Shown one piece after another: positions 1-64,000 of a stretch of DNA of 64,000 nucleotides. The stretch comes from Raja brachyura. Lineage: Eukaryota. Position numbers and translations under genes: made by a program. Under the pieces are notes generated by a model. It did not search any database and was not told where the DNA came from. It saw only the letters and a program-made list of their open reading frames with translations. Each line of letters begins with the position of its first letter. Positions within the stretch are counted from its first letter, which is position 1. Location of the stretch: NCBI GenBank assembly GCA_963514005.1, contig OY740797.1, positions 19,778,001 through 19,842,000 on the forward strand, in the 5' to 3' direction.

Positions 1-1562
1 GTGGATTCATTTAAAGAGTCTGGTAATTTTCCTTGTTCATATGCATGTCTATACACTGTATGTAGTCTTGGAGAGATCAGATCTTGAAATTTTTAATAAA
101 ATTCTGCACTCAGGCCGTCAGGCCCCGCAGCTTTTCCATTCTTTAATGAACCAATTGATTCTGCGATATCTTTCACTGATATTTCAGCATTTAACAAATG
201 TCTCCCTTCCTGATCTAAACTCTTAATTTGACATTCTTGTAGAAATGTTTCCATTCCATCTGTTTGTCCTGTTAATTTTGATGAGTAAAGATTTTGGTAA
301 TATTGTAAAAATCTATCATTAATATCTTTTGGTATGGTCAGTATATTTCCTTGCATTGATCTGATTCCATGTATCGTTTTTTCATCGTCTAATTTTCTTA
401 ATTGTCGTGCTAGCAATTTATGCGGTTTATCTCCAAATTCAAAATGCACTTGTTTGGTTTGTTGAAAAGGTTTGATGACTTGATTAGAGTATATTTTATT
501 TAGTCTATACTTTGCTATTGCAATTTTATTACTTAACTCCTTAGAAGGGTGTTTTATATTCTCATTGTCTAGTTGTTTTATCTCCATTTCTAACTTCTGT
601 TCCCTCTTTCGGTTTTCTTTATTAAAATATGCTTGTGCCGATATTATTGCACCACGCATGAATGCCTTAAATGTATCCCAAAGTAACAATGGTGAAATTT
701 CAGGTGTGTCGTTTGTCTCAAAGAATAATTTAATCTGTTCTGTCACATGATTACAACAATCCTTGTCCTTCAGTATCTGAGGACTAAATCTCCAAGTCAT
801 AGTTTTATTAGATATATCTTTTAGTTTTATCTTAAATGTTAATGGTGCATGATCTGAAATAATAATATTGTGATATTTTGCATTGTACGTAAAGGGAAGC
901 AGTTTTGAGTCTATTAAAAAGTAATCTATCCTCGAGTAGGTTCCGAATACGGGCGAGAAAAAAGAATATTCTCGTCCGGATGGGTTCTCTAATCTCCAAA
1001 TATCCTTAACGTTAGTTGAGTTAATGAAAGAATTTATAAGTTTACTTGAATTAGAAATAGCTTTCCTTTTTGTTGAGGATCTGTCTAAGTAGTTATCCAA
1101 AGTGCAGTTTAAATCACCCCCAATTATTAAATTATGTTGAGTGGATATAGGAATATTATTGAATATTTTCTTGAAAAATAATGGGTTATCGAAATTAGGA
1201 GCATATATATTCATAAGAATTACTTTTTTTGAGTATAATTCCCCTGTAATTATTACATATCTGCCCTCTTTATCTTCTATTATAGAACTTTGTTTAAAAG
1301 GTATACCTTTACGAATAATTATTGCAACTCCCCTAGATTTATGTATAAATGAAGAATGATATACCTTTGAAATCCATTTAGCTGTTAATCTATATTGATC
1401 ATCTCTTTTGAGATGCGTCTCTTGGAGGAAAATAACGTCTGATTTCAATCTATTCAGCTGCGCTAACACCTTACCCCTTTTAATTGGTTCATTAATTCCC
1501 TTAACATTCCAACTACAGAAAGTGATTCCATCATCCCCAGTCTTCAAATTCATATCTTGCAT
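1..1562 (-). pseudogene. L1 ORF2 (APE endonuclease plus start of RT) with one in-frame nonsense codon
   Basis: Motifs SWNVKG, FLQETH, NIYAPN, GGDLN, SRIDYF, SDHAP and KAAGPDG. TAA at 93-95 is followed by an in-frame continuation (EFY*KFQDLISPRL...QGKLPDSLNES). Confidence 0.92.
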
Positions 1563-2174
1563 TTTAGTGTTAGGGTGGTTTTTTTTGGAGTAGCCCTCTC
1601 GGCCCCTCCAGCTCAACAAGGCACCCAAACGCCAATCCGACGAAAATTACCAATCTCAATAATCCATATCCATGTCTATCTAAAATAGTTATACGGTATT
1701 GTTCATAATTGCATTCATATAATATATAACATAAATTCAAATACTTAATATATTAAAAAAAATGGAAATTATGTGAAAAAAGAAAAAAAGAGTGTTAAAA
1801 GGGTGCCCAAAGAAAAAAAAGACTACACTGATAGATTGTGTAGTGTGTGTTAGTGAACGCCACACTAACGTGGCGATTAATCTAATGACTTCCGTGTTTA
1901 AAAAAGATGTTAAATATTCCAGCTCCCAACTAGAATACTGTGTATATTGGGGTGGGGTACTAACTTTAAGGATTTAGTAATTATTTCTATTATTCATGAA
2001 ACTATTTATTAATTACTATTCTATTGTAATTAGTATTATAATAAATAATACTATGTTAGGGGAATTATTGAAATTCTACAAATTGATACCAAACCACTAC
2101 TACATTCCCATTATTTTCCCGCTTTCTCAATGAATAATTCATAACCGCAGGTTAATGATAAAAGTCCAAAATGT

Positions 2175-3308
2175 TCAGTCGTCGTCTTCTTCCTCCCGTG
2201 ATTCATCGTCTGCTTCCTCCTCTTCTGCCTTCTTCTGTATGCCTTGAGCGAACTTCAATGCATCAGTATGCTTAACGAAGCGGTGTTCCTCGTTGTCATA
2301 GGTCACTCTCAGTGTTGCTGGGTACATCAAGCCATATCTGAGATCCACTGTATTCTTTAAATTCCGTAGAATGCCTCTTGTTTCAGTGAATAAGGATCTT
2401 CTCTTAGCAACTTCCGCTGGGTAATCTCTGAAGATACTAATGTTATTTCCTTCGTATTTCAAATTTCTCTTTCTCATTATTATCTTCATCATATCTTCAA
2501 AGACATGATCATACACCACCTTTACAATCATTTGTCTGGGTGGTGCACCTCTTCCAGGGACCCGTCTTAAAGCCCTGTGGGCACGGCCCAACAGTGGTTC
2601 TTCATCCAATTCCAAAATGTCTTTTAGGAGTTTTGCAACAAATTTTCGTGGATCTTGATTTCCTTCACAACCTTCGGTCAATCCTACAATTCGCAAATTC
2701 TTACGTCTTTGTCGGCCCTCCAAATCAATACATTTCTCATTTATTTTGCGAAGTAGTTCTGAGAGGCGTTTATTCTCGGCAAGTAACTTCTCGGTTTCCT
2801 TGGCACTTTTTACAGCAAAATCAGCCAAATCTTTAAGTGTATCATTGTGTTGGTCAATTGTAATGGTAATAGGATCTATCTTATCATTCAGCATTTGTTC
2901 CAACCCAGCAACCTTGGCGTTTATCTCAGAGAATCGGTTTTGAAATTCAGCCTCCGTCTTACTTTTCCATTCGCTCATCATAATCTTTACCGTCTCGGTA
3001 ACTTCTTTTGTTAATTCCACTTTAATTCTCTCATGAGACACCAGAATCTCCGCTTTTAGATTTTTTATTTCATCTTTATATTCTTTCTTCATGTCTTTAA
3101 ATTCATCTTTATATTCCTTCTTCAGATCTTTTATTTCTTTCACCAGTTTCTTCATCTCACCTATCATGGAATTTTTGAACTCTTCCATTTCCACTTTTCT
3201 CTGTGAGATCTCTTCCTGGGAGGCAGTCAGACTCGAGCCCGAGGCTTTGGTGGTGCCAGCCTCTCTTCTTAGGCCCGTTTTCTTCGGGGGAGGGGAGGAG
3301 TGCTGCAT
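2175..3308 (-). CDS. L1 ORF1p (coiled coil plus RRM/CTD, Transposase_22-like)
   Basis: Intact 377-aa ORF: heptad-rich N-half, then DLEGRQRRKNLRIVGLTEG, RAHR, IFRDYP and YGLMYPATLRV motifs. Confidence 0.93.
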   Translation of the reverse strand: MQHSSPPPKKTGLRREAGTTKASGSSLTASQEEISQRKVEMEEFKNSMIGEMKKLVKEIKDLKKEYKDEFKDMKKEYKDEIKNLKAEILVSHERIKVELTKEVTETVKIMMSEWKSKTEAEFQNRFSEINAKVAGLEQMLNDKIDPITITIDQHNDTLKDLADFAVKSAKETEKLLAENKRLSELLRKINEKCIDLEGRQRRKNLRIVGLTEGCEGNQDPRKFVAKLLKDILELDEEPLLGRAHRALRRVPGRGAPPRQMIVKVVYDHVFEDMMKIIMRKRNLKYEGNNISIFRDYPAEVAKRRSLFTETRGILRNLKNTVDLRYGLMYPATLRVTYDNEEHRFVKHTDALKFAQGIQKKAEEEEADDESREEEDDD

Positions 3309-3495
3309 TTTAAATTTCTTACCGAAGTCGCGCGCCTGATGACGTCACGCAGCCTTCAATCACACCGGAGCCGTTTTTAATCGATCTCCTGCGGTAAGTA
3401 GCGTTAGCACCCTCCTTTAGCCCCGTTTTTTTTGCAGATTTTTACGGAGCTGATCTGGCGCTGTTCTCCCCTAGAACATGGCGCCACCGGAAGTC

Positions 3496-4375
3496 TTAGC
3501 TTTTAATTCTGTAAGAGAACAAGATACTGCCAGTAAATAGTTCCTTAAGAATACATCACTGCCCTCTATGGTGGGTATTCATTCTATCTTTCCCAACGAA
3601 GGTAACCCAAACAACATTTCATAGGGGGATACTGCTAACTTTGCATGGGGTCTCTGTTGCTTTTCTCAAAGCCTTCCTGTTTCCCTACTGCTCCAAACAT
3701 GTGCCAGACTCTATGTACATATGCTGCTCTTAAAGCCTTAATTTCTGCCAACTGAGCTAAGCAAGATTGCAGACAAGCTTCCAATTTGATTACCTTAAAG
3801 TCTAATTCATCCTGATGCACCACTTCAAACCCTGCATACTTGCTATTATGATCCCTTTAACAAGAAACATCCACAAGCAAAACCTTTTTGTCCCCTTCAT
3901 TCAAAGGCTCCGACTGTAAAACATTTCTCAGACTTGTATGTCCTTCTTCCTTCATTATTTTCCTTAATGGCATCACAATTTCAACATACTTTCCAATCTA
4001 GTCTGAACTATATCCTGCCATTCCCAGATCATCATCATCTGTCCTACTGTCTGAGGTTTGGGAACTTCAATTATCACTTCAATTTGATCCTGCTCTATGG
4101 CTTTTAGTTCTTTAGATATTACTCGTCCAAAATATTCTACCTGCTGCTGACAAAACAACAACTACTTCCTTGATACTTTATGACCTCCTGTGCCATCTTT
4201 TCCAAGATAATTACAATGTCTCTCTCACATTGCTTCTCACTTGTGGAGCAAACCAACAAATCATCCACATACTATATCAACACCTTCCAAATCTGCCTTT
4301 AACATCTGATTAAAAACATGGGGCTAGTATTTAAAACCTGCTGCATCCTAACCTAGGTGTATTTAATACCTCTTC
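3496..4375 (-). pseudogene. pol: Retroviral pol fragments (RT core, RNase H, integrase C-terminus) with large deletions
   Basis: VFNQMLKADLE..LI*YVDDLLVCST; FCQQQVEYFGRVIS..PKPQTVGQMM; AQLAEIKALRAA; VSPYEMLFGLP..FLRNYLLAVS. Confidence 0.85.
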
Positions 4376-4399
4376 TTTATGTTCGTACCATAGCTATGT

Positions 4400-5760
4400 T
4401 CACCATTATCTTAATTATTATTATTATTTCTTGATTACCATACCTGTCCACATCCCCAACACATCTTATCCATTACCTGTCTCCTTACTAGCCTTTCTTG
4501 ACCTCCTCTTTGAGATCCCTCCCTCCCTTGGGGACCCCAGTCTAGTCTGGTCTTATATCCAGATTTATTTCACTCCTGATAGGGCATTTGAGGAAACACT
4601 CTCCCAAATACATTTATTATTGGCATGGAATTCTCTGGCCCCTGTTTGGCTGTCATAGGACTCACTGTGTGTCGGTGCATCAATTATTTCAGACTTTTCA
4701 ACCAGGTCAACATTGTCTTTCCTTTTTCACACTCTTTCTTTTTGAGCTCTTCAAGTTACACTTGCATCATTTTTCTCTGCACCTCTTCCTGCTGGTCTGC
4801 AAATCTTTTTCCTATCTTTGCAATATTTCTCAACCTCATTGACCAAATGCTCACTGAATCAGGGGTGGGAAATAGATGACAATCCCTCCACCTCCTCCAA
4901 TCTAGACTTGACTTTAGAAGGAATGACATCCACCACAGTGGTTCAGAACATAGTGTTCATTAACTGGTTGCCTTCTATTTCTTGTTCAGTTTCCAGTCTC
5001 AACCTTTTCAGCTTGTTCTCCAGATAGGCTGCTGGATTATTGTCTGAGGGCCTGCCATAGCCTCTGCCCGACTGTGTCAAACAGCGTGCCATTGTTTGTT
5101 GCATTGTTCACAGCATTTTTATATCAGCCATCTTCAGGAGTTCTGTCAGTTTAGTGGTTCCTATCACTTTCACCAACAGTGCCTTCAAATCTCCCATAGC
5201 CAATAATCGCCCCACGTTCTCCTCCTCCAAAGCCATAATCCATTGCCTGCCCCATCAGGAATATTGGGTAAGGTATTTTTTAGCCCTCTCAGATTATGAG
5301 TGCCCCAAAGGATAATCTGTGTCTGGCCTGCTCTTATCATTTTAAAGCACTCATCAATTTATCCCTCTGCTTCCCACTTTAATCCTTTCTGATATGCTTT
5401 CTTTCTCATTCTAAACTCAATTTCTCACTTCTCAGATACTTTATCCTACTTTTCAAATGTATTCACCTTTCTTTTAAAATCTTCCACTAACTCCTCCTGA
5501 TTTATTACTTTCACACCTGTCGTTTCCTACTTCTGTTACCTCCTCACTGCCTCTCTCTCCTTTCTCTCTAAACTGCCTAAGTACATCTAATTTATTTGCT
5601 CTCCCCTTTTCCCACCTTTCCACCTTATCTGTGACATATAATTCGTAATTAACACTTCCATCTTGTCACACATTTATCTTGAAAGTGCCTTCCTTGGGCC
5701 ACTTCCTCACAACAGTTTCTGAAAATCTCAGCAAACAATCATTACCCTTCTCCAACCAGA
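4400..5760 (-). pseudogene. gag: Second, epsilon-like/fish-type retroviral gag (decayed)
   Basis: WPKEGTF at 5681-5701 and LPNIPDGAG.WIMALEEENVGRLLAMGDLKALLVKVIG at about 5160-5280. Many stops and indels. Confidence 0.7.
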
Positions 5761-6229
5761 ATGCTTATCTAAACAAACCACAAAAGCTGGTCATGTTTCA
5801 GCAATTAACTTATTTCCAATTATTTCAATCCATTCTTACCACTATTTAGTACTAGTAACAATTTTCCAAATAGCTTTACTGAAAAGAAATCTATAGACAC
5901 ATCAGCAAAACCAAGCAATCTACATTTTCCAACTTTACCCTTTTAAGTTGTGATGATACAAAGCGTTGTTCGTTACCTTACAGCTGTTCATAACCTCCCC
6001 CATTGCTTACAATTTCTTAAAGGAACACACACACACCTACCCTTACAGCATGTGGCCTACAACAAACAAACTTATCACATGCATGAACTTCCTCATTCAT
6101 GCAAAATCGGTTTTTACACACAAATCATATTCATTCCATTCTTACTTCAATGAAATTATGCAATTTCCTATACAGATTAAAGTTCCAAAATTAACATTTA
6201 TATAATTCTTATTGCTACTCTACCTTCTG

Positions 6230-6587
6230 CTATTCTATAATATTTTGCACTAACTCCTCATGTACCTGACCAATCTGTATATGAGTTTCTTCTATAGATT
6301 GTGTGAAACAACTTAATATTTCTTTCATGTGCTTAAGATGAGCTTCAATTTCCTGAAATTTCTTTGAAGTTTCTGTCAATTTTTGTTCAAAATCTGTTTT
6401 TCCACATATAATTTATAGGTTTCTGTAGCTTTTTTTTAGATTTGACAGTTGCCTTTTCTATTTCTTTCTGTGTTGCTCCTTCCTTTTTTAACTTTTCGTA
6501 CTCAAAACATTTGGCACTGTGATTTTCCTTAGATTTTTGCAATGTTTGAGTGATACTCTGAATATTCTGTACAGCATCCAAAGTGCC
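6230..6587 (-). pseudogene. FCHO2: Intronless FCHO2-like (F-BAR domain) host gene fragment inside the ERV
   Basis: [52 protein letters not shown] / [11 protein letters not shown] / [51 protein letters not shown] is colinear with the vertebrate FCHO2 F-BAR sequence as I recall it. It has two frame disruptions. Confidence 0.88.
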
Positions 6588-6825
6588 CAATCCTTATCGG
6601 AGCGCAGCTGTGGCCACCAGACTGAACTCCCCCATATTGGTTCCTTTGGTTAATCAAAATAACAGAACTTAATCATAATCTCCTTATCTTTACCCCTGGA
6701 GCTTCCTTCTCCCCAAGATTGCCACATTCGCCCCAACGGACTATCAGGCGGAATGTGCGGCTCTTCACCATTGAGCCTTTTTATTTTCCCCCCGGACTCT
6801 TACTTTTCCCGTTCCGGTTATCCAT
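6588..6825 (-). pseudogene. gag: Gamma-like retroviral Gag matrix N-terminus (decayed)
   Basis: ATG at 6825 (MDNRNGKSK), then across one frameshift and stops [59 protein letters not shown]. Confidence 0.8.
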
Positions 6826-7086
6826 TGTCTTATCGGACTATTCCCGTCCGACAGACCCCCGGTCGCCCGGGCAATACTTAATAGTCAGTTTTCTTACCCG
6901 GGTCCTGTGCACAAGAATCGCTTGACCGTCCCTTTTTTGCCGACACTCCCTCTTGTTTCCCGAGTCTCTTGCCCGGATATCACTCGCTCAAACCGCTGAT
7001 GACAAGCAAGGAGATCAGAGACTGCTGAAATCAGCAGGGTGCACCTTCCCTTCCTTCCATGCCTCCGCCGAGCGGCCGAAGTGGCG

Positions 7087-7104
7087 ATCGCGGACGAGCC
7101 CCCA
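7087..7104 (-). promoter_or_regulatory. Primer binding site, tRNA-Pro
   Basis: TGGGGGCTCGTCCGCGAT matches the MLV-type PBS-Pro TGGGGGCTCGTCCGGGAT at 17 of 18 positions. Confidence 0.92.
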
Positions 7105-7107
7105 GCT

Positions 7108-7667
7108 TGTGAGATATAGTTTGTGCTCACAATCACTACTCAGAGACTAAATCGTGGAAACTAGAAATGCTTTATTTGCAAGTCTGCAGAATCGGGTGTC
7201 TCTCCAAGTTGAGACACACCAAGCAAAGTAAAAACGTCTATTTTTATACAATTCATTGTACAATCTTTATTGATCGGACACCTCCCCTTCTGACCCCTTC
7301 CAATCAGGGTACTGAGGTTCACAATCTTCCAACCCTCCCCTCCGTGCGTCATCAATCATTCCCTCTTCTCCCACATCATACATCGCATGTACATTTAAAT
7401 TAGGTTCTTTGTCATGAGGGGCGTAAAGTTAATATTCATTTATTTCATTAAGCATGCTCAGTCGCTTTTGCCCTAACCTATTTTATTGCCTTTGACCTAA
7501 AGACTAGCTTCTGTGTTGTCAGCTACATTCCTTACCTCATCTTGTTATTCTACAATGTTATCAACAGCTCTGAAGGACAGTAACAGTTTGTTCGAATCAC
7601 AAGGTTGGTGATTCCAACTATTCGGCCCATCACAAGGTTGGTGGTTACAACCACTCGGCCCCTCACA
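7108..7667 (-). repeat. 5' LTR of the ERV (about 560 bp)
   Basis: Minus strand starts TGTGAG and ends CTCACA (6-bp terminal inverted repeat). TATAAAAA at 7241-7248, AATAAA at 7171-7176, a U3 direct repeat around 7597-7660, and the PBS 3 nt downstream. Confidence 0.85.
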
Positions 7668-7689
7668 ATGATGGTGGTTTAATCATCTT

Positions 7690-8170
7690 ATCCCTCACAT
7701 GCGTTTGGCCCATATCCTTGAAACCTGTCCCATCCACGTACCTGTCTAAATGTTTCTTAAACGTTGCGCCAGTGCCTTCCTCAATGACCTTCTCTGGCAG
7801 CTGTTCCATATACCTACCGCCCTTTGTGAAAATGTCACCCCTCAGATTCCTATTAGATGTTTCCCCCCTCACCTAAAAACTATGGACTATGGTTCTTGAT
7901 TCACCTACTCTGGGGAGAGAATCTGTGCGTCTGTACGATCTATTCCTCTCATGATTTTATTTACCTCAGTATTCATCCTCCTTCTCTGCCAGGAATAGAG
8001 TCCAATCTTGCTCAACCTATCCCTTTCGCTCAGTCCTAGCAACATCTTCGTATATCTTTTCTGCACTCTTTCCAGCTTGACAACATATTTCTTAAAACAT
8101 GATGCCCAACATTGAACACAATACTCTAAATACGGCTTCACCAACGTCTTATGCTACGACAACATGGACT
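7690..8170 (-). mobile_element. CR1 LINE 3' fragment
   Basis: LVKPYLEYCVQCWA..LERVQKRYTKML is typical of the CR1 ORF2 C-terminus. Confidence 0.85.
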
Positions 8171-8665
8171 CGAAACGTCTGTATTGAATGCTTCCAATGT
8201 GCCTTCTGTCGGTTCAGCGACAAAGTTCCTCCTGTAGTTTATGTCCACGCAGTCGCATTTCATAACAGCTGATAAACTATAAACCATGGCTTGATTTGCA
8301 AAAGCAAGTGATTTAATGAAAGGAACGTTATTTCATTTTAAAATGTAATTAATTGGCATTTGGTTTGAAATGAGTTGCGAAATGTTCATGAAGTTTCGCC
8401 ATCTGTAATGTTGTTTGCAAGCATCCTAAATAAACGAGCGCAGGTGATTAGTTTTGCTATCCGCTTTCAACTGCTATCGCTTTCGACATTGAACTCTCGG
8501 GAAATTGACATGTTCAGCGACAATTTCTGCAATTTATCATAATGCCTAATGTGAAAACGAACGTTTCACTATCCTCTCCCGTACCTGTGATCTCGATCGT
8601 TGTTTGACTGCATGCAGTGGATACAAAGGAACAATACCTCGAACCCGTAATTCCTTCGAATCGTA

Positions 8666-9430
8666 GTTGACTTTTTTTGTTTTTCGGAGTCCTAGCCTTA
8701 TTTTATGTGGGAGTGGAGGAGGGGAAGGGGGAAACCGCTTTCTAGGGTCCATACCTGGTCGGAGAGGCAGCTTTTCTCCGGGCTGCACCGTCGACCCGTC
8801 CTCGCGGCCTACCAGCGGGCCTGGAGCGGCGTTTCCTGGGGGTGGGGGCGCCCAGAGCCACGGCTTCGGCAGCGGCTCAGCGCTGGAGCACCATCGTGGA
8901 GCGGAGCGGGCGATGCCTTGCCTGGGTCGCCGCGCTGGAGCTCCGGTGAGCTGAAGACCGCAGGTGAACATCGCGGAGCTGCGGGGCGGGCGGCGGCGCT
9001 GAAATTTAAATCGGGACCCTGGGATCTCTCGGCGAGATCACCAGTTGTGGAGCTCCATCCAGCGCGGCCTGTTGGCGTCGGAAGCCGCGGTCTCCAGCAA
9101 GGAAGCGGCCGTCACAGGCACCCTGAACCGCTGAGAGGGTTCTCCCACCGCCGGAGCACCATCACCCGGCGAAGAAGGGCCTGGAACATCGGCCCCCATA
9201 GCGGTGACTGTTGGGGCCTCAATAGGTCCGACTATGGGTGAACTGGGGATGGGGTCTAGACTTTGTGCCTTCCCTCTTTGTGGGGGGGGGGGGGGGGGGG
9301 GAGAGATGTTTTTTATGTTTATGTTAAATTCTTTAATGTTATGTCCTATCTTTACCTACGTGCTGCATGGCAAGACAAACTTCATTGCACCAATAGGTGT
9401 ATGTGACAATAAATGTCCTTTGTCCTTATA
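8666..9430 (+). mobile_element. GC-rich non-autonomous retroposon with a LINE-like (Rex-Babar-type) 3' tail
   Basis: Ends with the hairpin CACCAATAGGTG, TGACAATAAA and a short tandem tail. Same architecture as 29805-30580 and 59440-60710. Confidence 0.6.
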
Positions 9431-11335
9431 GTCCACAGAAACGAAGAGTATTTTGGTTGTCAACTTCTCGCTTCCTTTGAAACTTTTGCGTCCGTGCACA
9501 CTGCGGGTTTGCCGTTTTGCTTAGTTGCTGATTTTTTTTATTGTAGTTGGGAAGCTGCGGAACAGCTTATTGGCTCCCCGCCTTTAGTCTGTGAAAGTAA
9601 TTCCATATCGGTCATTAGTCCATCGTTCAGTGACTCGGGAAAGCAATAGTTTTTCTTTCCAATTACATTCTAAGGTACTCAACAATTATAAATTTTAAGT
9701 TGCAGAAAGGTTATATGGATTTTATACCAATATTTTTCTCGATTTTCACATGAGCTTGGTCTACAGAACTCTATCGTAGTTGCGCGGATCCAAGTCTGCG
9801 GCGACCGCCAAACTCCCATTAACCCAAATTCTACGTTATTCTCTTCATATTGTCATTAACCTCTCCTGCGCCCCCAAATTTTAGCAGTCCTCTAACAGAT
9901 AAGCATTTTACAGGGGACAATTAACCCACCATTCCACGCATCTTTGGGATGTGCTAGAAAACAGGAACACCTGCAATAAATCCAAGGGGTCATCAGGAGA
10001 AGGAACAAAGATCAAACAGGCGACATTGAAGGCCAGATTGAGAGATTAGTTAAATTCTTAAACACATACGATACTATCCATGGGAAGTATTAATATTGCA
10101 CAGAGCCGTTTTGATGTATTTGTGTTTGATCGCTGGCAACCAGTTTCATCTGTTAAGACCATGGTGTAAGTTCCCATTCTGAATTTACTGATACACCCCC
10201 ATTTGTCAGTCGGATCACAGATTGTTGCAATTAGCCGGCATGGCCTTTTGGACAGATTGAAATTTGTTACTTTGCTCTCGGACGCTCAGTTTCCTCTCGT
10301 TTTGTCACGAGGGACACATTTCGGTGAATAAACTCAGGTGTTCAAAAAGCAATGGTTCAGGGGAGGAGTGAATACTTGGAATGGAAAGGTGAAATCATTG
10401 TATTTTAAGGCGCAGTTTACACTGGTATAGCCAACTGTCAAATAGATAAATGCTATGGACGTTCTGTTTAATTCCGAATAAAAACGCATATTTTCTCTTT
10501 CCTAGAAATAGAATTGAAATAACCGAACAATCCAAGGATCTTACCATGTTGTGCCGTCCATGCTAATCTGGTCAAAATTATAATCGAAAGTAAAATTACC
10601 AACCCGCCCACTGCACGTGTGAGAATCAGTCTTTTATAAGTACTTTCTGGATTGTGTGAAAAATAAGAAACCGTGAGACATATTAATTATACAGGGAGCT
10701 AATAATGCAGAGTATTGAAAAGTAACGCTTGAACCTACCAAAAAATATTGTAGGAAATACATATTACAACAATTATGGGTTATTGTTTTAATTATCAAGC
10801 AAACGCGTCACGTTACAGAGTAGCTCTTTCTACAGTGGATAATTGATTAAGGTTAATAAGAATATTTCGTTATTTCATATTGTTACACTAGGCAATAGAC
10901 ATCAGTTTTAACAAAAAAGCAGAAGCATTAAACAGTATAATTTGTCATCGATTCACATAATAGGGCATGCGTGCAGATACGGTGAAGATGCGAGGAAGTA
11001 TTGTAGCAATGGGTAATGTAAAATAGGGGGTTAAGAGTGAATTCGAGAACTACGAACACACGCACATGCCATCGTTTGCGACCCGGCCCACAACCGTGGT
11101 GTCATCTGTAAATTTGTAGATGGATATTGAGCCGAATCTGGCCGCGTAGTCCCATATACTCACGATTGTTTACAATGAAATAAGCCGCACATAAATTCAA
11201 GTTGTTCGTTCATCTCAGTCGGAATGCATTGAATGAGGTATTAGCTTTTGAGCAGCTTGCACGTTGGTATTTCACTACAAATAATACAATTCATACTTCT
11301 CTCTCTCGTGTTTGAACAGCTACACAGCTGTATTT

Positions 11336-24064: not shown

Positions 24065-24120
<56 letters not shown>

Positions 24121-25200
24121 CCACCCCCATTGATATTATATTAATATTATTAATTCACTCCTTTTACCCCATGCCCTGCCCTATCCACTCACACATAGCC
24201 CCCAATTCGCAGGCACGGGGCGGGGGGCGGGGGGAGACAAGGCACAGAGAGGGAGACAGAAGCACAGAGAGGGAGACACGGAGGCACAAAGAGGGAGACA
24301 CGGAGGCACAGAGAGAGACACGGAGGCGCATAGGGACACGGAGGCACAGAGAGGGACACGGAGGCACACGGAGACGGACACGGAGGCAGACAGAGGGACA
24401 CGGAGGCACAGAGAGGGAGACGGAGGCACACAGGGTGGGGCACGGAGGCACACAGAGGCACAGAGATGGAGACGGAGCCACAGAGAGGGACACCGAGGCA
24501 CACAGAGAGGGACACGGAGGCACACAGAGAGGAACGGAGGCACACAGAGAGGGACACGGCGGCACACAAAGAGGGACACAGAGGCACACAGAGAGAGGCA
24601 CACAGAGAGGGACGCACAGAGAGGGACGCACAGAGAGGGACGCACAGAGAGGGACGCACAGAGAGGGACGCACAGAAAGGGACACAGAAATGGACACAGA
24701 GGCAGGGGAGCTTCCTGCCTTTTGGAGCTGGGGTTTCCAGCTATCCGCTGCCTTTTGGAGCTGGGGTTTCCGATTTGCGGCGTGTTTTGAACGGGCGACC
24801 CTGCTGCTGCGAGCGGAGAGGACGATCAAAAGCAGCAGAGGACCAGCCGACGAGAGAGGGGGGGGGGGGGGGAGAGGGGAGCGGGGAGAAGGGAGGGGGG
24901 GGGGAGGGAAGAAGGGAGGGAGGAGAGTTGTAGGGCCACCCAGCAGCCGTCGGCCTCAGAGTGAGCCTCAGCTCCATGGCCTCGCATGGTCGGCGCTTCA
25001 GAACCCGAGTACGGTGAGGGGGGGGGGGGAGGGTGGAGTTGGCGGGCGGGTGGGCGTGATCCTGAGTGAGCCTTCGAGCCGCCAGCGAGGATGCGAAAAG
25101 CAGCGGGGGGACCGGCGGGGGGCGGGGGGGGGGGGGGGGGGGTGTTAGTGGAGGAACGCCGGGCGGCAGCAGCCGTTATCGTCGCGCGTTTACACGTCAC
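23970..25200. repeat. Repeat element containing (CT)n(CA)n, a GA-rich minisatellite (about 24235-24700) and G-runs; possibly a non-autonomous rolling-circle type
   Basis: Starts with the palindromic motif GACCAAGTGCAGACCCGTTGGATCTG, similar to 53402 GACCAAGTGGGCCCCGTTGGGCCCC. Tandem GAGGGACACGGAGGCACAGA units. Confidence 0.5.
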
Positions 25201-25249
25201 ATGCGACGATAGGACTAATCTGCATCATAACTCATTCAGACATATGCAA

Positions 25250-26922
25250 CGTAGACAAAAATGCTGGAGAAACTCAGCGGGTGTGGCAACATCTACGGCG
25301 CGAAGGAAATAGGCAACGTTTCGGCTCGAAACCCTTCTTCAGACTGGGGGGTGGGGGGTGGGGGTGGGGGAAGAAGAAAGAAAGAGGTGGAGCCAGTGAG
25401 CTGAGGGAGAGCTGAGAAGGGGAGTAGAAAGTAAGGACTACCTGAAATTAGAGAAGTCAATGTTCATACCGCTGAGATGCAAACTGCCCAAGCGAAATAT
25501 GAGGTGCTGCTCCTCCACTTTACAACGGTCCTCACTCTGGCCATGGAGGAGGCCCAGGACACAAAGATCAGATTTGGAATGGGAGGGGAAGTTGAAGTGC
25601 TGAGCCACTGGGAGATCAGGCTGGTTATTGCGAACCGAGCAGAGGCATTCAGTGAAGTGATCGCCAAGCCTACGCTTGGTCTCACCGATGTAGAACAGCT
25701 GACATCTAGAGCAGCGGATGCAATAGAAGAGGTTCGAGGAGGTGCAGGTGAACCTCTGCCACACCTGGAAAGACTGCTTGGGTCCTTGAATGGAGTCAAG
25801 GGGGGAGGTGAACATTTCTTGCGGTTGTAAGGGAAAATGCCCGGAGAGGGAATGTTTCGGGATGGAGCAGGCAGGGGAGGAGTTGGAAAGATGTGGCAAG
25901 TGGTGGGATCACATTGAAGGTGGCAAAAAGTCAGAGGATTATTTGTTGTATGTGACGGCTGGTGGGGTGGATGGTGAGGACAAGGGGGACTCTTCCCTTG
26001 TTACGAGTGGGGGGATGGGGAGTGAGAGCAGAGTCACGGGGTATAGAAGATACCCTGGTGAGAGCCTCATCTATAGTGGAAGAGGGGAATCCCCGTTCCC
26101 TGAAGAATTAGGACATCTCCGATGCCCTGGTGTGTAACACTTCATCCTGGGTGCACATGCGGCGTAGACAGAGGAATTGGGAGTAGGGGATGGAGTCCTT
26201 ACAGGAAGCAGGGTGGGAAGAAGTGTAGTCCAGATAGCCATGGGAGTCAGTGGATGTCCTTCAGGAGTCTATCACCTGCGATGGTGATAGTAAGGTCAAG
26301 ATATGATAGGGAAATGTCGGAAATGGTGTTTTTGAGTGCCAGAGGGAAGTTAGTGGTGAAATGGATGAAGTCAGTGATTTGTGTGTGGGTGCAGGAGGTA
26401 GCATCAATGCAGTCATCGATGTACTGGAGGTAGAGTTTGGGGATAGGGCCACTGGACGTTTTGAACAAGGATTTGAGTGGGAAGAAATGAGTTATTCAGG
26501 GAGTTGCGGAGGGAACGGTCTCTGCAGAAGGCGGAAAGGGGTGGAGAAGGGAAAATGTGGCTGTGGTGGGATCCCATTGAAGGTGACGTAAATTTGGGAG
26601 TATTATGTGTTGTATGCGACGGCTGATGGGGTGGAATGTAAGGAATAGGGGGGGTCTCTGTTTCTGTTGCAACTAGGGGAGGGGGCGAGGGCAGAGCTAC
26701 GGGGTACCAAGGAGACATGAGTGAGGGCCTCATCTATGATGGGAGAGGGGAACCCCCGTCCCCTAAGGAATGAGGACATCTCGGATGTTCTGGTGTGGAA
26801 CACTTTATGTTGGGCGCAGATGCGGCGTAGACCGGGGAATTGGGAGTAGGGCATAGAGTCTTTGCAGGAAGCAGGGTGGGAAGATGTGTAGTCAAGATAG
26901 CTGTGGGAGTCAGTGGGTTTCA
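25250..26922 (-). mobile_element. Penelope-like element fragments (rearranged, partly duplicated)
   Basis: LYLQYIDDCI, LFYIGETKRRLG, and KPTDSHSYLDYTSSHP-type sequence twice. Terminal repeat at 25250-25345. Confidence 0.88.
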
Positions 26923-27908
26923 AAAGTTTGCAATAGACGAGAAATAGAGTTATTGACTGATGTCTCACAAACCCTGAAATCCCACGCTGCAATCCAAGGT
27001 GCAGAATTATATTGGTTGTCCGTTTCTTTCTCATCATAAATTGACATTTCCGGGATCATCTGTGAATAAAATTTACGTAACATATATCGCCTTACTTCTT
27101 TAGTCCAAATATGAGACTCGTGAAACATTGGTTATACGTTCGAGAATTGCATGATGGTTTGGCTAACTGTTGCTAAATTTGCAACAGCAACCTGCATGGA
27201 CTTGAAAGAACTAGTAGATTTAGTTGGTCGAGGCAGAACTGAAGATTTCTAAACAGAAATTACTGAATTATGCAAGTGAGGGAGTAGCCCAGAAGCTTGC
27301 ATGTGGATGAGTGAGCTTAAAATGCCAGGCACGTCACTGGGATGTTGATTTGTCTCTGTTGAACCTCTCGCTACGATATTTAATAAAGACACTATTCTTC
27401 AAAATTTAATTGGACTCCGATGTAGGAAGATTTGAAATGTATAAGGAAAATTAGTAATTTGTAATGTGTTTAACCGAAGAGCTCACATATTGGGGAAGCA
27501 TGATGGGAAAAATGGGCAACATAGAGAATTTAAGTAGTGAGGCAATAAATAGATTGATCATAATTTTTACGTTCCACAGAATAACCGGTTGAGTCAAAAT
27601 AATCATTAGAGGTTGTAAACTAAGCCAAAGGCAACACAATCAAAGATGGATACGTAACATTTATTGCACCCATTTGTTCGACAAATAGGTTTTCTATCGA
27701 CCTTCTGTTCAAAGTGAGCACAAAATGCATTTAGCTGATTGGTGAGAGATCTGTTATTGCCAGCAATACTGCTGAACTTTGCCGTGTAACATATCATAAA
27801 ACGCAAGCCTTCACACAATCCACGGATGTCTATGCCATTGCCCTAGGACTCCAGCATGGTCCCCAATTTCATCTTGGCATTCTAAATGGCTTTGCTGGTG
27901 TCGTAGAT

Positions 27909-28141
27909 CAAGGGTTCCCAATCTGGGGTCAATTTACCCCAGGGGGTAAATTTCGCCTCCCCAAGGGGTAAATTTGTTGATTCTGGATTTGTACGTATTT
28001 TTTCTCATTGACTGACTGTGTTTGGTTCTGGTATTCCGGTATCTGTTCATCATTCATTGTTCATAAATAAGTGAAATAACATTGTTATGTGCTATTAAAG
28101 TTGCCAGTTGTAAACGGGACGAAAAAGGTTCGGAACCTCTG
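27909..28141. mobile_element. hAT/Charlie-like MITE
   Basis: Imperfect TIRs: CAAGGGTTCCCAATCT and, on the reverse complement, CAGAGGTTCCGAACCT. TSD not recognisable. Confidence 0.65.
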
Positions 28142-28730
28142 CGTCCTCAGAAGATTGAGAAAATTCAATATGTGTATGAATACTCTCCTGAACCTCTACA
28201 CATGTATCTCATAGAGTATATTTACTTGTAGCATCATAGCCTGGTACGACAACTCTAATGCTCAGGAAGTAAGGAGATCACAAAGAGTGGTGGACATTGC
28301 CTGGTGTGTCATGGGTACTGGCCTGCTCACTTCAAAGGGATCTACAGGAGGCATTGCCTCAAAGAGGTAACCATCATCGCAAAAGACCCACAGTACCATG
28401 CCATGCTTTCATTTCACTCCTACCATCAGGGGGAATGAATAGAAGTCTGAAACCCGTGACTGCCTGGTTCAAGAATAGATCCTTCCCAACTGCAATCAAG
28501 CTCTTGAACACTACACAACACTAACCTCAGCTATGGACTACAGACTATCTTTGGTTGCATGAAGGACTTCTGGGTTTTTATACTGGTATTGGAGTGATTC
28601 GTTTATTGAGATTTTACTATTTATATATTATCTTTGTTTATTGTGCTTGAAGTCTTCATTGAGGTCTGTTACCCAGCTGCAAATAATAATGTAATTGTTC
28701 CATTGTAGATTCTTATAACAATTGATCCAT
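28142..28730 (+). mobile_element. Rex-Babar-like LINE 3' fragment
   Basis: LRRLRKFN, IIAWY and HAFISLLPSG..RSLK..T..FKN.SFP.AIKLLN, typical of the Rex1 C-terminal region. Confidence 0.75.
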
Positions 28731-29020
28731 GATTCCCTTGACCCCTTGAATATGGACCAGTCCACAGACTCAAAATAGTTGTTAAGAATATCCTCTGCTT
28801 CTTCAGACCAGCATTGCAGAACGTCTGTTCTGGATCGCCTGGAATCAACTTCTGCTTGTAGGTCGGGGGCAGGACCACAGCCAGTTGGTTGGATTTACTA
28901 AGGTTCAGTGCAGAATGAAGCACGGGTTGTCTTTGATGGTTGTGTACCAGTGGTCGAAGGTGATTGGATCTCAGGTTGGAAAGGAAATGTACTGATAGCA
29001 TTTTAGTAGCAGGCTCTTTA

Positions 29021-29289
29021 TGCCCCTGTCCCACTTAGGAAACCTGAACGGAAACCTCTGGAGACTTTGCGCCCCACCCAAGGTCTCCGTGCGGTTCCCG
29101 GAGGTTTTTGTCAGTCTTCCTAATGGTCGAAATTGGTTTCCACTTCTTCTATGTTCCGGCGATTATTTCAAAAAATGGAAAAAACCTCCGGGATCCTGAC
29201 AAAAACCTCCTGAAACCGCATGGAAATCTTGGGTGGGGCGCAAAGTCTCCAGAGGTTTCCGTTCAGGTTTCCTAAGTGGGACAGGGGCA
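29021..29289. mobile_element. PIF/Harbinger-type MITE
   Basis: About 60-bp perfect TIRs (TGCCCCTGTCCCACTTAGGAAACCTGAACGGAAACCTCTGGAGAC...), flanked by TTA and TAA. Confidence 0.85.
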
Positions 29290-29804
29290 TAAGTTAAGGT
29301 TCCCCTGATTGAAGTCCCTGGGCATTAAGAACAAGGGCTTGGGGTACTTACTTTGAAGGCTATCGGTGAATGTGTGTAGTTCCATGAGTGCAAGATTAGC
29401 ATTAGCATGTGGTGGGAGTAACTCAGCGGGTCAGATAGCATATCTGGAGAGGAGGAATGCATGGGTTTCCGGCCAATTATTCAGGCCATGAATCGATCTC
29501 ATGCCTTTTTAGGAGACTGAGGGGATGCGGCCTGTCTCCAAGCAAATCTCATTGGATAACATGCAAAATAAGGCTTTTCCCTATACCTCGGCACACATGA
29601 GAATAATAAACCTAAACAAAACCTAAACCTAAACCGAAACAATTTATATCAACGTTAATATAATCGAGGGAAATGGCAGGTAAATACTTAAGATAGCACT
29701 TAATGAACTTCGAATTTGAAATACCAACGTTACAATGCGCTGTTTGAATCATTCGTCAAGCCCAAGACTGATTGACAACCGTTTTGATTAAACAACAATA
29801 AATT

Positions 29805-30580
29805 TCATAAGGTTCATAAAGTTCATAAGGTTCATTTATTGTCACATACACCAATTGGTGTAGTGAAATTTCACTGGCCAGGTCAGTCATACAAGTTTTA
29901 AAAAAAAACACTCAAAAAACACATTTTAACATGAACATCCATCACAGTGACTCCTACACTTTCCTCACCGTGATGGAAGTCAAAATAAAGTTCAGGTCCT
30001 TCCCTTTTTGTTCTTCCTTGGTCGGGGGCCTCGAGCCCCCCGTTAACGGGACGGTCTTGACTCCCGTAGCCGGCGGCGTTCGGGCTCTCCGCGTCCGGGC
30101 GTTCAGCTCCCGCATCGGGGGGGGGGGGGGGGGGGGTTATCAGCTCCCCCGCGCCGGGCGGTCGAACCTCACGTCGGGGCTGGACGAAACTTCTGCGGCG
30201 TTGGAGCTCCCGACTAGCCTCTCCCGAGACTGCGAGCCCTTGATGGCAAGCCCGCAGTCCGCGGTGGGAGCGATCCCAAGCAAGGGATCCGCTCGGATGG
30301 TAGGCCCGCGCCCCGCGCCCCGCGATGGGGCTCACGACAGTCCGAAGCGGCTTTTCAACCCCATCGATGGTAGGCCGCAGAGCCCGGAGAATGTGATCCG
30401 AAACTTGATCACCTCTCCGGGAAGGTAAGAACCTGAAAAAAAAAGTTTCCCCGATCCCCCCACATAAAACAAACAAAGAACATTAAAACAAACTTTAAAC
30501 AAACGCTAAAAATAACAAAAAGGACGAAAAAACGAACAGACTGCCGGCGAGGCTGCCATCTCCCTCCTCCGCGCCCCCTA
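29805..30580 (-). mobile_element. GC-rich non-autonomous retroposon (same group as 8666 and 59440)
   Basis: Minus-strand 3' end: TACACCAATTGGTGTA hairpin, TGACAATAAA, (TGAACCTTA)n. Internal hairpin CCATCACGGTGA...TCACTGTGATGG. Confidence 0.65.
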
Positions 30581-31987
30581 CTATTTAAACAATTGCATAA
30601 CGTGGCATTACCTTTGAGACATTGTTCGTGAAAAAAAGGTATCACTAGAGGACATTGCGATGCTTTGATGATATTTTGCCACATGCAAACTTTTTTATTG
30701 AATAAAATGACATAGATAAGCAAGAGCACATGTTTACTTTTTAAAAACCGTTTCCTCCGCTTTCCGCATCAAAACACGGACCATTTAGAGCGTCAACAAC
30801 AATTTCCGACAACTAATCACAATATGGAAAGTCTATGCGCGTGCATTTTATTGTAATAATTGCTGCTTGATGTGCAGACCGTGTAAAAAAAAGTTCTCAA
30901 TCCACGGAAGCGTCTTTCGCTTCTCAATTTATCGCTTTCCTTGAAACCTTTACACCCGCGTACACTGAGCGTGTGTCATTGTGCTTAGATAGCGATGTTT
31001 CCTTTGAGTTGGAAAGCTGCAGGGAGGCGTAAGTCAGCTTGTCATCTCCGCCTCGTTTGGCCTGTGAAATAAATTCAATATTGCCTGTTAACCCATTGTA
31101 CAGTGATTTAGGAAGACAATCGATTTTTCAATGCGATTGGAATATAACCAACAATAATTATTTCCAGATTGCAGATTACGCATCAGAGTTTATGTTCATA
31201 TGATTTATCCAGTCTTCTGCGGAGCCTTTCTTGGTCTAGCGAACAGTGTAACACAAATATGCATGAACAATATTCAATTTTATTAATATAACATTTTAAA
31301 TGTCTAATTAGCCTACAACCCCTCACGTGATTCGGAATGTGCGAATAATTCGGAGCACCTCGGGAAACCCGCGAAGATGTAACAAATAACATTCAAACTT
31401 CACACTGACAGCACATAAGGCCAGAATTTGTTTTACCTTGTGGTTGGATATACGAGGAGAAGCCATAATATCTCTCTCACTGTGTGATCTTCGTTAGATA
31501 ATATGGAAACACTGTCAAGAGTGCTTGTCAGATGTCCCAGATAGAACTCTGAAATTCTTACTTGCAGCAGCACAACAGAATAAGTAAACATAGTAGTCTG
31601 TAATTAATATAATAAACCTCTCTGAGGCCCAGTGCCATCCGGCCACCTGTCCCCCAAATGAAGTGGATTTCCTGAATTCAGATTTCAATCTGTTCCTCCT
31701 GTCATTGTCTGAATTTATCATATTTCGTGGCGCTGGATATGCCCGCTGGATGGAAAAGCCTGTTGGCTGTTCCTTACCTTGTCTGTTTCTTAATTTCCCA
31801 TTAATTTTGGACAGCATTCTACATTAAACCCGGGAACAGAGATAACGGTAATTTTGCATTGGGATAGCGTCGTGCAGCTGAAGGAGTTGTTCGGCTCTAT
31901 CTGGTTTCAACGTCACAATTGGAAATTCGCCATTACGTCATTTCCACAGTCGTACAAGGTCAAAATTATGTTCACGTTACTTCATAA

Positions 31988-34900
31988 TCAACAGAAACAA
32001 TTTCCTTTAATCTGATATTTACTTGGAATATTTTCGTGCAAATACTTTGCCCTTACCTCGGCATGGACAACATGCTCTTCCTTTCGTCGATATTTGGTCT
32101 TTTTTTTGCCTTCACTCAAGTTTAGTGTTGCGTAGGCAGAGGCATCTTCACTTGACGCTTGCCGAACCTATTAGAAAGTGATATTCAACACAGTTAGCAG
32201 AGTGTCTGATGTAGTTCTTTAAAGAGTGAGTCTGAAACATAAACATACAGAATGATTGCAAAAAAGGGACACGATACCATTTGAACTGCATTCAATTATA
32301 TTTCGCAGAATGTCATTCCCGAGGGGATTCAAAGTGCCGGTGTTCAACTTGTTTATTAATTTTGTAGCTTGCGATTCATTTGAAGAATCTCTCCTCCACA
32401 TGCGATCCATTTCTCACTTCTCGCCACCTTATTCAGTCTCTGTTGTCGCCGTTTCCGACATCCCTATATCCCAGGCAACCTGGCCTATTTGAGCACTTGG
32501 TAGTGGGACGAGTTTGTCGTCTGCCCTTATGCACTTACATGTACTTTCATTCTTAGGTCGCAAATTATAGTAGCGAAGTAACCGATCAATCCGCATCATT
32601 TTGGGAGACAGGGGGAGTAGAGCATCCGGCGGAAAAGCACACAAGAATAAGCTGCAAATCACCCGCAGGTACCGTTGGCGATTAGGATTGAACCCGATCA
32701 GGACGGAACTATGAGGCTGCAGGTTTACTCGCTGCGCCCCTTCCAATATTAGAGGTGACAGGCAAAATGGTTTCCTTCTGCGCTGCAATGTTCTAAAATT
32801 CTATGGAATGAAACTGATATATTCTCTGCTGATCGTATAACTTCTGTACTCGCCCATCCCTCTTGGAAAAAAGAATAGCTTCACCTACCGGTTCTACGCT
32901 ATGACTTGCTTCCACTGAGTTTGCATTAATACCTACATGGAAAAAAAAGAAATCTCGAATAACATTTTAATGTCAGGAAAATGTAAGTTACGCATTAGAT
33001 TATAATCACATCTACTGCCTATGGAGCCTTGAAGGCAGCACACAATCCCGTATACTTTCGGAGTACCACCGCCACAATGTAATGTGTTGTGCATTACCTT
33101 CATATACCATCCGCGTTAGATCTGCACAACCGGAGGAAGCGAAGATCTAGACCAAATAACTCATGCTTCAAATGTTGACGTTAAAGCAAATCAACACGCG
33201 ATTAATACAGAAGTTTGAAAAACACGCACTCGATGGATGATTGAATAGTTCAAAAGGGCAGGGGAAATAATTGTATTTTAACTTACAACTAATAACTAGT
33301 GTTGCTTTGGACTCTTGTTTCAATACTTCTCAGAATGCACCAACCGCTTTTCTATCAACGGTTGTATGAAGTGGAAAGTTATGCAAGGTTCTTACCTCGT
33401 TGTGCCTTTAATGCGAATCTTGTCAAAATTATAAGCAGAACTACAAATGACAGTCCGCCCACGCCACATCCGAGAATTAGAGTTTTGTCCGTGGTTTCTG
33501 GATATGGCGAAAAATGAGAACGGTGAAACATACATACACACACAGGGACCGGTATACAAGAAGGCAGAGCAATCGTTCAATATATTCTGTACAAAGATGT
33601 TATGACTGCCACATGGCACGCATTGTACGGTAATGGCGAATTTATAGAACAGATCACATTATACGGTGGCTCTTTGCAGGGGTGTGGTTATTAAGTTAAG
33701 ATGACTGTTCAATTTCATTTTACAAAACTACGCCCGGTAGTTTGACAACAGTTTAAAAAGTCAGAATGCATTCTGTATTCTGGATCTGACACCCTGGACC
33801 CGCCACCGCAGGTTCCGGTAAATATGAAAAGGAACTGGATTTTTGTGTTTGCACAACTATCTAATTGTATTAGAATATAGACACAAAAGAGCTGGAGTAA
33901 CTCAGCTGGATAGGCAACATCTCTGGAGCGAGGAATGGGAGACGTTTCGGATCGAGACCCTTGTTCAGATTGTATTTCTCGGCAGGCTGGAGTCTGCGTA
34001 AAGTGCCTCCAGGCTTACCTTGCTCGAAAATGTAGCTGAAACTGGCAGGGACTGTAAGAGATACGTGTGATACCAGGCAGGTGTAAACAGTTTTGCCTGG
34101 AGCAGGCTGCGTATCGTGCAAAAAACTGGAAGCCTCATAAAATCCATCCGCTGTTCTGTTTCTCACGATCAAAATACCGGTCAAAATTTCCACGCTGTTT
34201 CTTTGCCAGATGATTTTTAATTCCTCCGGATAAAACGCAGCCGTTTTACACACGAGTTGCGGCAAATGCGGTGGACTTCCTTCAATCGCGACAATTTTCA
34301 ATGGAGTTGGGGGAGCTGGAACAATAAAAAAGCGTGAAACTGCAAAATATATTTTATTTCAATTAACATATTTGTCGCTGAACAGTTGCTGCTGCCTCAT
34401 GTTATCCGTGTGGTTGTTTGTTCAGTTTATAATTTTTTAATAAATTATTTTATGGAGGTTGTCATGGTAAGTAGTGCAATTGAAACAAAGCATGAATGGA
34501 GTGAACTTTAGTACTGCTGCCTCGCGGGGTTCGCGCGATTATTAAGAAATAATGTGACACGGGTATTGTTCGGTAAGATTCCGTGACAGTGCTTTATGTT
34601 GAATTCAAAACCACGCATTTCTTCTGAAAATTTGCTCTTTCTTATCTGCATATGGTAGTTACAGAAAATGGACTGCACTGAGTGGCAGAAGTACATCGGG
34701 GACAACAATTGATTTTCTCGAAAAGCACGCAAGGATCAAGCGAGCAAACTCTGTTTCTCATTTCATATATTTATTAACAAGACATTCACGAACATGGTTC
34801 CATTTGTGCTGGAGCCACTGCCAGTAATATTTAGCGAGCGGGAGAGTTAATTGTAATTTATTTTGTCAATTCATTGCGTAATCTCCTTAATGTGGTTTGT

Positions 34901-36132
34901 GTTTAAGTATTTTTACTTTCTTTAATTGATGTAATAACATCTTATTGTACTATCATTATTAATTAATAAAGCGATATCAGTTTTTTCCCTGTGCCATATA
35001 AATGATTACCAAGCAAAGCTCTATTCTACACGATGTTATAACCATGGATCATTTTTAAATAAGAAATGATATCGGAGAATTTCAGTTGTAGTTCCTTTTT
35101 TTCTTTTATCATTCCATGAACTTTCCTTGAGACTGTGAAAGTGTAAACAAAATTATCTACCTCAAAACTGTGAGATCCATTTCTCCTCCGTTTTTAGTTG
35201 ATGGGAAAGTTTGTCGGTGGGAGATTTGCAACTTTCTGGAAATTCGGAGTAACGTGAATTTGGTTGGGTATTTGAAAAGCGGGAGGTCAAAATATAATTT
35301 GGCCTTCCAATTTACAAGAGCCATAACCGGGGTAATTTCACTATGCTTTTGTAAGATAACCCGGAGTAATGAAAAACAAAACTATAACAGAACTCTCGTT
35401 GCAGTATATTGACCGACGGATAGAATATTTTTCAGTGTGTTCCCTTTATTTCAGATTTCCATCTCGGAAGTAACCATTAAAATTATAGAACTAGATAAGA
35501 TTAATATTTCCTCCACCAGCAAGCTTTGGTTACATTGCAACAGATGAACATATCCCACTACCCGTAACAAAGACACTTACTTAACACAATTAGCTGGGAG
35601 CCAGTTCCATTGCCGATAAGTTGCAATTGATGTTTCACTCGACAGTAATATATCCCGGCGTCTGCGACACTCACATTCAGCAAAGTAAATGTACTCCTTC
35701 CCTTGTCTACTTTGAATAGTTTTCTGTTGTCCGGTTCCATAAATGTCTTCTCGCCCTCTCTCCACCAAGAAACGTCAGCGGTTTCTTTTAATATCGGAAA
35801 TTTGCAGAACATGGACTCATTGTTGCCCCTTGAGACCCTCAGGAATGTGGGGAATTGTTCCACTTTGCTCGAAGTTGCTTTTGTCAGTGGCAGAAATAAG
35901 TAAATATGATTTAAACAGTTGCACATACAGCACCAAGAAAAAGAGCCAATGGATACACAAATACAAAATAATTAGGAAATAATGGTTAGCCAATTGCAGA
36001 AACGTTGTAAATCTAATTTGCTGTGGCATACTATTGTAAAATATTGACAAATATGATTTGCTTAGCGAAATCGGTTCAGAAACTAAGCATACCTTGACAA
36101 ACCAAAGCAAGAAGACCCATGTACCGAACCAT
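31988..36132 (-). CDS. IgSF receptor copy B: leader / VJ-type / C1 / TM / ITIM-bearing tail (SIRP-like inhibitory receptor)
   Basis: GT-AG exons that splice in frame: 36093-36132, 35581-35877 (V), 34019-34315 (C1), 33396-33497 (TM), 33098-33121, 32889-32932, and one starting at 32167 that ends at a donor at 32057 or reads through to TGA at 31988. Tail DLTRMVYEGINANSVEASHSVEPVRQASSEDASAYATLNLSEGKKK. Confidence 0.9.
32123..32140 (-). other. ITIM codons (SAYATL) of copy B
   Basis: Matches [SILV]xYxx[LVI] in the spliced frame. Confidence 0.8.
33875..33970 (-). mobile_element. Penelope terminal-repeat fragment in a copy B intron
   Basis: Reverse complement of the AAGGGTCTCGATCCGAAACGT...GCTGAGTTACTCCAGC motif also seen at 16.2 and 17.9 kb. 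Confidence 0.75.
34019..34315 (-). CDS. Copy B C1-set exon
   Basis: LVCKTAAFYPEELKIIWQRN and YTCLVSHVSL. 297 nt, phase 1-1. Confidence 0.93.
35581..35877 (-). CDS. Copy B V-set exon with J-like strand
   Basis: MFC, VSWWR, DAGIYYC and NGTGSQLIV. 297 nt, phase 1-1. Confidence 0.93.
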
Positions 36133-37764
36133 TGCTTTCACCCGCATACTGCAAAAGAGAAGGGTTTGCATAAGAAATAGGTTTTCATAGAATGCATGAA
36201 GCGTGTGACTCCGACGCCGTAAATCACATGACTAAGGTATCGTGATGCATTTTGAGTATATTTATGTTTCAGCGAGTACGATCTGGGAAATATGTTTTCT
36301 TCGATTTCCTACGTCAAAATGATTTCTCTCCCAGCCATTGTTGGTGCACCGTGTTTAGACAACACATATTGAAATCCGTTTACCTCTACCTCGTTGTCAA
36401 AATGAGACTTTGTCCCACCGGAGCATAAGATGACAGGGCAGTCAAATATCCAGCCTCGTATATTTCGTGCTTACTATCACAGATGATCGCACCTTGAATG
36501 CAGAAGGGTGTGATGACCTTTGAGTTAGTCATGTTGCAAATTTATTTCATTGCAGCCAAAAACTCCAAGCCTCAATCGCAGCATTTAAATGAGATACATT
36601 ATAGCCAAGTGATGTGTTGATAAGGATTTGATCATCCACTAGATGGCAGTTGGACGGCGTACCACTGAGAGTTTTTCGTTATTGATTCGGATCATCTAAT
36701 ACCTCACGCAAGGAATTTAAAAAGGGAAACCCATGGTCAGTGTGATTGCATTATTTTTCGCTTACGATATATTGTGCATTCCTCTGTTACCTTTCTCCGT
36801 GGTACCATAAGTGACTATAAGCAAAAATGTTATAACCTCTTTCCATAGTTAAAATTCAGGAGTAACTAGCTCCTTGCTCCCAAGTATTAATCTGTTACCT
36901 TCGCAGATATTTGCAACAGCAACTTTCGCGTAAAGGTATTCAAGGCCAAATGTGCATTACAAAACTCGATTACTGTAGAGAAGGGGACCAGATCGGCACG
37001 AGACTAAACTTAATTCAACAAACAAAAGACGATGCGAGTTTATTAAAGTAAAAGCTTGGATTGTTAGAAATAGAATCAAATATCAAAAAAAAATGGAACT
37101 ACGTCCAAGACCACAAACGACTTCAGAGACAAAAAATAGAATTCTTTACAGTATGAATTTTAACTTAAAATTGTTACATTCTTGGAGATTTGAGCACTTG
37201 ACAACTTGTAATGCCTAATTTAAAAAGTCTAAATTTATGGACTTTGTTCCCGATCAATGCAATGTGCGACGTAACTTTTTAAAAGTTATAATTGTTCAAG
37301 CATCATCTTTGCAAATGTGGTTCCTTTTAGTTATTTCAGGTTCACATTTTCAACACACAAAGAATAGTTATATGGTAAGATGAATAACAAAACGTGAATC
37401 AAAAAAGGTGCGTGCGTGCGTGTGTGTGTGTGGTCTGTCGATCCAGCTCACGGTTTAATCGCTGACGGTCAATCCAGCTCGAGGTTTTTCAGGAGAGTGC
37501 CCTTGAGCTTGAAGGTCGAAGACAGTCGCTGAAAGGTCGCAATAGTGGGACATGCCCTTAAGTGGGACAGGCCAGTCTCTCATCATAACTGAAAAATTCA
37601 TTCCAGGAAATAATTCAGATGTATATACTCTTCTCATTTTATTTCTGGCCAGAGAACAGAAAGGAGATTGAGAACCTTCAACACAACAACTTTCCCCTCA
37701 ATGTCAGCAAGCCAAAGGAGAGACAAAGGAGATTGTGATTTAACTCCACAAGAGAAACAGTGCC

Positions 37765-38412
37765 CACCCCACTTATGCATTGATGGCACCGAAGAAGAAA
37801 TGGTCGAAAGGTTCAAGTTCCTTACAATAAATATTACCAGCAATTTGTCCTGGACCAGCCACGTCGAAGCTATGGCGAGAAATGCACATGAATGCCTCTA
37901 CGAACTGAGAAGGATTAGGAATTTCGGCATGACACCAATAACCATCACCAACTTCAACAGAGGCATTGTAAACAGCTTTTTTAGGATGCATTATAGACGG
38001 GTTTGGAAACAGCTCCATCCAAGACTACAAGAAATTGCAGAGAGTTGTGGACGTAGCTCAGACCACCGCACAAACAAACTTCCCATCCATTGACTCCATC
38101 TACACTCCATCTGCTGCGGCAAGGTCGTCAGGATAATCAAGGACCAGCCTTATACTGGCTATCACTCTTCTCCCCTCTCACATGAGGCATGACGTACAGA
38201 CGTTTCCGAACGCATATCTCCAGAATCAGGGACAATTTCCTCCCAGCTGTAATCAGGCACATGAAGGAACGGTCCTCTGATCAGCTGGAGTGTGGTCCTC
38301 ATCTACCTCATCCATCTCACATAAGACCTTTGAACCATCTTTCATTGGCCTTTATCTTGCACTAAATTTTGTACCCTTACAATTTCTCTGTGCATTGTGG
38401 ACGGCTTGATTG
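37765..38412 (+). mobile_element. Rex-Babar-like LINE 3' fragment
   Basis: IDGTEEEMVERFKFLTINITSNLSWTSHV..LYELRRIRNFGM. Confidence 0.8.
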
Positions 38413-38414
38413 TA

Positions 38415-41400
38415 TTTTACTTTGGAGTCACGCGAGTGACTACGTGAAGAACCCTGTCCAGCCTCATGCGCGTCATTACGTCAGACACATGGCGCAACGA
38501 TGGTTGGAGTAGTAGAGCTCCTCCAGCGGTAAGTTTAAAAAACATCGAGGTAAGTGCTAAACTTAGTTTGGAGGTTGCTTTCTGTAGGTACGCTTGGTTT
38601 TCACAGCGCTAGTACTAAAATGCAGAAAGCTACAAAGGTGAAGGGGAGGCGAACTGCAAGTAAAAGTTTGGAAGACCGCGGGAGCGCAGGTAGCGGGTGC
38701 CCGCATAGCTCACCTATATCATCGTTAACAAGGGGGTTAGCGACTGCAGACACATTGCCTGTGAGCAGCGTAGCCGCGCCGGTGGGGCGTAAGGCCACTT
38801 CGAAGTCTGCTAGGCCCATTGACTCCGAATTGGGCCAGGTGGAGTCACCTCCGCAAGGGGAGACTGTTTCTAAACGGCTAAATGAAATCGAGGTCCTGTT
38901 GGAGAGGATACTCGCAAAGGATGCATTCGGGGGTATGAGCGGTGTCCACGCCGGGCTGATGGAGAGCCTGTGCCAGCAGCGCCTGCAATAGGGCTGCTTG
39001 ATCGCTCCCTCATGGAGGAGGAGAGCTTGACGGGTAAGGGGTATACTGACGCCGAAACAGTGGGTGAACAGAGCCCAGGGGGTGAAGGGCATGAGGTTAC
39101 AATACCTGATTTCGCTGCAAAATTTGCCATTCCCACAGAAGCAGGAGAGCCATTGGGGCAGCAGTTGTCCACAAGTATAAATTATTTGCTCTCCCATCAG
39201 CTCCAAGAGCTGGTATTGGATGACACTATAAAGAAGTATGAAACCCCGGTTGACTGTGCCTTATTGAAGGTGCCGGTGGTGAACCATGTTATATGGGGAC
39301 AAATGGGGATTGCAGTTCGGGCACAAAAGCTAATACTTCAGCAGGCGCTGAAATTGCTTGCTGCAGGTATTACTGCGTTTGCCAGAATGGTGGACGAGGG
39401 GCACCTATCAGAAGCACATCAGGATGCTTTGGGGCTTCTGTGGAGTGCACATTTTGAGGTGAACTGCTTAAGAAAGAGTTGCATATGCCCAAATATTCAC
39501 CCTAAGTTTGCATCGCTCTGCAAAGCTAGCAATGTACAGTTGCCTAATCTGCTATTTGGGGAGGTCCTCGCAAAGCGAGTTAAAGAACTTGATGATGAGG
39601 CAAAAACTGTGGGGTTAATAAAAGTGCCAACGAGCAGCAAAATGGGTCATAGGCAATTCCCCTATTGACGGGGTGCAATGACTGGGGCTGGTAAAGGGAC
39701 GAGCCGTTCATTCCCAAACATACGAAGCTGGCACCCTGCCACAGCCACACGGGGAAGGATGAATTTTCCCACGAGGAACAGGGGGCAACAAGTGCCATCG
39801 GTCAACATGTAGGTCAGTGGTTTTGCTCCTGATAGAATCAAATTAAGTGGGAAATATGTTCAAGTTGGGGGCAGGTTACACTTGTTCCTAAAATAATGGC
39901 AGGAGATAACATCATATTTGTTTGTGCTGTGCAGTATAGAAGGGTTTTGAATTGAATTCTACCCTAATTTGTGTCCACCCACTCAGCATGTTCCAAGTTG
40001 GACACTATTTTCTCACATGAAGAGAATATAGAAACATAGAAAATAGGTGCAGGAGTAGGCTATTCGGCCCTTCGAGCCTGCACCGCCATTCAATATGATC
40101 ATGGCTGATCATTCAACTCAGTATCCTGTACCTGCCTTCTCTCCATACCCCCTGATCACTTTAGCCACAAGGGCCACATCTAACTCCCTCTTAAATATAG
40201 CCAATGAACTGGCCTCAACTACCTTCTGTGGCAGATAATTCCAGAGACTCACCACTCTCTGTGTGAAAAATATTTTCCTCATCTCGGTCCTAAAGGAATT
40301 CCCCCTTATCCTTAGACTGTGACCCCTTGTTCTGGACCTCCCCAACATCGGGAACAATCTTCCTGCATCTAGCTTATCCAACCCCTCAAGGATTTTGTAA
40401 GTTTCTATAAGATCCCCCCTCAGTCTTCTAAATTCTAGCGAGTACAAGCCAAGTCTATCCAGTCTTTCCTCATATGAAAGTCCTGACATCCCAGGAATCA
40501 GTCTGGTGAACCTTCTCTGTACCCCCTCTATGGCAAGAATGTATTTTCTCAGATTTGGAGACCAAAACTGTATGCAATACTCCAGGTATGGTCTCACCAA
40601 AACCCTGTACAACTGCAGTAGAACCTCCCTGCTCCTACACTCAAATCCTTTCGCTATGAATGCTAACATACCATTTGCTTTCTTCACTGCCTGCTGCACC
40701 TGCATGCCTACTTTCAATAATTGGTGTACCATGACACCCAGGTCTCGTTGCAACACCCCTTTTCCTAATTTGCCACCATTAAGATAATAGTCTACCCTCC
40801 TCTTTTTGCTACCAAAGTGGATAATCTCACATTTATCCACATTATACTGCATCTGCCATGCATTTGCCCACTCACCCAGCCTATCGAAGTCACCTTGCAG
40901 CCTCCTAGCATCCTCATCACAACTAACATTGCCCCCCAGCTTCGTGTCATCTGCAAACTTGGAGATGTTGCATTAAATTCCCATGTCCAAATCATTAATA
41001 TATATTGTAAATAGCTGGGGTCCCAGCACTGAGCCTTGCGGTACCCCACTAGTCACTGCTTGCCATTCGGAAAAGGACCCATTTACTCCTACCCTTTGCT
41101 TCCTGTCTGCCAGCCAGTTCTCTATCCACATCAATACTGAACCCCCAATATCATGGGCTTTAAGTTTGTATACTAATCTCTTATGTGGGACCTTGTCGAA
41201 AGCCTTCTGAAATAACACATCCACTGGTTCTCCCTGATCAACTCTGCTAGTTACATACTCAAAAAATTCTATAAGATTCGTCAGACATGATTTACCTTTT
41301 GTAAATCCATGCTGACTTTGTCTAATGATTTCCCCACTTTCCAAATGTACTGCTATCCCATCTTTAATAACTGACTCTAGCAGTTTCCCCACTACCGATG

Positions 41401-42840
41401 TTAGACTAACTGGTCTGTAATTCCCCGTTTTCTCTCTCCCTCCTTTTTTAAAAAGTGGGGTTACATTAGCTACCCTCCAATCCTCAGGAACTACTCCAGA
41501 ATCTAAGGAGTTTTGAAAAATTATCACTAATGCATCCACTACTTCTGTGGCTACTTCCTTGTGTACTCTGGGATGCAGACTATCTGGCCTTGGGGATTTA
41601 TCGGCCTTTAATCCATTCAATTTACCCAACATCACTTCTCGGCTAACCTGGATTTCACTCAGTTCTTCCACCTTATTTGACAGCCGGCCCCCTGCTATTT
41701 TGGGCAGATTATTTATGTCTTCCTTAGTGAAGACAGAACCGAAGTAGTTATTCAATTGGTCTGCCATGTCCTTGTTCCCCATGATCAATTCACCTGTTTC
41801 TGACTGCAAGGGACCTACATTTGTTTTAACTATTCTCTTTCTCTTCACATATCTATACAACATTTTGCAGTCAGTTTTTATGTTCCCTGCCAGTTTTCTT
41901 TCATAATCTATTTTCCCTTTCCTAATTAAGCCCTTTGTCCTCCTCTGCTGGACTCTGAATTTCTCCTAGTCCTCTGGTAGGCTGCTTTTCTGGCTAATTT
42001 GTATGCTTCATTTTTTGGTTTTATACTATCCCTGATTTCCCTTGTTATCCATGGATGCACTACCTGCCCTGATTTATTCTTTTGCCAAACTGGGATGAAC
42101 AATTGTTGTAGCTCATCCATGCAGTCTTTAAATACCTTCCATTACACATCCACTGTCAACCCTTTAAGAATCACTTGCCAGTCTATCTTGGCCAATTCAC
42201 TTCTCATACCTTCAAAGTTACCTTTGTTTAAGTTCAGAACCTTTGTTTCTGACTTAATTTTGTCACTCTCCATCCTAATGAAGAAGTCAACCATATTATA
42301 GTCACTCCTGCCCAAGGGCCCCCGTACAACAAGACTGCTAACTAACCCTTCCTGCAGATACAGGCAGAACATGAGGTATTGTGCAGTATAGTGGTGATTG
42401 AGAAGTCAGTTTGTCAACACCACCAGTTTGTGTCAAATATATTTCCTAGGTCTAAAAAGGATGGGGGATGTAGGCCCATTCTGGACCTGACGAGCCTTAA
42501 CCCTTTTGTGCAGTATAGACACTTCAAAATGGAGACCTTTCTGACGGCTAAACAGCTGACTTCCAAAGGGTGTTATATGGCAAGCATAGATCTTAAAGAT
42601 ACATATTACTCAGTATCTGTTCATTGCGATGATAGGAGATATTTGAAGTTTAGCTGGATGAGTCAGTTACGGGAATTCAAAGCACTGCCTAATGGATTAA
42701 CCTCAGCTCCTAGATTGTTTACCAAATTGATAAAACCAATTCTAGGGCTACTCCAAGCTCAGGGCCATGTTGTAATGGCCTATTTAGTTGATATCTTAAT
42801 TGTAGGAAAGACTCGGGATGCAGCTGAATCATCTGTTCTT
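38415..42840 (+). mobile_element. DIRS-like (tyrosine-recombinase) retrotransposon, decayed, split by a CR1
   Basis: T-rich 5' end, gag-like ORF 38970-39668, RT start VGGRLHLF..W at about 39860, and RT 42379-42840 (SNIFPRSKKDGGCRPILDL..FKMET..IDLKDTY..LPNGLTSAPRLFTK). Confidence 0.85.
40027..42355 (-). mobile_element. CR1 LINE (5'-truncated) nested in the DIRS
   Basis: [29 protein letters not shown] region and RPYLEYCIQFWSP. (TTTCTATG)n tail. Confidence 0.95.
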
Positions 42841-43622
42841 ATTAGCTCGAGCTGCAGATACATTCGCTTATAGGGAAAACGGAGACGTGCAGCATAAGTC
42901 AAAAACATTCGACCCGACTTGCCCACGCCGACGATATGCCTATCTAGGTGAATGCCATTTTCCTACCCATATTCTTCCATTCCTTTCCTATTCACGTATT
43001 TTCCCCAAATGCTTTTTAAACTGTGTGATTAGACCTGCCCCTAACTTATCCAGGCAGATTACTCCATGTACTCCCCAAATATATCAATTTTCGTTTTAAA
43101 CATACACCTTCTAGTTTTAGTCTCCCCTTCACTTTGCAAAAAGTCTTTAAACTATCTTCCCTGTCTATGAACCTCATACTTTCATAAACCCCCCCCATGC
43201 CCCACAAGAACATTTACATAATGTGCATGAATATACACACATTGCTGCAATTTTCACAAAAACATATCGCATCAATTTCCGTTTATATAAGTTATTTTTC
43301 AAATAATAAATAAAGTCCATGCTGTTTTGCAGAAATATGTGATTTGGACACTGGGGTATAATCAGTCGTTCTGGTGGGGTGGGAGATTGCAACCTTCATG
43401 TGGTCCACCATGTTTCGACTAATGCAATCAACCTGATGTGCACAAACAATTAGATCAAATAGGACAAGTTAACCCACAAATTTAGGCTGTGCACGCCTGC
43501 ACGCCAGACGCAAGAAGAAGAAGTCGTTCTGGTAAGTGGTCGAAAAGAAAATGTAGCTTTTAAAGCACATCCTGCATGATGAAAGAGACAGAATGGTTCG
43601 GGAGAAGAAATTGGACAGTTAA

Positions 43623-44853
43623 TGCCCCTGTCCCTCTTAGGAAACCTGAACGGAAACTTCTGGAGACCGTGTGCCCCACCCAAGGTTCCCGTCACTCTCC
43701 ATGCGCACACACACAAACACATCGCGAAGGTGGGGGCCAGTGACAGCGGAGGAGCGCTTTCTGCGTGTTGAAGAAGAAAGTAAACGGCTGCCACAGAGTA
43801 TGATAAGTCCTTTAGAGAGCGCGGGAGGGTGGGAGAGAAGGACAGAGGGGGCGAGAGAGAAGGGGAGAGAGAAGGGGAGAGAAGGGTGTAGAAGGGGGGA
43901 GAAGGGGAGACAACGGGGGGGGGGGGGAGAAGGAGTGGAGACAGTTTTAATAAGTTTAATAAAGTTAGCGGGCATTTTACCTTCCGGCGGATCTTCTCAC
44001 TTAGGAAACCTGAACGGAAACCTCTGGAGACCTTGCGCCCCACCCAAGGTTTCCATGAGGTTCCCAGAGGTTCCAGTCACTCTCCCTAATTGTGGAAAGT
44101 GGTTTCCATGTAATCGCGGCTTCTGCTATGTTCCTGCGATGATTTAAAACAAAAACAAAAACGGCCGCAACTAATAATAGGTTGCCGTTTTGTCGAAGCC
44201 AGTGGTGGGGTCGCATTTTTACATACAGCCAGTCGAAGGCCTTCACTGACCAGCCATTCTGATTGGCTCATTGGAGTTTTCAGCAAATAAATCTTATTTG
44301 GTTTTCAGGACCTAGAAGATCTGCCCGAAGGTAAAATGCCCGCTATCTTTATTAAACTTGCTAAAACTGTCTCCCCCCTTCCCTCCCTTCCCTCCCCCCT
44401 CCCCCCCTTCTCTCCCCCTTCCCTCTCCCCCTTCTCTCCCCCCCTTCTCTCCCCCCCCTTCTCTCCCCCCCTTCTCTCCCCCCCCCTTCTCTCCCCCCCC
44501 CTTCTCTCCCCCCCTTCTCTCCCCCCCCTTCTCTCCCCCCCCTTCTCTCCCCCCCCTTCTCTCTCCCCCCCTTCTCTCTCCCCCCCTTCTCTCTCCCCCC
44601 CTTCTCTCTCCCCCCCTTCTCTCTCCCCCCCCTTCTCTCTCCCCCCCCTTCTCTCTCCCCCCCTTCTCTTCCCCTCCCCCTTCTCTCCCTCCCTCCAATT
44701 GACCAGAACCTCTGGTGACTCATGAAGAATGACCGGAACCCCCGGGAACCTCTGGGAACCTCACAGGAACCTCTGGGAACCTCACGTAAACCTTGGGTGG
44801 GGCACACGGTCTCCAGAGGTTTCCATTCAGGTTTCCTAAATGGGACAGGGGCT
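43623..44853. mobile_element. Composite Harbinger-type MITE with a CT-rich minisatellite (44372-44697)
   Basis: Same TIR as 29021 at 43623, again internally at about 43998, and inverted at about 44790-44853. Confidence 0.8.
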
Positions 44854-45693
44854 TTAAGGATCAATAACATTAGCAGCAGCGAATTGCAGACATTTTGGAT
44901 TGTCCAAAGACCATATTGAGAAGCAGCTAGAGTTGTGAGCATGAATAATGATACAAGGGTAGGGATGAGTGAAGCAAAGCAGGCATTTGAAAGCATGGAT
45001 GACATATGTAAGGTTGGTATCTTGCTGGACAAGATGTCGTACAGTCAGCCAGCAACCACGTGATGGGTAAACGTGATGGCCAAGGAGATGTATACATAGC
45101 ATACGCTCACAAATATATACATATGCCCGTTGCTGCGATATGTTAGGCAAGGTAACTTCATATTTTTCCCGCACTCGGCACTTCACCTCCTGAACAAAGT
45201 GATAAGAGATCCGATGGTTTTAATTCCACCCTGGCTGTTTCAAAGGGCCATTTTTCCCAATTACTGCCGACCACGATAATGCTCCAGCACCTTTCGAATG
45301 GGTCACTCCATTTAAGACATTCGGGCCTGCTCGCCCTCCCCCACATATTTTGCTCACGCCCCGTTGAAATACTCAAAATGTTAGGTCTTTCCATGTCACA
45401 TTCTGGGACCGAAATAATCTTCCCCGATGAAGCAGCGATTCCCTTGCATTTATTCCGATCCAGCGTATCGTATTCAGTTTTCGCAACATAACCTCCTTTA
45501 GATTGAAGAAACCAGACGTTGATTGGACGATTTGCCTTCAGGAATCAATGTAACATTTGAAACTTTAGATAATTTGCTTTATCTTCCGGTCACTTAAGAA
45601 TCTATGTAGATTGTGTCTGCCACAGTTTCTTCATTCCACTTCTGTCCCAGAGGCAGAATCAAATTAGCAACAATTACATGGCCATGGTATGTT

Positions 45694-46812
45694 ACATAGA
45701 AACATAGAAACATAGAAAATAGGTGCAGGAGTAGGCCATTCGGCCCTTCGAGCCTGCACCGCCATTCAATGTGATCATGGCTGATCATCCAACTCAGTAT
45801 CCCGTACCTGCCTTCTCTCCATACCCCCTGATCCCTTTAGCCACAAGTGCCACATCTAACGCCCTCTTAAATATAGCCAATGAACTGGCCTCAACTACCT
45901 TCTGTGGCAGAGAATTCCAGAGACTCACCACTCTCTGTGTAAAGAATGTTTTCCTCATTTCGGTCCTAAAGGAATTCCCCCTTATCCTTAGACTGTGACC
46001 CCTTGTTCTGGACTCCCCCAACATTGGGAACAATCTTCCAGCATCTAGCTTGTCCAACCCCTTAAGAATTTTGTAGGTTTCTATAAGATCCCCCCTCAAT
46101 CTTCTAAATTCCATCGAGTACAAACCGAGTCTATCCAATCTTTCCTCATATGAAAGTCCTGACATCCCAGGAATCAGTCTGGTGAATCTTCTCTGTACCC
46201 CCTCTATGGCAAGGATGTCTTTCCTCAGATTTGGAGACCAAAACTGTACGCAGTACTCCAGGTGTGGCCTCACCAAAACCCTGTACAACTGCAGTAGAAC
46301 CTCCCTGCTCCTATACTCAAATCCTTTCGCTATGAATGCTAACATACCATTTGCTTTCTTCACTGCCTGCTGCACCTGCATGCCTACTTTCAATGACTGG
46401 TGTACCATGACACCCAGGTCTCGTTGCATCTCCCCCTTACCTAATCTGCCACCATTCAGATAATAGTCTACCCTCATGTTTTTGCCACCAAAGTGGATAA
46501 CCTCACATTTATCCACATTGTACTGCATCTGCCATGCATCTGCCCATTCACTCAGCCTATCCAAATCACCCTGCAGCCTCCAAGCATCCTCCTCACACCT
46601 AACTATACCCCCCAGCTTGGTATCATCTGCAAATTTGGAGATGTTGCATTGAATTCCCTCGTCCAAATCATTAATATATATTGTAAATAGCTGCGGTCCC
46701 AGCACTGAGCCTTGCGGCACCCCACTAGTCACTGCCTGCCATTCTGAAAAGGACCCGTTTACTCCTACCCTTTGCCTCCTGTCTGCTAGCCAGTTCTCTA
46801 TCCACAGCAAAT
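45694..46812 (-). mobile_element. CR1 LINE 3' fragment
   Basis: Open RT C-half ([24 protein letters not shown]) with a (CATAGAAA)3 tail on the plus strand. Confidence 0.95.
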
Positions 46813-47720
46813 GCTCATCAAATCTAACCATGATTTTATTGGAGAATTCTTTTATTCCACCCATCATCCTCTTCAAAATCTTGGTATTCAATAGGCTAAC
46901 ACCTTTCTCTATTTCACAGTTATGATCAGGGTTCCTCGTCTGAAATATTAAACTTTTTTTCATCCAAAGTTGCGGTCTGACCTTTTCATCTATCCAACCG
47001 TTTTCATTTCCTATTTCTACTTCGTTTTGTCTCAGTTTCTATTTCCCGTGTCTCATGAAAGGTTATAGGCGAACTATTAATTTATTTGTTTGCAAAATGT
47101 AGAATATTACAACATTCGTGATGTATAGAGTCAGGTAGAATTTATTGATATATGCAAAATTTTGTACGGTACAGGACCAAATTAAAGCTTGTATCCAGCA
47201 GCACCACAGGCACATTGACTCAAACTATTCTTAATCTTAGGTCCCCTTCGGTTGTGGCTGACCATGGGTGTCTCCAGGGTGCTATACCCTATATGCCTGT
47301 GCGTGACTTTGTTTAACGTGGGGAGACTGGTGCACAGACAGCCACCGCACAAACCTTGACAGACCTGGGTCAGGATCCAGTGGCATGGAGTCACTAAACA
47401 ATTTTCACAAACCAATTATGGAATGAGGTTCACAAACAATTAATACGTTAATACCGGGCCTTCGTTAAAGAACAGCTGAAACGTTACGCGTTTTCTGAAG
47501 CGGTCTGAGCTGATCAAAAAAATCAGGGCTTAATTTGACTTACCATCATTCGGGCCTGTTCTTCCTTCCCCACATATTTTGCTCACGACTCCTTGAAATA
47601 CTCGAAATGTTAGGTCTTTCCATCTCACATTCTGGGACCAAAATAATCTTCCCCGACGAAGCAGCGATTCCTTGTATTTATTCCGATCTGGCGTATCGCA
47701 TTCAGTTTTCGCAAAATAAC

Positions 47721-47932
47721 CTCCTTTAGATTGAAGAAACCAGACGTTGATTGGACGATTTGCCTTTAGGAATCAATGTAACATTTTCAACTTTAGATAA
47801 TTTGCTTTACCTTCATGTCACTTAAGAATCGAAGTCGATTGTGTTTGCTACAGTTTCTTCATTCCACTTCTGTCCCAGAGGCAGAATCAAATTAGCAACA
47901 AGTTACGTGGCCATGGTATGTTCATCAAATCT
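47721..47932 (+). repeat. About 210-bp direct repeat, left copy (right copy 52281-52489), flanking the L1
   Basis: CTCCTTTAGAT...GGTATGTTCATCAAATCT lies immediately before the L1 5' end and immediately after its 3' tail. Confidence 0.9.
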
Positions 47933-50900
47933 TCCGGTGGCGCCATGTTATCTTAACAGATGCTGCACACAGCTCCACTCCCTAAAATTCGCGCTTTTTC
48001 GCGTTAAAACCGGGTCTACAGGTCGGGACCAATTTAAAAAACTTATCAAAGCCTCTGCTCGACTTGCTGATAACATCATCAGTAACAGCTGTGAATTTAA
48101 CAGAGCTTAAAGCACTTTAAATGAAAAATTCTTCCCTGGGTAAGAGCAGTTACAAAACTCTCCTGGGGAAGCCAGACAAAGCCTGTAGATTTATTTTGAA
48201 GTGGCTTCCGAAGAAAAGGTGCTTTTCGATATGGCTATAAGATTCAAAGCAGATTTGGCTAAGGACAAAGAATTTGAAGAATTAAAGCTTTCGGTAAGTG
48301 AACTGAAAGATGTAAAGGTGGATGGAAAAAAGATGGAACACATGATGGGAGCTATGATGGAAAAGATAGAAAAGCTGATGTTAAATATGACTTCATGTAA
48401 TCAGAATGTTATTGAGTCATGCCATATCAGAGGCCAGCCATATTTCACAAGGATTCGATTGGCACTATTAATAAACGAATTGACGATGTGAGAGATGAAC
48501 TATCGGAGAGAATTGATAAGGGTGAAGAAGACACCATGAAGAAGTTCGGCACTGTGCTGGACACTATCAACCTGTATGTTAACAATGCACGAGATGGAGG
48601 ATGAGATGGCAAGAATGGTGGAGGAGATGAAGAAGGTGAGGTCAGAACAAGACCTTGCTACACGACGGATGGCGACTCAGCTGGCTAAAGTTTCAGACAA
48701 GTGTCTGGACCTCGAGGCTCATTCGAGACATCATAACCTAAGATTAGTTGGTGTACCAGAGGGAGCCGAGAGAGCTAACACTTGCGAGTTCATTGCGGGA
48801 TTAATTAAAGAGGCTCTTAAGCTCCCTAAACTACCAAAAATTGAAGCAGCACACGGGTTCCTAGATTCAAACACAAATCTCAGGATGGCTCAGAGCGTAC
48901 ACGACAGATTATTGTGAAATTCTGGGACGTTGCTGACGTGGAAGAGGTTATGAGGAATATCAAATATGGCGTGCCTCTGATGTATGGTGTAAAATCTTCT
49001 TTAAATTTTTCAGGGACTACCCTTATGAAATCATGCAAAAGCTAAATCAATTCTCTAAGGCAAAGCAGGCTCTCCAAGGATATAAGGAGGTCAGATATGG
49101 TGTTTACTACCCAGCTAGAATGCGCATTTCCTACAAAGAACAGCAAAAATCATTCACAAACCCGAGGAGGTGTACAAATATGCTCTACCCATCGTGGAAC
49201 AGAAGGACTAGCTGGAAAGGTTGGACATTTTGGACACTCTCTCTCTCTTTACTATTGCACCCAGAATGGTGGCACACTGCCCAAAGAAGGAACTTTGTTT
49301 AGACGTCTTATCGGCAGAATGCTAACTTAAAAGATTTGCACAATTTTACAAGAATCTGTATACATCTAAAACGAGAATGGACACCAACAAAGTTACAGAG
49401 TTCTTGGATAATTGTAACCTTCCTAAATTAAAGTTGCAGGAACAAGAGGAATTGGGAGCACAAATCTCAAATAAGGAAACAGAAGAAACAATAATCTCAT
49501 TAAAAAATGGAAAACCACCGGGTCCCGACAGATTTAGTAATTAATTCTATAAAAGTTTTTATGACATATTTACCCCCCCGCCTACAGAAAATGTATACTT
49601 ATGCCTTCAAAGAACAAATACTATCTGAAACACTAGCAGAATCCATGATCACACTAATACTTAAGAAAGATAAAGATGTGGAAGAACCTGGATCATACAG
49701 AGCTATTGCGTTGTTAAATACAGATAAAAAAATATTAGCAAAAATACTAGCTAGAAGACTAAGTAAATATGCTAGTAAATTAATACATCTGGATCAAACG
49801 GGGTTTATCCCTAAGAGACAATCATTTAATAATTTGAGACATCTGTTCAATATAATGCATTCACACCAAACTGAAGATCAAAAACTATCAATCATATCGT
49901 TGGATGCAGAGAAGGCATTCGATCAGGTCGAATGGGATTATATGCTCAGGGTATTGCAAGAATTTCAACTGGGAGAAAATTTTATTCTATGGATTAAATA
50001 TATATATAATAAGCCAACGGGCAGAATATTAACGAACAATAATTTATCTACAAAATTTCATTTGTCAAGATGAAATAGACAAGGATGTTCATTATCATCG
50101 TTGTTATTTGCCCTCACAATTGAACCCCTAGCGGAAAGATTTAGAACTCATCCGAATATCCATGGATATAAAACAAAATATTCCAATAATAAAATATCAC
50201 TATACGCTGGCGACGTACTATTGTACATCACAAAACCTCATATTACTATACCAAATATTTTTAAATTAATAGAGGACTTCGGATCATTCTCAGGATATAG
50301 AATAAATTGGAATAAAAGTGAAATCATGTCAATAAAACCGAAAGACTCTACGCATCTTTTACAGTTTCCTTTCAAAATAGCTATGGAAAAATTTAAATAC
50401 TTGGGCATTGAAATTACTAGAAGATATCAAGATATGTTTGACGAACATTATAACCCTCCACTTAAGAAACTATGTAACTTGGTTAAATTTTGGAGAATGC
50501 TTCGTATGTCCTTAATAGGCCGAATAAATGCCATAAAAATTATTTTTCTACCACAAATGTTATACCTGTTCCAATCTATCCCAATATATTTACCCAAAAA
50601 GTAAAAAAAAAAACTGGACTCAGATATCACAAATTTTATTTGGGATTATAAATCCCACAGAATACAAAGAGCTCATCTGAATAAACACAAAGTAGTAGGG
50701 GGATTAACACTCCCCAACTTTATGTATTACTACTGGTGTGTAAATATCAGAAACATGATCCAATTGCTGGATAACTCTCCCCATCCACCGGATTGGATGA
50801 TTATGGAGAGAGACGATTGCTCTCCTTATAATATTGGAGCAATCCTTCTCTCTCCAATAACGATGAATAATATAAATTACAACAGTAATCCAATTATATA

Positions 50901-52278
50901 CAGTACAATCAGAATTTGGAAACAAATAAAACACAATCTAAAATTAAGAAATTTATCTCTCTTATCTCCTATCGGTAAACACCCCTCATTTAAACCTTCA
51001 ACTATAGATAAAGCATTTATACAATGGGAAAGAGCTGGAATTAAAATCTTCGGAGATGTGTATGAATTGGGAAAGCTATTATCATTTAAACAAATACAAC
51101 TAAACAATCAGTATTTTAAATATTTCCAAATCTGTGACTATCTGAAAAAATACGCACAAGATTATCACAATATGCCTCCAGACTTACTGGAAGAAGTAAT
51201 GAATACAAAGTCAGAATCAGCAAACCTAATATCATATATATATATTATTATTCTAAATGCAGGAATACCCACAACAGATGGTATCAGGAGAGACTGGGAA
51301 AAATAATTAAGTATAAAAATTCCCAAAAAAAGGTGGGAAGAATATTTATTAAACGTGCATAAATGCTCAATTAATGTGAGACACACCTTAATACAATTTA
51401 ACATCTTACATAGATTATACTATTCAAAAACTCAAATAAGTAAACTTTTTCCCAACGTCTCTCCTATATGTGATAAATGTCAATGTCAAGAAGCTAATAT
51501 AGCACACTCATTTGTCTTTCGTAAAAAAATTCAAACATTTTGGACTGAAATTTTTGAAATTTTCACAAAAATATTTAAAATAAAACTGAACCCAGAAGCA
51601 GACTGGATAATCTTCAGGATATCGGAAGATTGCCCTGAATTAAATATGTTTCAAAAGACGCTATTTGAATATGGCTTACTAACTGGAAAAAAGCTAATCT
51701 TAAAATTCTGGTAAAACTCTCCAGTACCCACAGTCAATATGTTGATTTAATCTATGTTCGAAACACTATACTTGGAAGATATGAGACTCTGACTAGCAGG
51801 AAAATCAGACTGTTTCTATAAGATGTAGTCTGCATTTATAAATCTATTACAAGGATAAGGTGCAAGAATATCTCAAAAAAGTACCGGTGTCGGGTCTTGG
51901 TAGAGGGGGAAGAAAAACTGTTGAGTTGGTAGATTCCTTTTGCGAGATGTTTATAATAAAGTAACTGGCTTTTCTTTTTTCTTTCTCTATTTTTTCCTTT
52001 TTCTTTTTCTTTTTTTTTGTCCCCCTCTCCAGGGTCTATCTCTTAATTCCCGTTTCTAACTCTTCAAGGGTTTCCTTTCCCTCTGTCATGCTTTGGCACT
52101 TTCACATCTCTTTTTCACTTTTCTACTTTCTATGCTGCTATTTTTCTCTCTATTCTCTCTTTTCTAAAGCCTTAAAATGAAATAAAATGAAGGGGTACAA
52201 TGACTGTAATACAATACAAGGGATGTACACTGATGTAACTTACAGTACCGCTAATAAATAAAGATATATTTTTTTTAA
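47931..52278 (+). mobile_element. L1 with an intact 5' end, decayed ORF1, an internal deletion of the endonuclease region, and decayed RT
   Basis: 5' CTTCCGGTGGCGCCATGTT; DLEAHSRHHNLRLVGVPEG; YGVYYPARMRI; then SYRAIALLN, SLDAEKAFD, FKYLGI and QFNILHRL; AATAAA at about 52253. Confidence 0.93.
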
Positions 52279-53394
52279 ATCTCCTTTAGATAGAAGAAAC
52301 CAGACGTTGATTGGACAATTTGCCTTCGGGAATCAATATAACATTTTCAACTTTAAATAATTTGCTTTACCTTCATGTCACTTAAGAATTGATGTTGATT
52401 GTGTCTGCCACAGTTTCTACATTCCACTGTCCCAGAGGCAGAATCAAATTAGCAACAAATTACACGGCCATGGTATGTTCATCAAATCTAACCATGATTT
52501 TATTAGAGAATTCTCTTTTATTGCACCCATCATCCTCTTCAAAATCTTGGTATTCAATAGGCTAACACCTTTCTCTATTTCACAGTTCTGACCATGGATC
52601 TCTCGTCTGAAATATTAAACATTTTTCCCTCCAAAGTTGCAGTCTGACCGTTTCATCTATCCAACCGTTTTCATTTCCTATTTTTACATCGTTTTGTCTC
52701 AGTTTCTATTTCCCATGAAGTGTTATAGGCAAACTATTAATTTCCCAATTCGTTTGCAAAATGTAGAGTATTACAACATTCGTGATGTATAGAGTCAAGT
52801 AGAATTTATTGACATATGCAGAGGTCTGTACGGTACAGGTCCAAATTAAAGTTTGTATCCAGCAGCACCACATGCACATTGACTCAAACAATCTTATTCT
52901 TAGGCTCCGTTAGGTCATAGCTGACCATGGGTGTCTCCAGGGTGCTATACCCTATATGGAGGAAACCTGTGTGTGACTTTGTTTAATGTGGGGAGACTGG
53001 TGCACAGACAGCTACCCCACGATCCTTGACAGATCTGGGCCAGGATCCAGTGGCATGGGGTCACTAAACAATTTACACAAACCAATTATGGAATGAGGTT
53101 CATAAACAATGAATGTGTTTATACAGGGCCTTCGTGAAAGAACAGCTGAAGTGTGATGCTGTTTTTCTGAAGCGATCTGAGCTGATTAAAAAAATCAGGG
53201 CTTATTTTTACTTACCATCAGATACCCTCTACTTTTCAAAGTCATTCTTCATCATGCTGGTTGCAACCGAAGAGCCCCGTGCAAGAGCCTTCCCCCTTTT
53301 TTTAATGACCTCATCGGTGACCATCATCCAAACTTTGTAAACTTGCTTTTCCCTCATACCTGTAGACAGAATATGTTGATATTGGATTTTAAAA

Positions 53395-54282
53395 TAAACT
53401 AGACCAAGTGGGCCCCGTTGGGCCCCGTTCACCCAACGCGATATTCAATCACTCACCCATAGACCCCAACTGTGCAGACGCATCTGAGACTTTTAAACAT
53501 CAAAATGGCAATAACTTGTAAAAAATAAGATCAATGTGAATGCATCTGACTCTCCCTCTTCAGTCTCCTATTCCCCTCCTCCATTATCCTCCCTCTCCCC
53601 AGTCTCCACCAACCCTCCTCTGCTTCCCCCCTCAACCCTCCCCTCCTCCATTACTTTGCCATCCCTCTTCCTCCCCCAATCCTCCTCCCTTCCCCCTCAT
53701 CCCCAGCACTACCTCACCCTCCTCTTCACCCTCTACTTTTATCTCTCCTCCTCCTCTCCCCACTCCCTCCCTCACTTCTCCCTCCCTCTCCTTTCCCCTA
53801 CCCTCAGTCATTCCCTCCCTCCAGAAACCCTCTCCCCTCTATCCCCTCCTCCCCAACTCCTCAATCACCATACTCTCCCTCCTCACCTCCCCAGGATCTC
53901 GATGTCAACCCAGGCCGGCCCCGTTTTGCCACCATGTCGGTGACAAAGTTATATTTGAGGCAGGGGTTGTGGAGGGGGGGGGGGGGGGGGGGGGAAGTGG
54001 CCTGGAACCGGGGGAGGGTGAGGGAGAGGCCGAGGCTGCGGCCCACTCCTTGCCCCAGCCTCTCCTCCCTCCCTCCCTCCCCACGGACCCGGAGCAGCAG
54101 CAGCGCCGCCTCCAGACACAGACCCGTCCGCGGGTCGGCCACTCCCTCGGACCCACCACAGTGTGGATACTGGGCCCATTGCGCACGCACGGAGCTGACT
54201 GGCCTCCCTCAACTGGGCAGGCAGTTTTAAACTTTTTTTAAAGTTTTAAATGTCAATCACTTGTAAAATATCAATCTGAAGC
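53395..54282. repeat. Repeat element with a palindromic start and CT-rich/G-rich low-complexity tracts; related pieces at about 56210-56290, 56660-56777 and 57170-57560
   Basis: AACTAGACCAAGTGGGCCCCGTTGGGCCCC start. The CCCATAG.CCCCAACTG.GCAG motif recurs. Family assignment uncertain. Confidence 0.5.
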
Positions 54283-56646
54283 AAACATAGAAACATAGAA
54301 AATAGGTGCAGGCATAGGCCATTCGGCCCTTCGAGCCTGCACCGCCATTCAATATGATCATGGCTAATCATCCAACTCGGTATCCTGTACCTGCTTTCTC
54401 CCCATACCACCTGATCCCTTTAACCACAAGGGCTACATCTAACTCCCTCTTAAATATAGCCAATGAACTGGCCTCAACTACTTTCTGTGCCAGAGAATTC
54501 CACAGATCCACCACTCTCTGTGTGAAAAAAAATATTCTCATCTCGGTCCTGAAAGACTTCCCCCTTATCCTTAAACTGTGACCCCTTGTTCTGAACTTCC
54601 CCAACATCGGGAACAATCTTCCTGCATCTGGCCTGTCCAACCGCTTAAGAATTTTGTAAGTTTCTATAAGATCCCCCCTCAATCTTTTAAATTCTAGCGA
54701 GTACAAGCCAAGTCTATCCAGTCTTTCTTCATATGAAAGTCCTGCCATCCCAGGAATCAGTCTGGTGAACTTTCTCTGTACTCCCTCTATGGCAAGAATG
54801 TCTTTCCTCAGATTAGGAGACCAAAACTGTACGCAATACTCCAGGTGTGGTCTCATCAAGGTCCTGTACAACTGCAGTAGAACCTCCCTGCTCCTATACT
54901 CAAATCCTTTTGCTATGAATGTTAACATACCATTCCCTTTCTTCACTGCCTGCTGCACCTGCTTGCCTACTTTCAATGACTGGTGTACCATGACACCCAG
55001 GTCTTGTTGCATCTCCCCTTTTCCTAATCAGCCACCATTCAGATAAGAGTCTACTTTCCTGTTCTTGCCACCAAAGTCGATAACCTCACATTTATCCACA
55101 TTATACTGCATCTGCCATGCATTTGCCCACTCACCCAACCTATCCAAGTCACCTTGCAGCCTCCTAGCATCCTCCTCACAACTAACACTGCCCCCCAGCT
55201 TCGTGTCATCTGCAAACTTGGAGATAGTGCCTTCAATTCCCTCATCCACATCATTAATGTATATTGTAAATAGCTGGGGTCCCAGCACTGAGCCTTGCGG
55301 TACCCCACTAGTCACTGCCTGCCATTGTGAAAACGAACCGTTTACTCCTGCTCTTTGCTTCCTGTCTGCCAGCCAGTTCTCTATCCACATCAATACTGAA
55401 TCCCCAATACCGTGTGCTTTAAGTTTGCACACTAATCTCTTATGTGGGACCTTGTCGAAAGCCTTCTGAAAGTCCAGATACAACACATCCACTGGTTCTC
55501 CCTTATCCACTCTACATCCTTGAAAAATTCTATAAGATTCGCCAGACATGATTTACATTTCATAAATCCATGCTGACTTTGTCCAATGATTTCACCACTT
55601 TCCAAATGTGCTGCTATCCCATCTTTAATAACTGACTACCATTTTCCCCACTACCGATGTTAGACTAACTGGTCTGTATTTCCCCGTTTTCTCTCTCCCT
55701 CCATTTTTAAAAAGTGGGGTTACATTAGCTACCTTCCAATCCTCAGGAACTACTCCAGAATCTAAAGAGTTTTGAAAAATTATCACTAATGCATCCACTA
55801 TTTCTGGGGCTACTCCCTTAAGCACTCTGGGATGCAGCCTATCTGGCCCTGGGGATTTATCGGCCTTTAATCCATTCAATTTACCTAACACCACTTCCCG
55901 ACTAACCTGGATTTCACTCAGTTCCTCCATCTCATTTGACCCCCGGTCCGCTGCTATTTCTGGCAGAATATTTATGTCTTCCTTAGTGAAGACAGAACCA
56001 AATTAGTTATTTAATTGGTCTGCCATGTCCTTGTTCCCCATGATCAATTCACCTGTTTCTGACTGCAAGGGACGTACACTTGTTTTAACTAATCTTTATC
56101 TCTTCACATATCTATAAAAGCTTTTGCAGGCAGTTTTTATGTTCCCTGCCAGTTTTCTTTCATAATCTATTTTCCCTTTCCTAATTAAGCCCTTTGACCT
56201 CCTCTGCTGGACCCCCAACGCAACCCGTTCCACAAACACAATACACCAGCACTAACCCCTAGCCCCTAACTGCGCAGGTGTGGCTCATTTTCCCAGTCCT
56301 CTGGTAGGCTGCTTTTCCTGGCTAATTTGTATGCTTCATCTTTTGTTTTGATACTATCCCTGATTTCCCTTGTTATCCATGGATGCACTACCTTCCCTGA
56401 TTAATTATTTTGCCAAACTGGGATGAACAATTGTTGTAGTGCATCCATGCGGTCTTTAAATGCCTTCCAATGCATATCCACCATCAACCCCTTAAGAATC
56501 AATTACCAGTCTATCTTGGCCAATTCACGTCTCATACCCTCAAAGTTACCTTTCTTTAAGTTAAGAACCTTTGTTTCTGAATTAACTATGTAATTCTCCA
56601 TCCTAATGAAGAACTCAACCATATTATGGTGACTCTTGCCCAAGGG
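54283..56646 (-). mobile_element. CR1 LINE (5'-truncated, frameshifted)
   Basis: [23 protein letters not shown] and RPHLEYCVQFWSP, with a CATAGAAA tail. Confidence 0.95.
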
Positions 56647-56776
56647 CAATGACACTTGTTTCATTTACATCGCAGGACAATGGTGAGTAAGGTGGGCCAA
56701 AATACTAGTGCTATCATGTAACATTTTGGCGTAGTTTCAGGGACAAACGCTCACGCAAACAAACAAGATGAGTTTT

Positions 56777-57167
56777 AGAAACATAGAAACATAGAAATTA
56801 GGTGCAGGACTAGGCCATTCGGCCCTTCGAGCCTGCACCACCATTCAATATGATCATGGCTGATCATCCAACTCAGTATCCCGTACCTGCCTTCTCTCCA
56901 TACCCTCTGATCCCCTTAGCCACAAGGGCCACATCTAACTCCCTCTTAAATATAGCCAATGAACTGGCCTCAACTACCCTCTGTGGAAGAGAGTTCCAGA
57001 GACCCACCACTCTGTGTGAAAAAAGTCCTTCTCATCTCGGTCCTAAAGGATTTCCCCCTTATCCTTAAGCTGTGACCCCTTGTCCTGGACCTCCCCAACA
57101 TCGAGAACAATCTTCCTGCATCTAGCCTGTCCAACCCCTTAAGAATATTGTAAGTTTCTATAAGATC
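56777..57167 (-). mobile_element. CR1 3' end fragment
   Basis: Near-identical to the 3' ends at 40027, 45694 and 54283. Confidence 0.9.
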
Positions 57168-57639
57168 AAAACTAGTAATATAATATACTATAGTAATATA
57201 CTGGAGTAAATGGGACCCTCAACGCAACCCGTTCCACCAACACAATATTCCACTGCTAACCCATAGCCCCTAACTGCGCAGGTGCGGCTCATTTCCCCAA
57301 ATCCCACAGCATCCTCCTCTTCATGTGTGGGAGGGGAGGAGGGGAGGAGCGGAGGTGGGGTTGGAGGAGAGGAGGGGAGGGCATATGTGTGCGCGCAGGG
57401 AGGTGTACGGGGGGAGAGGGTGGTGTGGTGGAAAGGGGGATGTGGGGGAGGGTGGTATGTGGCGGTGGTGTATGGGGTGGGAGAGTAGGTGTGTATTTGT
57501 GTGGGAGGGGAGTGGGAGGGGGAGGAGGGTTCAGATATGTTATCGCCCTTTTTCGGCTGCCTTTGCGAAGTTTTGATGAATTAAAGTTACAACATGGGAA
57601 TAGATCTGTTGGCCCACCGAGTCCACGCCGACCACGAAT

Positions 57640-60600
57640 CAAGGCAAGGCAAATTTATTTATACAGCACCATTCGTACAAGCTGCAATTCATAGTGCTTT
57701 ACAAAAGAAACAAAAGAATAACATAGTTTAAAAACATTGCAGAACCACAATACAACACAGGACAACAAAATAGCCAATAATCAAAAATTACATAACAAGC
57801 AATAAGACAATTGCATGAATAGTAAAACAAAATCACTAAACCATGAAAACGATTTTAAAAGCACATAAAAGGGTTAAGATTAGAAGGTTAAGATTACCTG
57901 CATGTTGGGTTATGGAAAATTTAATCATAACGAATTTTTAAATCATAAATAAAAATTATGATTTTTATGAAACACCTAAAAATCAGTGTTTTTAGGCCTG
58001 ATTTAAATGAGGTTACAGTCTGTGCACACCTCAGGTGTTCATGGAGCTTGTTCCACAGGCGTAGAGCATAAAAACTGAACGCTGCTTCAGCCTTTTTAGT
58101 TCTGACCCTGGGAACACAGAGTAAACCTTTCCCTGAAGACCTGAGGAGTCTAGGTGCCTCATATACAACAAGAAGGTCAGTGATGTATTTTGGACCCAGA
58201 CCATTCAGTGCCTTGTAGGCCAATAACAGAATTTTAAAATCTATCTTTTTATACACAGGGAGCCAGTGCAAAGATTTAAGGACAGGTATAATGTGGTCCA
58301 TTTTCTTGGTGTTGGTCAAGACTCTGGCAGCGGCATTCTGGATAAGCTGCAGATGTTTAATTGATTTTACTGAGACCTGTAATGATGCCATTACAATAAT
58401 CTAACCTACTGAAAGTATATGCATAAACAAGTTTTTCAGTGTCTTCTTTGGACAGAAATCCCTTGATTCTTGCAATGCTTTTTAGATGGTAGTAGGCAGA
58501 TTTGGTAATGGTCTTTATATGGCTGTTAAAATTCAAATCCGAGTCCATAACTACACCAAGGTTTCTGGCTTTGTCTGTGGTTTTCAGTGTGATTGAGTCA
58601 AGTTGAGCACTTATCTCTAGCCTTGTATTTTTGGGACCAAAGACAATAATTTCTGTCTTATTTGCATTGAGCTGGAGGAAGTTCTTGTTCATCCACTCAT
58701 TGATTTGTTTGACACACTGACTCAGTGAGTGTAGGGGACTATGGTCATGTGGTGACACTGCGATATAAAGTTGTGCGTCATCAGCATAAGTATGGTAGGA
58801 TATGTTAAAATACTCCATGATCTGAGCTAGGGGGAGCATATAAATATTGAACAAGATGGGTCCAAGAATGGAGCCCTGGGGAACCCCGCATGTGAGTTTT
58901 GTATGTTCTGATTCATAATTACCAAGGGAAACAAAATAATCCCGATCTTTCAAGTAGGATTTGAACCAGTCCAGCACGGAACCAGAGAGACCTACCCACT
59001 TCTCCAGTCTGTCAAGCAGTATGTTATGGTCCACCGTATCAAAAGTAGCACTGAGATCTAGAAGTACCAAAACTGAAGCTTTTGATGCATCACTGTTTAG
59101 ATGTATGTCGTTTAGGACCTTAGTAAGTGCAGTCTCAGTGCTGTGATGTGGCCGAAATCCCGACTGGAAAACATTAAAAATATTGTTTTGGATCATAAAG
59201 CTGTAAATTTGTTTATAAACTACCCTTTCAATGATCTTTGCCAGAAATGCTAAATTAGATATGGGCCTGTAGCTGCCCATAGCTGAGGCATCCAGATTTG
59301 GCTTCTTCAATAGGGGCTTGATCACTGCAGTTTTTAAGGCTTTGGGAAAATGCCCCAATCGAAGGGACGAGTTTACTATGTTCAGCACTTCTGGTGTAAC
59401 ACTGTTAAAAATATTTTTTTCACTGTTAAGAATATTTCGGAGTGGCGGCGCTGCTTGTCAGCTGCGGCTCACCTGCAGTCCGTCTGTCTTTTATTTTATT
59501 TTTGTCCTCGTCCCTGTTTTTGGTGTTTATTTTTGGTTTGTTGGGTTGTGTATGTGTGTGGGTGGGGGGGGGGGAGGGTGGGAGAAACGGGGTTTTAGTC
59601 TCTCCCTTCGGGGGGATGCGACTTTTCCTGTCGTGTCCCCCGACACCGTCTCCGTCTGTGCTGAGGCCCTGGTGACGGCCTTCCAGCTTCCAGCGGCGGC
59701 GCCACGGCCTTCAGAGCTTCAGCAGCGACCTGGCTTCCGGCGGCGACCTGGTTTTCGGGAGGTGCGGTGCTCCAGCGGCAGCCTGGGTTTGGGGAGCTGC
59801 GGTGCTCCAGCGGCGGCCTGGCTCCCTCTGAGCTGCGGTGCTCCAGCGGCGGCCTGGCTCCCTCTGAGCTGTGGTGCTCCAGCGGCGGCCTGGGTTTCGG
59901 GAGCTGCGGTGCTCCAGCGGCGGCCTGGCTCCCTCTGAGCTGCGGTGCTCCAGCGGCGACCTGGGTGTCGGGAACTGCGGTGCTCCAGTGGCGGCCTGGC
60001 TCCCTCTGAGCTGCGGTGCTCCAGCGGTGGCCTGGCTCCCTCTGAGCTGCGGTGCTCCAGCGGCGGATGAGTTTCGGGAGCTGCGGTGCTCCAGCGGTGG
60101 CCTGGCTTTCGGGAGCTGCGGTGCTCCAGCGGCGGCCTGGCTCCCTCTGAGCTGCGGTGCTCCAGCGGCGGTTTGGGTTTCGGGAGCTGCGGTGCTCCAG
60201 CGGCGACCTGGGTTTCGGGAGCTGCGGTGCTCCAGCGGTGGCCTGGCGTTCGGGAGCTGCGGTGCTCCAGCAGCGGACTGGGTTTCGGGAGCAGCGGTGC
60301 TCCAGCGGCGGACTGGCTTTCGGGTGCTGCGGTGCTCCAGCGGTGGCCTGGCTTTCGGGAGCTGCGGTGCTCCAGCGGCGGCCTGGCTTTCGGGAGCTGC
60401 GGTGCTCCAGCGACGTTCCGGCGGCGGGCCCTGTGGCGGTGTTCCGGCGTTCCGGCGTCAGCGGTAGCGGCGGCCTGGATCCCCTCAGCGCAGAGGGAGA
60501 ATAAGGAGGGGAGAAAAGACAGAGACCCTAAGACTTTTGCCTTCCACCACAGTGAGGAGGTGTTTGGTGAACTCACTGTGGTGGATGTTAATTTTGTGTT

Positions 60601-61935
60601 TATTGTATGGTATTGTTATTTTTATATATGTATGACTGCAGGCACAAAATTTCGTTCAGACCGAAAGGTCTGAATGACAATAAAGGCATTCAATTCAATT
60701 CAATTCAATTTAAAGAAGCTTGTGGGCAGCAGATCAAGACAGCAGGTAGTGGACTTTAGCTGTTGAACAGTTTCAGTCAGGGATGCACAATCTAAAAGTT
60801 CAAAATGTTGTAGATTCATTAGTGAATCTGGAGGCATAAGTGAAAAAGCCATGTTTCCTGGGGTGGTGCTACACATTGTTTGTCTTATCTTCAGAATTTT
60901 ATCAGTGAAGAAATCTGCAAAGTCATTACACGCTTGCTGGACAGGAGCTCAGGAGGGACTGATGACGAGGGGTTTGTCAGTCTATCGACAACGGCAAATA
61001 ATGTGTGGGAATTATTATTTTGTTGATAACCTCTGAGAAAAAGGACTGCCTTGCCCCTTTCAATTCCTGATTATAGATACGGAGACTGTCTTTATAGATG
61101 TCGTAGTGGACCTGTAGTTTGGTTTTTCGCCACCTACGTTCGGCCTGTCTACACTTTGTTCTTTGGGATCTCACTGCTGTGGCATTTCTCCATGGTGACT
61201 TTTTCCTTCCAGATAAAACCTTGGTCTTTCATGGTGCAATAGCATCAATAAGAGTCATAACATTGGAGCTGAGCTGATCCTCAAGGTCATCGACAGAGGC
61301 CGAGGGCAGAGTTGGTGATGGTGTAAAGGCCTGAGTGAACAATGTGCCGGTGTTTTCATTGATACAACGCCTTTTGATCACCTCTGGTTCTTTTCTGATA
61401 TTGCTAGCAGAGGTGGTCGTTAAAAAAAAACACAGTGGTGATCAGAAAGAGTAACATCAGTCACCAAACTTCAGAAATGTCAAGACCCTTTGAAATAATC
61501 AAATCCAATATATGCCCCCTATTATGAGTTGGCTCTGTTACGTGCTGGTTAAGTCCAAAATTGTCCAGAATGTTCAGGAGCTCTTTTGCTCCTCCATCCT
61601 CAGCATTATCTACGTGAATATTGAAATCCCCCGCTAAAACAACACAATCGAAATCAATGCATATAATTGACAGTAATTTGGCAATCTCATCAAAAAACTG
61701 TGCATCATATTTTGGTGGCCTGTAAATAGTTAAAAGTATTGTTCGCTGGGGAGAACACAGCTGAGCAGCGACATATTCGAAGGAGTTGAAATTTCCACAA
61801 GACATTTTCTTGCATTGTAAAGTCTCCTTATATAAAATGGCAACTCCACCTCCTTTTCGGTGCATTCTGAATTCATTCATAAAAATAAAACCAGGAGGTG
61901 CTGATTCAATCAAAACTGTGTCACTATTATTTACA
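57640..61935 (-). mobile_element. L2-clade LINE (APE plus RT), split by a GC-rich retroposon
   Basis: APE IYRPP/GDFNIH/THNRGHILDL (61461-61913); RT YRPISNL, QSGFRPHHSTETAL, LLDLSATFDTVDH, GVPQGSILGP, YADD; QNAAAR..LKSLHWLP; (TTGCC)n tail. Confidence 0.93.
59440..60710 (+). mobile_element. GC-rich non-autonomous retroposon with an expanded minisatellite of about 33-bp units (59710-60420)
   Basis: About 20 units of GAGCTGCGGTGCTCCAGCGGCGGCCTGG(GTTTCGG/CTCCCTCT). 3' hairpin TTCAGACCGAAAGGTCTGAA, TGACAATAAA, (ATTCA)n. Confidence 0.7.
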
Positions 61936-61984
61936 CTTAACCATGAATCACTCGTTTATGTTATCCTGTTGACTTCGCGTTGAT

Positions 61985-62476
61985 TTCCTACATGCTTGTG
62001 GTAATTTATAGAGGCCAATTAACTTACAACCCTGCAGGTTATGGGGAGCTGGGAGGAAACGGAGCACACACGCGGCTACTGGGAGAACGTTGTAAACTCC
62101 AGACAGATAACACCGTAATACCTCCGTCCCACTTAGGAAACCTGAACAGAAAACTCTGGTGACCTTGCGGCCCACCCAAGGTTTGCATGAGTCCATGCGA
62201 AGGTGGGGGCCAGGGACAGCGGAGGAGCGCTGTCTGCGCGGTGAAAGGGAAGGTAAACGGCTGCCACAGAGCATGGAACATAGAAGAAGCCTTGACTACG
62301 CGGAAACCACTTTCCACCATTAGGGGGAGTGACCAAAACCACCGGGAACCTCATGGAAACCTTGGGTGGGGCGCAAGGTCTCCAGAGATTTCCGTTCAGG
62401 TTTCCTAAGTGGGACTCAGGGTCAAACCCGGTCTCTGGCGCAGTGAGGTATCTGCAACCCTACCAGATGCGCCACT
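61985..62476 (-). mobile_element. V-SINE (HE1-like) interrupted by a Harbinger-type MITE (about 62125-62415)
   Basis: SINE core at 62010-62115 and tRNA head at 62416-62476 flank the TIRs GTCCCACTTAGGAAACCTGAAC / GTTCAGGTTTCCTAAGTGGGAC. Confidence 0.75.
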
Positions 62477-63216
62477 TTTACTGTAGGCTGCTATTTGTAG
62501 GTCGTGGAATATGAAAAATGCAGGTTCCAGTACTAATGTTGTTGCTTATCCACTTTACATTTTTTTGTCTTCATTGATTACATTGAACAATGCAAAATGT
62601 CACGGAACTATTTGTTACTTGTCTCGGTGTAAACGCATTTCCAATTGTTTGATTTTATTCAAAGCAAATTCTAGCGACGAGTTAGAATTTAGAATACAGT
62701 CATCATAAAGATAGTGGTGCTATCTGTAGGTCGTGGAGTAGTGGTAATTAGAGGAGACTTTATCTCCTTGTTTGCTCAACTATAAACAAATGTAGTTAAC
62801 GTTTCTTGCGACAATGTTCAAGTTGTGCACGACTCTATGACCTCGAAGAAAATTGAAAGTTCTTGATTCCGTTACCACACCATACAGTATGTTATTTATT
62901 TTTTTATCGTTCCCGTTTATTATACCAATGTATCGGTTCAAATAAATGCTAAAGAGTCGCACAGAAATGCTTCGGTTACGGGATTTCTGTGCTGTGTGGT
63001 AGTTTGCTCTCTGCAAGTAATTGTTAGCAAGCATTGTTACAAAGATGCAGTAATACTGAGGTGAGGCTGAAAAGGAGAAGTAGTAAAAGCACAGTGGAAA
63101 TTATCACTCGCATTTCGAACGCATCTACTGCATTGGTGTGCTGCAGTGACTTTGCTAAGCAATAATAAGACAAACAGCTATCTGTTTTTTTCATGGGTAA
63201 GCCAATCAATGATCAG

Positions 63217-64000
63217 GAAAGGCTGCAGGAAGGTATGTCATCTTGTCATCTCCGCCTCATTTGGTCTGTGAAAGAAATGCAATATTGCCTGTTAGTCCAT
63301 TGTACAGTGATCAAGGAAAGCAATCAATTTTTCAACACAATTGGAATGTAGCCAACAATTATAATTTCCAGATTGCAGATAACGTATAAGAGTTTATGTT
63401 CATATTATTTATCCAGTCTTCTGCGGAGCCTTTCGTGGTCCAACGCAACAAATTTGTGGTAACACAAATATCCATAAAAAATATTCCCATTTTATTCTCT
63501 CCACAGTGCCATCAACACTTTGCTCACTCCTAGATTATACCACTTGCCTAAACATGGGGCATTTTAAATCTCTAATTAGCCTACCACCCCTCACGTGATT
63601 TGGGATGTGCGAAGTATTCAGAGCACCTCGGGAAACCCGCGAGGAGGCAGCAAATAACGTTCAACCTTCACACTGACAGCACCGAAAGCCAGGATTTGTT
63701 TTACCTTGAGTATAGACAAGGAGAAGCCATAATATCTCTGACACTGTGTGATCTTCGTTAGATAATATGGAAACGCTGTCAAGAGTCAAGAGTGCTTCTC
63801 ATATGTCCCAGATAGAACTAAGAAATTCTTAGCTGCAGCAGCACAACAGAAGAAGTAAACATAGTACTCTTTAAACAATATAATAAACCTCTCCGAGGTC
63901 CAGTGCCATCCTGCCACCTGTCTCCTTTGAGGTGGGTTTTCTGAATTCAGATTTCACTCTGTTCCTCCTGTCATTGTCTGAATTTCTCATATTTCCTGGC
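63217..64000 (-). repeat. Paralogous copy of the 3' flank/UTR of receptor copy B (31012-31735)
   Basis: Colinear similarity, e.g. CTTGTCATCTCCGCCTC, CACTGTGTGATCTTCGTTAGATAATATGGAAAC and CTGTTCCTCCTGTCATTGTCTGAATTT. Confidence 0.88.

What the first reader, a model, noticed from the sequence alone, without database searches (positions are those of the whole stretch)
6230..6825. Endogenous retrovirus carrying a captured host F-BAR gene fragment (FCHO2) abutting the Gag matrix
Seen in sequence: downstream of a bona fide LTR and PBS-Pro, about 78 codons of Gag matrix end at ...RSDKDW. They are followed with no spacer by about 115 codons reading [22 protein letters not shown]...[46 protein letters not shown]...HIQIGQVHEE, with no intron. 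Established knowledge (from recall): this is the C-terminal half of the membrane-bending F-BAR domain of FCHO2, a nucleator of clathrin-coated pits. Retroviral transduction of spliced host mRNAs is known (gag-onc fusions, including the F-BAR kinase FES/FPS; accessory ORFs of fish epsilonretroviruses). Inference: a chondrichthyan retrovirus lineage acquired an F-BAR module, either as a Gag fusion or as an accessory ORF upstream of the second gag. It might shape membranes during budding or interfere with endocytosis. This copy is dead: it has two frame disruptions, and the matrix and F-BAR frames are offset by one base. I do not know of a described viral FCHO, but I could not search.
Basis: partly seen in the sequence, partly recalled or inferred. 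Interest (0 to 1): 0.92.

Follow-up and report, generated by a model that had tools for sequence, protein, structure and literature searches.

The report
Retrovirus that captured a circular RNA
A dead skate retrovirus family once copied one full lap of a circular RNA from the host FCHO2 gene into its gag gene and then spread to hundreds of genomic sites, leaving an unusually clear fossil of how circular RNAs get written back into genomes, but not a working membrane-bending viral protein.

Summary
In detail: a spliced FCHO2 piece (exon 5 part to exon 8 start, about 96% identical to the host exons) sits in the gag matrix region of an LTR-flanked class I endogenous retrovirus. It is not a one-off: at least 384 places in this skate genome carry it. 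The functional F-BAR idea fails: in 41 of 41 copies examined FCHO2 is out of frame with matrix, and 357 places share one frameshifting 16-nt deletion, so the family spread already broken. The real finding is the source. About 30 sister copies hold the whole insert in the order exon 5b-6-7-8 | 2-3-4-5a, with an exact back-splice junction: one lap of a 763-nt FCHO2 circRNA, opened and closed at the same four bases. Two other organisms hold the virus without the insert. Those copies also carry RRBP1 and CCHCR1 mRNA pieces. Best reading: reverse transcriptase switched onto a co-packaged circRNA, ran one lap, and switched back; the crippled element then spread in trans. circRNA pseudogenes near LTRs and LTR-mediated retrocopies are known; a one-lap capture with both junctions and an empty relative was not found in print.

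The parts
7108..7699 (-). 5' LTR (TG...CA), 3.06% diverged from its 3' LTR, which lies outside the window at G000:C17:19772772-19773360
   Evidence: the same 4 bases flank both ends (TSD 4-5 bp)
7087..7104 (-). Primer-binding site (tRNA-Pro label from recall)
6587..6799 (-). 5' part of gag matrix-like region, with an in-frame stop; cut off by the insert
   Evidence: no Pfam hit; label partly recalled
6231..6586 (-). FCHO2 exon 5 (nt 20-153), exon 6 (16-nt deletion), exon 7, first 34 nt of exon 8: the 5' half of a captured circRNA lap; out of frame with matrix
5800..6230 (-). Non-coding linker of unknown origin; some copies hold about 300 nt more here
   Evidence: no Rfam match in four related loci
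4800..5790 (-). Decayed second gag-like region (WPKEGTF motif; label from recall)
   Evidence: no Pfam hit
4048..4212 (-). Reverse transcriptase remnant
   Evidence: tblastn with P0300, E 2.3e-5
3495..3659 (-). Integrase remnant; the rest of IN, an ERV3-1-like env remnant, PPT and 3' LTR lie beyond the window start
1..3494 (-). Later LINE insertion (about 6.1 kb, runs out of the window) with poly-A and a 14-15 bp target duplication inside the integrase region

Best explanation
A class I (ERV3-1-like env) retrovirus of a skate co-packaged a host circRNA made of FCHO2 exons 2-8. During minus-strand synthesis reverse transcriptase left the viral RNA inside gag matrix at a short near-match to exon 5, copied backwards round the circle through the back-splice junction, stopped after one lap where its RNase H had already destroyed the template, and rejoined viral RNA a few bases upstream. 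The insert broke gag, so the element became non-autonomous. It also holds RRBP1 and CCHCR1 mRNA pieces and spread to about 30-40 sites (type A). A derivative kept only the 5' 360 nt, took a 16-nt deletion, joined other retroviral parts and LTRs, and spread to 350+ sites (types B, C; the window copy). The FCHO2 piece is a non-coding passenger. Shown: exon order, exact junction, single origin, frames, counts, empty relative. Inferred: co-packaging, template switching, the RNase H stop, spread in trans, order of captures.
For: Host exons 2-8 total 763 nt, all AG/GT-bounded, with e8 28 kb downstream of e2. 30 of 37 matches span an e8-to-e2 join; the join is at the exact splice sites in 5 of 5 loci that hold both ends. 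A public contig of linear mRNA puts exon 1 before e2 and exon 9 after e8, confirming the edges (run X2). L043 starts at e5 nt 20 and ends at e5 nt 23: one lap; a random exit would fall within 4 nt about 1% of the time (9/763, my estimate). DNA runs X8 and X9 (two other organisms) join the two matrix flanks directly, 6 other letters between, at twice single-copy depth, and show only intron-flanked host exons; the virus and host exon 5 share 6 of 7 letters at the 3' join, 1 at the 5' join. Types A and B share the 5' join and 8 of 10 checked differences from the host. Two LTRs, PPT and TSD in 3 of 3 type B elements read whole, LTR divergence 3.1-3.5%. Known steps: microsimilarity-led double switch and multi-gene capture (PMC5131818); Gag alone packages host circRNA (10.64898/2026.01.21.700838).
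Against: The circRNA was not seen as a living RNA. No empty parent was found in this genome. The 5' join has only one shared base. The window copy has no back-splice junction of its own; its link to the circle is by shared descent. Private substitutions lean slightly to synonymous (24 of 85 seen, 17.7 expected, ratio 0.67, p 0.11), so weak constraint is not excluded. A 3' LTR was not seen for the one type A element read far enough (L048, 8.5 kb).
Confidence: 0.72

Rival explanations
1. DNA-level capture: the circRNA was first reverse-transcribed into a free cDNA circle or one-lap linear cDNA, which was patched into a provirus by microhomology-mediated repair; the filled provirus then spread.
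For: One lap with the same four bases at both ends resembles a single crossover; only 6 viral letters are replaced.
Against: Two further host mRNA pieces in the same element point to repeated RNA-level switching, as in PMC5131818; landing in a provirus by chance needs explaining.
Confidence: 0.12
2. The donor was a linear RNA with repeated exons (trans-splicing or a lost tandem duplication), entered and left at the two copies of the same microhomology.
For: It would also give an exact e8-to-e2 join and a one-unit length.
Against: One host e8 and one e2 were found; the return join does not reuse the full 7-nt match; FCHO2 makes circRNAs in mammals, though from other exons (PMC12583663 passages, PMC10838848 abstract start).
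Confidence: 0.08
3. One reading: a captured F-BAR module worked as a Gag fusion or accessory protein in budding or endocytosis.
For: High copy number; synonymous lean of private changes, not significant; 2 of 41 copies have no stop in the 30 matrix codons upstream.
Against: Out of frame in 41 of 41 copies; the back-splice join also shifts frame (763 is not a multiple of 3); shared 16-nt deletion at 357 places; only residues about 119-240 are present in the window copy.
Confidence: 0.03
4. Added to the best model: the capture happened in another skate lineage and the cassette reached this species by infection.
For: Organism A and the resident FCHO2 differ at 10 sites in exons 2-8; the viral copies side with organism A at all 10 and with the resident gene at none.
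Against: 3 of the 10 are changes of the resident gene (8 of 8 other cartilaginous fishes have the viral residue); the other 7 are unpolarised; organisms A and D show only the empty virus; type A copies are about as diverged as the host genes are.
Confidence: 0.2

Closest known systems
Mouse circRFWD2-derived pseudogenes (Dong et al. 2016, PMC4897178; whole main text read, supplements not read)
   Same: Non-colinear exon join; only circle exons; no poly-A; dozens of copies; LTR sequence nearby (MMERVK10C-int marked in the figure legend); truncated copies without the join.
   Different: That paper calls the mechanism mysterious and gives no viral joins or empty virus in its main text. Here both joins, a one-lap length and an empty relative are seen, the host is a cartilaginous fish, the virus is class I, and copy number is about ten times higher.
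LTR-mediated retrocopies (Tan et al. 2016, PMC5131818; passages read), including HERV-K FAM8A1, maize Bs1 and the mouse four-gene retrocopy
   Same: Host RNA replaces part of an LTR element at microsimilarity; several genes in one element; further rounds as a non-autonomous element.
   Different: The donor there is linear mRNA ('circular' occurs 0 times in the main text); here it is a permuted circle.
Acutely transforming gag-onc viruses such as v-fps/v-fes (recalled)
   Same: Host coding RNA next to a truncated gag in a defective virus.
   Different: Those are in-frame, expressed and selected; this is out of frame and broken in the founder of the large family.
circRNA packaging by HIV-1 (bioRxiv 10.64898/2026.01.21.700838; passages read)
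   Same: Shows the required first step: host circRNAs enter particles and Gag alone suffices.
   Different: No integration shown in the passages read; FCHO2 is not mentioned in the main text.

Membership tests
Class I (gamma-like) endogenous retrovirus | Two LTRs with TG...CA ends, TSD, PBS, PPT | tested here: met
   3 of 3 type B elements; tRNA-Pro label recalled
Class I (gamma-like) endogenous retrovirus | pol and env remnants of class I type | tested here: met
   MLVIN_C 6.5e-12; rve and RNase H in L048; env hits named ERV3-1-like; RT remnant
Class I (gamma-like) endogenous retrovirus | Gag matrix/capsid by profile match | tested here: inconclusive
   No Pfam hit for short decayed pieces
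Class I (gamma-like) endogenous retrovirus | Placement by RT phylogeny | not tested
   Only about 55 residues of RT remain in the window copy
circRNA-derived pseudogene | Exon-exon join in reversed order at splice sites | tested here: met
   30 of 37 matches; exact in 5 of 5 loci; absent from the window copy itself, which is the truncated kind
circRNA-derived pseudogene | Only circle exons, no poly-A tail | tested here: met
   Insert runs e5 nt 20 to e5 nt 23, viral sequence on both sides
circRNA-derived pseudogene | Parent circRNA is expressed | tested here: inconclusive
   One guessed-RNA contig set gave only linear mRNA
LTR-mediated retrocopy | Host RNA replaces part of the element at microsimilarity | tested here: met
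   6 letters replaced; 6 of 7 shared at the 3' join, 1 at the 5' join
LTR-mediated retrocopy | Same chimera at many dispersed sites | tested here: met
LTR-mediated retrocopy | Co-transcription with the LTR | not tested
   No RNA run on record for the element
gag-onc transducing retrovirus / viral accessory ORF | In-frame Gag fusion or own open reading frame | tested here: not met
   0 of 41 in frame; upstream stop in 39 of 41; shared frameshift
gag-onc transducing retrovirus / viral accessory ORF | Purifying selection on the captured protein | tested here: inconclusive
   ratio 0.67, p 0.11, 85 private changes in 34 copies chosen for similarity; 4 private stops

The most novel reading that the evidence does not exclude
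The FCHO2 circle was a selectively packaged cargo; its one-lap, RNase H-limited capture gave the defective genome a cis-acting gain (packaging or RNA stability), which is why its 5' 360 nt survived large deletions and three LTR contexts and rose to hundreds of copies, possibly after being carried between skate lineages by infection. The one-lap capture alone I put near 0.7; the cis-acting gain is untested, and hitch-hiking next to the leader explains retention equally well.
Probability: 0.12. Interest if true: 0.87.

Novelty: new variant of a known kind. Interest (0 to 1): 0.68.

Why it matters
How circRNAs get back into genomes was left open by the paper that described circRNA pseudogenes. 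This family keeps the whole record: filled and empty virus, both joins, exact circle length, later decay. It gives a testable rule (one lap, set by RNase H) and a search signature for other genomes, including the mouse circRFWD2 set. It is also fossil evidence that an FCHO2 exon 2-8 circle was made in skate germline or early embryo, and a warning that hundreds of 96%-identical copies, about 30 with a genomic back-splice junction, will confound FCHO2 annotation and circRNA calling in this species.

Tried and rejected
Single processed pseudogene in a dead ERV: rejected. Classic read-through capture from a provirus in an intron: rejected, the 5' join is mid-exon and exon order is permuted. Empty parent in this genome: exact pattern found 0; the downstream flank gave 33 of 33 hits beside FCHO2 matches (compared by eye); a more diverged parent could be missed. 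RNA: no RNA holder listed on record; the one guessed-RNA run laid showed no back-splice contig; this is no evidence either way. Inverted repeats flanking the circle: one 95-bp 82% inverted match and one direct match in 5 kb by 4.5 kb of intron; chance level in a repeat-rich genome, not used. Rfam on four loci: 0. tRNA genes in window: 0. PDB gave no Gag test. No structure was predicted: the piece is not expressed. Earlier findings: none. Literature, 10 searches: FCHO2 + endogenous retrovirus (2 unrelated papers); circRNA-derived pseudogenes (80, 25 listed); LTR-mediated retroposition + circular RNA (1); 89, 20 listed; 2; skate/cartilaginous ERV capture (257, 15 listed, none relevant); circRFWD2 + LTR (2); circRNA packaging (24, 15 listed); circFCHO2 (46, 12 listed); circRNA retrotransposition phrases (5). 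None listed describes this family or a one-lap capture. Subscription papers, Repbase/Dfam and unread supplements (Dong Table S1, Tan data sets) may.

Full report
Observation. The element lies on the minus strand. An LTR spans 7699-7108, followed by a primer site, a leader and a matrix-like stretch ending at 6587. FCHO2 follows from 6586. The first open piece matches human FCHO2 (2v0o residues 123-174, E 8.6e-20); the best named proteins are from the skates Amblyraja radiata and Leucoraja erinacea at 96% (best 120 of 525 listed), so the host is most likely a skate. The host gene is on contig C3. The window piece matches exon 5 from nt 20, exons 6 and 7 and the first 34 nt of exon 8, with introns removed. 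Compared with the host it has +2, -16, -3 and +1 indels. The matrix label got no Pfam hit and is partly recalled.

The provirus. The 3' LTR lies outside the window and is 3.06% diverged from the 5' LTR; two other copies read whole are 6.8 kb with LTR divergence 3.07% and 3.45%; all three have a PPT and a 4-5 bp TSD (one with a mismatch). Remnants of RT and integrase and an env whose named hits are ERV3-1-like make it a class I ERV. The window copy was later split by a LINE with poly-A and TSD.

Copy number. DNA search gave 443 candidates, 40 scored, all 95-100% over the full length; protein search 511 candidates, 150 scored; the LTR 1547 candidates, 40 scored. A 26-nt motif across the 16-nt deletion matched 357 places (control 0); the undeleted motif matched 28, one of them host exon 6. 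So at least 384 places. Some are tandem or assembly duplicates (evenly spaced hits on C5, C10, C29; identical scores on C157, C929, C15), so independent insertions are fewer.

No F-BAR protein. I compared 34 distinct type B/C loci (L031, L033, L034, L036, L039, L040 dropped as duplicates) and up to 8 type A loci. All 34 have the same 5' join; 32 have the 16-nt deletion and the other two have larger losses there; 33 have the +1 near the end. In 41 of 41 copies with the 5' join, FCHO2 is out of frame with matrix; read-through stops at codon 33 in 40 and codon 25 in one; the FCHO2 frame has a stop within 10 codons upstream in 39; matrix has a stop within 30 codons upstream in 39. These loci were chosen by similarity, but the genome-wide motif counts agree. 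Private substitutions fall 30/23/34 on codon positions and include 4 stops; 24 of 85 are synonymous against 17.7 expected, ratio 0.67, p 0.11: compatible with neutrality, not proof of it.

The source is a circle. Searching with FCHO2 residues 1-112 found many spliced copies lying downstream of residues 120-240. Host exons 2-8 measure 92, 75, 142, 153, 105, 99 and 97 nt, 763 in all, each AG/GT-bounded. In one search, 30 of 37 matches span an exon 8-to-exon 2 join (2 over the whole query, 28 ending at a later deletion in exon 2), 2 are the host exons 28 kb apart and 5 are exon 2 pieces. The join sits at the exact splice sites in 5 of 5 loci that hold both ends; L041 and L042 lost it by deletion and L055 is truncated. 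L043 runs from exon 5 nt 20 round to exon 5 nt 23, so the same four bases, GCAC, stand at both ends: one lap. 26 of the 27 undeleted copies are in the back-splice list (compared by eye). Types A and B share the 5' join and 8 of 10 checked differences from the host: one capture.

Filled and empty sites. No empty parent was found in this genome. Laying four of 23 listed public runs on L044: DNA runs X8 and X9, from two other organisms, show host exons with intron ends, no back-splice contig, and contigs that join the two matrix flanks directly with 6 other letters between, at about twice the depth of the host exons. Contigs show presence, not absence, but a 4.5-kb host contig runs unbroken through exon 5. 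Run X11 holds the 5' join, the back-splice join and the 3' join at high depth; it may be the window's own species and is not independent. Run X2 (RNA by guess) gives linear mRNA with exon 1 before exon 2 and exon 9 after exon 8. Virus and host exon 5 share 6 of 7 letters at the 3' join and one at the 5' join.

More captures. The type A element L048 continues with the rest of matrix, RRBP1 (P0122 residues 503-708 and 874-949, 88-92%), a short repeat, three spliced exons of a CCHCR1-like gene (Pfam HCR 3.6e-12; host exons on C1351, 87-92%), then RNase H, integrase and an env start. About 30-40 places carry this block (40 of 54 candidates scored). Eight of the 34 B/C loci have a different LTR and an extra matrix stretch upstream: a third, recombinant type.

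Mechanism. Shown: order, joins, lap length, single origin, frames, counts, empty relative. Inferred: co-packaging of the circle, a switch onto it at the 7-nt near-match during minus-strand synthesis, a stop after one lap because RNase H removes the template (established RT behaviour, recalled), a switch back, and spread with helper proteins. Tan et al. describe the double switch for linear mRNA, with multi-gene cases and further rounds (PMC5131818, passages). A 2026 preprint reports fourteen host circRNAs in HIV-1 particles, Gag alone sufficing (passages). Dong et al. report 33 high-confidence and 9 low-confidence mouse circRFWD2 pseudogenes with LTR-rich flanks and call the mechanism mysterious (main text read; supplements not read). 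A review notes that this may suggest LTR mediation (PMC5408686, passages). Mammalian circFCHO2 forms come from exons 17-21 (PMC12583663, passages) and 19-20 (PMC10838848, abstract start), not 2-8. A 244-genome retrocopy preprint does not mention FCHO2, circRNA or skate in its main text (passages).

Timing, unexplained. Organism A and the resident FCHO2 differ at 10 sites in exons 2-8 (from the mismatch totals and listed rows, of which 10 rows were hidden, set). The viral copies side with organism A at all 10. Three are amino-acid changes of the resident gene at sites invariant in 8 of 8 other cartilaginous fishes; seven are unpolarised. Either the resident gene changed fast after an early capture, or the capture took place in another lineage (about 0.2). 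No age in years is given; no rate was measured.

Verdict. Observation confirmed; F-BAR function rejected; a circRNA-derived, ERV-amplified pseudogene family with an unusually complete record. New variant of a known kind, interest 0.68. The class, lap and counts rest on calls; the RNase H stop and co-packaging are inference; the identity of the gag regions and the absence of a family-level sequence leave the element's finer classification open.

Noticed in passing
L048:2511-3334 and 3492-4116: RRBP1 and CCHCR1-like mRNA pieces in the same type A element; RRBP1 is colinear with an internal gap of about 165 codons.
   Followed up: partly
L046, L047 (host FCHO2, G000:C3): The resident FCHO2 has three amino-acid changes (positions 130, 241, 245) at sites invariant in 8 other cartilaginous fishes; the viral copies keep the common residue.
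   Followed up: partly
L005, L007, L022, L024, L032, L035, L037, L038: Third type with a different LTR and its own matrix stretch (about 70% identical) placed in front of the FCHO2 cassette.
   Followed up: partly
L014:1870-2200: About 300 nt of unknown origin after the FCHO2 piece, present in some copies and absent from the window copy; no Rfam match.
   Followed up: partly
L050 flanks: This copy is inserted inside another copy of the same family.
   Followed up: no
L012:1327-1452: Short inverted duplication of the matrix-FCHO2 join.
   Followed up: no
window 1-3494: Young LINE with long open ORF1 (389 aa) and endonuclease ORF (517 aa in window) inserted in the integrase region.
   Followed up: partly
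G000:C5:30599199-30611350, C10:5278697-5290630, C29:21634217-21833779: Evenly spaced tandem arrays of the FCHO2-bearing element (about 6 kb and 45 kb periods).
   Followed up: no
window 24243-24708 and 59688-60446: Tandem repeats of about 10-nt and 35-nt period; several dispersed repeat families between 11 and 63 kb.
   Followed up: no
L058:2218-2312 and L057:1379-1473: One 95-bp inverted match between FCHO2 intron 1 and intron 8; may aid back-splicing or be chance.
   Followed up: partly
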